IMG/VR virus record: IMGVR_UViG_2778261419_000003 | Location: 1 to 42,828 of that record | Origin: a virus | Lineage: Duplodnaviria; Heunggongvirae; Uroviricota; Caudoviricetes | Length of the DNA: 42,828 bases | Direction: 5' to 3' (one strand) | In this document: piece after piece, positions 1-42,828 of the stretch | Layout of the letters: every line of letters begins with the position of its first letter | Numbering within the stretch: the first letter of the stretch is position 1 | Notes under the pieces: model-generated | The model's database searches: none | Told to the model about the DNA's origin: nothing | What the model saw: only the letters and a program-made list of their open reading frames with translations | Made by a program: the position numbers and the translations under genes

Positions 1-1194
1 ATGATCACCGACACAAAGCTCAGGAAGGCGCTCGGCAAGAAAAGAGATGATATCGAGATTATTTCTGATTCGCACGGGCTCAACGCCAGAATCAGCCAGG
101 CCGGAAAAATATCATTTTTCTATCGGTATCGCTGGGCCGGTAAAGCGGTAAAACTCAATGTTGGTGATTATCCTGCAATGAGTATCACCCAGGCAAGAGA
201 GCGTCGCCAACAATTCAGAAACTGGTTAACTGAGGGACTGGATCCGCGAGAGCAGGTGAAGCTGGATAAGCAGACCCGACAGGAAGCGATGTCCGTTGCC
301 GAAGCGTTCAATTACTGGATTGAAAGGCACTGTATCGCTAACGGGCTAGTTAAAGTCGATTACTATCGCCAGGTGTTTGAGAAACATATCGCCGAACCGA
401 TGAAGAATGTCAAAGTCGATAACACAGCGAAAATGCACTGGATCAACGTCTTCGATTCTATAGAAAGCAGGGTGATGGCTCATTACATGCTTTCGCTGTG
501 CAAACGGGCGTTTAGGTTCTGCGTTAACAGAAGTGTGATCGCCTCAAACCCACTCGAGGGATTACTGCCATCTGATGTCGGGCAAAAGCCTAAAAAGAGA
601 ACTCGCAGGATGGACGATGACGATCTGCGCAAAATCTATCAGTGGTTGAAAAGCCATATGTCGATAGAGTCCGTTTTCCTGGTGAAATTTATTATGCTTA
701 CCGGATGCCGTACGGCTGAGATTCGACTTAGTGAGAGATCATGGTTTCGATTGGATGATAATGAGTGGGTCGTGCCTGCGGGCAGTTATAAAACTCGGGT
801 ACATATTAGAAGGGGACTCTCAGACGCCGCCGTTAACCTGGTCAGAAATCACCTCAAGAAAATAAACACCAATCACCTGGTGACTTCACAACGTAAAATT
901 GATGGCGGGATCAAAGATTCGCCCGTTCATTCACCTGTGGCATCCAATTACGCCCGTTCTATTTGGAATGGAACAGGTATGGCAGAGTGGTCGCTTCATG
1001 ATATGAGGCGGACGATAGCCACAAATCTCTCTGAGTTAGGTTGCCCGCCGCACGTAATTGAAAAGCTGCTCGGGCATCAGATGGTGGGGGTTATGGCGCA
1101 TTACAACCTTCATGACTATATCGATGATCAGAAACACTGGCTCCGCGTTTGGCAGAGCCATCTTGAAGAGATCATCGGAGAGCCCTTCAGTTAA
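1..1194 (+). CDS. int: Tyrosine site-specific integrase (P4-type)
   Basis: 397 aa ORF; C-terminal catalytic region with HDMRRT...LLGH...HY motifs typical of tyrosine recombinases; N-terminus resembles P4-family integrases; ORF begins at window position 1 so true start may lie upstream. Confidence 0.85.
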
Positions 1195-1433
1195 TTTATC
1201 TTCTTTTTATCCTCCCACTCTTTGATTGACTCAGAGCGCCAGCGGTTAGGGTTGCCGGGCCAGTCAGGGGGTGGGAACGGGCATACGAAGCCCCGAGGCA
1301 TTGTGTCTGCACTTTGCCATGACCAAAGGGTTTTGCGTGAAATTTTGTAGCGACTGGTCAGGTCTGACGTTACCAAAATATCATCCATAGCTCTCTCCAG
1401 TTGCCCGTTCGGGCCATTCAAAATCTTTTTCAA
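1191..1433 (-). CDS. Excisionase-like small DNA-binding protein (Xis/AlpA-like)
   Basis: 80 aa, convergent with int and overlapping its 3' end; W-rich, proline-containing small basic protein reminiscent of lambda Xis / AlpA; family assignment from memory only. Confidence 0.5.
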
Positions 1434-1672
1434 CCAACCTGCCCGGGCAGGGAGCGGAGACGGCGCATGCCTGTCATCGCCGTGGCCACGTAGCTCGCCT
1501 TGCGGTTCACTACCTCCACCCAGACCTTCACACCTTCAACTCTCACCGTGTACGTTTCCTTCATCTTGCTGCGTCCGTAGTCGCCGTAGCGTTCGTGATG
1601 AGTGGCCAGCGCGATGTCGCATGCCTGACGCGCTATCGGGGATTGCTGATTGCCGCGGTTAATCAGTTTCAT
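1430..1672 (-). CDS. Hypothetical early-left protein
   Basis: 80 aa ORF translationally coupled in the leftward operon; no recognised motif. Confidence 0.3.
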   Translation of the reverse strand: MKLINRGNQQSPIARQACDIALATHHERYGDYGRSKMKETYTVRVEGVKVWVEVVNRKASYVATAMTGMRRLRSLPGQVG

Positions 1673-1863
1673 GCTTCACCGCCATCTGGGTTGGATGATT
1701 GACGGAAAATTGCTCGAGACGGCGACCAATCGCAATATGTATCAGTTTCGGTATGCCCGAAAATTGTCTTACAGCGGCGGATATGGGCGCAGTCGCCGCA
1801 AGTCTTACCCTTCGGGAGTTTCATTTTGTCGGGGTCTGCCGGGTTATAATTCAGCTCAGTCAT
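1669..1863 (-). CDS. Small Cys/His-rich zinc-ribbon-like protein (paralog copy 1)
   Basis: Start ATG at 1861-1863 (MTELNYNPADPDKMKLP...CGDCAHIRRC...YCDWSPSR); about 64 aa; clear paralog of the ORF at 10709..10903. Confidence 0.5.
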   Translation of the reverse strand: MTELNYNPADPDKMKLPKGKTCGDCAHIRRCKTIFGHTETDTYCDWSPSRAIFRQSSNPDGGEA

Positions 1864-2200
1864 TCCAGGCCTCCAGCTCGTTCTGAATTTCCTCGTCGAT
1901 CTCGTCATTGGTGGCGTCTTCGTTTAGATAGTCGCGCGCCTCTTTGAGATACTGTTCTCGGCGTTCGTGGTACCAAGCAGAGAACTCCGGTGACCAGCCG
2001 CGACCATTACCTTGAAAATCAACCAGAGCGTTGTCCTCAGCCATACGCTCAACCATGCAGTCGGCAGTTGTCAGGGCGCATTCCCGGATGTAACCGCGAA
2101 GGTGGTGTTTGCGCCACCAAGGACTTACTTTCGAATCGCAACGTCCTTTGAACTCAATTTCCCAGCGGCGGATGCAGCGTGCGTTTAAAGATTTACTCAT
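1856..2200 (-). CDS. Hypothetical protein with acidic C-terminus
   Basis: 114 aa ORF in leftward operon between recT and the small Zn-ribbon gene; no recognised family. Confidence 0.4.
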   Translation of the reverse strand: MSKSLNARCIRRWEIEFKGRCDSKVSPWWRKHHLRGYIRECALTTADCMVERMAEDNALVDFQGNGRGWSPEFSAWYHERREQYLKEARDYLNEDATNDEIDEEIQNELEAWND

Positions 2201-2234
2201 CTCGTTACCGGGAGGGTTCGCCCTCCCGCCTCCC

Positions 2235-3326
2235 TTAGGCCACGTATTCCGGTTTCATATCCGCCAAGGTGATGCTGAACTGATCGTGCAGTTCGTCGCC
2301 CAGATGACGTTTTGCCGTTGCAAGAACTCGCTCAACTTCCCCAAACCGTTCAGCTGCATCCGGATCATCCGGAGACGGCAGGGAGTTTATCGCGGCTTCA
2401 ACCTTGTTACGTGAATCAACCAGGTAGTAGCGCTTCACTGCCTTATTCTTCAGCTCGGTGAACAGGGCAGATCCGAGCGTGGCCTTCGCGCTTTCGATAT
2501 CAGCACGCAGTGCTTTGGCGCTATCAACATCCTGTGCTGCCTCGATGCGCTCGCGGAAATCATCGGCAAGAGCGTCGATATTTACCGACGATTCGTGTGC
2601 GCTTTGCGTAGTTGTGACGGTGTCACCTGCGATTTCAGCAACGCTCATTCGTTGGGCTGAGCCAGGGTTAATAACTTTTTCTTCTCGTTCTTCGACTTCA
2701 TCGGCACTGTAAACACCAAGAATCACATCAGGGCAGTACAAGCGAGCCCAGCGCTTTACCGCGAGATAAGCGAGCTGCTGACGCGGATCACTTGCCCATA
2801 GTGTCGAATTACGAACCTGAGCCTGAGAAAGCATGAGTACCAGTTCGCGTGGCTCATCCTCGCCTTTCATCGTTGCCCACACACGAATTCCTACACCGGC
2901 CTCATCCTTTAAATCCCAACCGGGCGCGATGTACTTATTGCCTTTAGAACTGGTTCTCTCTACAAATCGACCAATGATGTTTTCCCATGGGCCAAACCAA
3001 TCGTAATGAAGGCGATCTTTTGTAGGCGACATGTTGGTAACAACCGCATTAACCAGTTGAGCTTCGTAACCCAACACTCCGCTATTACCGACGATGTGGG
3101 TCTTCTGAGCTACGGCAAAGGGGTCCATACCCCATCGTGCGGCCTGCATGACCACAGCCATGCAGGCATCTGGTTTTCCGCGGAAGTGGTCAGGTACAAA
3201 AGCGCCACTATTTGCCATCACTGTCGACAAGGTGCGTAGGCGGTCGAAAAGTTCCCCATTAGTCAAAATTGAGATGTTATCGATCATTTGCGTCTTGTTT
3301 TCGTTGGTAGTAATTGCAGTAGACAT
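2235..3326 (-). CDS. recT: RecT/Red-beta family single-strand annealing protein
   Basis: 363 aa; directly downstream of the RecE-like exonuclease in the same operon (Rac recE-recT synteny); SSAP-like conserved core; exact subfamily not verified. Confidence 0.7.
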   Translation of the reverse strand: MSTAITTNENKTQMIDNISILTNGELFDRLRTLSTVMANSGAFVPDHFRGKPDACMAVVMQAARWGMDPFAVAQKTHIVGNSGVLGYEAQLVNAVVTNMSPTKDRLHYDWFGPWENIIGRFVERTSSKGNKYIAPGWDLKDEAGVGIRVWATMKGEDEPRELVLMLSQAQVRNSTLWASDPRQQLAYLAVKRWARLYCPDVILGVYSADEVEEREEKVINPGSAQRMSVAEIAGDTVTTTQSAHESSVNIDALADDFRERIEAAQDVDSAKALRADIESAKATLGSALFTELKNKAVKRYYLVDSRNKVEAAINSLPSPDDPDAAERFGEVERVLATAKRHLGDELHDQFSITLADMKPEYVA

Positions 3327-3338
3327 GTTCTTTTCCCC

Positions 3339-6248
3339 TTATGCCTGAGTACGCAGCGCTTCAAGGCGGCGCAGGTCGAAGTCGTTCAGTTCGTCGGTGT
3401 AATCAGCGGTGATCGGCGCTGGCCATTCGCCAGTGTCAAAGCCGGTAGCGATAGCGCGCATCGCCTTGCGGTACTCGAGCATGCCCAGCTCTAGCAGTTC
3501 AGCGGATGCCTCGATGATGGCGATCCAGTGGTAGTTCTCGTCTTTGTTGACGAAAATCCAGAAGAACTGGTCAAGTGCCGCGGTCTCGCAATACATGGCG
3601 GCGCTCAGGTGATAGTCACGGTCGATGATTTCCCGGTGCAGTTTGGCGCGCAGACCTTCCTGCTTAATGTTCCACATGCTGATGGTTTTAAGGTCGGCAC
3701 CGATGCGTACCCCGTCCAAGTCGATCTCAAGGTCAGGACGCACGCGGACTTCAAGTCCGGTTTCGTCGTCAAAGCCAAAATAGCTCACCTCAACAGCGCG
3801 GCTCGGGTGCTGGAGTAGCATCCCGGCGGTTGGGTGCTGGAGCAGGGCTTTCTGAATGGCCAGTGCGGTGCACAGTTGCTGGCGGGTGACCAGAACTTTT
3901 CCTTGCGGATTCTCACGCCAGGCATCCAGCAATTCGTCGGCGAAGACGGCGTCCGGATTAACAGACTTCACGGCCTGTATCAGGTCTGATTTGGTACCGG
4001 ACACTTTCAGCGGTTGCGGCTTCTGCGCTTCCTGGGCCACCAGGTCAGGATTGATGATTGCCAGCTGCTCGAGTAACGCATCACGGCTACCGCTGGTTTT
4101 CACCTGTGCTGGCAGAGTGGCGTTGTATTCCTTGATGCAGGCTTTCATCGCCGCTGCGGTCTGCTTCTGGTCCGCTTCGATACGCTGATACTCTTCAGGA
4201 AGCGACATATAGCTCTGACCAGTTTCCTCGACTGAACCACCCAGCGGCACCTGTGCTGGCAGAGTGGCGTTGTATTCTTCGAGCAAGGCTTTGATCTCAT
4301 CTGCACTCAGCAGCGCTTGCAGACCTGCGTTGTAATCATCGATAAACGCGCGGATCGTTGCCGTCGTGGTGAATGCGCCTTCCGGAATTACCGGTTCAAC
4401 GCTGAATTCCTCATCGAGCTGCTCTGGCTGCAACGCCAGTGCATGAACCAGGTTACCCATGTCCAGCACCGGAGAACGCTCTTTGGTGATCGTTTTGGCA
4501 ACGTGGCGCGCGTTGAAGTACATCAGGCTAACGCGGGCATCTTTTACCTGCGTGCTGCTGATCCCGTTCGCTGCGTGATAAACCTCGTTCGGCAGACCTT
4601 CATAGCGACCTGGCTCGAAGTAAGCGGGGTAAACAACAGCTGGTTCGTCAGATTGGGCATCTGGCTCGGTTTGTGCCAAAACTGGTTCAGTCTGGTTTAC
4701 AGAATCGCTATTTTGGGCGACAGAATCCGTATTCTGGTTTACATCGGCTTGCTGGCTGGTATCTGATTCTTCACCAGTTTCCATACTGCTTTTGCCTGAC
4801 TGCACTTCAGTACCAGCCTGTTTTTCATCACTGACAGTTTCTTGAACCTGCACATTGCTGGTGGTCTCCGTAGCCTTTTTCGTGCCATGAGTAGCTGAGT
4901 TCTGCAGCAAAGCCGTAACGTCGAATATTCCGTTGCCGACATTTTTAACCAGTTCTTGTTCGACTTTCTGCGGTTGTGCCGCAGCTTCCTCTGCGCGGCG
5001 GCGTGCTCCTTCTTCACGCACGCGTTGCAGGTTCTCTTCGTGAGTGCAGAAGGATTTGCGCGGAGACTCCTTACTTTCAGGTTGGTGAATTTCCTGAGTT
5101 GCTACTTCAGCTTCATGCAACGGCAATAACTCAACCGCAGAGTTGAATTCAGCAGTCATGGTCTGGTTAACAAATTCCAGGTGAGCGACAGGGGTTAGAT
5201 GAATATTTTCCGGCGCGATACGTACCAGGTTAAAAATAGCCGTGCGGTTAACGCCAAGAGCGCCAGGCTGATTGCGCAGAATGCTGCTCCATGATTTCCA
5301 CGGTTCTTCTTTTTTGGTCACGATTTCTTTGGCGCGACGAAGAATGCTGCCTGGGATCTCGAAGTGGTTGAAGTCCATAGGCAGAAGGGCACAGGCAATC
5401 TCTAAATCGAGAGTGTCCAGGGTGTGGTGTGCGTCAGGTCCACGGTCAGTGACGTAACCGCCGTTGGCATTGGTTCCGGAATCAGTACGCTGAACACTAC
5501 TGATGTGATTACCGGCAGCCCATTCACGCGCCAGGATGCCACGGTCAATGTAATCAGTAGCCGCCCACATTCTGGTGAAACGGAGTACCAGCGCGAGTTC
5601 GTGACGCTTGTCCTGGCTGAACACTTTGCGAATGGCATCGGTGTAGCGCCACAGGTCTTTGGTGTCGTAACCCTTCACTTCCGGGCAGTTCTCAGCAGCT
5701 AACAGCAAGTTCTGGACGTAACTGTTATCAGTGTCCATCTCCAGCGCGCCGATAGCTTCGTACTCTTCGCGGGTTACGTGGTGGCGCAGTTCGTCGGCGG
5801 TGAACTGGGAAAGCAGTTGCTTACGAAACGGCATCTGCACTACCGGGTAGAGGGTTGAGTCGTCGTCGTGTTCGTCCAGCGTGATGCCAGCGGTTTCTGG
5901 CAGCGTTGACTCAGTAGTTATGTGACTATCAACGGTCTGAGCCGTTTTCTCGTCAGAGTTTTCAGCTGTGACTTTTGGCAGCCAGGTGCGGTCATCGTTC
6001 TGCAGTTCGTAGCGTTCGCACCAGGTGTAATCCACTGCGCCTTCTTCCGGCAGGTCGTCATATACCGGGAAATCGGTGCGGATTGGTTTGGCATAATCTT
6101 TACCGCGGCCAGTTTCTTCAATTCCGGCTTCTTCCAGTGCCACATCGAGTTGGAGATTGGCGCGCGCTACACTTTTCGCAGTGAACCAAATCACTGCATC
6201 TTTCTTGCCAGACTTCTGACTGGCTTTTATCAGATGGAAAAATTCCAT
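3339..6248 (-). CDS. recE: Exonuclease VIII (RecE-like)
   Basis: N-terminal region matches the E. coli RecE N-terminus as recalled (DLPEEGAVDYTWCERYELQNDDRTW); large acidic/Q-rich linker; conserved C-terminal nuclease domain; start ATG 6246-6248 with AAGAGGA SD chosen over the extended ORF start at 6353. Confidence 0.8.
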   Translation of the reverse strand: MEFFHLIKASQKSGKKDAVIWFTAKSVARANLQLDVALEEAGIEETGRGKDYAKPIRTDFPVYDDLPEEGAVDYTWCERYELQNDDRTWLPKVTAENSDEKTAQTVDSHITTESTLPETAGITLDEHDDDSTLYPVVQMPFRKQLLSQFTADELRHHVTREEYEAIGALEMDTDNSYVQNLLLAAENCPEVKGYDTKDLWRYTDAIRKVFSQDKRHELALVLRFTRMWAATDYIDRGILAREWAAGNHISSVQRTDSGTNANGGYVTDRGPDAHHTLDTLDLEIACALLPMDFNHFEIPGSILRRAKEIVTKKEEPWKSWSSILRNQPGALGVNRTAIFNLVRIAPENIHLTPVAHLEFVNQTMTAEFNSAVELLPLHEAEVATQEIHQPESKESPRKSFCTHEENLQRVREEGARRRAEEAAAQPQKVEQELVKNVGNGIFDVTALLQNSATHGTKKATETTSNVQVQETVSDEKQAGTEVQSGKSSMETGEESDTSQQADVNQNTDSVAQNSDSVNQTEPVLAQTEPDAQSDEPAVVYPAYFEPGRYEGLPNEVYHAANGISSTQVKDARVSLMYFNARHVAKTITKERSPVLDMGNLVHALALQPEQLDEEFSVEPVIPEGAFTTTATIRAFIDDYNAGLQALLSADEIKALLEEYNATLPAQVPLGGSVEETGQSYMSLPEEYQRIEADQKQTAAAMKACIKEYNATLPAQVKTSGSRDALLEQLAIINPDLVAQEAQKPQPLKVSGTKSDLIQAVKSVNPDAVFADELLDAWRENPQGKVLVTRQQLCTALAIQKALLQHPTAGMLLQHPSRAVEVSYFGFDDETGLEVRVRPDLEIDLDGVRIGADLKTISMWNIKQEGLRAKLHREIIDRDYHLSAAMYCETAALDQFFWIFVNKDENYHWIAIIEASAELLELGMLEYRKAMRAIATGFDTGEWPAPITADYTDELNDFDLRRLEALRTQA

Positions 6249-6386
6249 GTGAGATCCTCTTTTTTGAGTGTTAGAATCCCCGGGCCAGAGATAGCGCCCA
6301 TTGGATGTTTTTTGGTTTGGTATAAATTCCGGTGTAACTTTGGTCGGTGGCACCGGACGTGAATCCCGCCTTGCGCGGGTTTTACG

Positions 6387-6548
6387 TTAGCCTTCGTGAG
6401 CCATCTGGTCGTGCGAAGCGCAACGTTTGGAGCAATACTCTTTTTCTTTGCGCGCCAGCTGTGAGCCGTTGCGATAGAGAAGGGTGCTCTTGATTACTTC
6501 CTCCGTTTTAACCGGCTTGCCGCAATATCCGCATTTCTTGTCTAACAT
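6387..6548 (-). CDS. Small zinc-ribbon protein (53 aa; possibly YdaE-like)
   Basis: Not in the ORF track (<60 aa). ATG 6546-6548 preceded by GGAGGA SD; translation MLDKKCGYCGKPV...EYCSKRCASHDQMAHEG has CxxC...CxxxC zinc-ribbon spacing; sits upstream of recE as ydaE does in Rac. Confidence 0.4.
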   Translation of the reverse strand: MLDKKCGYCGKPVKTEEVIKSTLLYRNGSQLARKEKEYCSKRCASHDQMAHEG

Positions 6549-6559
6549 GACATCCTCCG

Positions 6560-6766
6560 CTAGTGGCTGAGTCCATGCCCCAGACCGTTCAGATAAACTT
6601 CAACCAGCAAATCCTTGGTGTAAGTCATTTCTACGCCGCGATGCAGATACAAACGTCCGCGAGCGTTAGCTGATGCCGTCCAGGTTGAGTCTTTGTGTTT
6701 GACGAGCATCCCCGGCTGAACTGCGCCGCGGTTTACTGTCTGTGTACCGTAGTGCTGATGAACCAT
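6560..6766 (-). CDS. Hypothetical small protein (occupies the kil-like position)
   Basis: 68 aa from ATG 6764-6766 with GGAG SD; the longer 116 aa ORF would need a TTG start; function unknown. Confidence 0.35.
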   Translation of the reverse strand: MVHQHYGTQTVNRGAVQPGMLVKHKDSTWTASANARGRLYLHRGVEMTYTKDLLVEVYLNGLGHGLSH

Positions 6767-7018
6767 GATGTTCTCCAGTTTTTCTGAGTGAACTTCGCTG
6801 GTGGTGCCGCGGCGCTGATCTTCACGGTTGAGCGTTTTAACTCTGCAATTCACCACCGCGAAGCTCACTCTGTGCTTTGCCCTTGTCGCCAGGCTGGCGG
6901 AACGTTTCAAACCTACTGCGCGTTAATCTCACCACCTCATTCCGGTCTTCGTATGCCCCGGACGGCTACTTCGTGGGCTCCATGCCTGGGTGGTTCGTGG
7001 TGCGTCTTGGTGAGTTAG

Positions 7019-7082
7019 ATTAAATCACTGGTTTATATATATGTCAACTTAAGGTTGGTGTTAATTGTAAATCTGAGGTTTA
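7019..7082 (-). promoter_or_regulatory. Leftward early promoter (PL-like) with two operator sites (OL)
   Basis: Minus-strand -35 TTGACA (7042-7047), 17-nt spacer, -10 TTTAAT (7019-7024); 15-bp pseudo-palindromic operators TAAATcactgGTTTA (7021-7035) and TAAATctgagGTTTA (7068-7082) match the OR sites. Confidence 0.5.
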
Positions 7083-7121
7083 TGTGGCTGGGTTTTGTGA
7101 CACGTCTGCAGAATCGCAGGC

Positions 7122-7148
7122 AAAAAAAATCCCGACGCGTGGTCGGGA
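7122..7148 (-). terminator. Rho-independent terminator ending the repressor-linked operon
   Basis: Plus-strand A8 run then TCCCGAC-GCGTG-GTCGGGA; on the minus strand a 7-bp GC-rich stem followed by U8. Confidence 0.6.
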
Positions 7149-7221
7149 TGAGAAGGTTCGGGGAAGGCGACAGAGTTAGTAGCTGAGAGCCTTATAACTC
7201 AGGCGTATTGACCAAATCTGA

Positions 7222-7743
7222 CTAAAAGAAGTGCATAAAAGCTTTGTACAGCCCTGTACCAATGGCGATAATCGCAGGGACACCTAAGAGAATCGCCAAT
7301 TTAGCATCAGAGATTTTCTTGTCCACTGTGTCTGATGAGGGCTTTTTGTCTACAGACTCTTTGATACTAGACAGCCTCTCCAAAACTACAGCCATATTTT
7401 TGTCCAGTGAATTCACTGTCGTATCAACTTTTGAAACTGTGTTTTTTATCTCGGCAACATCTTTCTTGATGTGGGCAACTTCAACCTCAAGAATAGCCAA
7501 TCTCTTTTCCATGTCGTCACCTCCATCTTCAGTTGACGTATGAATGATTTCAGTATCATCCATAGCAACTGATGTGACAATCCGTTTTTGTTTATCCGAA
7601 GCGGCAAAACTACAAGCACCCATAAGGAAGGTTGCTTGGCTCGAAGCTACTGATGAAAACTCTAAGCCTACTGTAGCTCCGCTATGGTCTGAATATGCAA
7701 TCAATAACTTCCCTTCACCAAGAGATGATTGAGCCGCATCCAT
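7222..7743 (-). CDS. Coiled-coil protein with single C-terminal transmembrane helix (immunity-region accessory gene B)
   Basis: ATG at 7741-7743, 7 nt after the upstream stop, with GAGGAA SD; about 173 aa; central heptad-like coiled coil; C-terminal hydrophobic segment AILLGVPAIIAIGTGLY; AT-rich by eye. Confidence 0.5.
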   Translation of the reverse strand: MDAAQSSLGEGKLLIAYSDHSGATVGLEFSSVASSQATFLMGACSFAASDKQKRIVTSVAMDDTEIIHTSTEDGGDDMEKRLAILEVEVAHIKKDVAEIKNTVSKVDTTVNSLDKNMAVVLERLSSIKESVDKKPSSDTVDKKISDAKLAILLGVPAIIAIGTGLYKAFMHFF

Positions 7744-7749
7744 CAATTA

Positions 7750-8031
7750 TTATTCCTCAAACATACTTTTTAAGGATTGATAAAAATCATAAGCCTTTTG
7801 TTTGCTTAAAGTCACAGACACAACTTTGGTTCGCTGCATGCCCTTGACGACTATATCCGCATTATCCGTACCGATGATCGGGCTGCTATTCAGGAACACA
7901 AAATTGTAAACTTCGTAACCGGCATTTTGTGTGCCGATTGTTACGACACCGTCAGCATTGGTCTCGATGAAATTTTTCGCTTCGATTACATCATTAAGAT
8001 GCATAAGTTCGACGGTTGTTTCTTTAGACAC
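7750..8031 (-). CDS. Hypothetical soluble protein (immunity-region accessory gene A)
   Basis: 93 aa; GTG start 8029-8031 preceded by GGAGGA SD at 5-nt spacing; tightly coupled to downstream gene B; AT-rich by eye. Confidence 0.45.
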   Translation of the reverse strand: MSKETTVELMHLNDVIEAKNFIETNADGVVTIGTQNAGYEVYNFVFLNSSPIIGTDNADIVVKGMQRTKVVSVTLSKQKAYDFYQSLKSMFEE

Positions 8032-8095
8032 CGAATCCTCCAGAAGATATTAAATCTTGAAATATTTTTATTACATGGAATTAGATACTACTGGT

Positions 8096-8485
8096 TTAGG
8101 TTTGCTCACCTTGCGATCGAATCCGACCCTTCATGTACTTCTCGTACAGCTCATCTAACTCTTTCAGGCGAAGCGCAAAAATGCGGAGCATGTTCTGCTG
8201 CTCTTCTTCCGGTAACTGGCGGTAGAGCTCGAGCAAACGCTGTTCGTCCGGTTTGAGACCGTCTTTCTCCCCAACGTCTTCACCGAGTAGCCAGGCGACA
8301 GAAATACCAACAGCGTCGGCTATGGCCAGTGCCGATTTCTTACTAATCACGCCTTTTTTGAACCAGCCGTTTACGGCCTGAGGGGTGACTCCAGCTATTC
8401 TTGCCATGTCTGCTTTGGTAACGCCGCGATCAGTGATCTCAGTAAGGCGCTCCACCAGAACGAGGTTGGGTTCTTCTTTTCTCAT
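8096..8485 (-). CDS. CI-like prophage repressor (HTH, XRE family)
   Basis: ATG 8483-8485; about 129 aa; N-terminal HTH (TKADMARIAGVTPQAVNGWFKKG); divergent from the cro-like gene across an operator-containing intergenic region. Confidence 0.8.
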   Translation of the reverse strand: MRKEEPNLVLVERLTEITDRGVTKADMARIAGVTPQAVNGWFKKGVISKKSALAIADAVGISVAWLLGEDVGEKDGLKPDEQRLLELYRQLPEEEQQNMLRIFALRLKELDELYEKYMKGRIRSQGEQT

Positions 8486-8587
8486 ATGGTCATTGTAAAT
8501 ATTTGGTTTATGCACGCAATAAATCCAAAGTTTGCATGAAGTATAAATCTGTGGTTTACTTCTGCTATCAATAAGCAGGAGAAGCAC
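8486..8587. promoter_or_regulatory. Divergent PRM/PR-like region with three operator sites (OR)
   Basis: 15-bp sites TAAATatttgGTTTA (8496-8510), TAAATccaaaGTTTG (8520-8534), TAAATctgtgGTTTA (8544-8558), spaced exactly 24 bp; candidate PR -35 TTGCAT (8532-8537) / -10 TTTACT (8555-8560); candidate PRM -10 TACAAT on minus strand (8492-8497) abutting the repressor ATG. Confidence 0.55.
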
Positions 8588-8806
8588 ATGTCCGCACTCG
8601 ATAAAGCAATTAAAGCCGCTGGCTCTGCCAGAAAGCTCAGCATCGCGCTTGGTGTGACGAGTATGTCTGTAAGTCATTGGAAGAATCGTGACCAAGGGAT
8701 CGTCCCGCCAAGCTATATCTTCCCGATTTTCAAAATGACAGGCGTAACCCCCCACGAGCTGCGCCCTGATCTCTATCCAAATCCCACTGACGGATTACCA
8801 AAGTAG
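8588..8806 (+). CDS. Cro-like HTH regulator (YdaS-like)
   Basis: 72 aa; AGGAG SD; HTH segment ARKLSIALGVTSMSVSHWK; divergent from repressor. Confidence 0.75.
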   Translation: MSALDKAIKAAGSARKLSIALGVTSMSVSHWKNRDQGIVPPSYIFPIFKMTGVTPHELRPDLYPNPTDGLPK

Positions 8807-8817
8807 GAGCACTGACA

Positions 8818-9375
8818 ATGCAAACACTTTCTTTTCAACAGAATAACAGAGCGCCATCAGAGCACCTGAAATTCCAGTATCAACACAGTGAGGCTGAAGG
8901 CCAGCCGGTCGATCACCGGGCTATCTGTTCTGCCGTCCGCGCCTGGGCGGCGGCAGAGGGCCGCGTGGCGGTCGCTCTGGCGATTAAAGAGGCTGCCGAA
9001 CAGGCCGAGCTTGACAGCATTGACATGACCGGCAGCGCCGATGTGTGGAACGTGAAGCTGTTTCGCTGGCTGGACAACCACGAGAAATCACCGGCCTACC
9101 GGGCGAACGTCGAGCAGCTGGCGCCGGTAATAATTTCGGTTCTGCCGCTGGCGTACCGGGATCGCGTGATTAAGCACGACTGCTTTGCGGTTCGTGTCGC
9201 CAGGTCGGTGAAAGAAGACGCTGAGGCGATACAGGCTGTCGTCCTCAAAGCCCCCAGACACGAACGGATGAAGGAAATCAGCGAGAGCATCGTAGCCAAG
9301 CTCTACCTGGACGGACCTGATTCTGTGGCGCCCATTATGGCGATGGTTACAACGATGCTGGGTGGTGCGCTATGA
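8818..9375 (+). CDS. YdaT-like protein (CII-position regulator)
   Basis: 185 aa immediately after the cro-like gene with AGGAG SD; position and size as for ydaT of Rac-like prophages; sequence family not verified. Confidence 0.4.
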   Translation: MQTLSFQQNNRAPSEHLKFQYQHSEAEGQPVDHRAICSAVRAWAAAEGRVAVALAIKEAAEQAELDSIDMTGSADVWNVKLFRWLDNHEKSPAYRANVEQLAPVIISVLPLAYRDRVIKHDCFAVRVARSVKEDAEAIQAVVLKAPRHERMKEISESIVAKLYLDGPDSVAPIMAMVTTMLGGAL

Positions 9376-9459
9376 CGGGCTCAGAAATGGCGAAAGCCGC
9401 GGTGCTCGAACACCAACGGCTTTCAGGTGCAAAAACTGTGCGTAATTGCGGAGAACAGT

Positions 9460-10371
9460 ATGTCAAATACCGCTGAAATATTCAAATTCCCCACACAGCA
9501 GGGGAAACAGGAGAGCAGCATGGCTGAACTGGAGAAAGGCTATTTGCGCCTGGCCAACCAGATTCAGGATGCCCTGTGTATCGTCGAACTATCCGGGCGC
9601 GAGTTCCGGGTGCTGAATGCTATCGTTCGTCTGACCTATGGCTGGTCTAAGAGTTCTGACCGCATCGCCAATAGCCTCATTGCAGATAAAACGACGCTGA
9701 AGGTGAAACACGTCTCTGAAGCCGTGTTGAGCCTTGCCTATCGGAACATCATCATCCTGCGCCGCATTGGGCAAACCAGATACATAGGGATTAATACCAG
9801 CCTGGATAAATGGGCGTATACCAAGCCAAATTGCATGAAGTGTCCAGCGGTGTTTCCTGCTGCTGAAGTTGTCACATGGGTTATTACCATCCCTGAATTC
9901 AGGGATAGCAATTTTACCCCTTCAATCATCCCTGAAAACGGGGATAACCATCCCCAAAAACAGGGAGAGGTATCCCTGAAAACAGGGAACACCAAAGACA
10001 TTCTTCCAAATACAAATATAAATACAGATCTAACCCCCTCTAATCCCCCAAAGGGGAAGGGTAAGTTTGACCCGCTGACGATTCCCGTTCCTGAGTGGCT
10101 TGATTCTGTGTCCTGGAGTGAGTGGGTGGCCTACCGCCAACAGTCTGGCAAAGCCATCAAGACCGAAATGACGGTCACCAAAGCATTCAAGTTGCTCAAG
10201 GCTTGCCTGGACGCTGGGCATGACCCCGTTGATGTGATCAACACCAGTATCGCCAACGGGTACCAGGGACTGTTTAAACCGAAGTTCGCTCTCAACGCTC
10301 GCAAAACGGGCAGGGATGTGAACCGCATTTCTGAGCCAGACAAAACAATCCCACCCGGATTCAGGGGGTAA
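9460..10371 (+). CDS. O: Replication initiator protein O-like
   Basis: N-terminal domain matches lambda O (FRVLNAIVRLTYGWSK vs lambda FKVLLAILRKTYGWNK); ATG 9460 with GGAGAA SD preferred over the GTG at 9427; ori iterons lie inside the gene. Confidence 0.8.
   Translation: MSNTAEIFKFPTQQGKQESSMAELEKGYLRLANQIQDALCIVELSGREFRVLNAIVRLTYGWSKSSDRIANSLIADKTTLKVKHVSEAVLSLAYRNIIILRRIGQTRYIGINTSLDKWAYTKPNCMKCPAVFPAAEVVTWVITIPEFRDSNFTPSIIPENGDNHPQKQGEVSLKTGNTKDILPNTNINTDLTPSNPPKGKGKFDPLTIPVPEWLDSVSWSEWVAYRQQSGKAIKTEMTVTKAFKLLKACLDAGHDPVDVINTSIANGYQGLFKPKFALNARKTGRDVNRISEPDKTIPPGFRG
9889..10030. repeat. Lambda-type replication origin: four 18-bp iterons plus AT-rich tract inside the O gene
   Basis: ATCCCTGAATTCAGGGAT (9889-9906), ATCCCTGAAAACGGGGAT (9928-9945), ATCCCCAAAAACAGGGAG (9950-9967), ATCCCTGAAAACAGGGAA (9972-9989), then AT-rich CAAATACAAATATAAATACAG; resembles lambda ori iterons. 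Confidence 0.7.
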
Positions 10372-10373
10372 GC

Positions 10374-10712
10374 ATGCCAAGACCAAATACACCAGAAGAG
10401 CAGGCGGCACTTATCCGGGTGATCATCGAAGAGGTGAAAATCCGTGGACGCTTAACCGTTAGCGAGGCATCACAGATGTTGTCGCTGCATCGTCAGACTG
10501 CTGAGAAGTATTTCCGCGTAGCAGCCGAACGCGGCGAACTCATTCGTTACGGTCGTCTAGGTTTGTTCAGGGACCCAAAGGCTGTAATTGATTTCGATCT
10601 CCAACGATTCTCATACGGTTCGAGTAAGCCTCTGATTGAGTTACCAGCAGATTTTCGGGGAAGTGCGGTTATGCGTCGGGTTATAGATATCGTGGGGAGG
10701 ATGCCAGCATGA
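10374..10712 (+). CDS. Hypothetical replication-module protein
   Basis: 112 aa ORF directly downstream of the O-like gene; no recognised family; no lambda P / DnaC-like loader is seen in this window. Confidence 0.35.
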   Translation: MPRPNTPEEQAALIRVIIEEVKIRGRLTVSEASQMLSLHRQTAEKYFRVAAERGELIRYGRLGLFRDPKAVIDFDLQRFSYGSSKPLIELPADFRGSAVMRRVIDIVGRMPA

Positions 10713-10903
10713 CAACCGAAAAACTGGCGTTGAATTATGACCCAGCCGATCCCGACAAGATGCGATTACCGGCTGGCATAACATGTGGTAATTGCCACCA
10801 TATCCATCGTTGTAAAGCAATTTTTGGACACACGGAGTCGAACACATATTGCGATTGGTCACCGTCGCGATTTACTGCTGGCATTGGCGTGAAGGGGGAT
10901 TGA
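10709..10903 (+). CDS. Small Cys/His-rich zinc-ribbon-like protein (paralog copy 2)
   Basis: 64 aa, ...LNYDPADPDKMRLPAGITCGNCHHIHRCKAIFGHTESNTYCDWSPSR...; paralog of the 1669..1863 product. Confidence 0.5.
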   Translation: MTTEKLALNYDPADPDKMRLPAGITCGNCHHIHRCKAIFGHTESNTYCDWSPSRFTAGIGVKGD

Positions 10904-10904
10904 G

Positions 10905-11111
10905 ATGATTGCTGCAAACTACACAGTCAATCTCTACTGCGACTGCGATGAGTGCACCGGTAAGCAATGGGGAAGCCCAGATTTTGCCGAGTACATTGGA
11001 AATTCATGGTCTGGCTGCGCTAAAGAGGCGCGGCCACATGGCTGGCGTATCAGCAAGGATAGAACGCGAGCGTTCGCGCCAGGTCACAAGATTTCGAGGA
11101 CTAACCCATGA
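10905..11111 (+). CDS. Hypothetical small Cys-rich protein
   Basis: 68 aa ORF with CDCDEC motif; coupled between neighbouring genes. Confidence 0.35.
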   Translation: MIAANYTVNLYCDCDECTGKQWGSPDFAEYIGNSWSGCAKEARPHGWRISKDRTRAFAPGHKISRTNP

Positions 11112-11479
11112 CAACTATTACCAAAAAGCAACGCGCAGAGCTACGCATGAAGTTTGGCGGTCGCTGTACTTATTGTGGATGCGAACTACCAGAGAAAGGC
11201 TGGCATGCTTACCATGTAAAACCGGTCATTCGTTTTGATGGAAATATGCTTCACCAGGAACGTGACGATATATCAAACATGGTTCCAGCATGCCACCCAT
11301 GCAATCTGCACAAGCATTGCAGTAGCCTGGAAGATTACCGGCGAATTATCGGTGATGGTCGTCGTGAATTCCTTGTGTCCGGGAAAGGCAAAGCGCTGGT
11401 TCGTATGGGATTGGTTGAAATGAAATCTGACCCAGTGGTGTTCTGGTTCGAAAAATATCAAGAAGGAGCGTCAGCATGA
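11108..11479 (+). CDS. HNH endonuclease
   Basis: 123 aa; CTYCGC...H-x-H...ACHPCNLHK arrangement typical of the HNH zinc-finger nuclease motif. Confidence 0.75.
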   Translation: MTTITKKQRAELRMKFGGRCTYCGCELPEKGWHAYHVKPVIRFDGNMLHQERDDISNMVPACHPCNLHKHCSSLEDYRRIIGDGRREFLVSGKGKALVRMGLVEMKSDPVVFWFEKYQEGASA

Positions 11480-11955
11480 CAACTAACAACCACCCGGCGC
11501 ACGGTCCTGTATCACTCGATCGCCTGCACCAGATACGTGAAATACTCAGCAAAGCAGCAGCACAAAGCGACGGCGGTAATGTCGGCTATGCGATGGCTGA
11601 TGCTGTGAAGGTGATTAATGGAGTTCTGGAGTCGATGGCCCGTGAGCAAGTACGCCGTGAGCATGCTACATGGTCACAGGCTACTTTCGGCGATGTCGGT
11701 CCAGTTGGTCCTCTGAAGCACCTTTCTAAAGAAGCGCTCGAGGCTGCTGCTGAACCTGGCGACCTTAGCGAATGGGCTGACATGCAATTCCTGTTATGGG
11801 ATACGCAGCGTCGTGCCGGTATCAGTGATGAACAGATTACCCAAGCGATGGTAGAGAAGTTGGCGATTAACAAACAGCGCAAATGGCCTGAGCCGAAAGA
11901 CGGTGAGCCATGTGTACATGACAGAATGAATCATGAGCGTATTGATTTTAGCTGA
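11476..11955 (+). CDS. DUF550-like protein (putative dATP/dGTP pyrophosphohydrolase)
   Basis: 159 aa; resemblance to the DUF550 family common in lambdoid nin regions is from memory and not verified. Confidence 0.4.
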   Translation: MTTNNHPAHGPVSLDRLHQIREILSKAAAQSDGGNVGYAMADAVKVINGVLESMAREQVRREHATWSQATFGDVGPVGPLKHLSKEALEAAAEPGDLSEWADMQFLLWDTQRRAGISDEQITQAMVEKLAINKQRKWPEPKDGEPCVHDRMNHERIDFS

Positions 11956-12083
11956 CTCACCGTAGCAACAATGAATAATGTTTCGAGTGTATTTGATTAT
12001 GCATTGTGAGATGGACATTACTGAGAGTGTAAATCTTAGTTTATGATAATGGACAGCAATGAAATTATACCCGGAGAGCGATA

Positions 12084-12551
12084 ATGGATACTAAGAATGA
12101 AGTTGTGCAACATTCATCACCCCAGCAGGCAGTGAGAGTATTTGCCGAGGCCCTTGAACAAGCCGTTAGGGAGAACACTATAGAAGATTCGAACTCTCGG
12201 TCGCCTGGAAAAACTGTGCTTGATTCAAATTCAGAAATAAAATCTTCAACAATTGTCGGTGCTGGTGGATTGATCGGAACTGCTGGCGTTGCAGCCACTA
12301 CAGCTTCGGCCGTTACTGGTGGGTCAGCTGCTACTATAATGTCTGCAACAGCTGGAACAGTTGGAGCCAGTGTTGCATCTTTAGCAGGCGCAGCAGGAAC
12401 GGCAGGGGCTGCGTCGATCTCATCCGGAATGGCAGCCGTTGGTTCGGTTGTTGGAGGAGGAATGGCCGCCGGGGCAATAATCACAGCGGTGGCACCTGTC
12501 GCAGCAGTCGCAAGTGTTGCTTACTTGGCTTTTAAGCTTTTTGAAGATTAA
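12084..12551 (+). CDS. Gly/Ala/Ser/Thr-rich glycine-zipper membrane protein
   Basis: 155 aa; about 50 aa polar N-terminus then a long low-complexity G/A/T/S/V region ending in hydrophobic AVAPVAAVASVAYLAF; set in an AT-rich island. Confidence 0.45.
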   Translation: MDTKNEVVQHSSPQQAVRVFAEALEQAVRENTIEDSNSRSPGKTVLDSNSEIKSSTIVGAGGLIGTAGVAATTASAVTGGSAATIMSATAGTVGASVASLAGAAGTAGAASISSGMAAVGSVVGGGMAAGAIITAVAPVAAVASVAYLAFKLFED

Positions 12552-12756
12552 CTAACCTTTCATAAAGGCTGTTTAAGCAGGCTAATTTTCATATCTTAGT
12601 AAAGTTTCTGCTGGTTAATAATTAGCAGATACAAAACAGAATCCCGCGATTTCACGGCGGAGCCAGCTATGTTTGCTGAAGCACTGGTGCGTGCAAATTT
12701 GCCAGAGCTTTGTCAGCAGAAACAAATAGCGGCTTAATAAAACATTGCTAATTCAA

Positions 12757-12782
12757 CCCGCTACGGCGGGTTTTCTTTTTTT
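12757..12782 (+). terminator. Rho-independent terminator
   Basis: CCCGC-TACG-GCGGG hairpin followed by TTTTCTTTTTTT. Confidence 0.5.
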
Positions 12783-12844
12783 ACTACTGACAGAAAATTA
12801 ACAATTTGTGCTCTTAAAACGTTGATCATTTCCGTGCATAGGTA

Positions 12845-12864
12845 TACTGTATAAAAACACAGTA
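12845..12864. promoter_or_regulatory. LexA (SOS) box upstream of dinI
   Basis: TACTGTATAAAAACACAGTA fits the CTGT-N8-ACAG consensus; 18 nt upstream of the dinI start. Confidence 0.65.
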
Positions 12865-12882
12865 CATGCAATGGAGGCCATT

Positions 12883-13116
12883 ATGAAAGTTGAATTAACC
12901 ATTGATCGCATGAAAGAACTTCCTAAAGGCGCGGTACCAGCACTGGAGAAAGAATTGCTTAAGCGCCTGAATGATCACTATGACAATTGCAGGCTCACAA
13001 TCCGCCGTGCCGGGTCCGATGGGTTAAGTGTTTTCGGTGGAGACAAGGACGATAAAAAGAAAATCGAATCCATCCTCCAGGAAACCTGGGAAAGCGCTGA
13101 CGACTGGTTTTATTAG
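12883..13116 (+). CDS. dinI: DinI-family DNA damage-inducible protein
   Basis: C-terminus ...KKKIESILQETWESADDWFY matches E. coli DinI (ISEILQETWESADDWF); ATG 12883 with GGAGG SD. Confidence 0.85.
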   Translation: MKVELTIDRMKELPKGAVPALEKELLKRLNDHYDNCRLTIRRAGSDGLSVFGGDKDDKKKIESILQETWESADDWFY

Positions 13117-13233
13117 AATTGCGCTTAAGGCTGGCGCGCATTTATCAGAATACCGCAATTTGCGTAACCCTCTGATGCTGCTGCCGACAATCTTTAATCG
13201 CGTCTGTTAGTCGCTCGAAGGGAGAACATAAAT

Positions 13234-13482
13234 GTGAGTGATTCAGCTTTGCAAACGTCAGATGACAACTGGTATGACATTGTAAGAAGGTCTGACGGCT
13301 GCGTGGTGTTTAGCTTTCCTTCATCGGGCAGGCATCTAATTTATCGCGTCAATGGCATGGTTTCTATGCGGCCTTTGCTGGATGATGAAGAGGTCTTTAC
13401 TCCTAATGGTTTTATGCAGTTTATTCACCGTCTCGGCTACCGGGTAACCCCACCTTCTGATAATATGAAATCAACGGTCTGA
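13234..13482 (+). CDS. Hypothetical protein
   Basis: 82 aa ORF with GTG start and GGGAG SD; no recognised motif. Confidence 0.3.
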   Translation: MSDSALQTSDDNWYDIVRRSDGCVVFSFPSSGRHLIYRVNGMVSMRPLLDDEEVFTPNGFMQFIHRLGYRVTPPSDNMKSTV

Positions 13483-13516
13483 ACAACCGTAACCTACTGC
13501 GCCACGGAGAGAAACC

Positions 13517-14116
13517 ATGGCGCACGAACTACAACTCATCAAGCAGTCATCAGGAATCCTGATCCCCGCGACGCCGGAGACCAGCGATATTCTGCAATCA
13601 AAAATCAAACTCGGCGCCGTGCTGGTAGCCGAATTTCGCCAGGTGAGGAATCCCGCATTCCATCGCCGTTTTTTTGCGCTCCTGAATCTCGGGTTTGAAT
13701 ACTGGGAACCTACTGGAGGGGCGATATCCAGCAATGAGCGTAAGCTCGTAAATGGTTATGCTAAATTCCTCGCGGCATTTGGTGGAAACGAAGGCGCACT
13801 GCTGGATGCTGCCGAGCAATATCTGGACCGCATCGCCGATAAGCGCGCCGGTAGCATCAGCATCTGCAAATCCTATGATGCTTATCGCGCCTGGGTGATC
13901 GTCGAGTCTGGTCACTATGACGCTATTCAGCTTCCTGACGGAACACTTCGCAAACATCCCCGCAGTATTGCCTTCGCTAACATGGACGAAACCGAGTTCC
14001 AGCAGCTGTACAAAGCCGCGCTCGATGTTCTGTGGCGATGGATACTCTCCCGATCATTTCGCAGTTGTGAAGAGGCAGAAAACGCCGCCGCCCAGCTGAT
14101 GAGCTTTGCGGGGTGA
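13517..14116 (+). CDS. Hypothetical nin-region protein
   Basis: 199 aa ORF with AGGAG-like SD; resembles conserved lambdoid nin-region proteins; family not verified. Confidence 0.45.
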   Translation: MAHELQLIKQSSGILIPATPETSDILQSKIKLGAVLVAEFRQVRNPAFHRRFFALLNLGFEYWEPTGGAISSNERKLVNGYAKFLAAFGGNEGALLDAAEQYLDRIADKRAGSISICKSYDAYRAWVIVESGHYDAIQLPDGTLRKHPRSIAFANMDETEFQQLYKAALDVLWRWILSRSFRSCEEAENAAAQLMSFAG

Positions 14117-14322
14117 TGGCGATGAAATTTTCCTGGTTCCACCATCACGAATGCACCACCGAACAGGCCGACGAGCTGGTGGAGAAATACCGGGCGCGCG
14201 GTGTAAAGACAGAGCGCAGCCTGAATCGCGACAACATCACCTGGACCGTCAGCGCGCAATTGCCGGAAGGCGACAACGCGCCTCGCCCGAGCTGGGTATG
14301 GCAAAGCAAGGCGTGGGGGTGA
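14113..14322 (+). CDS. Hypothetical small nin-region protein
   Basis: 69 aa; start overlaps upstream stop and its stop overlaps the next start (tight coupling). Confidence 0.4.
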   Translation: MMAMKFSWFHHHECTTEQADELVEKYRARGVKTERSLNRDNITWTVSAQLPEGDNAPRPSWVWQSKAWG

Positions 14323-14324
14323 GC

Positions 14325-14615
14325 ATGGCAAATTTACGCAAAGAGGCTCGTGGTCGTGATTGTCAGGTTCGAATTCCCGGCGTCTGCAACGGTAACCCGG
14401 AAACGTCTGTACTGGCGCACATTCGCCTGGCCGGGTTATGTGGCACCGGAATCAAACCGCCTGATCTGATTGCCACCATTGCATGCTCTGCCTGTCACGA
14501 CGAGATCGACCGCCGTACACATTTTGTCGATGCTGAGTATGCTAAAGAATGCTCGCTGGAAGGTATGGCGAGAACGCAGGTCATCTGGCTTAAAGAGGGG
14601 CTCGTGAAAGCATGA
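14325..14615 (+). CDS. YbcO-like (DUF1364) putative nuclease
   Basis: [37 protein letters not shown]...[11 protein letters not shown] resembles DLP12 YbcO as recalled; internal ATG 14325 chosen over the extended ORF. Confidence 0.5.
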
Positions 14616-14974
14616 ATGAATACCGCATTAGCCTCCCGTGGCCGCCGAGCAACAACCGCTACTACCGGCATAACCGCGGGCGCACGCACATCAGCACAGA
14701 GGGGCAGGCGTACCGCGACAGTGTCGCCAGAATCATCAAAGACTCAATGCTGGATATCGGCCTGGCTACACCCGTGAAAATCCGCATTGAGTGCCACATG
14801 CCGGATCGCCGTCGCCGTGACCTGGATAATCTGCAAAAGGCCGCTTTTGACGCACTCACCAAAGCAGGTTTCTGGCTGGACGATGCTCAGGTCGTTGATT
14901 ATCGCGTTGTGAAGATGCCCGTTACCAAAGGTGGAAAGCTGGAACTGACAATCACCGGGCTGGAGGCCGTATGA
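14612..14974 (+). CDS. rusA: Holliday junction resolvase RusA
   Basis: 120 aa; [13 protein letters not shown]...[16 protein letters not shown] motifs characteristic of RusA. Confidence 0.85.
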
Positions 14975-15107
14975 CATTTGAATCCTGTTTTTCCGATCAC
15001 CTCCGCGTTCGCTGGCAGCGGCTTCGCTTATACCACTTTCCCGGCTCTGTGCTAACGGACTACCGGATACTGAAGAATTACGTGAAAACTTATGCTGGAG
15101 AAGCGCT

Positions 15108-15923
15108 ATGAACCTTGAAAACACAGTGAAATACCACTTCGCTAAATCCACACTGATTAGCGATTCTCCGCGCGCTACCGTCTCCGATTCACTGACCGGT
15201 ACCGACATAATGGCTGCCATGGGCATGACGCAGGAACGCGCCGCAATGGGTTACAGCGCCTTCCTCGGCAAGATGGGCATAAGCAATAACGACCGGGATC
15301 GGGCGATCGGTCTGCTGGCTGAGTACGCGATGACAAAATGCGACAAGGTTGCCGCACTGCGTAAGCTCGGTGCCGCGGTTAAACCTCAGGTGATGCACCA
15401 GTTGGCCACCTTCGCTTTTGAGGACTATTCCCGCAGCGCTGCCAGCGTGAAGCAGTGCGATTGTTGTGACGGTCAGGGCTTCATTGAGGCTGACGTGTTC
15501 ACAATGAAATCTCATTATTCAATGAGGATTCCTCAATGGGCGAAAGAGCTTGGTCAGTCACCGAGTGATTTCGAGGTTAAACGACAGGTTCGAGAGGTGG
15601 TTCGAGTGCTGTGCTCGAACTGCAAGGGGAAGAAGGTTGTCAGTTGTGCCTGCAATGATTGCCGGGGACGTGGGAAAGCCGTAGACCAGAAGGAAACGAA
15701 GAAACAGGGGGTGCCGGTTATGACTGACTGCAAGCGCTGCGGCGGGCGTGGATATGAACGCATTCCTTCAACTGAGGCCCACGCAGCTATTTGCCAGATT
15801 ACGGATGTAATCAGCCTGGATACGTGGAAGAAGTCCGTTAAACCGTTCTATGATCAGCTGATTACGAAATTCGATATTGAAGAGGCATGGGCAGAAAACC
15901 AACTGAAACAAATAACACGATAA
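15108..15923 (+). CDS. Q: Late-gene antiterminator Q-like protein
   Basis: 271 aa Cys-rich protein (CxxC clusters) immediately upstream of a terminator and the lysis genes. Confidence 0.6.
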   Translation: MNLENTVKYHFAKSTLISDSPRATVSDSLTGTDIMAAMGMTQERAAMGYSAFLGKMGISNNDRDRAIGLLAEYAMTKCDKVAALRKLGAAVKPQVMHQLATFAFEDYSRSAASVKQCDCCDGQGFIEADVFTMKSHYSMRIPQWAKELGQSPSDFEVKRQVREVVRVLCSNCKGKKVVSCACNDCRGRGKAVDQKETKKQGVPVMTDCKRCGGRGYERIPSTEAHAAICQITDVISLDTWKKSVKPFYDQLITKFDIEEAWAENQLKQITR

Positions 15924-16009
15924 CGGCTATGGAAGTTAATTCCAGCTATTTACTTTTCCCGAATCTGTGTTAATTTTATCCCAACGATGGGTTAATGCCT
16001 TCGTTTCAA

Positions 16010-16045
16010 GCCCCGCGGATAACACCGTGGGGCTTTTGCGTTTCT
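16010..16045 (+). terminator. tR'-like intrinsic terminator downstream of Q
   Basis: GCCCCGCGG-ataacac-CGTGGGGC hairpin followed by TTTTGCGTTTCT. Confidence 0.5.
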
Positions 16046-16080
16046 GGAGGTAACGGCGAGGCGCTACCCTCGCCTTAACA

Positions 16081-16491
16081 TTAAGGGAGGGTTTTCATTA
16101 CGCTATCAATCTCCCTTCCTTCAAATCTTGAAGTCCAGCCGCAGGAGCCGCAATGGTAAGGAAAGTCATCGAACCCGCTACCGACCTGTTTAAGACAGTT
16201 GGGGCAATAAACCGCGCTGATATACCCACCCGCGGGATTTTTTCTAAAGGCCGCACCCATGTGCTCGACAAACTCATCCTTTGCCCGATAAGCCGCTATT
16301 TCCTTCTCAAGTTCTACGTTCTTGGCTTTCGCCTCGGCAAGTTCTGCTATGGTGGCAGCATGGGCTTTTTGAAGTACGTCGATCTGCTCTCCAATGAAAG
16401 CGATGCGCTCGCGCAGGACCTCGTTACTTTGCACAGCAGAAAGCGCGCCGATCCCGTTTTTAAGGGACGCGATAAGTAATCCTACATCCAT
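16081..16491 (-). CDS. Antisense moron: coiled-coil protein with C-terminal zinc ribbon
   Basis: Minus-strand ORF between Q and the holin; AGGGA SD 6 nt before ATG 16489-16491; coiled-coil N-half; C-terminal CPNC-x14-CGSC zinc ribbon. Confidence 0.5.
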   Translation of the reverse strand: MDVGLLIASLKNGIGALSAVQSNEVLRERIAFIGEQIDVLQKAHAATIAELAEAKAKNVELEKEIAAYRAKDEFVEHMGAAFRKNPAGGYISAVYCPNCLKQVGSGFDDFPYHCGSCGWTSRFEGREIDSVMKTLP

Positions 16492-16504
16492 GGTCATTCC
16501 CTAA

Positions 16505-16549
16505 TTGTCTGTGGAATGACCAATTTAGCAATTTCCTTTGTCTGTGGAA
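16505..16549. repeat. Two 12-bp direct repeats upstream of the antisense moron
   Basis: TTGTCTGTGGAA at 16505-16516 and 16538-16549 (33 bp apart); adjacent palindrome CCACGC-N5-GCGTGG at 16560-16576. Confidence 0.4.
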
Positions 16550-16605
16550 AGCAGGGAAACCACGCGCCGGGCGTGGATAAATATCCCGGTATTGAATCGA
16601 CTGTT

Positions 16606-16628
16606 GGCTGCCGCTTGGCGGCCTTTTT
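16606..16628 (+). terminator. Intrinsic terminator-like hairpin upstream of holin
   Basis: GGCTGCC-gctt-GGCGGCC hairpin followed by TTTTT. Confidence 0.4.
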
Positions 16629-16741
16629 CATTTCAGGCTCACGGGAATCATCCGCTACGTGCTTTGTTGATAAATCCAGCCCGTGAAGCCTGAGCCTTTT
16701 CATACACGCACAGCGCCATCCGAAAAATCGGAGGTGAGGCT

Positions 16742-17020
16742 ATGACCAGAATGAGCACCATTTACAGCAGACTTTCATATGGAACAGGAACCACGCTGAC
16801 CGGCTGCGGTGTATCAGCGAAGGCATATGCCGAAACAGCTAAAACAGCAAAAGAGGTGTCCTGGATGTTGGCCGACAGAATTGCAGGGTTAAGCCTGAGC
16901 GACTGGGCAATTATTGTCGGTATCGCATGCACTGTAATCACCTGTGCAGTGAATTGGTATTACAGGAAAAAGGAAAGGGAGGACCGGCTTAATGGCAATG
17001 TCACCAAAGCTGAAGAATAG
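16742..17020 (+). CDS. S: Pinholin (phage 21 S21-like, class II) with dual-start motif
   Basis: M-T-R-M dual start (ATG 16742 and 16751); ...[29 protein letters not shown] resembles S21; GGAGGTGAGG SD. Confidence 0.75.
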
Positions 17021-17564
17021 CGTTATTGCAGCGATACCCGCTGGCGCTATTGCTATCGCTGCGGCGTTGATTACTGGCCCAACGGGTAATGATGGCCTTG
17101 AAGGTGTACGCTATCAGCCTTATCGGGATGTTGTTGGAGTGTGGACTGTATGCTGGGGCCATACTGGTAAAGATATTATCCTCGGCAAGACCTACACCAA
17201 AGCAGAGTGTCGAGCGTTACTTAATAAAGACCTCACCACCGTAGCGCAGCAGATTAATCCGTACATCAAGGTTCCGATCCCTGAAACTACTTGGGGCGCT
17301 CTTTACTCGTTTGTCTACAACGTCGGTGCTGGCAATTTCAAAACCTCCACTCTTCTCTACAAAATAAACCAGGGTGATATCAAAGGCGCATGTGATCAGC
17401 TTCGTCGATGGACATATGCCGGTGGTAAGCAATGGAAAGGGTTGATTACCCGGCGTGAGATTGAGCGTGAAGTTTGCCTGTGGGCAGAAAAACCTCAGGT
17501 TCTTGGTGATGGGCTCGGGCCGCTTAACCCAGGCATTCCGGTATCAGTTCCGGGGGTATTCTGA
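16992..17564 (+). CDS. R: SAR endolysin (lysozyme, phage 21 R21-like)
   Basis: N-terminal SAR domain [25 protein letters not shown]; [26 protein letters not shown]...[31 protein letters not shown] is near-identical to R21 as recalled. Confidence 0.9.
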
Positions 17565-18100
17565 TGAAACCCAGAAAAATTACGATTGTTGCGGTTCTGC
17601 TGGTGGCTGTCGTAATCATTATTGCAGTGCTTAGCGTATTACTGGTTCGTAGCCGCTCAGCTCTTGAAACAGAACAGAGTGAGAATCGGGTATTACGTAA
17701 TGATAACGCGCTGCAGGCGACGGTGATAACTACACAGGCTTTCAACTTCAATCGGTTTAACCAGATAGCAGAGAACGCCAACCGCCTTAACTCGCTGATC
17801 GATGCCGGTACTGAGAAAACTGTCATCGAATACCGGGAGATTCTCCGACGTGAAAAGACCTGTGATCTGCCTGTTCCTGCTGATGTCGCTGGTGGGCTGC
17901 TCAAATACGCGTACCGTTTACGTGCCAGCGCAATGCACCCCGATACCGGGAACACTAACGCAACCGATGATAGTACCGCTGCCGCCAGCTCAATGACGTA
18001 TTGCCAGGCCGTCCTCTGGATTGAACCTTTGCTGGCTGTTATTGAGAAGGGCAACAATAACCTGGCGGGTATACGAGAGATTGAGAAGTTACGAAAATGA
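17564..18100 (+). CDS. Rz: Rz-like inner-membrane spanin
   Basis: 178 aa; N-terminal TM helix, coiled-coil periplasmic domain; directly follows the endolysin. Confidence 0.7.
   Translation: MKPRKITIVAVLLVAVVIIIAVLSVLLVRSRSALETEQSENRVLRNDNALQATVITTQAFNFNRFNQIAENANRLNSLIDAGTEKTVIEYREILRREKTCDLPVPADVAGGLLKYAYRLRASAMHPDTGNTNATDDSTAAASSMTYCQAVLWIEPLLAVIEKGNNNLAGIREIEKLRK
17802..17996 (+). CDS. Rz1: Rz1-like outer-membrane lipoprotein spanin embedded in Rz
   Basis: ORF in +1 frame inside Rz; lipobox LVGC; proline-rich C-terminus. Confidence 0.6.
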   Translation: MPVLRKLSSNTGRFSDVKRPVICLFLLMSLVGCSNTRTVYVPAQCTPIPGTLTQPMIVPLPPAQ

Positions 18101-18361
18101 ATAATGTCCGTTGACATTGTTAGGGTGATTCTCATTTAACAACCTCAACTGCTACATTACAGTGCTTCATCATGCAATTAGCTTTTTCACCAATGGCTTA
18201 GATCCAGTGAAAGTTACTGACGTTATCTAATGACAAGATGAACGTAGCTTTTGTGTAGTTTTTCAGCGAATAGGATTATCTGAATTTAGCATTTTTGGCT
18301 TGTATAAACTGTGGGTAAGTAGCTATAGTCACGTCATAGATAGTATTTTTGCATCTTTTTC

Positions 18362-18384
18362 AAGCCTCTTTTGAGGCTTTTTGC
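18362..18384 (+). terminator. Intrinsic terminator upstream of the protease cassette
   Basis: AGCCTC-tttt-GAGGCT hairpin followed by TTTTT. Confidence 0.45.
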
Positions 18385-18470
18385 ACATTTAAATATGACA
18401 ACAATGGCACATATAGTATGTCCCCCTTGGCACAGGCACTATATGTAGCGCTATAAAAGGAGCTATCATT

Positions 18471-18671
18471 ATGACCCCAGCTGAGTTCTACGATGTTTAC
18501 AATATCAAACCGGCAGAAATGTTGACTGGTGAAACTGTTAACAACTTCGCTTCTCGTGTAATGGCACAGCAAACTAGTACGAGTGGAAACACAGGTGTTT
18601 GGTACTCACAAGGTACCGCTACACAATCGAAGCAAAACCAAACTACAAGTCATCAACTTTACACGTACTGA
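18471..18671 (+). CDS. Hypothetical small Q/S/T-rich protein (first gene of protease cassette)
   Basis: 66 aa; AGGAG SD; stop 3 nt before the protease ATG. Confidence 0.4.
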   Translation: MTPAEFYDVYNIKPAEMLTGETVNNFASRVMAQQTSTSGNTGVWYSQGTATQSKQNQTTSHQLYTY

Positions 18672-18674
18672 TTT

Positions 18675-19577
18675 ATGCCTAATTGGAGCGACGTACTGGG
18701 CGAGATAACGGCTCTCGCCCATAAAAGTCCTATGGATGAGGTTCGCCGTAAATACTTATCTCAACTTTCGAATCATACTGGAAGAAATGTAATCACATAT
18801 TACTCAGGGTGGTTACAGCATGGTGGTGCAGAAGTACGCCATCTTACTCAGATGACTGATGATGATAAGAACGGGTTGATGACAGCCATCAATGGTTTAG
18901 ATGTATCAAAAGGGTTGGATTTGATACTTCATACTCCAGGTGGTGATATTGCCGCTTTGGAATCAATCGGGCATTACTTAAGGTCGAAGTTTGGAACTAA
19001 CATCAGAGCAATTGTTCCTATGATTTCAATGTCCTGCGGAACTATGCTTGCATGTTGTGCCAATGAAATCATCATGGGTAAACAGTCCAACATTGGCCCA
19101 ATTGATCCTCAGTTCAACGGTTTCTCCACCCATGCCATCATTGAAGAATGGAATCGTGCGCAGACGGAAATTTTTCAAAATCCCGCAGCTGTTCAGATGT
19201 GGCAGTTCATTCTTCAAAAGCTAAACCCGACGATCATCGGCGAGTGTGAGAAAGCAATCAAATGGGCAAATGAGATTGTTAAGCATTGGCTTATGACAGG
19301 CATGTTTGATAATGATCCTGAGGCAGAATCAAAAGCAACACATGTTTGTTCAGAGTTAAACAACCATCACACAACCTATACCCACTCGCGTCATATTCAT
19401 TTTGATAAGGCGCAGAAAATTGGGTTGAATGTTACCGAACTTGAAAGTGATCAAGTACTTCAAGATTTGGTTTTGACTATACATCACAGCTACATGCATT
19501 CTTTTGGTGGAGCACCACTGGCAAAAATCATTGAAAATCATAACGGTAACGCAATGATTTGGAATATCCAGTCTTAA
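18675..19577 (+). CDS. Standalone ClpP/S49-fold serine protease (SDH-family-like)
   Basis: 300 aa; LILHTPGGDIAALESIGHYL...MISMSCGTMLACCANEIIMG resembles ClpP-fold/S49 peptidases; located outside the head module in an AT-rich cassette. Confidence 0.55.
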   Translation: MPNWSDVLGEITALAHKSPMDEVRRKYLSQLSNHTGRNVITYYSGWLQHGGAEVRHLTQMTDDDKNGLMTAINGLDVSKGLDLILHTPGGDIAALESIGHYLRSKFGTNIRAIVPMISMSCGTMLACCANEIIMGKQSNIGPIDPQFNGFSTHAIIEEWNRAQTEIFQNPAAVQMWQFILQKLNPTIIGECEKAIKWANEIVKHWLMTGMFDNDPEAESKATHVCSELNNHHTTYTHSRHIHFDKAQKIGLNVTELESDQVLQDLVLTIHHSYMHSFGGAPLAKIIENHNGNAMIWNIQS

Positions 19578-19596
19578 TCCCCCCTGTCTGATTCCA

Positions 19597-19620
19597 GCCT
19601 CGCCTATGCGGGGCTTTTTT
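19597..19620 (+). terminator. Rho-independent terminator after protease cassette
   Basis: GCCTCGC-ctat-GCGGGGC hairpin followed by TTTTTT. Confidence 0.55.
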
Positions 19621-19727
19621 ACGCGTATTGCATACTCAAATCAAACTAGAGTCGTTTAGAAGAGAATTCAAAACGGCGGTCGGACCTGTGTTTTCTTATG
19701 GGTCCTCCCGGCGGGGTTGCCTACCAC

Positions 19728-19739
19728 GGGGCGGCGCGC
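19728..19739. other. cosN-like cohesive end site
   Basis: GGGCGGCGCGCT followed by CGCGGG matches lambda cos GGGCGGCGACCT-CGCGGG at 10/12 positions; lies just upstream of the small terminase gene. Confidence 0.55.
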
Positions 19740-19845
19740 TCGCGGGAAACGGCTAGTTTTTCGGATCCAGGGTCATCATCATCATGTGCGCAGGTCTTTG
19801 ATTTAATTAGAGGCCATTTTCGCAACATGTCGAATCGTTCAAAAA

Positions 19846-20346
19846 GTGTTCACCATCATGGACCAGGAAATTGCCACTTTAAAACTCAATATCAACCAGC
19901 TGGCAGGGATAACCGGCGTACACCGTCAGACGGTTGCCGCGAGACTGAAAAATGTTGAACCTGCTCCAGGCAGCAATAGCAAGTTAAAGCTCTATCTGGT
20001 GACCGACATTCTGACCGAACTGATGATCCCTACCGTTTCGGCCAACATCGACGATATGCCCCCTTCTGACAGGCTGTCCCACTGGAAAGCAGAGAACGAG
20101 AGGCTGAAGTTCGAACAGGATACGGGGCAGTTAATACCCGCAGATGAAGTGGCGCGAGAATTCTCATTGATGGCGAAAGCCGTCGTCATGGTACTTGAAA
20201 CCCTCCCGGATGTGCTCGAGCGCGACTGTGCTTTAACGCCTGCTGCGGTAGTTCGTGTGCAAAGCGTTATCGATGATCTGCGCGACCAGATGGCGGAGAA
20301 GGTGCAGGACGCTGGAAAAGAGGAGGAGCAGCCTGAGGAGGACTGA
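19846..20346 (+). CDS. Terminase small subunit (Nu1-like)
   Basis: 166 aa; N-terminal HTH-like segment LKLNINQLAGITGVHRQTVAARL; acidic C-terminus; immediately upstream of and overlapping TerL (ATGA). Confidence 0.7.
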   Translation: MFTIMDQEIATLKLNINQLAGITGVHRQTVAARLKNVEPAPGSNSKLKLYLVTDILTELMIPTVSANIDDMPPSDRLSHWKAENERLKFEQDTGQLIPADEVAREFSLMAKAVVMVLETLPDVLERDCALTPAAVVRVQSVIDDLRDQMAEKVQDAGKEEEQPEED

Positions 20347-22448
20347 TGGCAAAGCGGGCATCCGCCAGGGACATCCGCCGCGATGTTTCCGGTATTTTAC
20401 GAGCCCCGCGTCGTATGCCGGTGGCCGATGCGGTCAGTACTTATATGCGCGTGCCAATGGGGGCGGGAAACTCAGTTCCGTGGGATCCGGATCTGGCACC
20501 CTATGTGATTGAGCCGATGAACTGTCTGGCATCGCGTGAATACGATGCGGTTGTGTTTGTGGGCCCAGCGCGAACGGGTAAAACCATCGGGCTGATTGAC
20601 GGCTGGATCGTTTATAACATTGTCTGCGATCCGGCAGATATGCTTGTAATTCAGGTATCTGAGGAAAAAGCGCGCGAGCATTCCAAAAAACGCCTGGACC
20701 GTACTTTTCGCTGTAGCCCTGAAGTTAAAACCCGGCTAAGCCCAAGACGTAACGATAACAACGTCTACGACCGTACATTCCGCGCCGGTAACTATCTGAA
20801 GCTGGGCTGGCCATCCGTCAATATCATGTCGTCCTCGGACTATAAAAGTGTGGCGCTGACGGATTATGACCGCTTTCCGGAAGATATCGACGGGGAGGGG
20901 GATGCTTTTTCACTGGCATCGAAACGAACCACGACATTCATGTCCTCCGGGATGACGCTGGTTGAGAGCTCGCCCGGGAGGGATATCAGAGACACAAAAT
21001 GGCGGCGCTCCACGCCCCATGAAGCCCCTCCGACCACCGGAATTTTATCGCTCTATAACCGTGGTGACCGCCGTCGTCTTTACTGGCCATGCCCGCATTG
21101 CGGCGAATATTTCCAGCCGGAAATGGACAATATGACCGGATACCGCGACAGCAGCGATCCTGTGCTTGCCAGCGAAGCGGCGTTTCTTCAGTGCCCTGCC
21201 TGTAAAGGCAGGATCACACCGGACATGAAGCGTGCGCTTAACATGAAATGTGTCTGGCTCCGGGACGGGCAAACCATCGACAGGAAAGGCCTGGTTAGCG
21301 GTGATGGCCGTCGTTCCCGTATTGCCTCCTTCTGGATGGAAGGTCCGGCAGCTGCTTACCAGACCTGGGCGCAGCTTATTTATAAGTTTCTGACCGCCGA
21401 GCAGGAATATGAATCCACGCGCAGCGAAGAAACCCTGAAGACGGTGATCAACACCGATTTCGGCAGGCCCTATTTGCCGCGAGCCAGCATGGAGCAGCGT
21501 AAAAGTGAATTGCTCGAGCAGCGTGCCGAAGACGTCCCAAAACGTTCGGTACCGAACGGCGTGCAGTTTCTCACTGCGACCGTGGACGTGCAGGCCGGGC
21601 GCAACCGGCGCTTTGTTGTGCAGATTACGGGTTATGGAAGTATGGGTGAGCGCTGGATAGTTGACCGTTACAACATCCGGCATTCGCTGCGCTGCGACGG
21701 CAACGGTGAAAGCATTCAGGTGGATCCGGCGAGCTATCCGGAGGACTGGGATCTTTTACTCACTGACGTCTTTGATAAAACGTGGCCGCTCGCAGCTGAC
21801 CCATCAAAGGGCATGCGGCTGATGTCGATGGCCGTGGACTCAGGGGGCGAAGATGGCGTGACGGATAATGCCTACAAGTTCTGGCGCAGATGTCGCCGTG
21901 AGGGGCTGGGTAAGCGTATCTATCTCTTCAAAGGGGACAGCGTCAGGCGCAGCAAACTTATCCAGCGAACGTTTCCCGACAACACGGGCAGATCAACGCG
22001 CCGCGCACAGGCGACTGGTGATGTGCCTCTTTATCTTCTCCAGACCGATGCCCTTAAAGACCGGGTGAATAATGCGCTGTGGCGTGATTCACCCGGCCCT
22101 GGCTATGTGCATTTCCCCGCCTGGCTGGGCAGCTGGTTCTATGACGAACTGACGTATGAGGAACGCTCGAATGAAGGGAAATGGAGTAAGCCCGGCCGGG
22201 GCGCAAACGAAGCATTTGACCTGCTCGTTTATGCCGACGCGCTCGCCATCCTTAGTGGTTACGAAAAAATCAAATGGCCGTCAGCTCCTGAGTGGGCACG
22301 GCGGGAAACGTGGATCGAGGACACGCAGACGGAAGCTGGCGAAATGCCATCCCCGCCGCCTGCGCCGAAATCTAAACCAAAACCAAAACGTGAGAAGCCC
22401 GTAACCGAGCAGGCTAATCCGTGGTCTTCGTCAGGAGGTTGGGTGTGA
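20346..22448 (+). CDS. Terminase large subunit (lambda gpA-like)
   Basis: 700 aa; CPHCGEYFQ zinc-finger-like motif and flanking regions resemble lambda A (ACPHCGEEQY). Confidence 0.9.
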   Translation: MAKRASARDIRRDVSGILRAPRRMPVADAVSTYMRVPMGAGNSVPWDPDLAPYVIEPMNCLASREYDAVVFVGPARTGKTIGLIDGWIVYNIVCDPADMLVIQVSEEKAREHSKKRLDRTFRCSPEVKTRLSPRRNDNNVYDRTFRAGNYLKLGWPSVNIMSSSDYKSVALTDYDRFPEDIDGEGDAFSLASKRTTTFMSSGMTLVESSPGRDIRDTKWRRSTPHEAPPTTGILSLYNRGDRRRLYWPCPHCGEYFQPEMDNMTGYRDSSDPVLASEAAFLQCPACKGRITPDMKRALNMKCVWLRDGQTIDRKGLVSGDGRRSRIASFWMEGPAAAYQTWAQLIYKFLTAEQEYESTRSEETLKTVINTDFGRPYLPRASMEQRKSELLEQRAEDVPKRSVPNGVQFLTATVDVQAGRNRRFVVQITGYGSMGERWIVDRYNIRHSLRCDGNGESIQVDPASYPEDWDLLLTDVFDKTWPLAADPSKGMRLMSMAVDSGGEDGVTDNAYKFWRRCRREGLGKRIYLFKGDSVRRSKLIQRTFPDNTGRSTRRAQATGDVPLYLLQTDALKDRVNNALWRDSPGPGYVHFPAWLGSWFYDELTYEERSNEGKWSKPGRGANEAFDLLVYADALAILSGYEKIKWPSAPEWARRETWIEDTQTEAGEMPSPPPAPKSKPKPKREKPVTEQANPWSSSGGWV

Positions 22449-22660
22449 ATCCAGCAGATATTCAAAACATGATCGACCGCTATGCTGCAGCCGAGCTGTC
22501 TGTTCTGGAGGGGAAATCAATCACTTTCAATGGGCAGCAGATGACGCTCGAAAACCTGTCGGAAATCAGAAAAGGCCGTCAGGAATGGGAGCGACGACTG
22601 GCAACGCTCAATAACAAACGCCGTGGGCGACCCGGCTACAGGCTGGCGAGGTTTGGATGA
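22445..22660 (+). CDS. W: Head-tail joining protein W-like
   Basis: About 70 aa; resembles lambda W; start ambiguous (GTG 22445 overlapping the TerL stop, or ATG 22469). Confidence 0.6.
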   Translation: MNPADIQNMIDRYAAAELSVLEGKSITFNGQQMTLENLSEIRKGRQEWERRLATLNNKRRGRPGYRLARFG

Positions 22661-24156
22661 GTTTTTTAGATGATGCGATTGGCCTGTTTTCACCAGGCTG
22701 GAAAGCCTCACGCCTGCGTGCCCGCGCAGTTATTAAAGCGTATGAGGCGGTAAAGCAAACGCGTACCCACAAAGCCCAGAAGGAAAATCGTTCAGCCGAT
22801 CAGCTCAGCCAGATGGGGGCGGTTTCGCTGAGGCAGCAGGCGCGCTGGCTGGATAACAACCACGATCTGGTGATCGGCGTTTTCGACAAGCTGGAAGAAA
22901 GGGTGGTGGGTGCGAAGGGCATCATAGTTGAACCGCATCCGATGCTGAGTAACGGGAAGATCGCTAAAAAGCTGGCCACTGATATCCGCCGAAAGTGGGG
23001 CGAATGGTCCGTAAGGCCAGATGTCACAACCCAGTTTACCCGCCCAATGCTGGAGCGGCTGATGCTGCGAACGTGGCTCCGGGACGGTGAGGTATTTGCT
23101 CAGCTGGTTCGCGGTACCGGAAATGGTCTTCAGCCGGTTGCTGGCGTGCCGTTCTGGCTGGAAGCGCTGGAGCCGGACTTTGTGCCGATGAACAGCGATG
23201 CTGCCACCCAGCTCAATCAGGGCGTTTTTGTCGATAACTGGGGACGCCCGAAAAAATATCAGGTCTATAAAAGCCTGCCAGTATCCGGGCGTCAGTTTGA
23301 TACCAAAGAGATAGATGCAGAGAACATGCTGCATCTCAAATTCACCCGACGCCTGCACCAGACCCGCGGAACGTCTCTTTTGTCTGGTGTTCTGATGCGT
23401 CTGAGCGCGCTGAAAGAATACGAGGACTCGGAGCTTACTGCTGCCAGAATTGCTGCGGCACTCGGCATGTATATCAAAAAAGGCGACGGACAGAGCTTCG
23501 ATTCTGATTCAAGCAGCGATGACCGCGAGCTGATGATTCAGCCCGGTATGCTCTATGACGAACTGCAGGCCGGGGAAGAAATCGGGATGATTAAATCCGA
23601 TCGCCCGAACCCTAACCTCGAATCTTTTCGTAACGGACAGCTGCGTGCCGTGTCCGCCGGCAGTCGCCTCAGCTTTTCCAGCACATCCAGAAACTACAAC
23701 GGAACGTACAGTGCCCAGCGGCAGGAGCTTGTCGAGTCAACCGACGGCTATCTGATTCTTCAGGACTGGTTCATCGGTTCAGTGACCCGGCCCATGTACC
23801 GAGCCTGGCTCAAGATGGCTATTGCTGCCGGAGAAATCAAGCTGCCGAGAGGCATTGATATGGACTCGCTTTATAACGCGGTTTATTCGGGGCCCGTTAT
23901 GCCGTGGATTGATCCCGTTAAAGAAGCGAATGCCTGGAAAACGCAGATCCGCGGCGGTGCTGCTACTGAATCCGACTGGATACGTGCCAGCGGTCGCAAC
24001 CCGGATGATGTTAAGTCACGCCGTAAAGCTGAGGTTGACGAGAACCGTGAACAGGGCCTGGTGTTTGACACCGACCCCGCCAATGATAAAGGAGGCACCA
24101 GTGCCGAAGCCAAAGAACCGGGCGCGCCACCGTCCGAAAGCCAGCGCAAAAAGTAA
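22657..24156 (+). CDS. Portal protein
   Basis: 499 aa between W-like and the protease/capsid ORF; start overlaps W stop (ATGA). Confidence 0.8.
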   Translation: MSFLDDAIGLFSPGWKASRLRARAVIKAYEAVKQTRTHKAQKENRSADQLSQMGAVSLRQQARWLDNNHDLVIGVFDKLEERVVGAKGIIVEPHPMLSNGKIAKKLATDIRRKWGEWSVRPDVTTQFTRPMLERLMLRTWLRDGEVFAQLVRGTGNGLQPVAGVPFWLEALEPDFVPMNSDAATQLNQGVFVDNWGRPKKYQVYKSLPVSGRQFDTKEIDAENMLHLKFTRRLHQTRGTSLLSGVLMRLSALKEYEDSELTAARIAAALGMYIKKGDGQSFDSDSSSDDRELMIQPGMLYDELQAGEEIGMIKSDRPNPNLESFRNGQLRAVSAGSRLSFSSTSRNYNGTYSAQRQELVESTDGYLILQDWFIGSVTRPMYRAWLKMAIAAGEIKLPRGIDMDSLYNAVYSGPVMPWIDPVKEANAWKTQIRGGAATESDWIRASGRNPDDVKSRRKAEVDENREQGLVFDTDPANDKGGTSAEAKEPGAPPSESQRKK

Positions 24157-24169
24157 TTCGTGGTTCCGC

Positions 24170-26116
24170 ATGCAGGCCAGCAATAACAGTGAGGCCGACA
24201 TTTTTATTTATGACGAAATCGGGTACTGGGGCGTAACGGCGAAACAGTTCGTCAATGATCTCCGGGCACTTGGGGACGTCACCCACATCAACCTTTATAT
24301 CAACTCGCCCGGTGGTGATGTCTTCGACGGAATTGCTATTTATAACGCGCTGAAGCACCACGGCGCGGCGATTACCGTACATATCGACGGTCTGGCGGCC
24401 TCCATGGCCTCGGTGATTGCGATGGTAGGCAATCCGGTCATCATGCCTGAAAACACGATGATGATGATCCATAAGCCCTGGGGGTTTGCTGGTGGTGACG
24501 CGAGCGATATGCGCGACTATGCGGATCTTCTCGACAAGGTTGAATCCGTTCTTATCCCGGCTTATGCACAGAAAACCGGAAAATCCACCGAAGAAATTGC
24601 GGCAATGCTGGAGGACGAAACCTGGATGAACGGCAGCGAGTGCCTTGAACTGGGTTTTGCCGACCAGGTGACACCATCCCTTCAGGCTATGGCCTGTATT
24701 CATTCAAAACGTATTGAGGAATTTGAAAAAATGCCAAAAAGCATTCGCAACATGATCACCCCGCCGCGCAACACTACCCAGCGTGACCCGGTTATTACCC
24801 AGCCTCAGGCACCGCAGGCAAAAACAGACCCGGCACCGGATGAAAATGCGATCCGCGCGCAGGTGTTGGCTGAGCAGAAAACCCGTGTTAACGCTATCGG
24901 CGATCTCTTTGCCATGTTCGGTAATAAGCACATGGAACTGCAGAATCAGTGTGTGGCCGACCCTGATTGCTCCGTCGATAAGGCGAAAGATTTGCTGCTG
25001 GCAGAACTCGGTAAAACGGCCACGCCGTCCAATAAAACCACTCAGCCGCATATTCATGCGGGCAACGGTAACTTCGTCGCGGATGGTATTCGCCAGGCAC
25101 TGATGGCGCGTGCCGGGTTCGAAGGTCAGGAGCGGGATAACGTTTATAACGGTATGACGCTGCGCGAGTATGCGCGTATGGCCCTGACAGAAAAAGGTAT
25201 CGGCGTGGCCAGCTACAACCCGATGCAGATGGTTGGCCTGGCGCTGACCCACAGCACCTCTGACTTTGGCAACATTCTGCTTGATGTTGCGAACAAAGCG
25301 CTGATTCAGGGCTGGGACGAGGCGCAGGAAACCTTCGAGCAGTGGACCAAAAAAGGCCAGCTGTCGGACTTCAAAACGGCGCATCGTGTCGGTATGGGTG
25401 GGTTCCCTTCTCTGCGACAGGTTCGCGAAGGGGCTGAGTACAAGTACATCACTACCAGTGACAAAGGCGAAACCATCGCGCTTGCCACGTATGGTGAAAT
25501 CTTCTCAGTAACTCGCCAGGCGATCATCAACGACGATCTGAACCAGCTTACCGACGTACCGATGAAGATGGGGCGCGCGGCGAAAGCAACGATTGGCGAT
25601 CTGGTTTACGCCATTCTGACCAAAAACCCGAAACTCTCAGACGGAAAGGCGCTGTTCCATGCCGATCACAAGAACCTGAGCTCGGGTGCAATTTCTGTGG
25701 CCAGCCTGGACGAATCGCGCAAGCTGATGCGTCTGCAGAAGGAGGGGGAGCGAACCCTGAATATCCGTCCGGCCTACATGCTGGTGCCCGTCGCCCTGGA
25801 AACTCTGGCAAATCAGACCATCAAGTCGGCCAGTGTTAAAGGTGCAGACATCAATGCCGGGATCGTTAACCCTATCCAGAACTTTGCAGAAGTCATTGCC
25901 GAACCACGTCTGGATGAAGCTGATGCGAAAGCCTGGTATCTGGCTGCCGCGAAGGGCACCGACACCATTGAGGTCGCTTATCTCAACGGCGTCGACACGC
26001 CATACATCGATCAGCAGGAAGGCTTCACCACTGATGGTATCGCCACGAAAGTGCGTATTGATGCTGGCGTGGCGCCGCTGGACTATCGCGGCATGACCAA
26101 ATCCTCTGGTCAGTAA
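24170..26116 (+). CDS. Fused prohead protease (ClpP/S49-like) and major capsid protein
   Basis: Single 648-codon ORF from ATG 24170; N-terminal IFIYDEIGYWG...INSPGGDVFDG...AASMASVIAMVG protease motifs; C-terminal about 330 aa resembles Mu gpT-type major head subunit. Confidence 0.7.
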   Translation: MQASNNSEADIFIYDEIGYWGVTAKQFVNDLRALGDVTHINLYINSPGGDVFDGIAIYNALKHHGAAITVHIDGLAASMASVIAMVGNPVIMPENTMMMIHKPWGFAGGDASDMRDYADLLDKVESVLIPAYAQKTGKSTEEIAAMLEDETWMNGSECLELGFADQVTPSLQAMACIHSKRIEEFEKMPKSIRNMITPPRNTTQRDPVITQPQAPQAKTDPAPDENAIRAQVLAEQKTRVNAIGDLFAMFGNKHMELQNQCVADPDCSVDKAKDLLLAELGKTATPSNKTTQPHIHAGNGNFVADGIRQALMARAGFEGQERDNVYNGMTLREYARMALTEKGIGVASYNPMQMVGLALTHSTSDFGNILLDVANKALIQGWDEAQETFEQWTKKGQLSDFKTAHRVGMGGFPSLRQVREGAEYKYITTSDKGETIALATYGEIFSVTRQAIINDDLNQLTDVPMKMGRAAKATIGDLVYAILTKNPKLSDGKALFHADHKNLSSGAISVASLDESRKLMRLQKEGERTLNIRPAYMLVPVALETLANQTIKSASVKGADINAGIVNPIQNFAEVIAEPRLDEADAKAWYLAAAKGTDTIEVAYLNGVDTPYIDQQEGFTTDGIATKVRIDAGVAPLDYRGMTKSSGQ

Positions 26117-26136
26117 AAAACAGTCCTGACAAACAG

Positions 26137-26157
26137 ACGCCCGTAAGGGCTTTTTTT
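26137..26157 (+). terminator. Intrinsic terminator after capsid gene
   Basis: GCCC-gtaa-GGGC hairpin followed by TTTTTTT. Confidence 0.5.
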
Positions 26158-26198
26158 ATACCTGAAACCAGCCTCGAAAGGGGCTGAATGGAGAAGTT

Positions 26199-26525
26199 AT
26201 GGCTAAGAACTATGCGCAGGACGGGAAAACGATCCCTCTGGTAAACAGTGGTGCAACCGATGTTCACAGCGGCGACCCGGTTGTTGTTGGAAAACTTATC
26301 GCGGTGGCAATTACCGATATCCCGGCTGGCGATACCGGGGACGGTTTTACTGAGGGTGTTTTCCTCCTGCCAAAAGTATCCGCAGATGCGGTTACTGCCG
26401 GGGCGCAGGTGTATCTGAAGGACGGCAAAATCACGATCGAAGAAACGGACGCCGTTGCCGCGGGCATCGCCTGGGAAGATGCAGGGGCAAACACCACCGT
26501 TGTTGAAGTTAAGATCAATGCCTAA
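26199..26525 (+). CDS. Putative head decoration / DUF2190-like protein
   Basis: 108 aa ORF following the capsid gene with GGAG SD; family from memory. Confidence 0.45.
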   Translation: MAKNYAQDGKTIPLVNSGATDVHSGDPVVVGKLIAVAITDIPAGDTGDGFTEGVFLLPKVSADAVTAGAQVYLKDGKITIEETDAVAAGIAWEDAGANTTVVEVKINA

Positions 26526-26793
26526 CTCCTTTGACCGGATGGCGGCGCGCATGGACGCGGCCACTATAAAAAAGATGGGAAAGACAGCGATCATCAATGG
26601 CAGCAGCTATGACGTTGTTCCCGCCGAGCAACTCGAGGAAATGGGGCCATTGTCGGGAACAGGTACTTCGCTGGTGGTTTTCTCTGAGCTTTACCAGCCA
26701 CGCCGAAACGACAGCGTCGACTACGACGGTAAGAACCTGATCGTTACCCGCTATGACATGTTCAACGGAAAACCCCGCATCCATCTCGAATGA
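26519..26793 (+). CDS. Head-tail joining protein FII-like
   Basis: About 91 aa; pattern similar to lambda FII (IKKMGKTAII..., ...LIVTRYDMF...); start overlaps upstream gene. Confidence 0.55.
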
Positions 26794-26802
26794 GGAGGCG
26801 CT

Positions 26803-27381
26803 ATGTCTGTGAAAGGACTGGAAAGGGCTATTCAGAACCTGAACAGCCTCAGCCGGTTAATCGTTCCTGAGGCAACCGCAAAAGCACTTAACAGGGTGGC
26901 CAGAAGAACGATAAGCCAGGGGAGCAAAGCTGTAGCGAAAGAAGCAACAGTTGATGATAACCGGAAAAAGGGGCTTCCGGTTCGTCTGGTCCGCCAGCGT
27001 TCCCGTGTGCGCAAGGCCCGTCACGATCGCCCGGTCGCGTCGATAAAAATCAACCGCGGTAATCTTCCTGCGATAAAGCTCGGCACGGCGCGCGTCAGGC
27101 TCTCGCGTAAAAAAGGGGCCAGAAACGGAGCGGGCAGCGTCCTTAAAATCGGGCCCTATACCTTTCGTAACGCTTTTATCCAACAGCTTGCGAACGGGCG
27201 CTGGCAGGTCATGCGGCGCGTAGGTCAGGCCCGTTATCCGATTGATGTGGTCAAAGTTCCTCTTGAGACACCGCTCACCGTGGCCTTCACCGCTATTTCA
27301 AAGCGCCTTATTGAAAGCGATATGCCCAAAGAACTTTCCGCAGCCCTGAAAAACCAACTGAGGATCCACCTGAAGCGATGA
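26803..27381 (+). CDS. Z: Minor tail protein Z-like
   Basis: 192 aa, same length and position as lambda Z; GAGGAGG SD. Confidence 0.65.
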   Translation: MSVKGLERAIQNLNSLSRLIVPEATAKALNRVARRTISQGSKAVAKEATVDDNRKKGLPVRLVRQRSRVRKARHDRPVASIKINRGNLPAIKLGTARVRLSRKKGARNGAGSVLKIGPYTFRNAFIQQLANGRWQVMRRVGQARYPIDVVKVPLETPLTVAFTAISKRLIESDMPKELSAALKNQLRIHLKR

Positions 27382-27779
27382 ACAGACACAGCGCAATTCG
27401 TGCAGCCATTCTGGCCAAACTGAAAGCCGAGATCACCGACACGGTCACCTGGTTTGACGGGCGCCCTGTTTTTCTTGAAGAGCAGGATCTCCCTGCCGTG
27501 GCTGTATACCTTTCTGACGCGGAGTACACCGGCGATTCGCTTGACGAAGATTCGTGGCAGGCGGTTGTTCACATCGAGGTATTTCTTAAAGCCTCCAGCC
27601 CCGACAGCGCGCTTGATTCCTGGATGGAAGAGAAAGTGTATCCGGCAATGGCCTTCATCCCAGGTCTGACCGAACTGGTCGAGACGTTCACCCCGCAGGG
27701 TTATGACTATCAGCGGGATGATGAAATGGCCACCTGGGGTTCAGTCGATTTCACGTACTTAATCACCTATTCAATTTAA
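27378..27779 (+). CDS. U: Tail terminator protein U
   Basis: LPAVAVYLSDAEYTGDSLDEDSWQAVVHIEVFL...YDYQRDDEMATWGSVDFTYLITY closely matches lambda U. Confidence 0.85.
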   Translation: MNRHSAIRAAILAKLKAEITDTVTWFDGRPVFLEEQDLPAVAVYLSDAEYTGDSLDEDSWQAVVHIEVFLKASSPDSALDSWMEEKVYPAMAFIPGLTELVETFTPQGYDYQRDDEMATWGSVDFTYLITYSI

Positions 27780-27788
27780 GAGGTACTT

Positions 27789-28532
27789 ATGCCTACTCCA
27801 AACCCGCTGGCCCCTGTGAAAGGTGCCGGTACCACCCTCTGGCTTTACACCGGAACGGGCAACGCTTTCGCTAACCCACTCTCGGATATCGACTGGAACC
27901 GCCTGGCGAAAATTAAAGAGCTGACGCCGGGCGAAATGACCGCCGAATCGTATGACGACACTTACCTCGACGACGAGGATGCCGACTGGAACGCGACGGC
28001 CCAGGGGGCAAAATCTGCTGGCGATACCTCGTTCACCCTCGCCTGGAAGCCGGGCGAAGAAGGGCAAAAAGACCTTGTCGCATGGTTTATTGATGGCTCA
28101 GTACGCTATTACAAAATCAAATACCCGAACGGTACCGTCGACGTTTTCCGCGGCTGGTGCAGCAGCCTGGGTAAAGCCATTCCGGCAAAAGAGGTCATAA
28201 CCCGTACAGCGAAAATTACCAATACCGGCAAGCCGGAACTGGCAGAAGAAAGCGGGACCCCGAATATCCCCGTGACAGGCGTTACGCTCGATAAAGCCAC
28301 GGCAAGCGTGGCCGTCGGCGCAACCACAACGCTCAATGTGACGGTTAACCCAGCCAGTGCCTCAGATACCTCGTTCCGTGTGGCAACCTCAGACGGGGCA
28401 AAAGCAACGGTCACCGTTAGCGGTAATGCGATCGCCGTCACCGGCGTGGCGGCAGGCACCGCTGACGTTATTGTTATGACCAGCGACGGTAATTTCGTTG
28501 CGGTCTGCAAAGTTACCGTAACTGCAGCGTAA
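27789..28532 (+). CDS. V: Major tail protein V with C-terminal Ig-like domain
   Basis: 247 aa; lambda V-like N-terminal domain; C-terminal Big_2-like segment ([35 protein letters not shown]...). Confidence 0.85.
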
Positions 28533-28542
28533 GGAAGGACGC

Positions 28543-28974
28543 ATGTTTCTGAAAAAAGAGAAGTTCACCTGGCAAAAAGAATCACTGACCATCTTCGAGC
28601 TGTCGGCGCTTCAGCGTATTGAGTACATCACGTTTATGGCCGCAGAGGAAAAGGCCGTCAGCGCTGACAGCGACGGCATCAGCGATCAGGAAATGACGGC
28701 CAGGCTGATTGGCTCAAATATTCGCTGCGGTGCGCGTTTGATTGCGATGTCTTTGTGGCATAACGATCCGGCTGGCACGGATGTGGAGACGCTTTACCAG
28801 CAGGTGCTTAGCGGCTGGCCGCCGGAGGCGATCGGTAAAGCAGAAATGGAAATAAAGCTGCTCTCCGGCATGCTCGTTCCGGTTGAGGATGACAAAGCTG
28901 CCGATCCGGATGCCCCAGCGGAGGCCGAAAGCGCAGAACCCGTTGCGGCGGAAAAGCCCTTGCCAGCGAGCTGA
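28543..28974 (+). CDS. G: Tail assembly chaperone G
   Basis: 143 aa between V and the tape measure gene; acidic C-terminus; -1 frame ORF (T) overlaps its 3' end. Confidence 0.75.
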   Translation: MFLKKEKFTWQKESLTIFELSALQRIEYITFMAAEEKAVSADSDGISDQEMTARLIGSNIRCGARLIAMSLWHNDPAGTDVETLYQQVLSGWPPEAIGKAEMEIKLLSGMLVPVEDDKAADPDAPAEAESAEPVAAEKPLPAS

Positions 28975-29297
28975 AGTTTGTCCTGAATCTGGCGCGCGAG
29001 TTCGGGCGACCCGACTGGCGCGCCATGCTGGCTGGAATGACTTCCACTGAGCTGGGCGACTGGCACCAGTTCTACCGGGAGCATTATTTTCAGGACGCTC
29101 AGCTCGATGCGCATTTCTCAGAGCTGCTTTATTCCATCTCCACTCTTTTCTTCCGCGACCCGGAACTTACCCCCGCACATTTCAGCCTGCTTTCTCCTTC
29201 CGGTATCGTCATCAGCGATGACGAGCCGGATGATGATGCGCTGATGGCCGCAGCTGAGGGGATAACAGGAGGTATCCGATATGGCCCAGCAGATTAG
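28950..29297 (+). CDS. T: T portion of the G-T tail assembly chaperone (predicted -1 programmed frameshift product)
   Basis: The -1 frame is open from the heptamer GGAAAAG (28950-28956, lambda has GGGAAAG) to stop at 29297 with no intervening stops; geometry as for lambda G/GT. Confidence 0.6.
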
Positions 29298-32200
29298 CGA
29301 TCTGGTCATCAACCTTGACGTCGACAGCGCCACGTTTAGTGAGCAGGTTGCCCGCATAAAGGGCCAGCTAACCGGGATGGCTGAGGACTCTGAAAAAGTC
29401 CAGACGCGAATGCAGCGCGCTTCAGAGCGGCAGGCGGCTGCGTTTAAAACCGTGGGTGACGCTGGCGCGGCGGCTGCCGCAGATATGAAATCCCGCCAGT
29501 CGGCCGCAACGGAAGGGCTTACCAAAGACTGGCAGAACGTTTCAAAGTCCGTTGATGAAACTCACCGCCGCGTGACCGAGCTTAATCAGCGCATGCGTGA
29601 GAATGACGGGCAGGCCGCTGCGCTTGCCCGTCGACAGGATGAACTTGCGGCATCATTTTTCCGCCAGATCGACGGCGTACGCCAGCTCAATGGTGAAACA
29701 CAGTCGCTTGCGAACGTGCAGGCGCGCTTTCGCGCAGCGAGGGCACAGGGCAACATAACCCAGCAGGATTATCTCGCCCTTATTTCCCGCACCACGGCCC
29801 GTCAAAAAGAACTGCAGATCGTGGAGGAAAAATCGGCCGCAGCGCGCACGCGATTCCTCAGCCAGCTGAAGCAACAGGTTGCAGAGCAAAAGCTCTCCGG
29901 TACCGAGCTACTGCGCATGAAGGCGGCGCAGGTCGGTGCCAGCGATGCGGCTGAAGTCTATATCCGCAAGCTCGAAGCTGCCAAAGTCGCCACGCACGGT
30001 CTGGGGCTGCAAAGTGCCGCCGCCCGGCAGGAACTGGGAATACTGATCGGCGAGGTCATGCGCGGTAACTTCGGCGCGCTGCGCGGCTCCGGGATCACGC
30101 TGGCTAACCGGGCAGGGTGGATAGACCAGCTTCTGTCACTGCGCGGTCTTGGGATCGCCAGCATGGTCGGAGGGATTGCCGCGGCGGTATTCGGGTTGGG
30201 TAAGGCCTGGTACGACGGCAGCAAAGAGTCTGAGGAATTTAACAGGCAGCTGATCCTGACCGGGAACTACGCGGGGAAAACGTCAGGGCAGCTGCAGGCG
30301 CTGGCGCGCTCGCTGGCAGGTAATGGCATCACTCAGCATGCCGCTGCAGGCGTGCTGGCGCAGGTCGTTGGCAGCGGCGCGTTCAGCGGTAATGACGTCA
30401 GCATGGTCAGCAATGTTGCCGCCAGGCTGCAGCAGGCTACCGGGCAGGCCGTTGACGAAACCATAAATCAGTTTAAACGCCTGAAGGATGATCCGGTTAA
30501 CGCGGTCGCGACGCTCAACGATTCCCTTCATTTTCTGACAGCCACCCAGTATGAACAGATAGCTTCTGCTCAGGCGCTGGGGGATTCTCAGAAGGCTGCC
30601 GAGCTGGCCATGCGGGCATATTCCGACGCGGTCATTCAGCGCGCCGGTGCGGTCGAGGATAATCTCGGATCCCTCGAAAAAGCCTGGAACTGGGTGAAGA
30701 ATGCCGCCTCCGGTGCGTGGGATGCGATGCTGGGCGTCGGGCGTAATCCTGACACCGCGATGAAGCGCCAGGACTCTTTTGCTGAGTGGCAGGCAGCAGA
30801 GAAAGAGTACCGCGCGCTGTCCAGCAATCTTAAGGTCGACCCGGATTATGCCGGTAACAACGTTCTGCAGAAAGCGGATGCGGAAAGGCTGAGAAACGCG
30901 CGCCAGCAGGTGGAGCTGAAAAAGCAGGCTTACGATCTTGCCGATCAGCAATACGCCCAGGAAGGGCTGGCAGCCGCGCGGGAAAAAATGCGAACGGACC
31001 AGCAGGCTCAGGCAATCCGCAGCCAGCAGCAGTTTAACCAGCTGGTGGAGTCCGGCGCGACGGCGGCAGAAAAGCGGGCTTCAGCAGAGAAAAAGCTCAG
31101 TCAGCTTATTGAGAAAAACCGCCAGGATGCGAAAGACGGTGTCGCCACGCTGTGGACTGAAAAGGACATTGCCGCGGCCCGCGCCGGGATTGAAAAGCAG
31201 TGGAAGGATCCAAAAACACCGAAAGGCAAAAGCTACTCAACGCCCGCCGGGGACAAAGCCGAGGAAAAGGCGCAGGCCGAACTTCTCACCCTTCAGGCCC
31301 AGCTTAAAACGCTTGAGCAGCATACCAGCGTGAACGACGTCATAAGTAAACAGCGTCAGGATCTCTGGCAAACTGAAAATCAGTTCACCGTTCTGCAGGA
31401 GGCCGCTGGGCGTCGTCAGCTTACGGCGCAGGAAAAATCCCTGCTGGCGCACAAAGAAGAAACGCTCGAGTACAAGCGGCAGCTGGCCGACCTGGGCGAT
31501 AAGGTTGCCAGCCAGCAAAAGCTCAACCAGCTGGCCGATCAGGCCGTGAAGTTTGAGCAGCAGCAAAAAGCCGCCAGGGCGGGCCTGCAGGCTCAGTCTG
31601 AGGGGTTATCCACCCGGGAAGCCGGGCGACAAACTACGCTGCAGCGTCTCAGCGAAAGCTATTCGTACAACCCTCAGGCGCAGCAAAAGGTTCTGGAAGA
31701 GCAAAGGGCGACGTTCGAAGCTGAAGATGCCCTGCGTGCAAACTGGCTGGCCGGTGCGAAACAGGGTTGGGCCGAATATCAGGATTCAGCGACAAACGTT
31801 TTCAGCTCCGTTCAGCAGATTTCTCAGGCTACGTTCAGCGGGTTGGCGGGCCAGCTTACCAGCCTGACGACAACCGGGAAGGCGAGCTTCAGGGAATTCA
31901 CCAGCTCGATCCTTAAAATGATTGTGTCCGTTATCAACCAGCTGCTGGTGGCTTACACCATCCAGAGTGCAATGGGCTGGGTTAGCGGCGGGGCGAAAAC
32001 CTCCTCTGCCGGTCAGTCATTCGCGGTCCCGTCATACCGGCCACAGGGTTTTGACGTGGGCGGTTTTACCGGGCACGGCGGCAAGTACGAGCCAGCCGGT
32101 ATCGTTCACCGCGGGGAATTCGTCTTCACCAAAGAATCAACCAGCCGCATCGGCGTGGCTAATCTCTATCGCCTGATGCGCGGGTATGCCTCGGGTGGTC

Positions 32201-32418
32201 TGGTCGGCGGCGGGAACGCAGCCGGTGCTGGCATGGGCGGGATCAGTGTTTATGCCCCAGTCAGCATCAGCCAGCAGGGGAGTGACGGAAGCATAAATCA
32301 GGCGAACGCCACGGGGACGGCGAAACAGCTGCAGGCGATTGTTCAGCAGACAATCACCGAGCGACTGAAAAAAGAAATGTCCGCGGGCGGCGTGCTTTAT
32401 TCGAGGAGGACACAGTGA
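29281..32418 (+). CDS. H: Tail tape measure protein (gpH-like)
   Basis: 1045 aa, Ala/Gln-rich coiled-coil with a hydrophobic region; position between G/T and M. Confidence 0.85.
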
Positions 32419-32753
32419 CGGACACGTTTACCTGGCGCACGCGAAAAACAGCGCAGGGCACTGAAACAGCCCGAACGCTGCAGGCCCAGTTCGGGGATGG
32501 CTACAAACAGATAGCGGGGATGGGGATCAACGACAAACAGGAAACGTGGAACCTGGACTGGACGGGCACCAGACAGGAGGCGGCTGCGCTGCGCGCTTTC
32601 CTGATGTCTCACGTTACTAAATCGTTCTGGTGGACCACTCCATGGGGTGAAAAAAAGCTGTTCAGAATGAAGGCCGATTCGTTCAGCGTTTCTTTCCCTA
32701 CCGGGAAAAAAGCCACTGTGGCCTTCACTTTTGAACAGGCGTTCGCGCCCTGA
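32415..32753 (+). CDS. M: Minor tail protein M
   Basis: 112 aa; same position and size as lambda M; overlaps H stop. Confidence 0.85.
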
Positions 32754-32773
32754 TTTTCTCGAAAAACACTGAA

Positions 32774-32798
32774 AGCTGCCTCCGGGCGGCTTTTTTTT
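32774..32798 (+). terminator. Intrinsic terminator-like hairpin between M and L
   Basis: GCTGCC-tccg-GGCGGC hairpin followed by T8. Confidence 0.45.
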
Positions 32799-32809
32799 AT
32801 GGGGGGAGT

Positions 32810-33547
32810 ATGAGTTTTACGGCAGACATACAACAGCTTGAGCCCGGCAGCGTTATTCAGCTGATTGAGATCGACGGCACTGAATTCGGTATGGATCAGG
32901 TGCTGCGTTTTCATGCGCACAATATTCAGGAAGAGGGGTGGGCAGCCTTCGCCGCAGAAAATCTGCCCGCCATTATCTGGCAGGGAAACCAGTACGATCC
33001 CCATCCCTACGAACTTAAGGGGATGGAGTTATCGAGTACAGGTTCCCAGCCAACGCCCACGCTGTCCGTCGGGAACGTCGGAAACTATGTCACCGCGCTG
33101 TGTCTTGAATATGACGATATGGTCAGGGCTAAGGTCAAAATCCATACCACGCTTTCGAAGTATCTCGATGCCGCCAACTGGAAAAACGGTAATCCGGGTG
33201 CCAGCCCGGCCGATGAGCGCTTACAGCTCTTTTACGTCAATGCTAAAACCGCAGAGACGCGGGTACAGGTTGATTTCGAGCTGTGTTCTCCTTTCGATAT
33301 TCAGAGCCTGCAGCTGCCGACACGGCAGATTACGCCTGTCTGCACCTGGTGTATGCGGGGCTGGTACCGAAGCGGGACCGGATGCGATTACAACGGCACG
33401 AAATACTTTACCAAAGACGGTACACCGACCGATGACCCGTCGAAAGATGTTTGTGGCGGCCGCCGGCAGGATTGTCAGGATCGTCACGGCCCGGATGCGC
33501 CGCTGCCGTTCGGCGGTTTTCCGGCTGCAAACCTGCAGGGGAAATAA
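32810..33547 (+). CDS. L: Minor tail protein L (Fe-S cluster Cys motif)
   Basis: 245 aa; C-terminal Cys cluster CTWCMRGWY...CDYNG...CGGRRQDC typical of lambda L family. Confidence 0.85.
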   Translation: MSFTADIQQLEPGSVIQLIEIDGTEFGMDQVLRFHAHNIQEEGWAAFAAENLPAIIWQGNQYDPHPYELKGMELSSTGSQPTPTLSVGNVGNYVTALCLEYDDMVRAKVKIHTTLSKYLDAANWKNGNPGASPADERLQLFYVNAKTAETRVQVDFELCSPFDIQSLQLPTRQITPVCTWCMRGWYRSGTGCDYNGTKYFTKDGTPTDDPSKDVCGGRRQDCQDRHGPDAPLPFGGFPAANLQGK

Positions 33548-33549
33548 AA

Positions 33550-34269
33550 ATGCGTGAAAAATTGCTGGATGCTATCCGTCAGCACGTCGCTGCTGAATAC
33601 CCCAAAGAAGCCTGCGGCCTGATTGTTCAGTCAGGCCAGCAACAAATCTTTATTCCCTGCCGCAACATTGCCGATAAACCCGAGGAGACATTCACGCTCT
33701 CCCCGGAAGACCAGCTCGCTGCCCGCGCGCGCGGTGAGATCATCATGCTCATTCATTCCCATCCGGATGTGGTTCGGCTGGTGCCCTCAGAGCTGGACCG
33801 GATCCAGTGCGACTGGTCGGGGATTGAGTGGGGGATCATGTCCTGGCCGGACGGGGATTTTTGTACGATTTCCCCGCGTGAAGACCGGGATTATGCCGGG
33901 CGGCAGTGGGTGCTGGGTTACGCCGACTGCTGGTCGCTTATCCGTGAATTTTATCTGCGCGAATACGGCATTGTTCTCGGCAATTATTCAGTACCTTACG
34001 AATGGTGGGAGAGCGGCAAGGAGCGTCTCTACGACGACAACTGGGAGCGTGAGGGATTCGTTGAGATTGCCGCCGGTGCAATGCAGCCCGGAGATATCAT
34101 CATGATGAGTGTGCAGGCATCGGTGACTAATCACGCCGCGGTATATGTGGGTGATAACATCATTCTCCATCATCTTTTCGGGCACCTTTCTTCGCGAACG
34201 CCTTATGGAAAATATTATCGCGACAGAACGGTCCGGGTGGTCAGGCATAAGGACAGAATGCATGGTTAA
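33550..34269 (+). CDS. K: Tail assembly protein K (JAB/MPN plus NlpC/P60 domains)
   Basis: ATG 33550 with GGGGAAA SD; HSHP motif (JAB-like) and Cys/His NlpC/P60-like region. Confidence 0.85.
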   Translation: MREKLLDAIRQHVAAEYPKEACGLIVQSGQQQIFIPCRNIADKPEETFTLSPEDQLAARARGEIIMLIHSHPDVVRLVPSELDRIQCDWSGIEWGIMSWPDGDFCTISPREDRDYAGRQWVLGYADCWSLIREFYLREYGIVLGNYSVPYEWWESGKERLYDDNWEREGFVEIAAGAMQPGDIIMMSVQASVTNHAAVYVGDNIILHHLFGHLSSRTPYGKYYRDRTVRVVRHKDRMHG

Positions 34270-34879
34270 GACGCTTATTCTCGAAGGTAAAATGGCAAAA
34301 AAATTCGGTAAACGCGTTCAGTTTGATGTTGCCGACCTGCGCGAGATGCTCAGGGCCATGTGTTCACAGGTTCCCGGATTCAAAAAATATATGTCTGAAG
34401 CTCATATGAAGGGGATCCGTTTCGCCTTTTTTAACGGTGGCAACAATATCGGGCTGGAAGAGTTTGATATGACCCGCGGTGGAAGCGTGTACCGGATCGT
34501 GCCCGTTTATGAGGGGGCCAAAAGTTCGGGCGTCCTGCAGATAGTTGTCGGGGCTGTTGCGCTGGTCGCTGCATTCTTTACCGCTGGTGCGAGCATGGCA
34601 GCCTGGGGCGCGGCGATGAGTGCAACAGCTATCAGCGCCACGTCAATTCTGACAGGGGTCGGAGTGTCGATGATGCTGGGGGGCGTTGTCCAGATGCTCA
34701 CGCCCCAGCCATCCTTCGGCGCGGGTAAATCCTCCAGCACGGACAACACGCCTAACTACGCCTTCGGGGCGCCGGTCAATACCGTCGCTATGGGGCATCC
34801 TGTCCCCCTGGCCTACGGTCTGACTGAGGCAGGGGGAGCGATAGTCAGCGCCGGTATGTACTCGAGCGATCAGCAGTAG
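34262..34879 (+). CDS. I: Tail assembly protein I
   Basis: Start overlaps K stop; N-terminal ubiquitin-like region and Gly/Ala-rich hydrophobic C-terminus as in lambda I. Confidence 0.8.
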   Translation: MVKTLILEGKMAKKFGKRVQFDVADLREMLRAMCSQVPGFKKYMSEAHMKGIRFAFFNGGNNIGLEEFDMTRGGSVYRIVPVYEGAKSSGVLQIVVGAVALVAAFFTAGASMAAWGAAMSATAISATSILTGVGVSMMLGGVVQMLTPQPSFGAGKSSSTDNTPNYAFGAPVNTVAMGHPVPLAYGLTEAGGAIVSAGMYSSDQQ

Positions 34880-34897
34880 GCCAGCGGCCACTAACTT

Positions 34898-34921
34898 AAA
34901 GGTGCTTCGGCACCTTTTTTT
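34898..34921 (+). terminator. Intrinsic terminator-like hairpin between I and J
   Basis: GGTGC-ttcg-GCACC hairpin followed by T7. Confidence 0.45.
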
Positions 34922-37900
34922 ATGGGTGAAAAAATGCAGCTTCTTAAACAAGAAACCATCCTGCAGGGTGCCAAAGGGGGAGGTGGCAGTTCACATACTC
35001 CGGTTGAGCAGCCTGACGATCTGCTGTCGGTCGCAAAATTAAAAATGCTCATTGCCGTTTCTGAGGGGGAAATACAGGGCGACCTGACCGCTCAGAACAT
35101 TTTTCTCAACGATACGCCGCTGGCAAACGACAGCGGGGAATACAACTTCAGCGGCGTGAAATGGGAGTTCCGCAAGGGCACACAGGACCAGACCTATATT
35201 GCCGGGATGCCCCAGGTCGACAACGAGCTGGCCGTGGGCACAACTGTCACCACCACCGCGCCCTGGACGCGCCAGTTTACAAACCTTTCCCTGGATGCCA
35301 TCCGTATCAAGCTCAGCCTTCCGGTCCAGTATCTCTATAAAGATAATGGCGATATGGTGGGCACGGTCACCGAGTATGCGATCGATTTATCAACGGACGG
35401 CGGCGCCTGGAAAACGGTTGTAAACGGCAAGTTTGACGGAAAGACCACGACGGAATATCAGCGTGACCACCGTATCGATCTGCCAAAATCCACGTCCGGC
35501 TGGTCTGTCAGGGTCAGGCGTATTACGGCTGATGCCAGCGGATCAAATTCGAAACTGGTTAACGCCTTCAAGGTGTTTTCGTATGCGGAAGTCATCGACA
35601 GCAAGCTTCGTTATCCTTTAACAGCGCTCCTGTATGTCGAAGTGGACAGCAGCCAATTCAACGGCAGCGCGCCGAAAGTGACCTGTAAGATAAAAGGCAA
35701 GCTGATTAAGGTTCCGGATAATTACGATCCGAAAACCCGAACCTATTCTGGTTCATGGTCCGGCGGGTTCAAAATGGCATGGTCCAATAACCCTGCCTGG
35801 ATCTTTTACGATCTGGTTCTGGATGAAATTTACGGCATGGGCACGCGCGTGGATGCGTCCATGGTGGATAAGTGGGCGCTGTATTCAATCGCCCAGTACT
35901 GTGACGAAATGGTTTCCGACGGGGCCGGTGGCACCGAACCGCGTTTCACCTGCAACGTTTTCATTCAGAGCCAGGAGGACGCCTGGCAGGTACTTAACGA
36001 TCTCGCCGCGGTATTTCGTGGAATAACGTTCTGGGGCAACGATCAGATTTATGTCCAGGCAGACGTCCCGCAGGACGATGTTGACTGGGTTTATAACGTC
36101 TCAAACGTTATCGATGGGCTGTTTACTTATGCGGGCGGCTCATACAAGAATCGCTACAGCTCCTGCCTGGTGTCCTGGTCCGATCCGCAGAACCATTACA
36201 GCGATACCGTTGAGGGGGTTTACGATTCGGCGCTTGTAGAACGTTACGACGTCCGGCAGACGTCCCTGACCGCAATCGGCTGCACCTCGCAAAGTGAAGC
36301 GCACCGACGCGGTCGCTGGGTATTGCTCTCCAATGCCAAAGACGGGACCGTATCGTTTGGCGTGGGGCTGGACGGTTATATCCCTTTGCCCGCTGAAATT
36401 ATCGGTGTCGCCGATCCTTTCCGCTCTGGTAAGGAGAACGGGGGCCGTATAAGCGCGGCCAACGGCCGCCAAATTACCCTCGATCGAGAAATAGACTACG
36501 CGGCGAAAGACCGGCTGGTGGTTAACCTTCCCGACGGAAAAGCCCAGACGCGGACAATCAGCGCGGTGAGCGCCGATAAAAAAACGGTGACGGTGGCTAC
36601 GGCATTCAGTCAGGTTCCTGTGGCGGGCGCTGTTTGGGCGATAGACAGTGATAACCTCGCAATACAGTACTTCAGGGTCACCTCAATCGCGGCTAACGAC
36701 GACAGTACAGGCGGTTTCACTATTACGGCCGTTCAGCACGATCCAAACAAATATCGTTACATCGATGACGGCGTTCGGGTCGAGTCTCCCCCGATCACCG
36801 TCACGCCGATAAGCGTCCTGTCTGCTCCGAAGAATATCGTGGTGACTGAGAGCGATCATGTGTCTCAGGGGCTGACTGTAGCAAGCCTGGACGTGTCATG
36901 GGATAAGGTAGAGGGCGCAATCCGGTATGTTGCCCAGTGGCGTAAGGACAACGGGGACTGGATAAACGTTCCGGTTACCAGCGCGCAGGGTTTCTCGGTT
37001 CAGGGCATTTATTCGGGCAGCTATGACGTGCGCGTACGGGCGCTGAATGCGCAGGATACGTCGTCACCATGGGGATACGGTGAAACAACTTATCTCTCCG
37101 GTAAAACGGGAAAACCGGGTACTCCGCTCAACTTCCTGGCGACCGAAGATGTGGTCTGGCATATCGACCTGACCTGGAAATTTCCGGATGGCTCAGGCGA
37201 CACGGCCTATACAGAGATTCAGCGCGCCACAACTGCCGACTACGCCAATCCTGAACTGCTGGTCCTGGTGCCGTACCCGGCTGCAGATTATCAGCATGGC
37301 CCCATGCCTGCCGGCGTTCGCCAGTGGTACCGCGCGCGCCTGATTGACCGTATCGGTAACGCCGGGGACTGGACCGACTGGATCATGGGCACGTCCTCGA
37401 TAGATGTCAGCGAAATAACTAATGACATTCTGGAGGATATGAAAGAGTCGGAAACGTTCAAAGACCTGATCGAGAACGCGGTGGACAGCAACGAAAAAAT
37501 TGCTGGCATGGCTAACGATATCAAACAGGCCAACGACGAACTGGAGCAGCAAGCGAAAGATATCGCCAAAAACGCCCAGGATATCGGGAAGGTTCAGACC
37601 AGCGTTACAAACCTGTCGAGCACGGTCGGAGATGTGTCTTCTTCTCTGAGCAAGCTTGAGCAGACAGTGGCGACGGCTGATACCGCGCTGGGCCAGCGCA
37701 TCGATAACATCAGCGTGTCTGTGGACGGTATGACGGGAGGAGTGAAGAACTCTGCCATCGCGATTATTCAGGGCAACCTGGCGCAGGTGGCGGCGCGCAA
37801 AACGCTGTCTGCATCCGTCGCCGGTAACAGCGCGCAGCTGGACCGCATTGATGAGGTGATCGTCAACGAGAAGGAGGCAACGGCGCGTTCGCTGCTGAGT

Positions 37901-38509
37901 TTGCAGACTGACGTGAACGGCAACAAGGCATCTATCAACAGCCTGAACCAGACGTTCTCCGATTACCAGCAGGCCGCGGCCACGCAGATAAACGGGATCA
38001 CGGCGACCGTCAACGGACACACATCAGCCATCACAACCAACGCTCAGGCGATAGCCAACGTTAATGGCGACCTCAGCGCGATGTACAACATCAAGGTTGG
38101 CGTTTCCAGCAACGGTCAGTATTACGCCGCGGGGATGGGTATCGGCGTGGAGAATACGCCATCCGGCATGCAGTCGCAGGTTATCTTCCTGGCTGATCGC
38201 TTCGCCGTCACCACGGCAGCCGGAAATAGCGTGGCTTTGCCGTTTGTGATCCAGAATGGACAGACATTCATCCGGGCCAGTTTCATCCAGGACGGCACTA
38301 TCAGCAACGCAAAGATTGGTAATTTTATCCAGTCGAACAATTATGTTGCTGGTTCTGCTGGCTGGAAGCTTGATAAAGGGGGGACGTTTGAGAACTACGG
38401 TTCGACTGCTGGTGAGGGAGCCATGAAACTGACAAATCAGACGATCAGCGTCAAAGATGGCAGTAATGTTCTTAGGGTGCAGGTTGGCCGATTAACGGGA
38501 GTATTCTGA
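34922..38509 (+). CDS. J: Host specificity / central tail fibre protein J
   Basis: 1195 aa; extended similarity to lambda J (e.g. KWALYSIAQYCDEMVSDGAGGTEPRFTCNVF vs lambda KWALYVIGQYCDQSVPDGFGGTEPRITCNAY); C-terminal region divergent. Confidence 0.9.
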   Translation: MGEKMQLLKQETILQGAKGGGGSSHTPVEQPDDLLSVAKLKMLIAVSEGEIQGDLTAQNIFLNDTPLANDSGEYNFSGVKWEFRKGTQDQTYIAGMPQVDNELAVGTTVTTTAPWTRQFTNLSLDAIRIKLSLPVQYLYKDNGDMVGTVTEYAIDLSTDGGAWKTVVNGKFDGKTTTEYQRDHRIDLPKSTSGWSVRVRRITADASGSNSKLVNAFKVFSYAEVIDSKLRYPLTALLYVEVDSSQFNGSAPKVTCKIKGKLIKVPDNYDPKTRTYSGSWSGGFKMAWSNNPAWIFYDLVLDEIYGMGTRVDASMVDKWALYSIAQYCDEMVSDGAGGTEPRFTCNVFIQSQEDAWQVLNDLAAVFRGITFWGNDQIYVQADVPQDDVDWVYNVSNVIDGLFTYAGGSYKNRYSSCLVSWSDPQNHYSDTVEGVYDSALVERYDVRQTSLTAIGCTSQSEAHRRGRWVLLSNAKDGTVSFGVGLDGYIPLPAEIIGVADPFRSGKENGGRISAANGRQITLDREIDYAAKDRLVVNLPDGKAQTRTISAVSADKKTVTVATAFSQVPVAGAVWAIDSDNLAIQYFRVTSIAANDDSTGGFTITAVQHDPNKYRYIDDGVRVESPPITVTPISVLSAPKNIVVTESDHVSQGLTVASLDVSWDKVEGAIRYVAQWRKDNGDWINVPVTSAQGFSVQGIYSGSYDVRVRALNAQDTSSPWGYGETTYLSGKTGKPGTPLNFLATEDVVWHIDLTWKFPDGSGDTAYTEIQRATTADYANPELLVLVPYPAADYQHGPMPAGVRQWYRARLIDRIGNAGDWTDWIMGTSSIDVSEITNDILEDMKESETFKDLIENAVDSNEKIAGMANDIKQANDELEQQAKDIAKNAQDIGKVQTSVTNLSSTVGDVSSSLSKLEQTVATADTALGQRIDNISVSVDGMTGGVKNSAIAIIQGNLAQVAARKTLSASVAGNSAQLDRIDEVIVNEKEATARSLLSLQTDVNGNKASINSLNQTFSDYQQAAATQINGITATVNGHTSAITTNAQAIANVNGDLSAMYNIKVGVSSNGQYYAAGMGIGVENTPSGMQSQVIFLADRFAVTTAAGNSVALPFVIQNGQTFIRASFIQDGTISNAKIGNFIQSNNYVAGSAGWKLDKGGTFENYGSTAGEGAMKLTNQTISVKDGSNVLRVQVGRLTGVF

Positions 38510-38510
38510 A

Positions 38511-38813
38511 ATGGCTTATGGAATACAGACCTGGGATGCTTCAGGAAAACCCAACAACTATGGCATCAAACCCGTTTCCGTCGTTGGGCGAATACAGCTG
38601 GCTGCCGGGCAAACCTCCGGCAGCTGGTCTTTTACGGTGCCCTCAGGAATGAAAGTTGGTTTTGTTCTTTCACTTGATGAAGGAGGTAACAGCGTAGGGC
38701 GGCGCATTGTCGCGTCAGGGAGCACAATAACCGTAAGCGCTGCATCTTCTGTAGGTCTGGGTAATTATCCGGCCTCAAAGTGTGAAGTGGTCGTTTTCAT
38801 GGAGAAAGCATAA
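38511..38813 (+). CDS. Hypothetical protein downstream of J (WDASGK-motif domain)
   Basis: 100 aa; shares the motif block WDASGK...SGSW with the C-terminal half of the next ORF. Confidence 0.45.
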   Translation: MAYGIQTWDASGKPNNYGIKPVSVVGRIQLAAGQTSGSWSFTVPSGMKVGFVLSLDEGGNSVGRRIVASGSTITVSAASSVGLGNYPASKCEVVVFMEKA

Positions 38814-39487
38814 TGGCCGAATTTGGCGCGATGATATTAATGGACAACGGGAACCCATTTGTAACGCCCCAGTCAACGCCTTTTTGTCTTTACGGCAAGT
38901 ACACTTTCAACTCCTCTGCTAATGGCAGTTCGCAGCAGGTTGCTCAGAATATTGCATTAAATGCTGACTACCCTGTGATGGTATTTATCAGGACCACAAA
39001 TACCGCCCAGCCCACGCCAGTAATATCTTACCGGAACGGCGGAAATATATATGTCGCGGGGGTTAATCCCTACAACCAAAGTTTCACTTTAACGGCGTAC
39101 GTTTTTGCCATATTCCCGCAGATATTACCGAAATGGGGTTTGGCAATATGGGATGCGAGCGGAAAGCTTGTGTTAACTAATGAGTCCCGTGTGCTATCAG
39201 ACCTGCAGACGGTTGGCACGCCTGGTGCAAACGGCGGGATAAATATTGACCAGACGCTGAGCGGGTCATGGGCCGTTGCACCTGCTCAGTTGGGTCAGAC
39301 CATCATTGTGAATAATTCAACCCAGCCTCCGACTATCTACACGATAAATGCTTATTCTTCATGCAGGTTTGACGGGGCCAATACGAGGATAAACGCAGGG
39401 GGGACCTCCACTGGGGCAGGTTCACCTGGAGGGGGAACGAATACTGGCATTTCATTAACCGCCATAAATACAGCGGCCTATGATTGA
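38813..39487 (+). CDS. Hypothetical protein (contains second copy of WDASGK-motif domain)
   Basis: 224 aa; start overlaps upstream stop; C-terminal Gly/Thr-rich tail. Confidence 0.45.
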   Translation: MAEFGAMILMDNGNPFVTPQSTPFCLYGKYTFNSSANGSSQQVAQNIALNADYPVMVFIRTTNTAQPTPVISYRNGGNIYVAGVNPYNQSFTLTAYVFAIFPQILPKWGLAIWDASGKLVLTNESRVLSDLQTVGTPGANGGINIDQTLSGSWAVAPAQLGQTIIVNNSTQPPTIYTINAYSSCRFDGANTRINAGGTSTGAGSPGGGTNTGISLTAINTAAYD

Positions 39488-39598
39488 TTGATAGTTTTTA
39501 GCGATCAATAACATAATATTGATCTATCCAATCAATTATACCCACCAGAATTGTATTGGTATCGTCTAAGATACTGAATTCCTCTGGATACTATCAAA

Positions 39599-39832
39599 AT
39601 GAGAAAACTGATTATCTGCATGGCAGGCGCTGTCATGCTTACAGGATGCGCTGGCGTAATTGAGAAACAGGAACCAGTTTGCAGCGGCACTGCAATCGTT
39701 GGCGGTCAGGAAACTACGGTTCAGATTTACGGTGTGCGTAAACAAAACAACCAGACGCAGTACCGGGCTGGATATCCTTTCAGCTGGCGCTGGGTAAGTG
39801 CGAATACATTTACCGAAACAACCTGCAAATAA
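39599..39832 (+). CDS. Small lipoprotein (possible Cor-like superinfection exclusion protein)
   Basis: 77 aa; signal peptide with lipobox LTGC; between tail genes and side tail fibre; followed by a terminator. Confidence 0.45.
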   Translation: MRKLIICMAGAVMLTGCAGVIEKQEPVCSGTAIVGGQETTVQIYGVRKQNNQTQYRAGYPFSWRWVSANTFTETTCK

Positions 39833-39853
39833 CCCACTACGCTTAAACATAAA

Positions 39854-39876
39854 CCTCGCTCCGGCGGGGTTTTTTT
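39854..39876 (+). terminator. Intrinsic terminator after lipoprotein gene
   Basis: CCTCGC-tccg-GCGGGG hairpin followed by T7. Confidence 0.45.
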
Positions 39877-39892
39877 ATTGCCTGGAGAAAAT

Positions 39893-40825
39893 ATGCTTTA
39901 TAACACCGGCACCATCGCCATTAATGGAAATACCGCCACCGGGACGGGCACAAACTGGACAGCTCCCGCCAGCCAGGTCCGCGCTGGCCAGACGATTATC
40001 GTGATGTCTAACCCGGTGCAGCTGTTTCAGATTTCATCCGTGAACAGCGCCACGTCAATGACGGTTACGCCAGCAGTTTCCCCGGCGCTGAGCGGCCAGA
40101 AGTATGGAATCCTTGTGTCGGACAATATCTCAGTCGACGGCCTGGCGCAGGCCATGTCACAGCTCATCAAAGAGTACGACGAGAATATTGGCGCGTGGGA
40201 GACGTTCGCCACCACCTCAGCAAACCAAAGCATCACAGTTACCATCAACGGCACCGCCGTAACCATCCCAGGCATCGGTAAACTTGCGCAGAAAGGGAGC
40301 AATGGTGCGCTTGCAATCGCTGACGGCGGGACCGGGGCAACGAATGCCGCAGACGCTCGCACAAAACTTGGTTTGGGAGAAGGTGCTCCAGCTATTGGCG
40401 TTCCGTTCTTCTGGCCGTCCGCTGCAATGCCAAATACTGTAATCGACAGCTGGTCCAGTATGGTGTTTTTGAAGTTCAACGGGGCGAAATTTTCTGCCAC
40501 TGATTACCCTGTGCTGGCGAAAGTGTTTCCGGCGCTGGTATTACCTGAAGCCCGCGGTGATTTCATTCGTATCTGGGATGACGGGCGAGGTGCAGATGGT
40601 GGTCGCGAATTATTAAGCTGGCAGGAAGCTACAAACTTTTCTCAGTTTGCCGGGAATATAGGCGGAGGTGCGGGACACGCAATTAACTTTCATGATGGAA
40701 TCGCCGGAAATCAGCCAGGATTTTCACGATTTAATCTCACCAGTAACTCTGTGGGTGATGGTGTGAATTTTGTTGCTGTCAGACCGCGAAATATTGCATT
40801 TAACTTTCTGGTGAGGGCTAAATAA
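39893..40825 (+). CDS. stf: Side tail fibre protein (constant N-terminal part fused to variable C-terminus Sv)
   Basis: ATG 39893 with GGAGAAA SD; inversion crossover site lies inside the gene at codons for KLGLGE (40364-40381). Confidence 0.7.
   Translation: MLYNTGTIAINGNTATGTGTNWTAPASQVRAGQTIIVMSNPVQLFQISSVNSATSMTVTPAVSPALSGQKYGILVSDNISVDGLAQAMSQLIKEYDENIGAWETFATTSANQSITVTINGTAVTIPGIGKLAQKGSNGALAIADGGTGATNAADARTKLGLGEGAPAIGVPFFWPSAAMPNTVIDSWSSMVFLKFNGAKFSATDYPVLAKVFPALVLPEARGDFIRIWDDGRGADGGRELLSWQEATNFSQFAGNIGGGAGHAINFHDGIAGNQPGFSRFNLTSNSVGDGVNFVAVRPRNIAFNFLVRAK
40357..40382. promoter_or_regulatory. Inversion crossover site 1 (hix/gix-like)
   Basis: Reverse complement reads TTCTCCCAAACC-AA-GTTTTGTGCGA; inner half-site and core identical to site 2. 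Confidence 0.6.
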
Positions 40826-41418
40826 TGAAACCTGTTTTTGATGAAAATGGGCTGGCCACAGTGCCGGGCGATATGCGTTGTTTTTATTATGATGCTGAAA
40901 CATCTGAGTATACGGGCTGGTCTGATGAATATATTAATACTGGCGTAAGTATGCCCGCCTGTTCCACTGGTATTGACCCGGGCGAAAACATTCCGGGAAA
41001 AGTGGCAGTATTTACAGGTAAGGGATGGAGCCATGAAGAAGACCATCGCAATGAGACTGTTTACTCAATCGAAAATGGTGCTGCTGTTACAGTGGATTAT
41101 ATCGGTGCCATCAAAAACGGTTATGTCACGCTTTCACCGTTAACGCCATATGATAAATGGGATGGTGAGAAATGGGTGACAGACACTGAGGCACAACACA
41201 GTGCCGCAGTAGACGCGGCAGAAGCACAGCGCCAGTCACTGATTGATGCAGCAATGGCTTCCATTAGTCTGATTCAGCTGAAATTACAGGCCGGGCGGAA
41301 GCTGACGCAGGCAGAAACCACCCGACTTAACGCTGTGCTGGATTACATTGACGCGGTGGCGGCAACAGATACCAGCACCGCGCCGGATGTCATCTGGCCT
41401 GAACTGCCGGAGGCGTAG
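40825..41418 (+). CDS. tfa: Tail fibre assembly protein
   Basis: 197 aa; start overlaps stf stop; C-terminus LDYIDAVAATDTSTAPDVIWPELP typical of Tfa. Confidence 0.75.
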   Translation: MKPVFDENGLATVPGDMRCFYYDAETSEYTGWSDEYINTGVSMPACSTGIDPGENIPGKVAVFTGKGWSHEEDHRNETVYSIENGAAVTVDYIGAIKNGYVTLSPLTPYDKWDGEKWVTDTEAQHSAAVDAAEAQRQSLIDAAMASISLIQLKLQAGRKLTQAETTRLNAVLDYIDAVAATDTSTAPDVIWPELPEA

Positions 41419-41902
41419 GCCATTCAATATCTGGAGCACCGGAAGTATCGACCAGTTCCAGTGCGTCCAGATAATCCAGCCATAAATTATATTGCGCCAG
41501 TTCCTCACCTTTCAGACGACCAATAGCCGCCTTTCCTGGCCACTGCTTACTGTTAATATATTCATTAACTCTATTTATGAGTGCCTGTTTTTTTCGTTCC
41601 GCTTCTGACAGTTGTTCTTCATGAGTTAGCGGCGGTACGTCATCCCATGCAGGATAGCCATCATCACCCGCAACTCTCACTTTCCCTGGAGGTGGGGACA
41701 GGTACTTAATAAATATATCCTCATCAACTTCAACTCCATTATGAGGCCATAACCCAGACTCCTTATACTGACTTTCCAGAGTAAATGGGTAAAACATATT
41801 AGTTTTAGCATCGTAAAGATATTTACTCATTTTATCTTCCTGTAGCAAACCAGCGGCAACCAGCGACAGTTGGAACATTGAAGGATGGATTTCCTTTATC
41901 AA
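41390..41902 (-). CDS. Alternative tail fibre assembly protein (Tfa')
   Basis: 170 aa, convergent with tfa; C-terminus LDYLDALELVDTSGAPDIEWPTPP paralogous to the plus-strand Tfa. Confidence 0.7.
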   Translation of the reverse strand: MIKEIHPSMFQLSLVAAGLLQEDKMSKYLYDAKTNMFYPFTLESQYKESGLWPHNGVEVDEDIFIKYLSPPPGKVRVAGDDGYPAWDDVPPLTHEEQLSEAERKKQALINRVNEYINSKQWPGKAAIGRLKGEELAQYNLWLDYLDALELVDTSGAPDIEWPTPPAVQAR

Positions 41903-42208
41903 GAGATCCCAGGTTCTCTGCTATGACATTTGAGTTAGTCAATTTATAGAATTGCCATACTGACATTTTCCCTGCCACAGGAGCCTGGTCATGTTCATTA
42001 ATAGAAATGACGGCTGTCGGAAATGGGATAGGAAAATTAATCAAAACTTCATTTGTTGTGGCCTCAGTTAGCCCCCATTGTTCAATATAACCATCCGGGC
42101 TTCGCCTCCATCCCGTCGTTGTATCTCCCCCACACTCCCACGCTGACATATCAGGAATTTGGTTTTGCCCGTTACCCACATCCCGTTTTGCCGCTTCTCC
42201 CAAACCAA
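41832..42208 (-). CDS. Alternative tail fibre variable C-terminal segment (Sv'), expressed only after inversion
   Basis: Minus-strand ORF lacking its own constant part; begins at the crossover with GLGE codons identical to the stf junction. Confidence 0.6.
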
Positions 42209-42220
42209 CCTTTTTTATAA
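42195..42220. promoter_or_regulatory. Inversion crossover site 2 (hix/gix-like)
   Basis: TTCTCCCAAACC-AA-CCTTTTTTATAA; resembles Hin hixL TTCTTGAAAACCAAGGTTTTTGATAA. Confidence 0.65.
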
Positions 42221-42279
42221 CCATCAAAAATCTGGTGATGCTTCGCCGTTTCTCCTGTTTTCATAACAGGAGAAATCCC

Positions 42280-42828
42280 ATGATTTACGGTTATGCCCGA
42301 GTATCAACAAACCACCAGGACACTGAATTGCAACTAACGGCGCTCAAGTCAGCGGGTTGTGAGAAAATTTTTGAAGAGCATGCCAGCGGGAGGAAATCGA
42401 ATCGGCCGGTTCTAAAACGGCTGATCGCCACTATGCAGCCGGGGGATGAACTGGTGGTCTGGAAGCTGGACAGGATAGGCCGCAACGTTCTGCATGCGCT
42501 GTTGATGTTCCAGCAGTTACAGGAAAAGGGTATCAACTTCCGCAGTATTACCGATGGCGTGGATCTCAAAACAGCCAGCGGCCGCTATAACTTTCGTAAC
42601 ATCCTTTCCGCAGCACAATATGAATCTGATCTTAATAGCGAACGTACCTTAGCAGGGCTGGCCGTAGCCAGGGCAAAAGGGCGAGTTGGTGGTCGCAGGC
42701 CTAAGTTCACGGATGAGCAATGGCGGGAAATGGGGGAGCGGATGGCAACCGGTGAATCACGACAAAGCGTATCAAAAACGTATGGAGTAGGGCTCTCAAC
42801 TCTGTATAAAAAGTTTCCAGCTAGCTGA
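42280..42828 (+). CDS. pin: Serine DNA invertase (Hin/Gin/Pin family)
   Basis: MIYGYARVSTNHQD... N-terminal resolvase catalytic domain with active-site Ser; C-terminal HTH; adjacent to the invertible segment. Confidence 0.85.
   Translation: MIYGYARVSTNHQDTELQLTALKSAGCEKIFEEHASGRKSNRPVLKRLIATMQPGDELVVWKLDRIGRNVLHALLMFQQLQEKGINFRSITDGVDLKTASGRYNFRNILSAAQYESDLNSERTLAGLAVARAKGRVGGRRPKFTDEQWREMGERMATGESRQSVSKTYGVGLSTLYKKFPAS

Follow-up and report, generated by a model that had tools for sequence, protein, structure and literature searches.

A described system with a gene in the same position as one of those reported here is RalR (Lar) of the Rac prophage, in which the gene order is xisR-rcbA(DUF4060)-ralR-recT-recE and ralR encodes a 64-aa protein. 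RalR has been described as a DNase toxin paired with the small RNA RalA (PMC4041452), and the same paper cites King and Murray (1995) for its description as a restriction-alleviation protein. In Rac and related prophages, the slot between rcbA and recT is found in three states: empty, occupied by RalR, or occupied by a cassette of a 114-aa gene and a gene that we call copy A. The prophage studied here is contained in the window, by which we mean the whole 42,828-nt stretch of viral DNA analyzed. A first-pass annotation of this DNA had proposed two 64-aa ORFs on opposite strands, one in each early operon, and both translations were reproduced; copy A lies in the leftward arm (int/xis/DUF4060/RecT/RecE/Kil), and copy B follows replication protein O and DUF977 in the rightward arm. 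The annotation had also remarked that RalR/Lar occupies a similar position in Rac, and copy A with the 114-aa gene was found to fill exactly the rcbA–recT slot. The features that concern us are as follows.

1430–1672, minus strand: DUF4060 gene, homologue of Rac rcbA/ydaC (Pfam PF13269, E 6e-35), bounding the variable slot on its downstream side
1669–1863, minus strand: copy A, 64 aa, phrog_10154 member of the '..PSRA(V/I)F' subtype, with Cys22, Cys25, Cys31 and Cys44
1714–1853: left arm of an inverted repeat (140 nt; 73% complementarity with 10731–10870), formed by the coding core of copy A
1856–2200, minus strand: 114-aa gene, phrog_6675 (function not assigned), forming with copy A a two-gene cassette between RecT and DUF4060
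2235–3326, minus strand: RecT recombinase (Pfam PF03837, E 5e-41), bounding the variable slot on its upstream side
9427–10371, plus strand: replication protein O-like gene (Pfam PF04492), which PGAP starts, in relatives, at the equivalent of window position 9460
10374–10712, plus strand: DUF977/Ren-like DNA-binding protein (Pfam PF06163, phrog_2391)
10709–10903, plus strand: copy B, 64 aa, phrog_10154 member of the '..PSRF' subtype
10731–10870: right arm of that repeat, formed by the coding core of copy B and pairing with 1714–1853
10905–11111, plus strand: 68-aa Cys-rich ORF, phrog_926, directly after copy B

Copies A and B are, by profile comparison, intact members of one uncharacterized, phage-specific family, phrog_10154 (profile HMM E 3.1e-33 over residues 1–58 of copy A and 9.9e-26 over residues 8–56 of copy B). 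Both look like real, translated genes. A GGAGG Shine-Dalgarno sequence stands 6–8 nt 5' of the ATG in both; the start of copy A overlaps the stop of its upstream gene by 8 nt and its stop overlaps the start of the DUF4060 gene, while copy B starts in an ATGA overlap with the stop of the DUF977 gene. PGAP has called coding sequences with the coordinates of copy A (WP_016156723.1) and of copy B (WP_072133343.1) in other genomes, and the identical proteins were found in 1235 and 400 assembly-index blocks, respectively. Comparison of the copies gave pN 0.13 and pS 0.81, which indicates strong purifying selection. Promoter-like sites in our scan were at background level and indicated no separate transcription unit for either copy; terminator-like sites were somewhat above background, and none set copy A or copy B apart as a unit of its own. 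The two genes have no promoter signal of their own and are predicted to be translationally coupled to their neighbors, and we infer that both proteins would be produced early after induction.

A sequence pattern shared by the two products had been noticed in the first pass, and it held under alignment: BLASTP gave 37 identities over 47 residues (79%) without gaps (E 2e-30), the common core, LNY(N/D)PADPDKM..CDWSPSR, comprising these 47 residues and not being of low complexity. We regard the copies as true homologues, and as paralogues in a loose sense. Their divergence is ancient and no recent duplication is involved: the DNA of the core is 72% identical, with a longest exact run of 17 nt, synonymous sites are saturated, and the flanking DNA of the two copies gave no alignment. 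Because the copies also occur singly in related E. coli prophages, the word "duplicated" in the earlier annotation does not apply if it means an event within this prophage; no duplication here gave rise to the pair. Nine of the ten copy B loci sampled lacked copy A, and none of the ten copy A loci sampled had copy B. The two were met together in no lineage but that of the window's prophage, the sole other locus with both copies (L059) being 99.985% identical to the window. Among 5,426 complete E. coli genomes, a family member is present in 24, and two members in none. The 114-aa gene accompanies copy A in L001, L003, L059 and L061–L070 and is missing wherever copy A is missing, and the phrog_926 ORF accompanies copy B in all sampled loci.

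The family is far larger in prophages and metagenomes than in deposited phages, of which only 5 of 50,697 genomes encode a member. It comprises 1433 clusters at 50% identity; at 90% identity, 213 close and 1330 broader clusters were found, all named "hypothetical" and none with a Pfam domain. Nearly all hosts are Proteobacteria carrying prophages (gamma-, beta- and some alphaproteobacterial), and plasmids, which we checked for the anti-defense context of their leading regions, hardly ever carry a member (3 of 72,556 records). The family core of about 45 residues has the form C-x2-C-x5-C-x12-C followed by D-W/F-x-P-x-R-F, and L16, P17, C22, C25, C31 and C44 are invariant across 75 diverse members. 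The earlier description as Cys/His-rich is right as to cysteine, but histidines as ligands are not supported, both histidines of the core being replaced in distant members, so that the four cysteines are the only invariant ligand-like residues. Neither Pfam nor NCBIfam has a model for phrog_10154; no match for the family came up when both copies and the neighboring genes were scanned against Pfam, NCBIfam and PADLOC, and a Pfam scan of the 75 members gave scattered weak matches only (FhuF_C, zf-CCHC_6). Longer members (130–275 aa) contained no informative fused domains, a literature search by PHROG id, WP accessions and motifs found nothing, and PDB sequence searches with two family profiles gave only chance WD40/Apaf-1 matches. 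AF2 models had an overall pLDDT of 73.8–75.6, about 88–90 in the core, with sparse regular secondary structure; a second run with a more diverse alignment brought no gain in confidence (73.8 vs 75.6 earlier). Foldseek searches with both models against PDB, and against BFVD, returned nothing at E < 1.

Elsewhere, members occur in left operons by RecT/int, downstream of O/P/DnaC/DnaB in right operons, and behind MuA in Mu-like prophages, and the subtype (PSRAVF or PSRF) does not follow the operon side. The family is a position-independent early accessory gene of either operon, and no fixed partner gene was found across 48 genome loci. An apparent common neighbor group ("cluster 0") proved to be a chaining artefact through one methyltransferase ORF. 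Within about two same-strand genes, we found C5 DNA methylases (6 ORF matches; 8 loci in cluster maps), MT-A70 (1) and Lar (2). A methyltransferase or Lar gene lies next to the family member in only about one quarter of the 48 loci (raw share, uncorrected for background frequency).

We propose that copies A and B are anciently diverged family members brought together by module shuffling, and that each is an early mini-protein with a metal centre that binds a host or phage macromolecule and has an accessory role in phage DNA transactions; to this reading we give a probability of about 0.5. Copy A is carried in the two-gene cassette, which has been put into the leftward early operon at the variable rcbA–recT slot; copy B goes along with the O/DUF977 module of replication genes in the rightward early operon; and lambdoid mosaic recombination united the two modules in this one lineage. 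The four cysteines may hold a metal centre, either Zn or a [4Fe-4S] cubane as in HiPIPs, around which a peptide with little structure of its own would fold. Because the family has neither an enzymatic domain nor an obligatory gene partner, the free-standing protein would act as a binder of some well-conserved macromolecule of the host or the phage in early lytic growth; the very strong conservation could equally reflect constraints of the metal cluster rather than a conserved target. From the neighbors (recombination and replication genes, orphan DNA methyltransferases, Lar and the Mu semi-essential region), an accessory role that protects or promotes phage DNA transactions (anti-restriction, anti-defense or host takeover) appears most likely, and an anti-restriction or host-takeover role as such is possible. 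Since neither a homologue with a name nor a structural match of significance was found, this mechanism is built on context and size.

As to the metal, the earlier annotation's choice of zinc in particular is not supported; a [4Fe-4S] centre is as plausible as zinc, because of a weak but consistent link of the core to high-potential iron-sulfur proteins (HiPIPs). The HiPIPs 1isu and 1hpi appeared at ranks 4 and 6 of the Foldseek list for the first model and 1isu at rank 1 for the second, non-significantly (E 4.8–7, TM 0.31–0.36), and the BFVD list includes a phage HiPIP, also at E > 1. A single 9-residue gap sufficed for hhalign to put the four cysteines of the family in register with the cluster ligands (probability 6.6%, score 18.3), and this score lay above all 300 full column shuffles (reached by 0) and 298 of 300 Cys-fixed shuffles (reached by 2). 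On these grounds, the family could be a cytoplasmic, phage-borne derivative of the HiPIP fold with a [4Fe-4S] cluster and a redox role, as an electron carrier or a redox/oxygen sensor, rather than a simple binder. The match of Cys22/25/31/44 to the four HiPIP ligands recurs in three different family profiles with the 9-residue deletion, one of which (A2) also places LNY on the HiPIP ..KY.. motif; Y6, F35, Y43 and W46 flank the cysteines, as aromatic residues flank the cluster cysteines in HiPIPs; and 7 of the 75 members gave weak FhuF_C 2Fe-2S matches. We consider this redox reading unlikely, since hhalign probabilities were just 1–7%, Pfam HIPIP (PF01355) matched neither copy and none of the 75 members even at E 5, PDB profile searches yielded no HiPIP, the second and third cysteines are 5 residues apart vs 13–16 in the HiPIP sequences aligned, and no redox enzyme is a conserved neighbor. 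HiPIP was, moreover, picked as a test target only after the Foldseek lists had been seen. The HiPIP relatives retrieved have 95–146 aa, about 30–60 aa more than the mature chains of 62–85 aa, which is consistent with signal peptides, and one is named a Tat signal protein. The family has no Tat signal peptide, and the conserved core, which begins at residue 4 or 8 of a hydrophilic 64-aa protein, leaves no room for one, so the family is probably cytoplasmic.

Alternatively, copy A may do the work of RalR/Lar of Rac, alleviating restriction or acting as a small DNase toxin, with copy B as a second dose or a specificity variant. The identical slot, whose content varies between empty, RalR and the cassette, the identical length, the four cysteines in both and the orphan methyltransferases beside family members in several loci all speak for it. 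We hold it to be distinctly unlikely, because no homology is seen (hhalign probability 0.4% for RalR against the family profile; no PF14354 Lar_restr_allev match in either copy at E <= 1) and most members lie outside the rcbA–recT slot; a relation to RalR/Lar is not borne out. In addition, a genuine Lar gene lies directly downstream of a family member in one locus (L007) and about 1 kb downstream in another (L012), which suggests different jobs and argues against simple functional equivalence of the family to Lar. An Rfam scan of the window gave no family at threshold, and no RalA-like RNA among the families that Rfam covers.

There is only a small chance that the protein is a nucleic-acid-binding zinc-finger regulator of the Ogr/Delta or TraR/DksA kind that tunes early transcription, replication or recombination. 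A Cys4 mini-domain with a CxxC knuckle and then a short helix bearing the third cysteine and conserved Arg/Lys (HIRRCK), in the steady company of replication, recombination and transposition modules, would fit such a protein; against it, no Pfam zinc-finger family matched at E <= 1 (including PF02467, PF04606 and PF01258 for WhiB-like, Ogr-Delta and TraR-DksA proteins in either copy), the protein is close to neutral in net charge, the gene is not accompanied by any conserved repeat or operator-like site in the DNA, and its location varies freely between operons, unlike that of a dedicated regulator. Finally, the view that the pair goes back to a recent duplication in inverted orientation and is a substrate for inverting the intervening 8.9-kb immunity region is effectively refuted: although the two cores are the sole inverted repeat of at least 30 nt within positions 1–12500, they share 72–73% identity with saturated synonymous sites and unrelated flanks, many related prophages carry A or B singly, the one further locus with both copies agrees with the window in orientation, no inversion between the copies was seen, and inversion is not expected from an exact match of 17 nt at most, RecA-dependent recombination in E. 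coli requiring about 23–27 bp of identity.

Two copies per prophage, as a by-product of lambdoid mosaicism, carry little weight in themselves. Many anti-defense and host-takeover factors came from small early phage proteins in variable slots, and phrog_10154, being large, strongly conserved and absent from Pfam/NCBIfam, with copy A in the RalR/Lar slot, is a reasonable candidate for screens of such functions. In a more speculative extension, to which we give a low chance, the family might form a class of its own, new and phage-specific, of cytoplasmic [4Fe-4S] mini-proteins with a truncated HiPIP-like fold, with which temperate phages of Proteobacteria would early on knock out or commandeer some conserved function of the host, e.g., a DNA-targeting defense, the two diverged copies covering two target variants. 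A HiPIP-like Fe-S cluster, should the metal centre turn out to be one, would be unusual as the cofactor of an accessory phage protein.

Compared with known systems, copy A shares with RalR/Lar its place in the early leftward operon, its size and its number of cysteines, whereas the CPFC..CNGC of RalR (a CxxC..CxxC zinc ribbon) differs from the CxxC-x5-C-x12-C of the family. YdaE, NinF and phrog_926 are likewise small (about 50–70 aa) Cys-rich proteins of lambdoid early operons, but their sequences and Cys spacing are unrelated to the family; YdaE-family genes lie between recE and kilR in related prophages, and ydaE of K-12 is annotated as "zinc-binding protein". A C-x2-C-x5-C triplet binds [4Fe-4S] in WhiB-like proteins, EndoIII/MutY and the AddB/Cas4 nucleases, and the family has the same spacing; the fourth cysteine is N-terminal to the triplet in those proteins but 12 residues C-terminal here, and a whole-Pfam scan (E <= 1) gave no Whib match in either copy. 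From HiPIPs, the family differs in being phage-encoded and in having no electron-transfer partners nearby, and it resembles them in its length of about 60 aa, its little secondary structure, the same order of four cysteines and similar flanks of these cysteines: GK-x-C-x2-C, C-(K/Q)-x-(I/F)-x-G and (Y/W)-C.

The two small ORFs, copy A (1669..1863, minus strand; MTELNYNPADPDKMKLPKGKTCGDCAHIRRCKTIFGHTETDTYCDWSPSRAIFRQSSNPDGGEA) and copy B (10709..10903, plus strand; MTTEKLALNYDPADPDKMRLPAGITCGNCHHIHRCKAIFGHTESNTYCDWSPSRFTAGIGVKGD), belong to one large phage family: both look functional, they diverged long ago, and mosaicism brought them together in this prophage. The first-pass annotation had reported both ORFs with a shared pattern and had placed one in each early operon; translation and a BLASTP alignment (47 residues, ungapped, 79% identity, E 2e-30) confirmed the pair, and the placement holds, with copy A in the int/xis/RecT arm and copy B after the O and DUF977 genes.

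Gene order around the two copies
1-1194, plus strand: int, left arm
1191-1388/1433, minus strand: xis, left arm
1430-1672: DUF4060 gene, left arm, adjoining copy A
1669..1863, minus strand: copy A, between the DUF4060 gene and the 114-aa phrog_6675 gene
1856-2200: 114-aa phrog_6675 gene, left arm
2235-3326: RecT, left arm
3339-6353: RecE, left arm
6560-6910: Kil, left arm
8588-8806 and 8818-9375, plus strand: YdaS/YdaT-like genes, opening the rightward operon, an arrangement shared with Rac
to 10371: replication protein O, right arm
10374-10712: DUF977 gene, right arm, followed by copy B
10709..10903, plus strand: copy B, between the DUF977 gene and the phrog_926 gene
10905-11111, plus strand: 68-aa Cys-rich phrog_926 ORF (motif CDCDEC..C..H), directly 3' of copy B
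11108-11479: HNH endonuclease, right arm, after phrog_926
11476-11955: DUF550 dATP/dGTP pyrophosphohydrolase, right arm, after the HNH endonuclease

Judged from sequence, both copies look like working genes: GGAGG stands 6-8 nt 5' of each ATG, both genes start in overlap with the stop of their upstream neighbour, and the stop of copy A overlaps the start of the DUF4060 gene. PGAP has called the same coordinates in other genomes (WP_016156723.1 for copy A and WP_072133343.1 for copy B), and the exact proteins occur in 1235 and 400 assembly-index blocks, respectively. A promoter and terminator scan indicated no separate transcription unit for either copy, and an Rfam scan found no Rfam family in the window. 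The 68-aa phrog_926 ORF lies 3' of copy B at the DNA level in all ten sampled copy-B loci, and in a Bordetella phage an HNH gene is again immediately 3' of the family member. The assignment of YdaS (Cro-like) and "toxin YdaT" at 8588-9375 comes from the ORF list, a near-identical locus (L059) and PGAP in relatives; both proteins are reported to be toxic in K-12 (PMC5700377).

Both copies match phrog_10154 (function unknown; E 3e-33 and 1e-25), and scans of Pfam, NCBIfam and PADLOC gave no match for the family. Word-indexed searches returned 213 close and 1330 broader clusters at 90% identity, all of them unnamed or called "hypothetical protein" and none with a Pfam domain, and an exhaustive profile search (E <= 1e-3) returned 1433 clusters at 50% identity. 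Members come from Enterobacterales, Pseudomonas, Stenotrophomonas/Lysobacter/Rhodanobacter, Bordetella/Castellaniella, Sphingobium/Bradyrhizobium and a few MAGs. Plasmids almost lack the family (3 of 72,556 records), and five of 50,697 deposited phage genomes carry a member, namely Hafnia yong2, two Bordetella phages and Pseudomonas phiAH14a (two records). Members are mostly stand-alone proteins of 52-130 aa, with no recognisable extra domain in the few longer ones. One 266-aa protein holds the domain as two tandem copies, and one subfamily has an added N-terminal GCCxDKxCTxxTC motif; its total of eight or nine Cys hints at a second metal site (proteins P0179, P0192, P0197, P0200, P0229, P0230 and locus L039 are listed for these two observations). 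Tails after ..PSRF vary, many finishing ..EGGAA, ..GGEA, ..EGAAQ or ..REGAK; that a C-terminal Ala-Ala might mark the protein for a ClpXP-type protease is pure speculation. Literature searching found nothing on the family, which is catalogued only as an anonymous PHROG; this family of small Cys4 phage proteins is uncharacterised, very widespread and highly conserved.

Among close relatives NYDPxDPDKMxLPxGxTCGDCxHIxRCKxIFGHxETDTYCDWSPSRF is almost frozen over the full stretch (in their alignment, A2, Met1 is absent and positions are the true ones minus one). Only L16, P17, C22, C25, C31 and C44 never vary among 75 diverse members, and G19, T21, G36, D45, P48 and F53 hardly do. The earlier description as Cys/His-rich stands for its four invariant Cys and fails for its two His: distant members have N/Y/F in place of one and A/V/C/R in place of the other. 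This makes the ligand set Cys4, C-x2-C-x5-C-x12-C, rather than Cys/His, and Cys4 is the only universal one.

For the neighbour survey, the ORFs of 48 genome loci were clustered and neighbours annotated, and no fixed partner gene was found across them. The genes occupy accessory positions in early operons with no obligatory partner, in three settings: leftward early operons, where they lie next to RecT/YqaJ/DUF2303 and upstream of int; rightward early operons, where they follow O/P/DnaC-like/DnaB genes; and Mu-like prophages of Pseudomonas, where they come after the MuA transposase or GemA/Mor. The ..PSRAVF (copy A-like) and ..PSRF (copy B-like) subtypes each occur on either operon side, which argues that the gene moves freely and needs only early expression. 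Within about two genes on the same strand, the most conspicuous of the identifiable neighbours are DNA methyltransferases: C5-methylases in 6 ORF hits (8 loci by cluster maps), a single MT-A70 and, in five loci, a small SAM-methyltransferase; genuine Lar homologues lie downstream in two loci, directly in Serratia (L007) and at about 1 kb in Rhodanobacter (L012). This adjacency is company and not demonstrated enrichment.

C-x2-C-x5-C is an Fe-S spacing also present in WhiB-like proteins, EndoIII/MutY and AddB/Cas4; the Pfam scan gave the copies no WhiB-type match. Two AF2 models (pLDDT 75.6 and 73.8; about 88-90 in core residues 20-45) predict little regular structure, essentially one short helix bearing Cys31. 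Three Foldseek searches gave nothing at E < 1, and their best or near-best matches, all at E > 1, were high-potential iron-sulfur proteins (HiPIPs): 1isu and 1hpi for model 1, 1isu first for model 2 and a cyanophage HiPIP in BFVD. HiPIP was picked for testing after these lists had been seen. A set of 120 HiPIPs was assembled, and the sequences from R. tenuis and C. vinosum were verified against PDB. Profile-profile alignment by hhalign pairs the four family Cys with the four ligands of the HiPIP cluster, at the cost of one 9-residue deletion that falls between Cys2 and Cys3; the flanks are alike (GK-x-C-x2-C, C-(K/Q)-x-(I/F)-x-G and (Y/W)-C), and in the close-relative profile LNY also lines up with the ..KY.. 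motif of HiPIP. The alignment scored 18.3 (probability 6.6%, pairwise E 0.006); 0 of 300 column shuffles and 2 of 300 Cys-fixed shuffles scored as high. Pfam HIPIP matched 0 of the 75 members, and PDB profile searches with the family found no HiPIP; the Cys2-Cys3 loop has 5 residues as against 13-16 in HiPIP and, unlike HiPIP, the family lacks a signal peptide. The link is a lead, under which a [4Fe-4S] centre is about as plausible as zinc, and it does not make the phrog_10154 protein a HiPIP; we consider a redox-active HiPIP-like protein unlikely.

A likeness of copy A to RalR/Lar, also proposed at first reading, survives in position and not in homology. Rac of E. coli K-12 has the order xisR, rcbA/ydaC (DUF4060), ralR (64 aa), recT, recE, racC, ydaE, kilR, and copy A with the 114-aa gene precisely fills the rcbA-recT interval of the window, which is empty in most copy-B prophages; this slot thus has at least three states (empty, ralR, or phrog_6675 plus copy A). 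Window 1430-2235 was compared here with Rac 2532-2985 (L071) and ten sampled copy-B loci (L051-L060); in the ralR state RalA is antisense to rcbA. Restriction alleviation (Lar) was the first function described for RalR, which was later reported as a DNase toxin under RalA sRNA control (PMC4041452). Against the family profile RalR gave a probability of 0.4% (hhalign), and the resemblance is positional only; that copy A is a functional analogue of RalR/Lar is quite unlikely. That the protein is a zinc-finger regulator is likewise quite unlikely.

The DNA of the two copies, alike only in the coding core, with unrelated flanks, is 72% identical over 47 codons with a longest exact run of 17 nt; Nei-Gojobori pS is 0.81 (saturated) and pN 0.13 over the same core, which means that the copies separated long ago and that both have since been under strong purifying selection. 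Copy A and copy B ride separate mosaic modules in related prophages: at 9 of 10 sampled exact copy-B places copy A is absent and DUF4060 directly abuts RecT, and at 10 sampled exact copy-A places, with lambda-P, DnaC-like and DnaT-like replication modules, copy B is found in none. The single locus with both (L059; GCA_016647465.1, contig AAYTEI010000002.1) is the same prophage as the window, because it is 99.985% identical to 709-20903. A member is detectable in 24 of 5,426 complete E. coli genomes, and two members in none. Since the copies occur singly in relatives, they met through lambdoid module shuffling, and the duplication, at first called unusual, is judged ordinary lambdoid mosaicism; on grounds of divergence, flanks and single occurrence, the pair is no local duplication. 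RecA-dependent exchange needs roughly 23-27 bp of identity, so inversion between the copies is unexpected at 17 nt and was not seen; the sole inverted repeat of at least 30 nt within 1-12500 has arms 1714-1853 and 10731-10870 (73%), and a recent inverted duplication driving inversion is effectively refuted.

Phages phi80 and mEpX1 share 97-99.9% identity with window 1-1679 (int, xis, DUF4060), and their homology ends at the copy-A stop codon. A third E. coli variant, in ETEC H10407 (NC_017633.1, about 2873000-2873951), has 91% identity to copy A across 73% of the gene; some 750 bp away is a gene for an HNH endonuclease that is related to window 11108-11479. At L067 9665-10195 (E. coli EH09-18-41) the phrog_6675 gene and copy A read as one fused 176-codon ORF, probably from a frameshift or sequencing indel, since the window has the two genes in different frames with an 8-nt overlap.

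Our overall picture, with a probability of roughly 0.5, is of diverged phage-family members acting as metal-folded binders with an accessory role on phage DNA; its evolutionary part is held with much greater confidence, and a specific anti-restriction or host-takeover role is doubtful. The metal centre would fold a mini-protein too small for an enzyme, which may bind something conserved across Proteobacteria or in phage DNA transactions. Its accessory role would be to protect or promote phage DNA early in lytic growth; such a role is proposed because family members lie near recombination and replication genes, orphan methylases, Lar and the Mu semi-essential region, and because copy A occupies the RalR slot. 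RalR has MRYDNVKPCPFCG..CNGC, a classic CxxC..CxxC ribbon, and the phrog_10154 family differs in its cysteine spacing. The family is a new member of a familiar kind, the small early phage proteins that bind metal, and may add an Fe-S twist to it.

Follow-up and report, generated by a model that had tools for sequence, protein, structure and literature searches.

How the element in this window, by which we mean the whole stretch of 42,828 nucleotides analysed here, might hold and release lysogeny depends on one short region. A gene for a small helix-turn-helix (HTH) repressor and a cro-like gene diverge there, and a set of short repeats lies between them and again beyond the repressor operon. 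Two questions follow: whether these repeats are the operators of an immunity switch, and whether the repressor mRNA begins at its own start codon. We find it highly probable that this region serves a Gifsy-like lambdoid E. coli prophage as its immunity switch, with the immunity type of a Salmonella repressor that most probably is GfhR, with a leaderless transcript from PRM and with induction by an antirepressor. As phage switches go it is well built but ordinary, and it belongs to a known kind.

Layout of the immunity region

The repressor and cro start codons lie 102 bp apart on divergent genes, and three of the repeats (OR1, OR2 and OR3) stand between them, overlapping the elements of the predicted promoters PRM and PR (Table 1). 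The repressor matches the Pfam families HTH_3 (1.5e-6) and Phage_CI_repr (8.6e-4); Pfam returned HTH families only, and no S24 peptidase domain. The protein is probably dimeric. Its sole match in a PDB sequence search was to polyubiquitin, repeated and spurious, and was discarded. On the other side, the Cro analogue matches YdaS_toxin (PF15943, 1.4e-13, above the curated cut-off) and, in the PDB, the Cro protein 3bd1 (1.7e-5). The CII analogue behind it matches YdaT_toxin (PF06254, 1.5e-17, again above the curated cut-off) and PHROG 163, a family of CII-like activators (3.1e-40), with no match in a PDB search. A replication O gene follows, and this gene order fits a lambdoid immunity region.

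Table 1. Coordinates of the predicted features of the switch and of the SOS-controlled module (window positions)
Feature	Positions	Strand	Sequence or elements	Remarks
Predicted PL	7019..7047	-	TTGACA (7047..7042), 17 bp, TTTAAT (7024..7019)	
Putative operator OL1	7021..7035	+	TAAATCACTGGTTTA	Exact motif match; matrix score 24.7 bits
Putative operator OL2	7068..7082	+	TAAATCTGAGGTTTA	Exact motif match; matrix score 25.1 bits
Intrinsic terminator	7129..7149	-	8-pair stem, then T run	
Two AT-rich cargo ORFs	7222..8031	-		93 aa (8031..7750) and 174 aa (7746..7222); downstream of repressor
Repressor	8096..8485 (8485..8096)	-		129 aa; N-terminal HTH_3 and helical C-terminal domain; GfhR/GfoR family
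Predicted PRM	8492..8519	-	TTGCGT (8519..8514), 16 bp, TACAAT (8497..8492), 6 nt, ATG 8485	
Putative operator OR3	8496..8510	+	TAAATATTTGGTTTA	Exact motif match; matrix score 24.9 bits; conserved in relatives
Putative operator OR2	8520..8534	+	TAAATCCAAAGTTTG	One mismatch; matrix score 22.4 bits; weaker site
Predicted PR	8532..8560	+	TTGCAT (8532-8537), 17 bp, TG (8552-8553), one base, TTTACT (8555-8560)	
Putative operator OR1	8544..8558	+	TAAATCTGTGGTTTA	Exact motif match; matrix score 28.0 bits
Cro analogue	8588..8806	+	Shine-Dalgarno AGGAG 8577-8581	72 aa; YdaS family
CII analogue	8818..9375	+		185 aa; YdaT family
LexA box	12847..12862	+	CTGTATAAAAACACAG	Overlaps promoter of dinI-antirepressor operon
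dinI homologue	12871..13116	+		Pfam DinI 1.9e-26; first gene of operon
GfoA/GfhA-type antirepressor	13234..13482	+		82 aa, GTG start; predicted inducer of the switch
DUF1367 protein, at position of irsA homologue	13517..14116	+		Pfam DUF1367 3.4e-92; last gene of unit

An earlier note on this DNA had listed five copies of TAAAT-N5-GTTTA, three of them spaced by exactly 24 bp. A motif search of the whole window found four exact copies; the fifth, OR2, departs from the pattern by one mismatch, and TAAATC-N3-GGTTTA, with 6-bp half-sites TAAAyC, is a better description of the motif. The spacing was confirmed (24 + 24 bp from start to start in OR), and the two OL sites lie 47 bp apart. The same four-copy family (D2) came out of an unbiased repeat search, with spacings of 47, 1428 and 48. 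A position matrix trained solely on the sites of relatives scored the five sites at 22-28 bits; elsewhere in the 42.8 kb the best score at an unrelated position was 9.9 bits, so that the matrix selects these five alone. All five lie on the plus strand, inside two AT-rich intergenic stretches (GC 0.34-0.36, against 0.52 window-wide).

In the OR region, OR1 sits in the spacer of PR and overlaps its -10. Its sequence is identical in the related loci L002, L003 and L005-L010 and in the Salmonella locus L032, and differs by one central base in phage PHB10 (L001). OR2 adjoins the PRM -35 and overlaps the PR -35, with its centre at -42 from the predicted PRM start; its half-sites TAAA and TTTG are kept in groups A and E (the groups are described below). 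OR3 extends over the -10 and the spacer of PRM and has its centre at -18 from the predicted start.

PL and PR have a common layout of a -35, 6 nt, a 15-bp operator and an extended -10 of the form TGnTTTAnT, the TG of PL lying at 7027..7026, one base before TTTAAT. The blocks TTTGCAT and GGTTTACTT of PR, and TGTCAA and CAGTGATTTAAT of PL, are invariant in four relatives. A promoter consensus scan called none of PL, PR and PRM. For PL the reason is that the scan rule demands an A at -10 position 2, and both TTTAAT of PL and TTTACT of PR are without it; the PRM -35, TTGCGT, equals the consensus at only three of six positions. An alternative PR -10, TATAAA (8543-8548), was rejected: PHB10 has TGTAAA there, and no -35 lies at a usable distance.

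The leftward TTGACA/TTTAAT promoter was present as the earlier note had read it. Its statement that the two OL sites flank this promoter stands only in part: both are near PL, but OL1 lies inside the spacer and overlaps the -10, whereas OL2 is 20 bp upstream of the -35. OL1 is identical in PHB10, L002, L003 and L032. Most relatives in group A keep OL2 at an offset of 46-47 bp; for L001 and L006 the strict pattern found OL1 only. Between OL1 and OL2, at about 7044-7058 (TCAACTTAAGGTTGG), a correctly spaced stretch overlapping the PL -35 was considered as a third OL site; we rejected it, as it was unscored by the matrix and is poorly conserved. The terminator that closes the repressor-cargo operon stands just upstream of OL and PL. 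The conserved PL leader folds no better than shuffled sequence (z +1.1), and an Rfam search of 6300-9500 returned nothing credible.

Two further observations concern OL2. It shares a 26-nt stretch with OR3 (repeat family D1), and it too is flanked by a TACAAT hexamer, with no gene behind it. Because this hexamer lacks a -35 and group D does not retain it, we do not propose it as a promoter.

The start of the repressor transcript

The earlier note had also placed a -10 hexamer directly against the repressor ATG and had proposed a leaderless, PRM-like mRNA. The hexamer, TACAAT on the minus strand at 8497..8492, is indeed there, but with a gap of exactly 6 nt between it and the ATG at 8485, so that +1 would fall on the first base, A, of this codon. 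Comparison with other genomes supports the proposal itself. We scored the geometry in 24 comparable loci, and in 22 of these TACAAT, TAGAAT or TAAAAT stands exactly 6 nt before the repressor ATG (position -12..-7; 23 loci when TATTCT of L012 is counted). The window, L001-L003 and L032 have the same geometry. Exceptions are one group B locus, with a 7-nt linker, and L028, which apparently has a leader.

The linker between hexamer and ATG is far less constrained, with 20 different 6-nt sequences among the 24 loci, and in eight loci the TAG or TAA of the hexamer (TAGAAT or TAAAAT) is an in-frame stop codon. In the window no Shine-Dalgarno sequence precedes the repressor ATG; cro, by contrast, has one. 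The fixed position of the hexamer, the free variation of the linker and the in-frame stops therefore support a leaderless PRM-type transcript, which would start at the repressor's own start codon.

Such transcripts have precedents. The PaaR2 mRNA of CP-933P is leaderless, as found by 5' RACE together with N-terminal protein sequencing (PMC8630535), and its PRM, which reads GATAAT-TACCAC-ATG, has the layout seen in the window. The strongest racR promoter gives rise to a leaderless transcript (PMC9638921). For gfhR of Gifsy-3, which has two AUGs in frame, the promoter was assigned to the interval between them (PMC3121763), a position that would imply a leaderless start for GfhR as well; the Salmonella homologue in our set, P0088, has two in-frame AUGs 10 codons apart.

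It is conceivable, though improbable, that the repressor mRNA instead carries a leader, the repressor being made from an in-frame GTG at 8515 (139 aa) and TACAAT being only an operator flank. In the window and in close relatives no stop codon interrupts the 10 codons before the ATG, forms of 137-139 aa are annotated in several databases (P0001 among them), and a longer form, GfhR*, made from the upstream AUG, appears in Gifsy-3 after induction (PMC3121763). The gene-less TACAAT at OL2 could be read in the same way; in group D, however, the hexamer is missing at the OL2-equivalent and kept at OR3. The stop codons that TAGAAT or TAAAAT creates in eight relatives fall in this very upstream frame, the 10 extra codons overlie OR3 and are conserved as DNA, and the GTG is no better served than the ATG, as neither is preceded by a Shine-Dalgarno sequence. 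Moreover, the purification of GfoR used the ATG that matches the predicted one (primer le144). The leaderless reading would fix the true start of a repressor whose database annotations range from 123 to 197 aa.

Operators and repressor domains across relatives

Our comparison set comprised 25 further enterobacterial loci together with E. coli, phage and Salmonella relatives. Their repressors sort into five groups by the DNA-binding (HTH) domain, and the OR sequences change together with that domain; in all groups but one the OL sequences do so too. Groups A and E have a common HTH and both carry TAAAC/TAAAG...TTTA sites; the sites are TAAGC-N5-GCTTA in group B, TAAAGC... in group C and TAAAC-N5-GTTTA in group D. 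Within a group the motif is found repeatedly at OR; in four groups out of five, two further copies, 46-48 bp from each other, lie downstream of the repressor. The sites and spacings of the window are also those of phage PHB10, two E. coli prophages with other cargo and a Salmonella Gifsy-type prophage. E. coli SZQ1 and ECCWS199 contain the region with 100% identity. We read the five sites as operators because their positions are kept in relatives with different cargo and because they change with the HTH domain of the repressor, and the comparative data support this reading.

The HTH part of Cro likewise varies with the immunity group and co-varies with operator type, while its C-terminal tail is constant. 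One might thus suppose that the five sites are recognised by the YdaS-type Cro analogue only and that the repressor acts elsewhere or otherwise; the YdaS footprint in CP-933P covers the PaaR2 region (PMC8630535). We consider this very unlikely. Groups A and E, with a common repressor HTH, have clearly different Cro HTHs and yet an unchanged operator type; a lysogenic repressor needs sites over PR and PL; and in lambda, CP-933P and Rac both proteins share the operators. Least credible of all is that the repeats that we read as operators arose by chance, or are promoter elements common to AT-rich intergenic DNA: both stretches are AT-rich, at least five one-mismatch matches turn up in 9 of 100 shuffles and a matrix score of 20.4 in 1 of 20 mononucleotide shuffles, but four exact copies compare with 0.06 expected (four being reached in 0 of 100 shuffles), OL2 is conserved though outside any predicted promoter, and across five groups and many genera the sites follow the repressor HTH in position, spacing and sequence.

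There are at least five specificities, which differ mainly at half-site positions 4-6, and the C-terminal domain of the repressor and the Cro tail are almost identical across genera. One possible reading, which we put forward tentatively and at a little less than even chance, is that these prophages carry swap cassettes, each made up of the repressor's N-terminal DNA-binding part, the operators and the HTH portion of Cro, and exchanged as a whole. If it is true, the five groups would form a natural series for an HTH recognition code. If, in addition, the constant C-terminal domain is the target of the antirepressor, one LexA-controlled antirepressor, for example that encoded at 13234-13482, could induce many heteroimmune Enterobacteriaceae prophages.

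Induction and likeness to known switches

We propose that the 129-aa repressor binds the 15-bp pseudo-palindromes TAAATC-N3-GGTTTA and that, on OR1, OR2 and OL1, it would silence two operons, cro/ydaT/replication and kil/recE. The position of OR2 would suit it to stimulating PRM, and that of OR3 to closing PRM once the repressor level is high. From a PRM start on the A of its ATG, the repressor would be made from a leaderless mRNA, probably together with the two cargo genes. The YdaS-type Cro probably binds the same five sites.

At the DNA this repressor appears to resemble lambda CI; it is not of the cleavable CI type of lambda and P22, which is marked by an S24 domain. As it has no such autocleavage domain, induction would be expected to proceed via an antirepressor, and a module for this lies elsewhere in the window (Table 1). 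A terminator-like hairpin precedes the LexA box, the antirepressor ORF is 91% identical to a Salmonella ORF at the same position, and the published gfoA primers match it with 1 and 3 mismatches. In Gifsy prophages the LexA box, dinI, antirepressor and irsA are arranged likewise, and the repressors are not cleaved on induction but released from DNA by antirepressor binding (PMC3121763). By analogy, DNA damage would cause LexA to leave the box at 12847, the dinI-antirepressor operon would come on, and the 82-aa antirepressor would strip the uncleaved repressor from DNA. The switch is in this way tied to an SOS-controlled antirepressor.

The closest known systems are Gifsy-1 and Gifsy-3 (GfoR/GfhR; GfoA/GfhA; PMC3121763), which resemble the window in their small HTH repressor without a cleavage domain, in the LexA box-dinI-antirepressor-irsA unit and in a main promoter directly before the short-form AUG. 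The window repressor is 91% identical to the Salmonella Gifsy-type P0080 and 70-76% identical to the GfoR-like group D relatives, whose C-terminal domain is near-identical; the gfoR primer le144 codes for KEKTHQIN, matching the N-terminus of the group D loci L018-L020. Most probably P0088 and P0080 are GfhR itself (of Gifsy-3, and of Gifsy-1 in SL1344), since they have a pair of AUGs in frame, are followed by parA and show 66% identity to a GfoR-like protein, compared with a published similarity of 66.4%. The Salmonella Gifsy-type locus has OR1 and OL1 sequences identical to those of the window. It differs in host (Salmonella rather than E. coli), in its CII analogue (Phage_CII-type rather than YdaT type), in its cargo (parA rather than two ORFs of no known function) and in its upstream in-frame start (ATG rather than GTG).

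We found no GfhR operator sequences published within the searchable literature. The present analysis assigns explicit coordinates to the operators and promoters of an immunity type that is widespread in Escherichia, Salmonella, Klebsiella, Enterobacter and Citrobacter prophages, and it predicts that the E. coli prophage of the window and a Salmonella Gifsy-type prophage would have a common immunity. The understanding of such switches is left unchanged; results on Gifsy, CP-933P and Rac are extended.

Prophage CP-933P (Sp12, E. coli O157:H7; PMC8630535) is similar to the window in its divergent repressor and YdaS-family Cro about 100 bp apart, its YdaT-family CII, its equally spaced repeats in OR and at PL, and its cargo behind the repressor, there a toxin-antitoxin pair. 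Its operator, in contrast, is an 18-bp palindrome that occurs four times and has the half-site GTTTAGTAA. By BLASTP the window repressor and PaaR2 share 19% identity over 81 aa (E 5e-4), and hhalign gives a probability of 86% (E 5e-6) for the C-terminal domain only, which points to a distant relative rather than an orthologue; the YdaS and YdaT proteins are likewise only 24-27% identical. The window shows no enrichment of TTGATT-N6-AATCAA, the YdaT site known from CP-933P (26 sites at up to 3 mismatches, compared with 20 expected), and a search for it allowed no PRE to be placed there. Rac (RacR/YdaS/YdaT; PMC9638921, PMC5700373) has the same gene order and three intergenic inverted-repeat operators, the third overlapping the racR start. 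Unlike the window, it has the operator consensus (T/A)TAGGC-N3-GCCTA(T/A), and RacR is described as having two HTH domains joined by a linker (PMC9638921, PMC5700373).

Like lambda, the window has three OR sites between the divergent promoters PRM and PR, and further operators at PL. In lambda the OR sites are 24 and 23 bp apart, OR2 is centred near -42 of PRM, and the cI mRNA is leaderless. The differences are a repressor with S24 autocleavage, operators of 17 bp rather than 15 bp, and OL1-3 where the window has only two clear OL sites; no N gene as in lambda was seen in the window.

The two cargo ORFs (GC 0.40 and 0.42), the first with a Shine-Dalgarno sequence GGAGG before its GTG at 8031, are probably co-transcribed with the repressor from PRM. 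They match PHROG families 12039 and 12602, the function of neither being known, and PADLOC gave only weak, unconvincing coiled-coil-like matches to LmuB and DruC. Their slot behind the repressor is the rexAB position in lambda, and in relatives it is filled by other genes.

Predicted operators and promoters of the immunity region

This E. coli prophage carries an immunity region of Gifsy-3 type, whose layout (first table) was obtained by reading positions 6700-9000 directly and from an ORF listing. The exact motif TAAAT-N5-GTTTA occurs four times in the whole window, at 7021 (OL1), 7068 (OL2), 8496 (OR3) and 8544 (OR1), where 0.06 copies are expected; this count was reached in none of 100 shuffles, and a general repeat finder independently found the same four-copy family. 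Allowing one mismatch adds site 8520 (OR2), completing the five-copy operator set claimed in the earlier note. With a position matrix trained only on sites of relatives, the five sites score 22-28 bits, and the next unrelated window position 9.9 bits. All five share one orientation; their starts lie 24 and 24 bp apart in OR, as the note had it, and 47 bp apart in OL. As the flanks show 6-bp half-sites, the motif is better written TAAATC-N3-GGTTTA.

Of 5426 complete E. coli genomes, 13 carry the 2-kb region at 99.6-100% identity. Phage PHB10 (L001) and two E. coli prophages (L002, L003) are relatives at 81-95% identity in which the genes between repressor and OL differ from the window's. OL1, OR1 and OR3 hold unchanged relative positions in all three; PHB10 retains OL2 with one mismatch, and among the three only L003 has OR2 within one mismatch of the search pattern. 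A one-genome-per-species scan yielded 25 usable further loci at 62-99% identity, from Enterobacter, Citrobacter, Leclercia, Kluyvera, Klebsiella and other genera.

Features of the immunity region and of the SOS module
Feature	Coordinates	Strand	Details
Kil-like gene	6910..6560	minus	
Second AT-rich intergenic stretch	about 7000-7100		
Predicted PL (leftward operon)	TTGACA 7047..7042; TTTAAT 7024..7019	minus	17-bp spacer; TG-n ahead
Intrinsic terminator	7149..7129	minus	
Cargo ORF, 174 aa	7746..7222	minus	AT-rich; ORF list
Cargo ORF, 93 aa	8031..7750	minus	AT-rich; ORF list
HTH repressor, 129 aa	8485..8096	minus	sequence reading, ORF list
Intergenic region, 102 bp	8486-8587		sequence reading
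Predicted PRM (repressor)	TTGCGT 8519..8514; TACAAT 8497..8492; ATG 8485	minus	16-bp spacer; 6 nt (GACCAT) to ATG
Predicted PR (cro side)	TTGCAT 8532-8537; TTTACT 8555-8560	plus	17-bp spacer; TG-n ahead
Cro analogue, 72 aa	8588-8806	plus	Pfam YdaS 1.4e-13
CII analogue, 185 aa	8818-9375	plus	Pfam YdaT 1.5e-17; PHROG 163
Replication O gene	9427-10371	plus	
SOS module	12755-14116		about 4 kb right of immunity region; terminator-like hairpin, LexA box, dinI, antirepressor, DUF1367
LexA box CTGTATAAAAACACAG	12847-12862		follows hairpin (sequence reading), directly precedes dinI
dinI	12871-13116		Pfam 1.9e-26
GfoA/GfhA-type antirepressor, 82 aa	13234-13482		GTG start; gfoA primers match; 91% identical to same-place Salmonella ORF
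DUF1367 gene, irsA position	13517-14116		

Both hexamers of the leftward TTGACA/TTTAAT promoter proposed earlier are present around an operator, and this predicted PL shares its layout with PR: a -35, 6 nt, the 15-bp operator, and a -10 built on the operator's last four bases. A consensus scan, which demands A as the second base of the -10 and 4/6 or more matches per hexamer, called none of PRM, PR and PL, which are therefore predictions; the sequence blocks composing them are invariant in four relatives. With a PRM start at 8485, the centre of OR3 would fall at -18 and that of OR2 at -42. Of the PR elements, the -35 is overlapped by OR2 and the -10 by OR1. Lambda OR has the same operator-promoter geometry, and at the DNA level the element would work like lambda OR/OL.

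OL2 (7059-7084) and OR3 (8487-8512) have a 26-nt stretch in common at 81% identity, including a TACAAT adjoining OL2 (7069..7064, minus) that lacks a -35 and is followed by no gene, perhaps a duplication remnant or a repressor-preferred flank. From the predicted PL start to the Kil-like coding part runs a leader of ~250 nt (about 6766-7012, minus), which had no match in Rfam and does not fold stably; its PL-adjoining aligned stretch (6960-7012) is very well conserved among relatives. Downstream of PL we saw no gene for an N-like antiterminator. A 1004-aa ORF there (3339-6353, minus) is the counterpart of RecE/exonuclease VIII genes annotated in relatives, which fits a Rac/Gifsy-type left operon (kil, ydaE, recE).

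Operator type and the repressor DNA-binding domain

The repressor alignment is a mosaic, with a C-terminal half (GEDVGEKDGLKPDEQRLLELYRQLPEEEQQNMLRIF) near-identical in four groups and N-terminal HTH domains of distinct types (second table, with recognition segments).

Repressor groups and their operator motifs
Group	HTH	Loci	Operator
A	TPQAVNGW	window, L001-L003, L005-L010, L032	TAAACC-N3-(G/T)ATTTA, read in repressor's direction
B	TPQSVNGW; N-terminal arm and helix 2 different	L011, L012	TAAGC-N5-(G/A)CTTA
C	SKQAVTGW	L013-L015, L029	TAAAGC-N4-RTTTA
D	S(S/A)QSVNNW	L016-L022	TAAAC-N5-GTTTA
E	as A; C-terminal domain diverged	L023-L027	TAAA(C/G)...TTTA, as in A

Group E retains the three sites of group A, again spaced 24 bp. 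Downstream of the repressor gene, groups A, B, D and E each show their own motif again, usually as a pair 46-48 bp apart and 470-2800 bp away depending on cargo, the distal copy usually followed by aat-type bases completing a TTTAAT; an exact-pattern search found no OL pair in group C. The HTH part of Cro varies with the groups and its tail TGVTPHELRPDLYPNPTDGLPK is constant. Groups A and E have repressor HTH and operator type in common but differ in their Cro HTH segments, so the motif goes with the repressor. This change of operator type with repressor HTH across five groups, the strongest evidence available short of experiment, argues that the five sites are operators setting immunity specificity, as the earlier note proposed.

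Repressor and Cro families alike are mosaic, with recombination joints that fall within the genes (window and loci L005-L029): the repressor C-terminal domain and Cro tail are near-identical across genera, and HTH parts are exchanged together with the operators, five types being seen.

The start of the repressor mRNA

A start codon was identifiable in 24 related loci, and in 22 of them TACAAT, TAGAAT or TAAAAT lies exactly at -12..-7 from the ATG; TACAAT also stands there in the window, L001-L003 and Salmonella L032. L012 has TATTCT at this position and L011 one base further from the ATG; the L028 repressor seems to have a leader. The 6-nt linker occurs in 20 different versions in these 24 loci, so that its length is conserved but its sequence is not. 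The hexamer's first three bases give an in-frame stop (TAG/TAA) in L010, L016-L022 and L025, ruling out a longer protein there. No Shine-Dalgarno sequence precedes the repressor ATG, whereas cro has AGGAG at the usual distance. Database repressors range from 123 to 197 aa with differing start codons, a scatter expected when gene finders seek an absent ribosome-binding site. Hexamer position and missing Shine-Dalgarno point to a probably leaderless transcript. The earlier note's observation and interpretation both stand with minor corrections of wording; here, the TACAAT is where it was placed but does not abut the ATG, since 6 nt intervene.

Many public annotations (P0001-P0120) start at an in-frame GTG or ATG 10 codons upstream, inside OR3, and versions of at least 161 aa extend into the cro side.

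In prophage CP-933P, whose layout is GATAAT-TACCAC-ATG, paaR2 mRNA is leaderless by 5' RACE, N-terminal sequencing and mass spectrometry (PMC8630535), and the strongest of the racR promoters in Rac yields a leaderless mRNA (PMC9638921). Gifsy-3 makes short GfhR from a promoter between two in-frame AUGs, and the longer GfhR* upon induction only (PMC3121763); the Salmonella homologue P0088, which begins MYKSNIYNGPMRKEEP, has two AUGs 10 codons apart with TACAAT between.

Relation to Gifsy repressors, induction and cargo

The gfoR cloning primer le144 encodes KEKTHQIN and fits the group D loci, at the start codon that we predict, making GfoR (Gifsy-1) a group D member. Salmonella P0080 (group A) is 91% identical to the window repressor and 66% to one group D protein; the published GfoR-GfhR similarity is 66.4%. 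P0088, a 137-aa long-form annotation one residue different from P0080, lies in a Gifsy-like context, with parA downstream and dinI, then an 82-aa ORF and DUF1367. The 66% figure and this context suggest that P0080/P0088 is very probably GfhR (Gifsy-3). In its locus the sequences of OR1 and OL1 equal those of the window, and the other three sites (OR3, OR2, OL2) belong to the window's type; judging by these sites, the two prophages should share immunity. The window repressor belongs to the non-cleavable GfoR/GfhR family: its Pfam matches are HTH families only, with no S24 peptidase. The element has cousins in the PaaR2 and RacR modules; PaaR2 itself is only a distant relative (19% BLASTP identity; 86% probability in profile comparison, C-terminal domain).

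The window's single perfect CTGT-N8-ACAG is the LexA box ahead of dinI, the 82-aa ORF and DUF1367, corresponding to a unit, dinI-antirepressor-irsA, that all three Gifsy prophages are described as having. As the repressor has no cleavage domain, induction through this antirepressor is the best-supported mechanism. GfoA and GfhA are each published to inactivate both GfoR and GfhR, which recognise different operators; a C-terminal domain common across groups fits this, and we infer that it is the antirepressor target.

Neither this kind of system nor any of its mechanisms is new. Within the literature searched we found no published listing of GfhR operator sequences, so the explicit sites and the five-group series are a modest addition.

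The 93- and 174-aa ORFs, which separate the repressor gene from the terminator preceding OL (7222-8031, minus), have GC 0.40/0.42 against 0.52 for the window. They match PHROG 12039 and 12602, families of unknown function; a PADLOC search of both gave no convincing match, and the 174-aa product has a coiled-coil region and hydrophobic C-terminus. In relatives this slot holds HicAB, a DUF6932 gene, ParA or PaaA2-ParE2. The slot resembles a hot spot for cargo genes that the lysogen expresses, and both ORFs may have a role in defence or exclusion.

Follow-up and report, generated by a model that had tools for sequence, protein, structure and literature searches.

Introduction

Among prophage exclusion systems, RexAB of phage lambda has been known the longest; its exclusion of T4 rII and other phages is attributed to depolarisation of the membrane. 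The two rex genes follow cI in the orientation of the repressor gene and precede a terminator and OL/PL; the cytosolic protein RexA (279 aa) comes before the multi-pass channel RexB (144 aa), which has several transmembrane (TM) helices. Phage P22, also lambdoid, has the lysogen-expressed exclusion genes SieA, SieB and Esc. Of these, SieA and SieB cross the membrane several times and have no long coiled coil; an internal in-frame start in sieB gives rise to Esc, which is annotated as antagonising SieB. Another membrane-active protein, the PBSX 'hemolysin' XhlA (PF10779), is small, with an N-terminal coiled coil ahead of its C-terminal TM helix; its gene adjoins holin and endolysin genes. The defence pair of mycobacteriophage Butters is reportedly formed by gp30 and gp31, a cytosolic and a membrane protein.

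Prophage proteins of Butters protect the host from heterotypic phages (PMC7542560). In Salmonella prophage BTP1, the abortive-infection gene bstA lies directly 3' of the repressor gene and is transcribed from the repressor promoter; BstA is a lone protein that acts where phage DNA is replicated, and no membrane anchor has been reported for it (PMC8585504). More generally, the cI–N interval is a mosaic hotspot of lysogen-expressed accessory loci, rexAB and bstA among them (PMC8585504, PMC7067206). Cargo whose type is unknown, or that is unrelated to defence, is found in this slot too, and position there amounts to guilt by association.

Here we describe two genes, A and B, that occupy this slot in a 42,828-nt stretch of viral DNA (Caudoviricetes; IMG/VR record IMGVR_UViG_2778261419_000003, positions 1 to 42,828), referred to below as the window.

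Results

Two genes between the repressor and a terminator ahead of PL

Genes A and B are minus-strand reading frames located between an HTH repressor gene and an intrinsic terminator, with OL/PL beyond the terminator (Table 1). Only 6 nt separate A from B, and 64 nt separate the end of the repressor gene from A. Scanning this 64-nt gap revealed no terminator-like hairpin, and a promoter scan directly upstream of gene A gave no promoter-like site. The terminator stem (7129–7149) comprises 8 bp, five of them GC, followed by a run of eight T, and lies 72 nt past the stop codon of B. Related contexts look alike: 51 of the 60 distinct ones have a terminator no more than 150 nt past B, and a terminator-like hairpin stood between repressor and partner gene in only one of 47. 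We infer that A and B are co-transcribed with the repressor gene in the lysogen.

Table 1. Positions of the features of the A/B locus in the window
Feature	Position	Strand	Remarks
OR region, two TAAATCnnnGGTTTAT copies	8496–8511, 8544–8559		between repressor and cro-like gene
Prophage repressor, 129 aa, DicA/CI-like, HTH only	8096–8485	-	first gene of the putative operon
Swappable cargo cassette (A, B, 3' UTR, part of terminator)	7139–8105	-	delimited by blastn against siblings
Gene A, 93 aa	7750–8031	-	GTG start; GGAGGA Shine-Dalgarno 5 nt upstream
Gene B, 173 aa	7222–7743	-	ATG start
B N-terminal domain, residues 11–48	7600–7713	-	beta-hairpin and helix (AF2); specific to B paired with A
Gly-rich linker codons forming GGAGGTGA	7510–7524	-	in-frame ATG (Met78) 4 nt later
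B coiled coil, residues 77–135	7339–7515	-	16 of 17 a/d heptad positions hydrophobic, one register
B C-terminal TM helix, residues 147–165, AKLAILLGVPAIIAIGTGL	7249–7305	-	from hydropathy; small-residue-rich; 8 residues after it
Intrinsic terminator, Timm analogue	7121–7149	-	closes the putative repressor-A-B transcription unit
OL/PL	7019–7083	-	operators 7021–7036 and 7068–7083 flank the promoter

The repressor matched Pfam HTH_3 (1.5e-6), Phage_CI_repr (8.6e-4) and NCBIfam DicA (1.9e-8), and has no S24 cleavage domain; PGAP places its start at GTG 8515. It is divergent from a YdaS/cro-like gene (8588–8806) and a YdaT/cII-like gene (8818–9375). A 16-nt palindromic operator (direct-repeat family D2) is present in four copies, divided between OR and OL. 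The putative PL promoter (7019–7047) combines the -35 hexamer TTGACA (7042–7047), a 17-nt spacer and the -10 hexamer TTTAAT (7019–7024), both hexamers having been read by eye; the promoter scan left PL unlisted, its -10 lacking A at position 2. PL probably drives kil (6560–6763), ydaE, recE and recT, and Kil matched phrog_294 (2.5e-33). With both reading frames, the terminator and the operators located, the initial annotation, which had described two coupled minus-strand genes behind a repressor and ahead of a terminator and PL/OL, proved accurate.

The AT-richness that it had judged by eye was also found on computation, G+C being 0.41 at 7222–8031 against 0.52 in the repressor gene and 0.524 in the whole window. 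Third-position G+C was 0.38–0.44, against 0.57–0.58. No tRNA genes were found within the window.

The pair is an exchangeable cassette that can take the place of rexAB

In blastn comparisons with four sibling prophages, homology ended at 7136–7138 and picked up again at 8106–8130. The siblings, with repressors 92–99% identical to that of the window, hold other genes in between: PDC-M63A/B (a defence candidate in PADLOC), HicAB plus others, a 467-aa hypothetical protein, or a different pair of a small partner and a coiled-coil-TM protein. Horizontal acquisition, as previously suggested, is upheld, and the cassette boundaries (7138 and 8106–8130) are common to sibling prophages with other cargo.

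Phage HK544, whose immunity region is said to have been first sequenced by Degnan et al. in 2007, is 99% identical to lambda over cI–cro and 97.6% identical over Timm–OL–PL. Precisely between cI and Timm, homologues of B and A substitute for lambda 35827–37191 (rexB, rexA). This replacement between near-identical flanks reinforces the cI-rexA-rexB-tImm-PL layout that had been proposed for the locus. The pair was found behind HTH-only repressors, S24-type CI repressors and lambda cI. P22-like phages carry a partner-B pair behind an Arc/Mnt-like repressor in the mnt–gene 16 interval (orf59a and sieA in P22), and the module also occurs in tail-gene regions.

Gene A encodes a small soluble protein

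Gene A matched phrog_12039 over residues 1–93 (1.6e-47), and profile searches of Pfam, NCBIfam, PADLOC and the PDB gave no match. Hydropathy analysis detected no hydrophobic segment, indicating a soluble protein, and no DNA-binding motif was found. The fold is predicted to be beta-rich with a C-terminal helix; the AF2 model is unreliable (pLDDT 48). Selection on A and on B is strongly purifying, with dN/dS values of 0.096 (A) and 0.062 (B) against homologues 73–81% identical (dS saturated).

A profile HMM search of 1.8 billion representatives recovered only about 14 genuine small-protein clusters (50% identity). Five long repeat proteins that also matched the profile were rejected as spurious multi-stretch matches, and the two that were read consist of FN3-like tandem repeats. 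Aligned by hhalign, gene A and the c10/c114 partner family gave a probability of 92% (E 5.8e-7), and sequence similarity thus suggests that A belongs to a superfamily of small partners. Profile comparison of A with the N-domain of B, or with the large partner families c6 and c18, indicated no relationship. ECs2991, a homologue of A, has been seen by LC-MS/MS in O157:H7 cultures in rumen-fluid proteomics (PMC3936929), and strain 86-24, used in that study, carries the A/B pair.

Gene B encodes a predicted tail-anchored coiled-coil protein

Gene B matched phrog_12602 (2.7e-54), and its C-terminal part also matched phrog_3556 (3.2e-28). It is predicted to be a tail-anchored membrane protein with a coiled coil. 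TM and coiled-coil prediction, suggested in the initial annotation, returned the coiled coil and a single hydrophobic segment, whose mean Kyte-Doolittle value in a 19-residue window is 1.96. The coiled coil terminates in the invariant K134-P135, followed by the nearly invariant S136; L85 and E86 are likewise invariant alignment columns, and the TM segment varies little from one partner type to another. Signal peptides are absent from A and B, and most of B is predicted to be cytosolic. The AF2 model of B (pLDDT 60) shows helices at 77–132 and 137–172; since AF2 confidence is low for A and B, the models allow no safe structural inference.

Database searches bore out the earlier statement that neither protein belongs to a recognisable family. 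For B, no Pfam match exceeded the cut-off, the SlyX profile (PF04102) reaching 24.5 bits against a gathering cut-off of 30 with a match confined to the coiled coil (78–138), and no NCBIfam match exceeded the threshold. PADLOC-DB 2.0 yielded weak coiled-coil matches alone (LmuB, DruC and JetA; E 1e-3 to 2e-2), and likewise no significant defence match to partner variants and other B variants. PDB profiles returned coiled-coil noise only, and a Foldseek search of the PDB with the low-confidence B model gave nothing at E <= 1e-3. By PADLOC, PDB profiles and, for B, Foldseek, the two proteins are thus dissimilar in sequence and fold to known defence, exclusion or toxin proteins.

B has a conserved core and exchangeable partners

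The core of B was found in at least 699 protein clusters (90% identity). The matches listed are all from Enterobacterales and named hypothetical, with one UniRef entry named 'Hemolysin XhlA'. Members of this modular superfamily differ at the N-terminus and have in common a Gly-rich linker, a conserved coiled coil and a TM helix at the C-terminus; they follow a variable partner gene, usually just 3' of a repressor gene. The pair of the window fits this uncharacterised family (phrog_12039 with phrog_12602/3556): it has the core motif GG..M.E.R(V/I)A.LE.DV.(H/Y)I(K/R).D...(L/I)K, the coiled coil, the TM helix and a co-oriented upstream partner.

At least four families (A, c10/c114, c6 and c18) can be told apart among the N-termini and partners. 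A homologue of A lay directly upstream in all 35 B proteins with the N-domain, against none of the 54 without it.

The A/B pair is conserved at 35–80% protein identity in Escherichia, Citrobacter, Enterobacter, Klebsiella, Cronobacter and Rahnella. The window's own variant is rare, being present in 13 of 5426 complete E. coli genomes; the type of EHEC prophages, including the Stx1 phage of strain Sakai, occurs in 93 complete genomes and a related type in about 205. Together, the three variants counted in E. coli account for about 300 of the 5426, EHEC O157:H7 and O26 included. In strain KL53, the B of a natural copy is interrupted by IS3, and the module is therefore dispensable.

A tblastn search of 50,697 phage records with three B variants and A returned matches that were all hypothetical or unannotated. 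Neither a functional study nor a phenotype of the pair emerged from literature searches by accession, locus tag and topic; HepS (PMC13043305) and Tai (PMC11364771) were compared and are unrelated. The initial annotation had called the module possibly undescribed, which is apt for its function; the genes themselves had already been deposited as conserved hypotheticals (HK544c103/c104 in HK544; ECs2991/ECs2992 in O157:H7 Sakai).

A candidate internal start in gene B

The position of Met78 suggests a candidate internal start, from which a 96-aa isoform consisting of only the coiled coil and the TM helix would be made. This start is kept in all 49 distinct family genes (ATG in 45, GTG in 4), GGAGG precedes it in 24 of 29 unique sequences, and gene callers frequently pick it in family genes. 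The mean Shine-Dalgarno duplex energy was -9.35 kcal/mol at the internal site, compared with -4.4 at annotated starts and -2.6 at internal-ATG controls. When the internal site was recoded synonymously, the mean was -8.06 against -10.13 observed, single cases not being significant, and much of the Shine-Dalgarno likeness is therefore forced by the Gly-rich amino acid sequence. We also considered the short frame from Met78 as the only true B. This was rejected, as selection on the first 50 codons is purifying (dN 0.10 and dS 1.04 for the N-domain, residues 11–48) and these codons co-vary with A.

Discussion

The A/B locus resembles lambda rexAB in its slot, its orientation and the order of a cytosolic and then a membrane protein. 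The proteins are unrelated in sequence, however, and Pfam (E <= 1) and PADLOC list no RexA or RexB for them; the sizes differ as well, and B, with one hydrophobic segment, would be single-pass whereas RexB is a multi-pass channel. A parallel to P22 lies in the conserved Shine-Dalgarno sequence and ATG within B, which recall the internal start of sieB, and in the P22-like relatives that place a partner-B pair in the interval holding sieA; A and B have no homology to SieA, SieB or Esc, and the short B isoform is predicted. BstA shares the position directly behind the repressor gene, but it is a lone protein with no homology to A or B. The Butters proteins come from a phage of another host phylum and also lack homology, so that the likeness is one of logic only.

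Based on position, modular architecture and analogy, we read A/B as a lysogen-expressed, horizontally exchanged module of sensor and membrane effector that acts in exclusion or abortive infection, a reading we regard as plausible but short of probable. The cassette would be an accessory 'moron' operon, transcribed with the repressor gene in the lysogen and halted by its own terminator before OL/PL. Gene A may encode a small cytosolic partner that contacts the N-terminal domain of B. The C-terminal TM helix would anchor B on the cytoplasmic face of the inner membrane, where its eight-heptad coiled coil could oligomerise. The variable partner and N-terminal part might then form the half responsible for specificity or sensing, and the conserved linker, coiled coil and TM helix the effector half. 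When a second phage infects, the effector would perturb the membrane, or a step bound to it, and so exclude the phage or abort the infection; the logic would be that of RexAB, with no homology to it. A short B isoform lacking the N-domain is probably also made from the conserved internal ribosome-binding site and start codon where the coiled coil begins, and this isoform could either be the active one or antagonise B itself, in the way that Esc antagonises P22 SieB.

Other roles have to be weighed against this. As an accessory function of lysogeny apart from defence, the pair could serve host fitness or virulence as the morons bor and lom do, or it could modulate the lysis-lysogeny decision or a membrane protease, as CIII (acting on FtsH) and 434 Hex do. 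Its location in the immunity operon, its occurrence in the EHEC prophages counted above, the Sakai Stx1 phage included, and the detection of an A homologue in rumen-fluid proteomics would all agree with such a role. We nevertheless consider it unlikely: the module moves among phages with HTH-only, S24 CI and Arc/Mnt repressors and into tail-gene regions, a spread that argues against a role bound to one switch, and the lack of signal peptides together with the mostly cytosolic prediction for B is unlike surface virulence morons. A toxin-antitoxin-like pair for addiction or stabilisation, in which B is a membrane toxin neutralised by A and serves prophage maintenance, seems distinctly unlikely. 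Two small, tightly coupled genes, soluble then membrane, the co-variation of A with a domain of B, HicAB in the same slot of a sibling prophage and the inactivation of one B copy by IS3 would fit it; however, neither protein has homology to known toxins or antitoxins. With respect to type II systems, A has neither a Pfam or NCBIfam match nor a DNA-binding motif, and the pair appears to be driven from the repressor operon, no promoter-like site having been detected directly upstream of A. The diverse partners around a conserved core look more like target-driven diversification. Toxin-antitoxin and abortive-infection roles can coexist.

The initial annotation had likened B to XhlA-type proteins. 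The similarity of architecture stood, coiled coil and C-terminal TM helix included, but the Pfam XhlA profile (PF10779) does not match B at E <= 1 and the PHROG 'hemolysin' matches are weak (phrog_937, 1.4e-5; phrog_1193, 5.7e-3). These matches and the single 'Hemolysin XhlA' entry would favour B as a lysis accessory, a membrane-active holin helper in the prophage's own lytic cycle. Unlike XhlA, B has an additional N-domain and a partner gene, and its neighbours are the repressor gene and the terminator/PL; it does not lie in a lysis cassette and is insulated from the early-left operon by the terminator, and its HK544 homologue replaces rexAB. A lysis role is therefore very improbable. We can practically discount that A and B are relics without function, or frames that arose by chance in AT-rich DNA. 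Their composition is atypical and their annotation nowhere goes beyond 'hypothetical protein', but dN/dS values of 0.06–0.10 (with dS saturated), conservation over six genera and a detected homologue peptide already refute it.

Returning to the exclusion or abortive-infection reading, it may extend to the family as a whole, which would then comprise unrecognised two-component prophage anti-phage systems of Enterobacterales, with swappable sensors and a two-isoform effector, and would substitute for RexAB in lambda-immunity phages; this we hold to be possible but doubtful. An unrelated gene pair fills the exact regulatory slot of RexAB with the same logic of a soluble and a membrane protein. 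Exchange of partners, N-domains and TM anchors while the core is conserved makes the family a workable model of sensor-effector diversification, and HK544, an isolated laboratory phage with the pair where lambda has rexAB, makes it tractable. If the anti-phage reading is true, such a system sits in a prophage of O157:H7, the Stx1 phage in strain Sakai. If the pair is not defensive, it is still a widespread membrane module, predicted to be expressed in lysogens, in pathogenic E. coli.

Organization of the immunity operon

The window represents a Rac-like lambdoid prophage of Escherichia coli, in which the leftward order is repressor, gene A, gene B, terminator, promoter/operator, kil, ydaE, recE and recT. 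The initial annotation had placed two tightly coupled minus-strand genes behind a CI-like repressor, ahead of a strong terminator and then PL/OL. This layout was present, with gaps of 64 nt between the repressor and A and 6 nt between A and B, and a 16-nt palindromic operator (TAAATCnnnGGTTTAT) occurred in four copies. No terminator-like hairpin was found in the repressor–A gap; to judge by the anatomy alone, A and B would be co-transcribed with the repressor. PGAP/RefSeq gives A as 84 aa from ATG 8004, but PHROG 12039 and all homologues span the full 93 residues, and the Shine–Dalgarno sequence likewise supports the 93-aa form as the probable product.

Features of the immunity region and neighboring genes
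Feature	Position	Strand	Description
recT		-	beyond recE in leftward order
recE	3339-6353	-	Exonuc_VIII
ydaE	6387-6548	-	
kil	6560-6763	-	phrog_294, 2.5e-33
PL	7019-7047		TTGACA-17-TTTAAT, read from sequence
OL operator copies	7021-7036, 7068-7083		flank PL
Intrinsic terminator	7129-7149	-	strong; 8-bp stem, then T8; 72 nt past B
Gene B	7222-7743	-	173 aa; ATG start 7743, 6 nt past double stop codon of A
Gene A	7750-8031	-	93 aa; GTG start 8031, 5 bases after GGAGGA
HTH repressor	8096-8485	-	
Promoter-like site	8483-8520	-	TTGCGT-16-TACAAT
OR operator copies	8496-8511, 8544-8559		between repressor and cro-like gene
YdaS/cro-like gene	8588-8806	+	right of repressor
YdaT/cII-like gene	8818-9375	+	right of repressor
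Replication genes O and P		+	right of repressor

The promoter-like site stops 6 nt short of the repressor start codon (ATG 8485), which suggests that the repressor mRNA is leaderless, like that of lambda cI from PRM. Operator 8496-8511 overlaps this site, and the repressor start chosen by PGAP (GTG 8515) would place an operator within the gene. ARAGORN found no tRNA genes in window 1-42828; in a sibling prophage (L001), the equivalent of the nin region contains annotated tRNA genes, including an unusually long (92-nt) tRNA-Ile.

The AT-richness noted by eye was borne out: G+C was 0.41 in A and B versus 0.52 in the repressor and the window, and GC3 was 0.38-0.44 versus 0.57-0.58. The proposed protein architectures also held. 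No hydrophobic segment was found in A, consistent with a soluble protein, while B has an unbroken heptad pattern at residues 77-135 (hydrophobic at 16 of 17 a/d positions) and a single hydrophobic helix at 147-165, with only 8 residues beyond. Neither protein had been assigned to a recognized family, and neither matched Pfam, NCBIfam, PADLOC or PDB sequences; each belongs to a PHROG family without assigned function. Strong purifying selection acts on both genes (dN/dS 0.096 for A and 0.062 for B; dN 0.10 and dS 1.04 over the N-terminal 50 codons of B), refuting the possibility that they are chance ORFs.

Cassette exchange in the rexAB slot

Of 5426 complete E. coli genomes, 13 contain a 1.6-kb segment of the window (99.8-100% identity), with both genes annotated as "hypothetical protein". 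Four other E. coli prophages, whose repressors are 92-99% identical to that of the window, share its kil/recE arm but carry different cargo in between. Homology to these siblings ends at 7136-7138, inside the terminator, and restarts at 8106-8130, in the 3' end of the repressor. The cargo is a 467-aa hypothetical protein in ET881; DUF6932 plus a 310-aa protein in 210205630 (L003 4457-5859; PADLOC candidate PDC-M63A/B, 9e-40 and 9e-44); a second HTH protein, a YoaK-like peptide, HicA/HicB and a hypothetical protein in AR_0118; and an extra HTH gene followed by 101-aa and 211-aa proteins in 1368KP (L095 2071-3017, in the slot of window 7139-8105). The 210205630 prophage also carries restriction endonuclease and HEPN genes farther right.

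Replacement of rexAB itself was observed in phage HK544, which has lambda immunity. HK544 is 99.1% identical to lambda over cI-cro and 97.6% over Timm-OL-PL, but carries 934 bp in place of lambda 35827-37191 (rexB, rexA). These 934 bp encode HK544c103 (183 aa, 55% identical to B) and HK544c104 (93 aa, 74% identical to A). The pair is also carried by the Stx1 phage of O157:H7 Sakai (ECs2991/ECs2992), a variant that 93 of the 5426 complete E. coli genomes carry. The cI-N interval is a mosaic hotspot of lysogen-expressed accessory loci such as rexAB and bstA (PMC8585504, PMC7067206, both citing Degnan et al. 2007). By these sequence comparisons, the window block is an exchangeable cassette occupying a known hotspot.

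In related loci, many otherwise differing cassettes end in a near-identical terminator, AACCCGGCCACCG(C/T)GCCGGGTTTTT, ~1-90 nt past the B stop codon and coinciding with the position annotated Timm in HK544; the window hairpin differs from this type. The shared terminator may be a conserved recombination boundary of the slot. Small conserved opposite-strand ORFs (c11, 65-90 aa; c9, 67 aa) lie between the B terminator and PL in L004 (6552-6749), L057 (8457-8660) and many related loci, and are not found in the window. One of the 13 cassette-bearing genomes, KL53 (L098, NZ_CP030919.1 1072604-1074188), is a natural knock-out with an IS3 in the 3' part of B (~window 7222-7380), leaving a 119-aa ORF without a transmembrane helix.

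The B family and its partners

Alignment of B homologues revealed a modular protein. A variable N-terminal region and a Gly-rich linker are followed by a coiled coil with a strongly conserved start, M.E.R(V/I)A.LE.DV.(H/Y)I(K/R).D...(L/I)K, a varying length and often a KKPS end. There are several types of C-terminal TM helix, the commonest of which, LAILLGVPAIIAIGTG, is small-residue-rich and itself highly conserved. A profile of the B core matched 699 protein clusters (E <= 1e-3). The best 120 organism-named matches were all from Enterobacterales; none had a Pfam domain, and the sole name was one automatic "Hemolysin XhlA".

The survey covered ~90 loci on viral contigs and in genomes, representing ~60 distinct contexts. 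A co-oriented partner gene almost always precedes B, and 51 of 60 contexts have a terminator after B. An HTH repressor, itself divergent from cro/cII genes, lies ahead of the partner in 47 contexts, only one of which has a terminator-like hairpin between repressor and partner. Three P22-like phages carry the pair behind an Arc/Mnt-like repressor, in the mnt-gene 16 interval that holds orf59a and sieA in P22. In P22-like loci L037 (6990-8332), L082 (5632-6971) and L084, a third gene follows the pair (c39, phrog_5962; 110-124 aa, N-terminal TM plus coiled coil). A few B copies lie among tail genes (L036, L072, L073 at 7556-8300, and L058), adjoining DUF6246 and close to the tape-measure gene; their partners are a zinc-ribbon-like 119-aa protein or c18, and the L072 and L073 copies are C-terminally truncated.

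The main partner families are that of A (93-106 aa, phrog_12039), c10/c114 (87-113 aa, phrog_4231), c6 (136-156 aa, phrog_5893) and c18 (142-167 aa, phrog_5881); rarer ones also occur, and none has an assigned function. In profile comparisons, A and c10/c114 were distantly related (probability 92%, E 5.8e-7, 80 columns), and the large partners showed no relation to A. The 101-aa protein of 1368KP joins the A-c10/c114 superfamily (hhalign probability 91.6%), and its 211-aa neighbor has a coiled coil and TM helix with a weaker core match (probability 74%). In this further variant of the partner-B architecture, the neighbor also bears an (Ala-Pro)n tail after the TM helix.

The A family is very narrow, with ~14 genuine clusters among 1.8 billion representatives. 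An A homologue lay directly upstream of all 35 B proteins with the window-type N-domain (residues 11-48), down to 35% identity and regardless of TM type, but of 0/54 B proteins without this domain. From this co-occurrence, we infer that A works with the N-domain of B.

A candidate internal start in B

In the window, the linker codons GAT GGA GGT GAC GAC ATG place GGAGGTGA 4 bases before Met78 (7510-7524). All 49 distinct family genes have an in-frame ATG (45) or GTG (4) at this position, preceded by an SD-like stretch with a mean anti-SD duplex energy of -9.35 kcal/mol (all <= -6.3). The mean was -4.4 kcal/mol at the annotated starts of these genes and -2.6 at 1983 internal ATG codons in neighboring genes, only 10% of which reached -6. 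GGAGG occurred upstream of the candidate internal start in 24 of 29 unique sequences.

Codon-usage-weighted synonymous recoding gave a mean of -8.06 versus the observed -10.13; therefore, the amino-acid sequence explains much of the SD signal, but not all. GGA makes up ~20% of Gly codons in these regions. Of 11 sequences in which this stretch has only one Gly-Gly pair, and which are not fully independent, 10 use GGA for the first Gly, suggesting a GGA bias at this glycine. Gene callers often start homologues at the Met78-equivalent codon although the upstream frame is open. Because of the conserved ATG/GTG, the SD energies, the recoding excess and these gene-caller starts, B is probably also produced as a 96-aa isoform comprising the coiled coil and TM helix, besides the full-length protein. 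P22 sieB is likewise annotated with a second product, Esc, from an internal in-frame start.

Proposed function

Direct evidence of expression is slight: an LC-MS/MS study of O157:H7 cultures in which prophages were not deliberately induced lists the A homologue ECs2991 among its identified proteins (PMC3936929), and strain 86-24, which was used there, carries the pair (99.9% identity). Best supported is a two-protein module, expressed in the lysogen, that would act against superinfecting phages. It is favored by the slot and the direct replacement of rexAB in HK544, by independence from repressor type, by the other cargo of the hotspot and by the variable-sensor/conserved-effector pattern. The layout of the module, and possibly its logic, is RexAB-like, yet its sequence and topology do not place it among RexAB systems. 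The partner and the N-terminus of B would form a diversifying cytosolic specificity half, and the membrane-anchored, oligomeric remainder of B a conserved effector half. A cytoplasmic trigger with output at the membrane would be more plausible than a block of DNA entry from the periplasmic side, which seems unlikely given that B is predicted to lie almost wholly in the cytosol.

Counted against an anti-phage role are the lack of homology to anything known, of a reliable structure and of a reported phenotype, as well as the IS3 disruption of the KL53 copy. Rival explanations are that A and B form a toxin-antitoxin-like pair, or a moron serving lysogeny or host fitness rather than defense. B might also be an XhlA-like lysis helper, and the XhlA-type architecture proposed in the initial annotation is indeed alike; however, the likeness is one of architecture only, as the Pfam XhlA model was unmatched, and the genomic position also speaks against this role.

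A/B-type genes were deposited long ago as conserved hypotheticals, and the anti-phage module proposed here is absent from PADLOC. The family-level picture of partner-B modules, the co-occurrence of partner and N-domain, the presence of the pair in two different repressor-linked slots and the conserved candidate internal start in B all appear to be new. The module would rank among the prophage exclusion or abortive-infection modules of immunity operons, and it is directly testable with the available phage HK544.

What the first reader, a model, noticed from the sequence alone, without database searches (positions are those of the whole stretch)
11956..12870. AT-rich island with a Gly/Ala-rich glycine-zipper membrane protein, a 22-codon ORF and terminator, next to LexA-controlled dinI
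Seen in sequence: the 155 aa product of 12084..12551 is dominated by a low-complexity G/A/S/T/V stretch with a hydrophobic C-terminus, a composition like glycine-zipper membrane or microcin-like proteins. It is followed by a short ORF (ATG 12669, MFAEALVRANLPELCQQKQIAA, stop at 12735-12737) and a terminator (12757-12782). Directly downstream is a near-consensus LexA box and dinI, so this part of the prophage responds to the SOS signal. Function of the Gly-rich protein is unknown.
Basis: partly seen in the sequence, partly recalled or inferred. Interest (0 to 1): 0.5.

Follow-up and report, generated by a model that had tools for sequence, protein, structure and literature searches.

The report
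Orphan glycine-zipper membrane gene in prophage
A variable cargo slot of an E. coli-type lambdoid prophage carries a real, conserved gene for a small uncharged Gly/Ala-rich membrane protein from an undescribed family, while the "22-codon ORF" beside it is only the leftover tail of a methyltransferase gene and the dinI/LexA-box unit is ordinary.

Summary
All the sequence features exist at the stated coordinates.

**Gly-rich ORF (12084..12551).** It is a genuine gene. Across 21 family genes the differences by codon position are 0.22/0.18/0.65, replacements are conservative and no member has a stop. The antisense ORF scores worse. The family has no Pfam, NCBIfam, PHROG, PADLOC or PDB match. It is a solo gene scattered on plasmids, integrative elements and islands of Proteobacteria.

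**Shared module.** Its C-terminal ~80 aa recurs in about 500 protein clusters. Of the 144 newly found among the 150 best-scoring, 37 are LRAT/NlpC-P60 fusions, 4 are Xre-HTH fusions and 1 is an ADP-ribosylglycohydrolase fusion. This points to an in-out-in glycine-zipper membrane hairpin.

**Genomic setting.** The gene lies in a ~760-bp novel segment (11910-12670), in a slot where related E. coli prophages carry unrelated cargo. The exact protein is indexed in 558 assembly blocks.

**22-codon ORF.** It is the last 21 codons of an mEp237-type C5-cytosine methyltransferase, with an ATG created at the junction. It is not a gene.

**Backbone.** The terminator, LexA box (12845-12864) and dinI (12883..13116) are conserved backbone. 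The terminator separates them from the Gly-rich gene.

**Function.** My best inference is a lysogen-expressed inner-membrane oligomer acting in exclusion or defence. That step is untested, and microcin-like and holin roles are disfavoured. Interest is moderate to low.

The parts
11910..12083 (+). Left part of the novel segment. It holds the divergent last ~15 codons of the DUF550/dATP-dGTP pyrophosphohydrolase gene (stop at 11953-11955) and a 37%-GC leader with two weak promoter-like sites (11952-11979, 12021-12050) and a GGAG Shine-Dalgarno at 12073-12076.
   Evidence: Homology to E. coli prophages ends at 11909. Composition. The promoter scan is not above chance. The sequence was read directly.
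12084..12551 (+). Gly/Ala-rich membrane protein gene, 155 aa from ATG 12084. An alternative family-typical start at GTG 12216 would give 111 aa.
   Evidence: ORF. Purifying selection in the sense frame. Family homologs. The exact protein is indexed in 558 assembly blocks, and the gene is called as 155 aa in all five places shown.
12084..12248 (+). N-terminal hydrophilic extension (aa 1-55), unique to this allele. AlphaFold2 predicts a helix at aa 13-35. This extension is absent from the ancestral ~105-aa form.
   Evidence: No homolog covers it. Structure prediction. It is not a methyltransferase relic.
12249..12551 (+). Conserved uncharged core (aa 56-155), predicted as four helices in two hairpins with GG/GGG turns. 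It contains the invariant G-G-G-M-A-x-G...P...Y-G motif and ends in K-L-F-E-D.
   Evidence: Alignment A1, hydropathy, AlphaFold2 helices 55-79, 82-104, 109-122 and 127-154, module fusions.
12065..12484 (-). Antisense ORF (139 aa). It is a by-product of GCN/GGN codons on the sense strand and is not coding.
   Evidence: This frame shares wobble positions with the sense frame. It shows lower identity (0.64 against 0.69), non-conservative replacements (BLOSUM62 -0.59 against +0.22) and 0.8 stops per homolog.
12552..12668 (.). AT-rich spacer forming the right part of the novel segment. It has no homolog and no Rfam match.
12669..12737 (+). 3' relic of a C5-cytosine DNA methyltransferase gene: its last 21 codons plus the stop, with an ATG created at the recombination junction. 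This is a pseudo-ORF.
   Evidence: Alignment with E. coli prophage relics annotated as methyltransferase pseudogenes. The 55-aa relic ...CGNAVPPPFAEALVRANLPELCQQKQIAA* is 98% identical to the mEp237 C-5 cytosine methylase. It also matches the C-terminus of phrog_23072.
12755..12782 (+). Intrinsic terminator belonging to the backbone. It was originally the methyltransferase gene's terminator and now also ends the Gly-rich transcript.
   Evidence: It is invariant in four prophages.
12845..12864 (+). LexA (SOS) box TACTG-N10-CAGTA in the dinI promoter region.
   Evidence: It is conserved in E. coli prophages.
12883..13116 (+). dinI (77 aa), with a GGAGG Shine-Dalgarno at 12874-12878.
   Evidence: Pfam DinI 1.9e-26. 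RefSeq and gene-call lengths in relatives.

Best explanation
The segment 11910-12670 is horizontally acquired cargo sitting in a hypervariable slot of a Rac-like lambdoid prophage of E. coli. The slot lies between the DUF550 gene and the conserved block 'methyltransferase 3' relic - terminator - LexA box - dinI'. The only gene in the segment (12084..12551) encodes a stand-alone member of an undescribed glycine-zipper membrane-hairpin family. SHOWN: it is a real gene under purifying selection. It travels alone on mobile DNA. Its C-terminal ~80 aa are the same module that sits at the C-terminus of LRAT/NlpC-P60, Xre-HTH and ADP-ribosylglycohydrolase proteins. INFERRED: the 95-residue uncharged core inserts into the inner membrane as two helical hairpins, with the N-terminus and the Lys-bearing C-terminus in the cytoplasm and tight GG/GGG turns at the periplasmic face, and it self-associates through small-residue packing. 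MOST LIKELY ROLE (inferred, about 0.3 on its own): an accessory membrane protein that alters envelope permeability or DNA entry. That would mean superinfection exclusion or abortive defence benefiting the lysogen, as with other small inner-membrane proteins in prophage accessory slots. The 22-codon ORF is a dead relic. dinI and its LexA box form a separate, ordinary SOS unit.
For: Coding: 21 family genes over 99 codon columns differ by 0.22/0.18/0.65 at codon positions 1/2/3. Sense-frame identity is 0.69, replaced positions average BLOSUM62 +0.22, and there are no stops. Several homologs have Shine-Dalgarno sites at their starts. Membrane: residues 56-150 carry no charge and the C-terminal helix has Kyte-Doolittle hydropathy of about 2.0. 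AlphaFold2 predicts four helices broken at GG, AAGT and GGG. Module: the exhaustive profile search finds 506 clusters. Of 144 representatives, 37 are LRAT fusions, 4 HTH fusions and 1 an ADP-ribosylglycohydrolase fusion. The GGGM turn lies a median of 36 aa from the C-terminus and is followed by a Lys/Arg-rich tail. In S. mitis L038 and P0124 the module lies between soluble N- and C-terminal parts, which implies a hairpin. Mobility and solo status: the gene is found in a comM-inserted element, on Rep3/ParA plasmid-like contigs, on islands with RelE and HepT/MNT, next to MzaA, and near type I restriction-modification genes. No neighbour is conserved. Variable slot: KL53, KMi029 and WEM25 carry other cargo or none between the same boundaries. 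Maintenance: the exact protein is indexed in 558 assembly blocks, including on a different replication backbone. Relic.
Against: No experiment and no homolog of known function exists, so the exclusion/defence role rests only on context and analogy. There is no PADLOC hit. The family is absent from 2.9 million viral contigs, so it is not typical phage cargo. Promoter evidence is no better than chance, so expression in the lysogen is unproven. The AlphaFold2 model is poor (mean pLDDT 60), Foldseek finds nothing, and the internal-duplication signal is not significant (hhalign P about 0.01, probability 4.5%). The start codon is ambiguous: ATG 12084 has a GGAG Shine-Dalgarno, while the family-typical position is GTG 12216. 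One homolog (P0029) has an extra N-terminal hydrophobic segment that fits an N-in/C-in four-pass topology poorly.
Confidence: 0.5

Rival explanations
1. It is a lytic-cycle membrane effector. The gene would be transcribed from pR with the nin region after induction, and would depolarise or remodel the inner membrane as a holin/antiholin-like or host-shutoff helper, rather than serving the lysogen.
For: The gene is co-oriented with the early-right operon, between the replication genes and Q. Its own promoter is not supported above chance. Glycine-rich helices pack into rings in known membrane oligomers; the only hint here is a weak resemblance to helix 1 of the ATP synthase c-subunit (E = 0.2).
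Against: The prophage has its own complete lysis cassette more than 4 kb downstream (holin 16742-17020, lysozyme 16992-17564). Most homologs are on plasmids and chromosomal islands with no phage context, and none is in viral contigs. Related prophages do without the gene.
Confidence: 0.15
2. It is an adaptor, decoy or immunity protein. The head-less module would pair within the membrane with the same module on LRAT-type (phospholipase-like) or other effectors, neutralising or recruiting them.
For: The module is shared with 37 of 144 LRAT fusions. Glycine-zipper helices are heteromerisation surfaces (established knowledge). In Xenorhabdus the gene lies among T6SS effector and immunity genes, next to a PAAR-like gene and near TsiV.
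Against: No LRAT gene or other module-bearing gene is a neighbour in any of the 20 core-family loci or in the window.
Confidence: 0.07
3. It is a secreted or surface bacteriocin of the class II microcin or CdzC/D glycine-zipper type.
For: It is a Gly/Ala/Ser-rich small protein whose composition resembles microcins and CdzC/D (PMC5380434).
Against: There is no double-glycine leader; family N-termini are M-x(2-5)-K-x-S-T. No C39-ABC or T1SS exporter and no immunity gene occurs in the window or in about 20 homologous loci. The same module is fused C-terminally to cytoplasmic domains such as HTH and LRAT.
Confidence: 0.04
4. It is not a functional gene here. The ORF would be a hitch-hiking remnant, or the antisense ORF 12065..12484 would be the real product.
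For: The allele has lost the family's canonical ATG (GTG at 12216) and has a unique N-terminal extension without homologs. The antisense frame stays about 95 codons open in all homologs.
Against: The sense frame is intact and identical in 558 assembly blocks. The family is under strong purifying selection in the sense frame, and the antisense frame scores worse and carries stops. ATG 12084 has a GGAG Shine-Dalgarno site 7 nt upstream.
Confidence: 0.04

Closest known systems
Glycine-zipper 2TM hairpin proteins (SlyB/Pcp, Rickettsia 17-kDa antigen; Pfam PF05433, PF13488, PF13441)
   Same: These are Gly/Ala-rich helix-turn-helix membrane hairpins with small-xxx-small packing that self-associate laterally.
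   Different: There is no Pfam match even at E <= 1, and no lipobox or signal peptide. The predicted location is the inner membrane with both ends in the cytoplasm. The stand-alone form has about four helices and lies on mobile DNA.
C-terminal membrane anchors of LRAT/PLAAT (NlpC-P60) enzymes
   Same: The window protein's C-terminal ~80 aa are homologous to the module at the C-terminus of bacterial LRAT-domain proteins, often present in two copies.
   Different: The window protein has no catalytic head; it is the anchor module on its own.
Small inner-membrane superinfection-exclusion proteins in prophage accessory slots (P22 SieA, HK97 gp15, T4 Imm; from my own knowledge)
   Same: Each is a single small membrane protein gene in a variable prophage slot, present in some relatives and absent in others.
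   Different: There is no sequence similarity and no functional test. The family is mostly non-phage and is absent from IMG/VR contigs.
Glycine-zipper toxins: the T6SS Tde1 N-terminal motif (PMC10240207), Tse4, and CdzC/CdzD (PMC5380434)
   Same: Glycine-zipper motifs mediate membrane insertion or permeabilisation.
   Different: Those toxins depend on a secretion system and a cognate immunity protein, whereas this gene is solo. No sequence homology was detected with any library.
ATP synthase c-subunit helix 1 (GxGxGxG ring-packing motif)
   Same: There is a local motif resemblance: AAisSGmAavGsvVGGGmAaG against [22 protein letters not shown].
   Different: E = 0.2, which is not significant. 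There is no proton-binding carboxylate and the architecture differs.
mEp237-type lambdoid nin-region backbone (C5-methyltransferase, terminator, LexA box, dinI)
   Same: Window 12671-12900 is 97-98% identical to mEp237 and to E. coli prophages.
   Different: Only the last 21 methyltransferase codons survive here.

Membership tests
Pfam glycine-zipper families (PF05433 Rick_17kDa_Anti, PF13488 Gly-zipper_Omp, PF13436, PF13441) | Match to the family HMM | tested here: not met
   hmmscan against Pfam-A at E <= 1 returns no family for the 155-aa protein. None of these families appears among 144 superfamily representatives.
Pfam glycine-zipper families (SlyB/Pcp type) | Lipoprotein signal peptide with a lipobox | tested here: not met
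   The N-termini (MDTKNEV... or the family form M-S-x-x-x-K-S-S-T) contain no Cys or lipobox.
Class II microcins / double-glycine-leader bacteriocins | N-terminal leader ending in GG/GA with the L-x-x-x-E-L-x-x-(I/V)-x-G-G pattern | tested here: not met
   Family N-termini are 3-6 residues before a conserved Lys, and no leader consensus is present.
Class II microcins / CdzC-D bacteriocins | Adjacent dedicated exporter (C39-ABC or T1SS) and immunity gene | tested here: not met
   No conserved neighbour occurs in about 20 loci. The Pfam census of 92 neighbouring proteins listed no ABC or C39 exporter family among its 25 most frequent families. The window neighbours are DUF550 and dinI.
Phage holins | Location in the lysis cassette with an endolysin, and a match to a holin family | tested here: not met
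   The holin, lysozyme and a downstream ORF lie at 16742-18100, after Q. The Gly-rich protein has no holin Pfam or PHROG match.
Type I toxin-antitoxin toxins (Hok, TisB, Ldr and similar) | A hydrophobic peptide under 60 aa with a known cis-antisense RNA | tested here: not met
   The product is 105-155 aa, and Rfam finds nothing in 11800-13200 at E <= 1.
Known anti-phage defence systems (PADLOC-DB v2) | Match to a defence-protein HMM | tested here: not met
   The only hit is PDC-M09A at E = 0.11. The short form, P0004 and P0016 give no hit.
Moron (Hendrix-type prophage accessory gene) | Present in some and absent in closely related phages at the same position, with a composition shift | tested here: met
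   The slot holds different cargo in KL53, KMi029 and WEM25. GC drops to 37-42% in the flanks.
Moron (Hendrix-type prophage accessory gene) | Own promoter upstream and terminator downstream | tested here: inconclusive
   A terminator is present but belongs to the backbone. The promoter-like sites are not above chance.
DinI family, LexA-regulated | DinI Pfam domain and a CTG-N10-CAG SOS box in the promoter region | tested here: met
   PF06183 at 1.9e-26, 92.6 bits against a cutoff of 24.2. The box is at 12845-12864.
C5-cytosine DNA methyltransferase (for the 22-codon ORF) | Full catalytic domain with motifs I-X | tested here: not met
   Only the 21 residues after motif X (GNAVPPP|FAEAL...) remain, so this is a relic.

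The most novel reading that the evidence does not exclude
The stand-alone glycine-zipper hairpin protein is a new single-gene, membrane-acting immunity or exclusion factor, against phages or other incoming DNA, that spreads between plasmids, integrative elements and prophages. Its core would define a previously undescribed, widespread membrane-insertion domain (about 500 clusters at 50% identity) that bacteria also use to target LRAT-type phospholipase-like effectors, HTH regulators and an ADP-ribosylglycohydrolase to the membrane.
Probability: 0.2. Interest if true: 0.6.

Novelty: new variant of a known kind. Interest (0 to 1): 0.33.

Why it matters
If the protein is shown to act in exclusion or defence, it would add a minimal, partner-less membrane effector to the repertoire of prophage-encoded immunity. 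It would also give a function to a domain that current libraries do not cover. The module's fusion to LRAT/NlpC-P60 heads further suggests an unstudied class of membrane-targeted bacterial lipid-modifying effectors. On the practical side, the work corrects two annotations: the 22-codon ORF should be treated as a methyltransferase pseudogene remnant, and the Gly-rich gene is not under LexA control. It also identifies the 3' end of the methyltransferase gene as a recurrent recombination boundary of a cargo slot in Rac-like E. coli prophages.

Tried and rejected
1. The idea that the N-terminal extension (VFAEALEQAV) is a second methyltransferase relic was rejected: BLASTP gives no alignment.
2. 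A conserved partner gene was not found. All-vs-all comparison of neighbours in 6 and then 20 loci shows only comM fragments and genus-specific ankyrin proteins.
3. Ankyrin/PDC-M72A/MzaA neighbours occur in 3-4 loci only (Sulfurovum, Herbaspirillum) and are not a system component.
4. Structure-based annotation failed. The AlphaFold2 model has mean pLDDT 60. Foldseek against PDB gives 0 hits. The PDB profile search gives only E about 0.2 to the ATP synthase c-subunit.
5. Internal duplication of the core was tested with hhalign and is not significant (P about 0.01, probability 4.5%).
6. tblastn against phages and plasmids gave no match, but BLAST's low-complexity filter probably masks this query, so these negatives are weak. 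blastn 'distant' against phages also found nothing. The IMG/VR pattern scan is the more reliable negative.
7. Literature searches linking a glycine zipper to prophages, defence or LRAT found no relevant description. The S. mitis bacteriocin paper only cites Cdz.
8. Rfam found no RNA family in the island.
9. The short contigs carrying the HTH-fused relatives gave no context.
10. Openness of the antisense frame cannot decide coding, because its wobble positions coincide with the sense frame. The decision came from replacement quality and stops instead.

Full report
**1. Observation**

The stated features are all present.
- ORF 12084..12551 (+) encodes the quoted 155-aa protein, and ORF 12669..12737 (+) encodes the quoted 22-aa peptide.
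- Residues 56-150 contain no charged residue. Residues 56-155 are 30% Ala, 18% Gly, 12% Val, 10% Thr and 10% Ser. Only about aa 115-150 reach transmembrane-type hydropathy.
- The terminator (stem 12755-12772, T-run to 12782) folds at -12.8 kcal/mol, with z = -3.5 against shuffles.
- The LexA box TACTGTATAAAAACACAGTA is at 12845-12864 and is unique in the window.
- dinI is confirmed by Pfam (1.9e-26). Its start in annotated relatives corresponds to 12883, giving 77 aa.
- 'AT-rich island' applies to the flanks (37-42% GC) and not to the Gly/Ala-coding core (58% GC).

**2. The 22-codon ORF is a relic**

E. coli prophages and phage mEp237 share DNA with the window only from about 12671 onward, at 97-98% identity. 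In those genomes the stretch is annotated as an N-terminally truncated DNA (cytosine) methyltransferase pseudogene.

The longer relic of strain WEM25 translates to QGFPEWY...CGNAVPPPFAEALVRANLPELCQQKQIAA*. It is 98% identical to the C-terminus of the intact C-5 cytosine methylase of mEp237.

The DNA alignment shows that the window keeps only the last 21 codons. The ATG arises at the junction, where CCGTTC has become CTATGTTT. The breakpoint differs between prophages: 21, 33 or 55 codons are retained. So the 3' end of this methyltransferase gene is a recurrent recombination boundary. The terminator, LexA box and dinI downstream are almost invariant backbone.

**3. The cargo slot**

On the left, homology to E. 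coli prophages stops at 11909/11910, inside the last codons of the DUF550 (dATP/dGTP pyrophosphohydrolase, PF04447) gene. Between the same boundaries the slot contents differ:
- KL53 has three unrelated genes.
- KMi029 has a pseudogene and a 55-aa ORF.
- WEM25 has nothing but the relic.

The ~760 bp at 11910-12670 are therefore variable cargo.

The window as a whole is a Rac-like lambdoid prophage with integrase, RecE/RecT, YdaT, replication genes, the nin region, Q, lysis genes and tail genes. It is about 94% identical to E. coli prophages. Its integrase is found next to kch in E. coli chromosomes.

The exact 155-aa protein is indexed in 558 blocks of public assemblies. In all five places shown it has the DUF550-gene-dinI arrangement, once on a lambda-P-type replication backbone. 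It is nevertheless absent from 5,426 complete E. coli genomes.

**4. The Gly-rich ORF is a real gene**

A search of 5.8 billion proteins gave only 23 hits, none named and none with a Pfam domain. A scan of 185,579 species genomes gave 48 loci scattered over Gamma-, Beta- and Epsilonproteobacteria.

A codon alignment of 21 family genes shows differences of 0.22/0.18/0.65 at codon positions 1/2/3. In the sense frame, identity is 0.69, replaced positions are conservative (BLOSUM62 +0.22) and there are no stops.

The antisense frame shares the wobble position, so it stays open simply because GCN/GGN codons read NGC/NCC on the other strand. It has lower identity (0.64), non-conservative replacements (-0.59) and 0.8 stops per gene. 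In-frame fusion of the same module to known domains (section 6) settles the frame.

**5. Length and start**

In nearly all homologs a Met lies 3-6 residues before a conserved Lys (M-S-x-x-x-K-S-S-T...). Seven homologs cannot be longer than 108-113 aa, because a stop lies just upstream. The ancestral form is therefore about 105 aa.

The window allele has GTG (12216) at that position, preceded only by a weak GGA. ATG 12084 has a GGAG 7 nt upstream, and the gene is called as 155 aa in all five places shown. The 55-aa hydrophilic N-terminus has no homolog anywhere and is not a methyltransferase relic. N-terminal length does vary in the family: the Vibrio and Arcobacter members also lack the canonical Met. 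I rate the 155-aa form slightly more likely than the 111-aa form.

**6. What the protein is**

No Pfam, NCBIfam, PHROG (only a compositional tail-fibre hit at E = 0.1) or PADLOC family matches. The PDB profile search gives only E about 0.2 to the glycine-motif helix 1 of ATP synthase c-subunits. The AlphaFold2 model is poor (pLDDT 60), although it predicts helices 55-79, 82-104, 109-122 and 127-154, broken at GG, AAGT and GGG. Foldseek finds nothing.

The exhaustive HMM search of 1.84 billion representatives found 506 clusters. Of the 144 newly found among the 150 best-scoring:
- 37 carry an N-terminal LRAT/NlpC-P60 domain followed by one or two copies of the ~80-aa module.
- 4 carry an Xre-type HTH. 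Two of these end in ...GYGLFKLFED/DE like the window family.
- 1 carries an ADP-ribosylglycohydrolase.
- The rest are short stand-alone proteins.

The invariant GGGM turn lies a median of 36 residues from the C-terminus and is followed by a Lys/Arg-rich tail. In S. mitis L038 and in P0124 the module lies between soluble N- and C-terminal parts.

Together these facts indicate an in-out-in membrane hairpin used as an anchor. The stand-alone family is this module preceded by a further Gly/Ala/Thr-rich helix pair. An internal duplication is suggested but is not significant.

**7. Context of homologs**

The gene is always solo. It occurs:
- at the edge of a small integrative element in comM of Vibrio (serine recombinase, Mob, Rep);
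- next to a comM fragment in a metagenomic genome;
- on ~25-kb Rep3/ParA contigs;
- on an island with RelE, HepT/MNT and IS fragments;
- after a helicase and a 264-aa ORF with no family match in E. albertii;
- after a PAAR-like gene, among VRR-NUC effector and TsiV immunity genes, in Xenorhabdus;
- divergent from MzaA in Herbaspirillum;
- near type I restriction-modification genes.

No neighbour is conserved. None of 2.9 million viral contigs encodes a relative.

**8. Mechanism**

Shown: this is a real, selected, mobile, partner-less gene whose core is a membrane-anchor module.

Inferred: it inserts in the inner membrane as two hairpins and oligomerises through small-residue packing.

Most likely role, by analogy with other small membrane proteins in prophage accessory slots and from its association with variable and defence-type islands: envelope-level exclusion or abortive defence that benefits the lysogen. 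On its own this step has a probability of about 0.3.

Rivals:
- A lytic-cycle membrane effector. The gene is co-oriented with the nin operon, but the prophage has its own lysis cassette at 16742-18100, and most homologs are non-phage.
- An adaptor or immunity protein for module-bearing effectors. No co-located LRAT gene was found.
- A microcin/Cdz-like bacteriocin. There is no leader, exporter or immunity gene.
- A non-functional ORF. This is contradicted.

The gene is not part of the SOS unit, because the terminator precedes the LexA box and both belong to the backbone.

**9. Verdict**

The dinI/LexA unit and the terminator are already known backbone. The 22-codon ORF is not a real feature. 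The Gly-rich gene is a new family-level variant of a known kind: glycine-zipper membrane hairpin proteins carried as mobile-element cargo. Its function is unknown. Interest is moderate to low (0.33). The undescribed module and its LRAT fusions are the most reusable result.

Noticed in passing
L061 1294-3604 (E. coli KL53, same slot as window 11910-12670): The equivalent cargo slot holds three unrelated genes (106 aa, 216 aa, and a 367-aa HTH-domain protein). These may be another accessory or defence cassette.
   Followed up: no
window 12669-12737; L001 2969-3067; L002 2899-3066; L062 2366-2533: The methyltransferase 3' relic is cut at different points in different prophages, leaving 21, 33 or 55 codons, while mEp237 keeps the intact gene. 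The 3' end of this gene seems to be a recurrent recombination boundary.
   Followed up: partly
window 11108-11479: An HNH endonuclease gene overlaps the start of the DUF550 gene (ATGA). It is present in only a few related E. coli prophages, so it may be a separately mobile insertion.
   Followed up: no
P0027, P0038, P0050, P0069 and others (superfamily representatives): Bacterial LRAT/NlpC-P60-domain proteins carry one or two C-terminal copies of the same glycine-zipper module (37 of 144 representatives). No Pfam model covers the module.
   Followed up: partly
window 12084-12551 against the databases: The exact protein is indexed in 558 assembly blocks. Yet the exact look-up reports it as not in the 15-billion-protein collection, and it is absent from 5,426 complete E. 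coli genomes. The species and lineage of the carriers were not determined beyond E. coli-type context.
   Followed up: partly
L019 5607-6336 (Xenorhabdus mauleonii): The homolog directly follows a PAAR-like gene and lies between two large VRR-NUC-like proteins. A TsiV-type immunity gene is nearby. This is a T6SS effector/immunity neighbourhood.
   Followed up: no
L038 5836-7724 (Streptococcus mitis SK137): A 174-aa protein has a soluble helix, then the module, then a C-terminal coiled coil, and is followed by a 453-aa unknown protein. P0124 has the same arrangement behind an ADP-ribosylglycohydrolase domain.
   Followed up: no
window 14106-14615: The mechanically listed 169-aa TTG ORF is over-long. 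The YbcO nuclease domain covers only aa 76-165, and relatives are called at 96-105 aa.
   Followed up: partly
window 13234-13482: A conserved 82-aa protein of unknown function (phrog_340, 4e-20) always follows dinI in these prophages.
   Followed up: no
L028 3104-6315 (Herbaspirillum sp.): The homolog is divergently adjacent to a gene matching MzaA (4e-99), the first gene of the Mza defence system.
   Followed up: partly

Follow-up and report, generated by a model that had tools for sequence, protein, structure and literature searches.

A mobile two-gene module of a small protein and an SDH-type serine protease carried by an Escherichia coli lambdoid prophage

In the E. coli lambdoid prophage whose 42,828-nt sequence is the window analysed here, positions ~18251–19621 form a two-gene module that is mobile, self-contained and carried as cargo. 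Genomic context, together with a DefenseFinder entry reported for such a pair, makes phage defence its most likely role. The 1.35-kb cassette occupies the lysis–terminase slot, with the spanins on one side and cos on the other, and contains the following features:

18251..18299, + strand: left border zone of the mobile unit, where alignment starts in other backbones
18300..18329, + strand: promoter-like element P1, conserved in aligned leaders
18362..18384, + strand: leader hairpin, intrinsic-terminator-like (AAGCCTC-TTTT-GAGGCTT, then TTTG), from folding and conservation
18409..18448, + strand: conserved dyad with arms 18409–18417 and 18438–18446, from conservation across loci
18457..18462, + strand: Shine–Dalgarno AAGGAG, 8 nt 5′ of the small-gene ATG, read from sequence
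18471..18671, + strand: small partner protein, 66 aa (ORF; PHROG 25714; homologous ORFs)
18675..19577, + strand: SDH-type serine protease of ClpP fold, 300 aa (PF01972)
19596..19621, + strand: intrinsic terminator and right border of the mobile unit, from terminator scan and folding

The sequence-only reading of this DNA had described an AT-rich cassette for an accessory protease system, and the GC profile agrees; the composition is foreign, with 0.37–0.44 inside the cassette against 0.50–0.58 in its flanks. The two coupled genes lie where that reading placed them (66 and 300 aa); the 66-aa ORF ends with TGA, 3 nt separate it from the 300-aa ORF, and the protease gene has no Shine–Dalgarno sequence before it. 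That readthrough fuses the two ORFs, which are in frame, was rejected, as frame and spacing vary in other copies. Within a comparison set of about 180 related loci, copies 80–83% identical in other phage backbones (L022–L025 and L180) align with the window from 18251–18288 onward, which moves the start of the conserved unit upstream from 18362, where it had been put. On the other side, sequence common with other backbones stops at 19621–19665 and the backbone in common with the Nissle prophage picks up again at 19701; an exact empty site for the cassette was looked for and not found. At the downstream end the terminator scan detected an 8-bp stem, 6 of its pairs GC, with TTTTTT behind it (hairpin 19596–19615 plus T-run; folding dG −14.3 kcal/mol). 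Of the terminators proposed on both flanks, this one stands, whereas the upstream hairpin is a leader element inside the mobile unit and not an outer insulator, because the unit includes a conserved promoter-like element 5′ of it. As expected of a moron, the cassette has deviant GC and its own terminator, and it occurs in different slots and in different phage backbones, including ones with different terminases. Like the lambdoid morons bor and lom of lambda or stx in the Q–S slot, it is AT-rich and lies between conserved modules, in slots also used by other cargo; in contrast to them, its hairpin lies 3′ of the promoter-like element, and the simple promoter–gene–terminator scheme does not fit.

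The promoter-like element P1 combines a −35 TTGTAT (18300–18305) and a −10 TATAGT (18324–18329) across an 18-nt spacer that holds TGTGGGTAA (18311–18319). Its consensus, TTG(T/A/C)NA...CTGTGGRTAAGT.GCTATAGT, is kept in 11 of 16 aligned leaders, and the window has a single occurrence of the 21-mer (0.01 expected), with a −35 that matches at only 3/6 positions there; P1 may act as a promoter. It is part of the cassette, since copies in the Q slot have it ~170 nt 3′ of the late promoter and terminator that belong to the phage itself. For the same reason P1 and the hairpin were rejected as a phage late promoter/terminator: Q-slot copies have a separate pR′/tR′ upstream, and that of the window's own phage lies at about 15940–16040. 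The promoter candidate returned by the scan, TTTAAA-18-TATAGT (18388–18417), matches at only 9/12 positions, and the 7 promoter-like sites in the region do not differ significantly from the 4.7 ± 2.3 expected. The leader hairpin (18362–18379) folds with a dG of −12 kcal/mol (z −3.3; 0/200 shuffles fold equally well) and failed the terminator scan because of its short T-run. A hairpin with T-run is found at the equivalent place in divergent copies, among them those of a Shewanella phage (L094), Thalassospira (L101) and Dehalobacter (L093).

Downstream of the hairpin, a 9-bp inverted repeat had been noted; it exists, 1 nt away from the positions first given, with true arms ACATATAGT at 18409–18417 and ACTATATGT at 18438–18446 and the pattern A.AT.T.G in both boxes. 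Within the window alone the dyad is not beyond chance, as 1.75 kb hold 9 comparable inverted repeats; its significance comes from its being kept in 51 related loci (27 distinct sequences) with a set spacing to the gene, 260–334 nt 5′ of the protease start, with only 27 further matches in 4.1 Mb. Three of the 9 pairs have changes on both sides in the aligned leaders. The form A.AT.T.GT-N-TA.AT.T.G is conserved in Enterobacterales, Alphaproteobacteria, Firmicutes and a Mu-like phage; because the dyad thus moves with the cassette across phyla, the factor that recognizes it is probably cassette-encoded, or the element is an RNA structure, rather than a site for a host-specific regulator. Its left box (box L) is doubtful as a sigma-70 −10 hexamer, given the variation at hexamer position 2 (TGTAGT, TCTTGT, TTTTGT). 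An Rfam scan of 17900–19900 gave no match near any gathering score, and pairing between the leader and the initiation region of the small ORF gave no signal in a crude RNAduplex test. GGAG or GAGG occupies the site equivalent to the Shine–Dalgarno sequence in aligned leaders.

The 300-aa protein belongs to Pfam PF01972 (SDH_protease), scoring 81.2 bits (cut-off 31.3) with residues 22–255 aligned to positions 35–246 of the 286-position profile. It contains the motifs HTPGGD and MISMSCG, as had been seen, and its PGAP/RefSeq name, 'SDH family Clp fold serine proteinase', supplies the assignment that the sequence-only reading could not make. The label 'S49-like' is not supported, with TIGR00706 (SppA) at 16 bits (cut-off 155); the equivalog NF047768 (Clp_like_SDH) reaches 95.9 bits, below its cut-off of 250. 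The fold is that of ClpP. A PDB sequence search returned no matching chain, and hhalign against E. coli ClpP aligned the PGG loop alone. Residues H86, S120, S138, D144, H237, R239, H270 and H271 are invariant among 116 distinct homologues, and catalytic-type residues are therefore intact and not lost. The catalytic order of PF01972 is described in Pfam as Ser, Asp, His, and in the 116 sequences S120, D144 and H237/H270/H271 follow in that order, with S120 at a strand-to-helix turn like the ClpP nucleophile. We propose Ser120 as the predicted nucleophile, acting with Asp144 and the conserved histidines, and a cytoplasmic location for the protease, which is under strong purifying selection. In contrast to ClpP (MEROPS S14), SppA (S49) and the NfeD 1510-N stomatin-specific protease, it has Asp144 at the position of the ClpP histidine with the conserved histidines later, an extra helical C-terminal half, and neither an AAA+ partner nor a membrane anchor encoded nearby.

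The small protein matches PHROG 25714 (E 3.9e-44). It comprises helices at 3–9 and 23–36, a conserved strand-like motif, TGVWYSQGTA (41–50), and a disordered Q/S/T/N-rich tail that ends in QLYTY, a pentapeptide kept in Enterobacterales; the Q/S/T richness reported earlier amounts to 24 of the 66 residues, 21 of them among the 34 that form the C-terminal half. Homologous small ORFs lie 3–15 nt 5′ of the protease gene in 47 loci, and some small ORFs overlap it. Among 130 distinct loci, 114 have a small ORF upstream of the protease, compared with 27% of control genes, and a recognizable one is absent from 16. The small gene is frequently absent from current genome annotations. Searches with jackhmmer from the 66-aa protein reach Enterobacterales-type partners only; wider classes were joined by low-stringency BLAST single linkage and by eye, and those beyond the Enterobacterales/Pseudomonas type have a common layout with no significant sequence similarity. 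By eye, a strand-like motif phi-x-Y-S-x-x-S/T is common to partners across phyla. The small protein diverges 2–3 times faster than the protease (protease/partner identities of 95/85, 83/53, 74/46 and 64/34%; co-divergence Spearman 0.55). A faster-evolving small partner is the usual pattern of antitoxin versus toxin.

Proteases at least 50% identical occur across bacterial phyla and in Methanosarcinales, which points to frequent horizontal transfer of a self-sufficient unit. Prophages carry the cassette in three cargo slots, namely Q–holin, lysis–terminase and adjoining the integrase, and many copies lie outside the late operon, at the end of the prophage and convergent with the integrase. Further copies reside in non-phage genomic islands, some beside restriction, BREX or AbiEii-like genes. 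Immediate genomic neighbours include integrases (7/142) as well as AAA_21/AriA-like ATPases, type I restriction enzymes, BrxL and mad2/mad3; defence genes are a minority of the neighbours surveyed. The pair adjoins HicAB among structural genes in Porphyromonas phages and follows the late activator C in a Shewanella Mu-like phage. Among 50,697 deposited phage genomes the protease was found in 7, none with an Enterobacterales host. E. coli Nissle 1917 holds a natural copy.

We take the cassette as a probable match to the DefenseFinder system FS_HP_SDH_sah (hypothetical protein plus SDH_sah, the former name of PF01972), reportedly a validated two-gene system that originates from the work of Fillol-Salom et al. 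on PICI-encoded immunity in Cell in 2022. To our knowledge, no mechanism has been described for it. By its definition, that system likewise places a small hypothetical protein next to a PF01972 protease on a phage-related mobile element; its carrier is a PICI, whereas here it is a lambdoid prophage with the pair in the lysis–terminase slot. No PADLOC-DB 2.0.0 model matches either protein. A published description of a small-protein plus SDH-protease system was not found in the searchable literature, and the published Tai system is a different one. In the supplement of PMC12259885, FS_GIY_YIG, FS_HP and FS_HsdR_like are listed with the DOI of Fillol-Salom et al. 2022; the name FS_HP_SDH_sah was not found in the supplement texts searched, this one included.

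In layout, the module resembles type II toxin–antitoxin loci, with a co-oriented coupled pair, a small first gene followed by a conserved enzyme gene, and a leader dyad that is a candidate counterpart of their operator; like these loci and like protease-based immune effectors, it is mobile and found in prophages and islands. We know of no toxin–antitoxin family that has a ClpP-fold protease as its toxin. We favour, at a little less than even confidence, the reading that the cassette is a toxin–antitoxin-like protease switch for anti-phage defence. The partner would dock onto the protease through its N-terminal helices and place its strand motif (GVWYSQGT) in the substrate groove as a pseudosubstrate, keeping the protease silent; alone or with the protease, it may also act on the leader dyad and so limit expression. 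Infection would deplete or displace the disordered, labile partner, and the freed protease could then cleave host or phage proteins, so that phage production stops. The stronger claim, that the module founds a new class in which a ClpP-fold effector is paired with a disordered partner serving as both pseudosubstrate inhibitor and dyad autoregulator and working in bacteria and archaea, we regard as unlikely, though worth stating.

Several other accounts of the pair have to be weighed against a defence switch. It might be a pure addiction module, a toxin–antitoxin pair that stabilizes the prophage or island and plays no role against other phages; the small, faster-evolving first gene, the leader dyad, the mobility and the adjacency to HicAB in Porphyromonas phages all fit this, but the anti-phage phenotype reported for the hypothetical protein plus SDH_sah favours defence, and we consider addiction alone distinctly improbable. 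The observations made here fit addiction and defence alike, and many toxin–antitoxin pairs serve both. The protease might instead process a precursor, cutting the small protein at its conserved motif and releasing an active toxin or signal peptide from the tail or the N-terminal helices. The partner does have a leader-like helical N-terminus, the strand motif, a disordered tail and the C-terminal pentapeptide conserved in Enterobacterales, and the two genes are strictly adjacent and coupled. Yet its tail varies in length and sequence, the ORF of Gordonia phage BeeGee stops just past the motif, the unit encodes no signal peptide, transporter or modification enzyme, and a peptide signal is hard to square with a cassette found in Gram-negatives, Firmicutes and archaea alike; we accordingly give this account a low probability.

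A helper of the lytic cycle would be a protease that degrades, for example, defence or stress proteins of the host, while the small protein serves as its adaptor or times its action. The Q–holin and lysis–terminase slots, two of the three, are inside the late operon, where the late transcript would also read the pair, so this role keeps some probability, and the positions after activator C in the Shewanella phage and among structural genes in the Porphyromonas phages are in line with it. Against it stand the many copies at the prophage end, others in non-phage islands beside restriction, BREX or AbiEii-like genes, the rarity of the protease in deposited phage genomes, and the unit's own leader elements and terminator, and we see only a slim chance for it. 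That the protease is a duplicate or relic of a head-maturation protease or scaffold has next to no chance. Prohead proteases (ClpP-related or S49, such as lambda gpC and this phage's own) are phage-borne members of the same fold superfamily, and weak similarity is detectable (NF045542, 20.9 bits; phrog_53, E 6e-5), but the scores fall far under the cut-offs (120 for NF045542; 12.1 bits against 475 for NF045540). The phage has its own protease–capsid fusion at 23822–26116 (NF045540, 996 bits against the cut-off of 475), from which the 300-aa protein is indeed separate, as had been proposed. The protease also lies outside the morphogenesis module and is maintained by strong purifying selection, and homologues occur outside such modules and are widespread in non-phage bacterial and archaeal genomes; model scores, fusion and spread together refute a head-protease origin.

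If the reported validation is right, the hypothetical protein plus SDH_sah pair is an anti-phage system without a known mechanism, and the present analysis supplies handles on it: a small partner with a strand motif; S120, D144 and the histidines to mutate; a leader hairpin and dyad; and copies in tractable strains. Such a system escapes detection by PADLOC 2.0.0, and its small gene is often lost in annotation. An effector protease that stays at least 50% identical between Enterobacterales and Methanosarcinales would imply that its target is universal or that its circuit is fully self-contained. Both possibilities would tell us something about prokaryotic immunity and could be put to use as a portable protease switch.

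The window is a lambdoid E. coli prophage, matched at 100% by E. coli UPEC85 over 17300-20700, and related prophages are integrated at the tRNA-Thr adjoining proA. The cassette lies after the spanins and before a cos-like site.

Gene order and leader elements around the cassette (window coordinates)
15108-15923: antiterminator Q
~15940-16040: the phage's own late promoter and terminator, after Q
16081-16497, - strand (opposite): 138-aa ORF between Q and holin
after the late promoter and terminator, 5′ of the endolysin: holin
16992-17564: endolysin
17564-18100: i-spanin
17802-17996: 64-aa o-spanin ORF (lipobox LVGC), embedded in the i-spanin gene in the +1 frame
18300-18305 and 18324-18329: -35 and -10 (TATAGT) of P1, a promoter-like element conserved in cassette leaders
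18362-18384: leader hairpin with T-run
18409-18417 and 18438-18446: arms of the dyad, an inverted repeat
~19729-19740: cos-like site, GGGCGGCGCGCT inside CACGGGGCGGCGCGCTCGCGGG
19846-20346: small terminase, DUF1441-type
20346-22448: large terminase

The cos-like sequence resembles lambda cosN (GGGCGGCGACCT); with cos here, the cassette falls at the far right end of the packaged genome. The spanin genes have an Rz/Rz1-type arrangement. The late promoter region differs in sequence from the P1 and hairpin of the cassette; it contains a pause element like that of lambda (AACGATGGGTTAAT) and, at 16009-16040, a strong hairpin terminator. The 138-aa ORF is probably a further accessory gene of the Q-holin slot.

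As the sequence-only reading had described, the cassette is AT-rich and carries two ORFs and a downstream terminator, and its 300-aa protein contains HTPGGD and MISMSCG motifs. The profile search proposed there assigned this protein to Pfam PF01972 (SDH-type ClpP-like serine proteinase; 81.2 bits versus a cut-off of 31.3); its scores with the head-maturation, SppA and NF047768 models fell far short of their cut-offs, so that the earlier term 'S49-like' is imprecise. PHROG 11747 (unknown function) matched the protease end to end, and none of the PADLOC 2.0.0 models matched it. A head-protease relic was rejected because of the head-maturation scores and because the phage has a genuine head protease of its own, fused to the capsid protein (23822-26116; NF045540, 996 bits) and apart from the cassette, as had been claimed. 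Residues H86, S120, S138, D144, H237, R239, H270 and H271 are invariant across 116 distinct homologues; S118 varies. S120 sits at a strand-to-helix turn and, by register with the PGG loop, is the counterpart of the ClpP nucleophile, whereas ClpP has a histidine in place of D144. Given the invariant residues and this register, the protease looks catalytically competent, with S120 as candidate nucleophile. Its annotated RefSeq starts vary between records, one of them giving the 281-aa product of NZ_CP041448 (L002, 6633-7478). In an E. coli-type metagenomic prophage (L177, 9853-10735), a frameshift splits the gene into 51-aa and 244-aa products and has probably inactivated it.

A small ORF (median 67 aa) directly precedes the protease, overlapping it or within ~60 nt, at 114 of 130 distinct loci, versus 27% of control genes. 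Homologues of the 66-aa protein of the window (PHROG 25714) always lie 3-15 nt 5′ of the protease. The partner co-diverges with the protease, 2-3 times faster: at protease identities of 95, 83, 74 and 64%, partner identities are 85, 53, 46 and 34%, respectively, reaching the shuffled baseline at 56% or less. Close homologues conserve residues 1-34, the motif TGVWYSQGTA and a C-terminal QLYTY, and the AF2 model has helices at 3-9 and 23-36, the rest being disordered. In Pseudomonas, Methylomonas, Dehalobacter and Methanosarcinaceae, the partner comprises an N-terminal helix, often with 'F..(L/F)(G/N)(I/L)P', then '..A..FA..FKKCS(I/V)L', a strand-like phi-x-Y-S-x-x-S/T and a polar tail of variable length; the remaining classes have only the helix-linker-strand layout in common. 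In the window, the small ORF and protease share one reading frame, separated by TGA TTT alone (18669-18677); programmed readthrough is unlikely because this frame and spacing are not kept in other copies. The 66-aa ORF lacks RefSeq annotation in NZ_CP025916 (L001, 20372-20572) and is annotated in some other records. In Shewanella phage MuM16-1 (L094), the annotated 90-aa ORF 5′ of the protease (4652-4924) overlaps both the conserved hairpin and the dyad, and the true small ORF probably begins at ~4727, with the ATG that follows the Shine-Dalgarno (MKNTNLKV...).

Copies 80-83% identical in other backbones align to the window from 18251-18288 to 19621-19665, which defines a mobile unit of ~1.35 kb starting 5′ of the previously proposed borders. 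This unit, common to other backbones and found in several cargo slots, bears out the idea of an accessory, autonomous-looking cassette. Its leader runs from P1 through the hairpin and dyad to the Shine-Dalgarno. In cassette copies located after Q, the late promoter and terminator native to the phage lie a further ~170 nt 5′ of these elements, which assigns P1 and the hairpin to the cassette; 'terminator-flanked' was thus imprecise, as the upstream hairpin lies inside the unit, 3′ of P1. The inverted repeat exists, 1 nt away from where it had been placed. At 51 loci, representing 27 distinct sequences, the dyad pattern A.AT.T.GT-N(12-28)-TA.AT.T.G lies 260-334 nt 5′ of the start of the protease gene; outside this position, 4.1 Mb contained only 27 matches. 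Divergent dyad-positive loci, including Thalassospira, Methylomonas, Dehalobacter and the Shewanella Mu-like phage, retain the hairpin-dyad-Shine-Dalgarno order. That the dyad accompanies the cassette across phyla argues for recognition by a putative cassette-encoded factor, or for a role as RNA structure; 3 of its 9 pairs are changed on both sides among copies, which would fit an RNA hairpin or a symmetric operator alike. The promoter-scan candidate would use box L of the dyad as the -10 hexamer, but the critical second position of that hexamer varies among copies. The P1 spacer (18311-18319) holds a DnaA-box-like 9-mer, TGTGGGTAA, which is a perfect TGTGGATAA in three other leaders (L099, L038 and L048) and is missing from L003/L027/L031-type leaders; TGTGGATAA is the reverse complement of TTATCCACA, the DnaA-box consensus.

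The protease family stands out for its conservation and mobility. Over 8000 protein clusters at 90% identity match the protease (the best 120 are each at least 54% identical), as do 350 entries of a 50%-identity representative library at E <= 1e-30. Relatives occur in at least 497 species genomes, the best 80 of which (50-84% identical) span Proteobacteria, Firmicutes, Bacteroidota, Actinomycetota, Nitrospirae, Planctomycetes, Acidobacteria, Elusimicrobia and Methanosarcinales archaea. Among 5426 complete E. coli genomes, just 80 have a variant of any kind, 42 of them the one in the window. Only 7 of 50,697 deposited phage genomes (Porphyromonas phages, one Shewanella Mu-like phage and one Gordonia phage) encode the protease, in contrast to 215 IMG/VR contigs.

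The survey of homologue contexts that had been suggested located the cassette in the three classical prophage cargo slots: Q-holin, lysis-terminase and next to integrase. On viral contigs, it follows antiterminator Q (13/56), spanins, endolysins or the host gene mutS, and precedes a convergent integrase (11/70), holins (7), small terminases (4) or an N6/N4 methyltransferase. The E. coli Nissle 1917 prophage shares the cos/terS/terL backbone of the window from 19701 onward; its lysis-terminase slot is filled by different cargo, and a variant at the 70% nucleotide level (L178, NZ_CP022686 454923-456041; 68-aa ORF plus SDH protease) instead occupies the Q-holin slot. Another E. coli prophage has the order bor, lysis-gene remnants, cassette, and in Porphyromonas gingivalis phages (L095, BK068108, 3855-5882) the pair lies directly 3′ of the HicA/HicB toxin-antitoxin, inside the structural block. 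Across phyla, immediate neighbours include integrases (7/142), AAA_21/AriA-like ATPases (3), type I restriction enzymes (2), BrxL (1), mad2/mad3 (3) and methyltransferases; these raw neighbour counts are suggestive of defence islands. From the genomic context, the defence role raised earlier is plausible.

Together, these observations are consistent with a protease-partner module that is self-contained and moves horizontally. The best-supported reading, held tentatively as a whole and less firmly at each mechanistic step, is a toxin-antitoxin-like switch for anti-phage defence, in which the small, labile partner would be a pseudosubstrate inhibitor and probable autoregulator of the cassette, and the protease would be the effector. 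It is unlikely that the partner is instead a precursor processed by the protease. We likewise doubt that the protease is a lytic-cycle helper or counter-defence protease, and a pure addiction module seems equally improbable.

The cassette presumably matches the two-gene DefenseFinder system 'FS_HP_SDH_sah' (hypothetical protein plus SDH_sah), SDH_sah being the former Pfam name of PF01972. This system reportedly derives from PICI-encoded immunity systems, and we know of no described mechanism for it. FS_* systems from the Fillol-Salom et al. 2022 DOI do occur in DefenseFinder output; the name FS_HP_SDH_sah was not found in the literature texts and supplements searched. If this match is right, the cassette is a prophage-borne pair of the FS_HP_SDH_sah kind; otherwise, it would represent a distinct variant at the least.

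Follow-up and report, generated by a model that had tools for sequence, protein, structure and literature searches.

The question raised by the right end of this DNA is whether the side tail fibre of the prophage is governed by a working inversion switch and, if so, by which enzyme the segment is turned. The window, by which we mean the whole analysed stretch of 42,828 nucleotides, was recognized as a phi80/HK225/mEp237-like lambdoid prophage of E. coli extending from int through the invertase gene. An earlier note, made from the letters alone, had described here a host-range switch of the Mu G, P1 C and e14 P segment type, and indeed every structural element of such a switch was found to be present and intact. 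In our estimation the region works, with a probability of roughly 0.88, as a two-state switch that exchanges the side tail fibre of a phi80/HK225-like lambdoid prophage by site-specific inversion; it is a textbook-type switch of a long-known kind. The features on which the argument relies are the following.

39893-40825, plus strand: stf, side tail fibre in its current state, 310 aa, taken from the list of open reading frames; Sc (39893-40367) is fused to Sv (40370-40825)
40356-40381: left site, inside stf, CTCGCACAAAAC-TT-GGTTTGGGAGAA, core at 40368-40369
40368-42208: invertible segment, core to core, 1,841 bp
40825-41418, plus strand: tfa, assembly chaperone of Sv, 197 aa (PF02413, E 7e-27)
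41390-41830, minus strand: tfa', alternative assembly chaperone, pairs with Sv', 146 aa (PF02413, E 6e-34)
41832-42206, minus strand: Sv', silent alternative fibre C-terminus (PF21882, Gp53-like_C, E 3e-12)
42195-42220: right site, TTCTCCCAAACC-AA-CCTTTTTTATAA, core at 42207-42208
42248-42276, plus strand: palindrome/hairpin with a perfect 12-bp stem, GTTTCTCCTGTT-TTCAT-AACAGGAGAAAT
42280-42828, plus strand: PinL-type small serine DNA invertase, 182 aa, complete, its stop codon being the last three bases of the window

The pair of inverted, hix/gix-like 26-bp sites that had been proposed is present, with the right one at 42195-42220 as described, but the left one lies at 40356-40381 and not at 40357-40382, a shift of one base. 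The inner half-site and the AA core, claimed to be identical between the two, do agree at 14 of 14 nucleotides. This 14-nt half-site with core, TTCTCCCAAACCAA, occurs in exactly two copies in the 42.8-kb window, in inverted arrangement (40368-40381 on the minus strand and 42195-42208 on the plus strand), where the chance expectation is 0.26 matches even with two mismatches permitted, and a repeat search of the window also recovered the inverted pair. Half-site-like matches at 6083-6096 and 6312-6325 were taken as chance because neither has a partner half-site. In MG1655 the e14 P segment is flanked by the same inner half-site and core (TTCTCCCAAACC AA). An exact scan of one-genome-per-species contigs with the complete 26-bp right site gave zero matches. 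The left outer half-site is one base off its relatives (…AAACC): it reads …CAAAAC-TT as against …CAAACC-TT, and the variant base, an A in position 3 counted from the core, is absent from the 41 other left sites among the 42 tabulated. The right core lies 72.5 bp from the ATG of the invertase, the corresponding spacing being 74.5 bp in Salmonella hin and 67 bp in Mu gin.

Between the sites lie two convergent cassettes, Sv with tfa on the plus strand and Sv' with tfa' on the minus strand. The left site sits in stf at the codons K-L-G-L-G-E, where the junction reads ...ARTKLGLGEGAP, and the minus-strand open reading frame 41832-42227 begins MMVIKKVGLGEAAK. Inversion in silico at the core yielded an unbroken open reading frame of 283 aa (...ARTKLGLGEAAKRD...FATGR), in which the constant N-terminus of Stf is followed by Sv' with its gp53-like C-terminal domain; the in-frame fusion anticipated from the reading frames was thereby borne out, and the exact 283-aa protein, like the exact 310-aa forward protein, is on record in a collection of 15 billion proteins (P0121). 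The exact Tfa' protein occurs in 115 public blocks, and it was through this protein that loci equivalent to the source of the inverted-state Stf were reached. Sv' is expressed only after inversion. The stf of the window is annotated as "tail fiber protein" in E. coli 027_SK3, the exact protein being WP_097507266.1. As a side observation, gene callers overlook the fusion and list silent Sv' as a "gp53-like" protein of its own.

Following this, we propose that the small serine recombinase encoded directly to the right pairs the two inverted 26-bp sites through their shared half-site and AA/TT core, and that it would cut at the cores and rotate the strands, so that the 1,841 bp between them are inverted. 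Since the left site is located inside stf, the constant Stf N-terminus, a part of about 160 aa that presumably attaches the fibre to the tail, acquires either of two C-termini in frame. In the current state this is Sv, giving a protein of 310 aa, with the chaperone Tfa next; in the flipped state it is Sv', giving 283 aa that end in a gp53-like receptor-binding part, and Tfa' comes next. Particles produced from either state should recognize different receptors, and how inversion is regulated we infer below.

That the switch does flip is indicated by public genomes, in which both orientations, and not just one, were encountered. The prophage at yciI in E. coli GCA_033287405.1 (L092) equals the window inverted in silico with 0 mismatches over 39494-42828, whereas that in GCA_029477945.1 (L096) equals the window as it stands, at 100% over the same 3,335 bp. 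L092 and L093 contain the segment itself at 100.000% identity (1841/1841) in the opposite orientation, and L096 contains it at 100% in that of the window; both junctions are identical in L092 and L096, including the unusual left outer half-site. Since these two genomes hold one and the same module in opposite orientations, flipping takes place at the crossover that was predicted, the comparison being one of genome against genome rather than of cells of one culture or reads of one population. Exchange of cassettes, in which identity would end exactly at the crossover sites, was rejected for L092 and L093, where identity continues to 39494 and 39947, respectively; it ends at the crossover only on the right side of the locus of the 027_SK3 type. 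More broadly, in 37 segments from PinL-type loci the shared cassette halves occupied either position about equally, with 71 HSPs in the same orientation and 64 inverted, some of the mid-segment inverted HSPs reflecting tfa/tfa' homology and not inversion. Between L029 and L033 the whole segment is inverted at 94.5% identity. A megablast search of complete E. coli genomes with the in-silico inverted 3.3-kb region gave no match of at least 80% coverage, 21AR0133 matching only partially, and the exact combination is therefore absent from that collection of complete genomes. Strains ES7 and ES8, of common source, were considered as carriers of one prophage in two orientations and rejected, as they harbour different myovirus prophages with the same invertase.

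The full-length serine invertase with an N-terminal catalytic motif noticed earlier proved to be a complete protein of 182 aa that starts at ATG 42280 and not at GTG 42235. It comprises the Resolvase (PF00239) and HTH_7 (PF02796) domains and aligns end to end with Mu Gin (residues 1-181, E 1e-56). An inactivating change near the catalytic serine was not found: Ser9 is in place, and the catalytic residues Y6, R8, S10, R43 and R69 (Hin numbering) are all conserved. As a refinement of the Hin/Gin/Pin-type designation, the invertase is of the phi80 PinL type and not a close orthologue of Hin, Gin or Pin. Its amino acid sequence is 100% identical to that of the mEp237 invertase and to WP_000639140.1.

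This adjacent PinL-type invertase is probably the enzyme responsible for inversion. Alternatively, the segment might be flipped in trans by Din-family invertases that use the same TTCTCCCAAACC half-site (e14 PinE, PinQ/PinR or those of P2-like prophages), PinL being inactive or having another role. The same cassette with an identical half-site does occur beside the canonical 188-aa and 197-aa invertases of P2-like prophages, and in both orientations there; moreover, trans inversion by PinQ has been documented for the e14 P segment (PMC12529663), the invertible segment of the window is present at 99.9% identity in prophages without any invertase (027_SK3), and PinL is devoid of the Fis-contact triad. 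The genomes that display the two orientations could likewise owe their state to another resident Din-family invertase. However, comparison of the window invertase with phi80 pinL revealed 18 synonymous and 0 missense codon changes along with 1 nonsense change, a pattern pointing to past purifying selection, and PinL retains all of its catalytic residues together with Phe106, which is essential in Hin (PMC4513852). Furthermore, about 60 of the 88 PinL-type loci surveyed have, as in the window, a site starting at the fixed offset of 85 bp 5' of the invertase ATG, and in about 50 of these an inverted partner site is situated 1.2-2.4 kb away. Inversion solely in trans is thus considered unlikely.

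Upstream of the invertase gene, the hairpin at 42248-42276 has a predicted RNA folding energy of -28 kcal/mol (z = -4.67) and holds the Shine-Dalgarno sequence of the invertase in its 3' arm, which it may sequester. The palindrome has been kept in nearly all PinL-type loci, and the phi80 annotation lists it as IR3. It is very improbable that this copy, although intact in architecture, is stuck through the variant base of its left site or through silencing of the invertase by the hairpin: while the variant is unique among the tabulated left sites, the hairpin over the ribosome-binding site is strong and the relatives phi80, HK225 and mEp237 have orphan invertases beside a decayed segment, the identical variant adjoins the 100%-identical segment whether inverted (L092, L093) or forward (L096, L098), hence the variant site has recombined, and the hairpin is conserved in loci whose cassettes occur in both positions.

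A functional switch run by PinL raises the matter of its activation. In the canonical arrangement the enhancer is a pair of Fis sites 48 bp apart, which lies towards the 5' end of the invertase gene and roughly 100 bp away from the recombination site. A Fis-binding enhancer in this part of the window gene, which the earlier note had suggested looking for, was not borne out: the contact residues are absent and the second Fis site scores poorly. At the positions of Hin Q151, R154 and L155, which contact Fis, the window invertase has Glu, Glu and Arg, residues 150, 153 and 154 of its own sequence, compared with Q/R/L in Gin, PinE, the P2-like invertase and Hin; among other members of the PinL clade some carry QxxRL or ExxRL. 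Gln151, Arg154 and Leu155, in helix 1 of the DNA-binding domain, have been described as "uniquely conserved among DNA invertases" and are needed for wild-type Hin, and the basic residues 47, 48 and 51 of helix B touch the enhancer DNA (PMC3798978). In helix B of the window invertase K47 and R48 are present, but residue 51 is Ala as opposed to K or R in Gin, PinE, the P2-like invertase and Hin. In helix E, Asn (residue 104 of the window protein) is found at the position of Hin Phe105 and Ile at that of Met109, with Phe106 kept. In Hin, Phe105 and Met109 form the helix-E lock and Phe106 is essential; the F105N exchange promoted both inversion in vivo and cleavage in the absence of Fis, and ligation was impaired (PMC4513852).

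With respect to the DNA, comparison with GNNYRNNWNNYRNNC gave 6/7 for Fis site I at +30 and 7/7 for site II at +78 in hin, gin, pinE and the P2-like gene, whereas in the window gene both score 5/7 by consensus scoring at the homologous positions, and site II is without G(-7) and C(+7); an enhancer may lie elsewhere. The synonymous positions of site II vary freely across the PinL clade. Because a blind scan with the degenerate Fis consensus was unspecific, reporting sites at +132 and +185 in every invertase gene compared, only the homologous Fis positions were used, which had been verified in the real hin sequence. The absence of the Fis-contact residues together with the degraded site II makes canonical Fis activation doubtful. 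Based on the E/E/R triad, the non-basic residue 51, the Asn at Phe105 and a site II that lacks its G/C anchors and evolves freely, the PinL-type enzymes may even form a clade of tail-fibre invertases that in nature has given up canonical control by Fis and the enhancer, a reading put forward tentatively and with the odds against it.

The relatives phi80, HK225 and mEp237 retain only parts of the switch. The PinL protein of phi80 is identical to that of the window up to a stop at codon 173, the HK225 invertase is one substitution away and that of mEp237 is, as mentioned, the same. All three share with the window the position at the right end of the prophage by attP/yciI, the right site and the upstream palindrome, but their segments are lost or decayed (dinI/msgA insertions, pseudogene fragments) and no left site is left, so that their invertases are orphans, whereas the switch of the window is whole. 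Modules identical to that of the window adjoin yciI in L092, L096, EC09 and 21AR0133; the window itself ends at the invertase stop codon, before any attR. A look-up of the 224-aa neighbour protein returned only prophages with non-invertible fibres.

Among characterized switches, the e14 P segment with PinE has the same layout (stf-tfa / tfa'-stf' followed by the invertase) and a similar length of about 1.8 kb compared with 1,841 bp in the window, and the P segment (1797 bp) is experimentally invertible (PMC12529663). It differs in its outer half-sites and in being part of a defective element, while the backbone of the window is an apparently complete lambdoid prophage; PinE is 54.9% identical to the window invertase and differs from it at the Fis-contact triad and in the N-terminal part of helix E. 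The Mu G segment follows the same logic, with a constant Sc and alternative Sv/U and Sv'/U' cassettes, and with gin adjoining the segment on the outside, its ATG some 70 bp away from the site, as in the window. By contrast, Mu is a myovirus with a segment of 3 kb, its gix half-sites (TTCCTGTAAACC / TTATCCAAAACC) and GA core differ from those of the window, and the identity between Gin and the window invertase is 51%. The H gene segments of P2-like E. coli prophages contain the same Sv/tfa-tfa'/Sv' pair at 97.6% nucleotide identity, with an identical Tfa' and the same inner half-site, and both orientations were seen, in different genomes. There, however, the constant part is that of an H-type fibre of a myovirus, and the invertase, unlike that of the window, is canonical and Gin/Pin-like, with 188-197 aa, an intact Q/R/L triad and good Fis sites. 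Salmonella Hin resembles the window system as a small serine invertase acting on 26-bp hix sites with a 2-bp AA core, one of them about 74 bp 5' of the ATG. Hin is 46% identical to the window invertase and flips a promoter rather than coding cassettes, and its gene has an enhancer of two good Fis sites at +33 and +81, which the window gene matches poorly.

As the prophage encodes two alternative side tail fibres, it should be annotated as having two host-range states. The 1.84-kb cassette pair is common to lambdoid siphovirus and P2-like myovirus prophages at 97-100% identity and illustrates the modular exchange of receptor-binding parts between unrelated tail types. The only point that goes beyond the routine is that the invertase is without the hallmarks of Fis/enhancer activation, yet its switch flips, as judged by genome comparison. 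If the PinL-type enzymes are indeed free of Fis, they would parallel in nature the "hyperactive" Hin and Gin mutants made in the laboratory, and could serve as a simple recombinase/site pair for engineering in which the host factor is unneeded. Inversion in this prophage would then be either enhancer-independent or under a different control, one possible form of which would be scarcity of the enzyme brought about by the conserved hairpin over its Shine-Dalgarno sequence.

The tail-fibre end of the window is laid out as follows (minus strand where stated; Pfam domains in brackets):

39599-39832, cor, followed by a terminator-like hairpin
39893-40825, stf, 310 aa
40356-40381, left recombination site, 26 bp, CTCGCACAAAAC-TT-GGTTTGGGAGAA
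40825-41418, tfa, 197 aa (PF02413)
41390-41830, minus strand, tfa', 146 aa (PF02413)
41832-42227, minus strand, Sv' ORF without an obvious ribosome-binding site (gp53-like C-terminal domain, PF21882)
42195-42220, right recombination site, 26 bp, TTCTCCCAAACC-AA-CCTTTTTTATAA
42248-42276, palindrome with a perfect 12-bp stem, GTTTCTCCTGTT-TTCAT-AACAGGAGAAAT, directly upstream of the invertase ATG
42280-42828, serine recombinase, 182 aa (Resolvase and HTH_7), with its stop codon as the final three bases of the window (42826-42828)

Outside the switch, the window holds a complete lambdoid prophage with Int (1-1194), RecT, RecE-like exonuclease, a repressor-like HTH protein, O, Q, head and tail genes and J (34922-38509), and the closest phage relatives of the switch region are mEp237, phi80 and HK225. 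Since its first base is the integrase start codon and its last the invertase stop codon, and many IMG/VR prophage predictions of this family share the same end, 3 bp past the last matched invertase codon, the window looks like a gene-bounded prophage call with attL and attR lying outside. The RecE-like protein (3339-6353, minus strand), whose gene adjoins that of RecT, is very long (1004 aa) and combines an Exonuclease VIII N-terminal domain with a PDDEXK-like DUF3799 C-terminal domain. At and just upstream of the start of this gene are two minus-strand half-sites of hix-like sequence, TTATGCCAAACCAA and TTATACCAAACCAA (6083-6096 and 6312-6325), spaced by 229 bp; they are probably chance matches, because no matching second half-site was found at either.

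The 14-nt sequence TTCTCCCAAACCAA occurs in exactly two, inverted copies in the window (40368-40381 and 42195-42208), against a shuffle mean of 0.26 matches even at two mismatches. The half-site and core shared by the two sites are identical to those flanking the e14 segment of MG1655, and similar to those of hixL (Salmonella, TTCTTGAAAACC AA ...) and gix. The earlier note had described both sites correctly except that it placed the left one a base too far right; the 26-bp register gives 40356-40381. Inversion of the segment in silico from core to core (40368-42208) joined Stf ...ARTK-LGLGE to Sv' ...AAKRDVGNGQ... in a 283-aa ORF, with tfa' beginning one base after it. The in-frame fusion of the constant part of stf to Sv' anticipated from the sequence also exists as a protein: in a collection of 15 billion proteins, the 283-aa Stf matched residue for residue an entry (P0121) on a 104-kb Logan contig, and the 310-aa forward Stf was an exact match to WP_097507266.1.

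Contigs encoding the exact Tfa' protein were then compared with the window. The yciI-adjacent prophage of E. coli GCA_033287405.1 (locus L092) equals the in-silico inverted window over 39494-42828 (3,335 bp, 0 mismatches), differing from the window solely in which way round the 1,841-bp segment lies, whereas GCA_029477945.1 (L096) is identical over the same interval in native orientation. Two further loci carry the segment inverted at 100% identity (L093) and forward at 99.9% (L098). Because these inverted and forward loci all have the unusual left outer half-site of the window, the variant left site is competent, and the single orientation that would have spoken against a switch is countered by public genomes.

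With the identical module present in both states in public data, the reading of the earlier note holds: we assign a probability of about 0.88 to an active switch of the Mu G / e14 P type, in which the adjacent PinL-type (phi80-type small serine) invertase would flip the segment. In E. coli EC09 and 21AR0133, too, the two states are found next to one and the same invertase protein. The main alternative, that other resident Din-family invertases flip the segment in trans as PinQ does with the e14 P segment (PMC12529663), is rather improbable, even if the presence of the segment in prophages without any invertase is consistent with this. A frozen switch is very unlikely given that both states of the identical module occur.

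A wider survey comprised 80 IMG/VR loci plus annotated E. coli and phage loci. In about 60 of these 88 PinL-type loci a site begins 85 bp ahead of the invertase ATG, and some 50 of the 60 also have an inverted partner 1.2-2.4 kb away. Among 37 extractable segments, shared cassette halves occupied either position about equally (71 same-orientation versus 64 inverted HSPs, some mid-segment ones reflecting merely tfa/tfa' homology), and between loci L029 and L033 one whole segment is inverted. P2-like prophages carry the same cassette pair (97.6% nucleotide identity, identical Tfa') beside canonical invertases, likewise in both orientations.

Next to yciI, the identical PinL protein and right site terminate not only lambdoid prophages but also ones of myovirus type (baseplate J/gp47, sheath initiator; E. 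coli ES8, L008; ES7, L009; L099), each of which has a four-gene invertible segment of its own. Unrelated tail types therefore have in common either the switch-plus-invertase module or the att-proximal end. In prophages of the E. coli 027_SK3 type (L002/L094), which lack an invertase, the segment of the window recurs at 99.9% identity. The right crossover core is the precise point where their homology to the window ends, and next to it lies an outer half-site of e14/P2 type (CGTTTACGAAAA, versus window 42208-42220), which suggests that the cassette pair was gained by recombination at the site itself.

The earlier note had described a full-length serine invertase in a Hin/Gin/Pin-type switch. 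Its alignment with Mu Gin does run over the whole length (E 1e-56), with the catalytic Ser and the conserved Tyr and Arg residues in place, but at 51% identity to Gin, 55% to PinE, 55% to the P2-like invertase and 46% to Hin the invertase is not a close orthologue of these; it belongs to the phi80 PinL type. The protein is 100% identical to the mEp237 invertase and WP_000639140.1, with one substitution in HK225. Relative to phi80 the gene shows 18 synonymous codon changes, no missense and one nonsense change (codon 173), so PinL has evolved under purifying selection and the phi80 copy is truncated; in phi80 pinL (L003, 4252-4800) the nonsense codon removes the recognition helix. In phi80, HK225 (L001) and mEp237 (L005) the segment is decayed or replaced (dinI/msgA insertions, pseudogene fragments), the right site and invertase are retained and no inverted left site was detected; their invertases are therefore orphans with a lone right site, whereas the window holds the intact version of the same module. 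The PinL clade is mosaic (IMG/VR loci L012-L091), its central part including helix E (…GRYNFRNILSAAQYESDLNSERT…) being invariant, partly because loci were retrieved by exact peptide words.

Salmonella hin has two Fis-like 15-mers, TGTCAACAATTGACC and GTGCAAATTGTGACC, 48 bp apart, their centres at gene positions +33 and +81, with ATTTA and TAATG tracts between the sites (McLean et al., PMC3798978). Measured against GNNYRNNWNNYRNNC, the corresponding positions of gin, pinE and the P2-like gene reach 6/7 and 7/7. A Fis enhancer in the 5' part of the window gene, which the earlier note proposed to look for, is not supported: by this weak, consensus-based test both positions score 5/7, and site II (CAGCGGGTTGTGAGA) has lost G(-7) and C(+7). 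Synonymous positions of site II are free to vary across the PinL clade, unlike in mEpX1-type chimeras with a canonical N-terminus, which keep perfect Fis sites. The Fis-contacting triad Q151/R154/L155, needed by wild-type Hin and "uniquely conserved" in Fis-dependent invertases (PMC3798978), reads E/E/R in the window, and helix-B residue 51 is Ala. The essential Phe106 is retained and Asn occupies the Phe105 lock position; Hin F105N yields Fis-independent activity (PMC4513852). Since the consensus test is weak, some clade members have a canonical DBD patch and an enhancer may lie elsewhere, these features are suggestive rather than proof, and independence of the PinL-type invertase from the canonical Fis enhancer is a tentative, somewhat doubtful proposal.

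The hairpin before the invertase, annotated in phi80 merely as "IR3", is predicted to fold at -28 kcal/mol (z = -4.67), holds the AGGAG ribosome-binding site within its 3' arm and is conserved in PinL-type loci with differing flanks; it may throttle invertase translation or serve as an operator.

That tail-fibre genes undergo programmed inversion is textbook knowledge. Such inversion is enriched in genome-wide surveys (PMC9881135), and the window switch is a well-preserved new example of this already known phenomenon. The invertase subtype is its only unusual aspect, and independence from the Fis enhancer, if true, would be of moderate interest.
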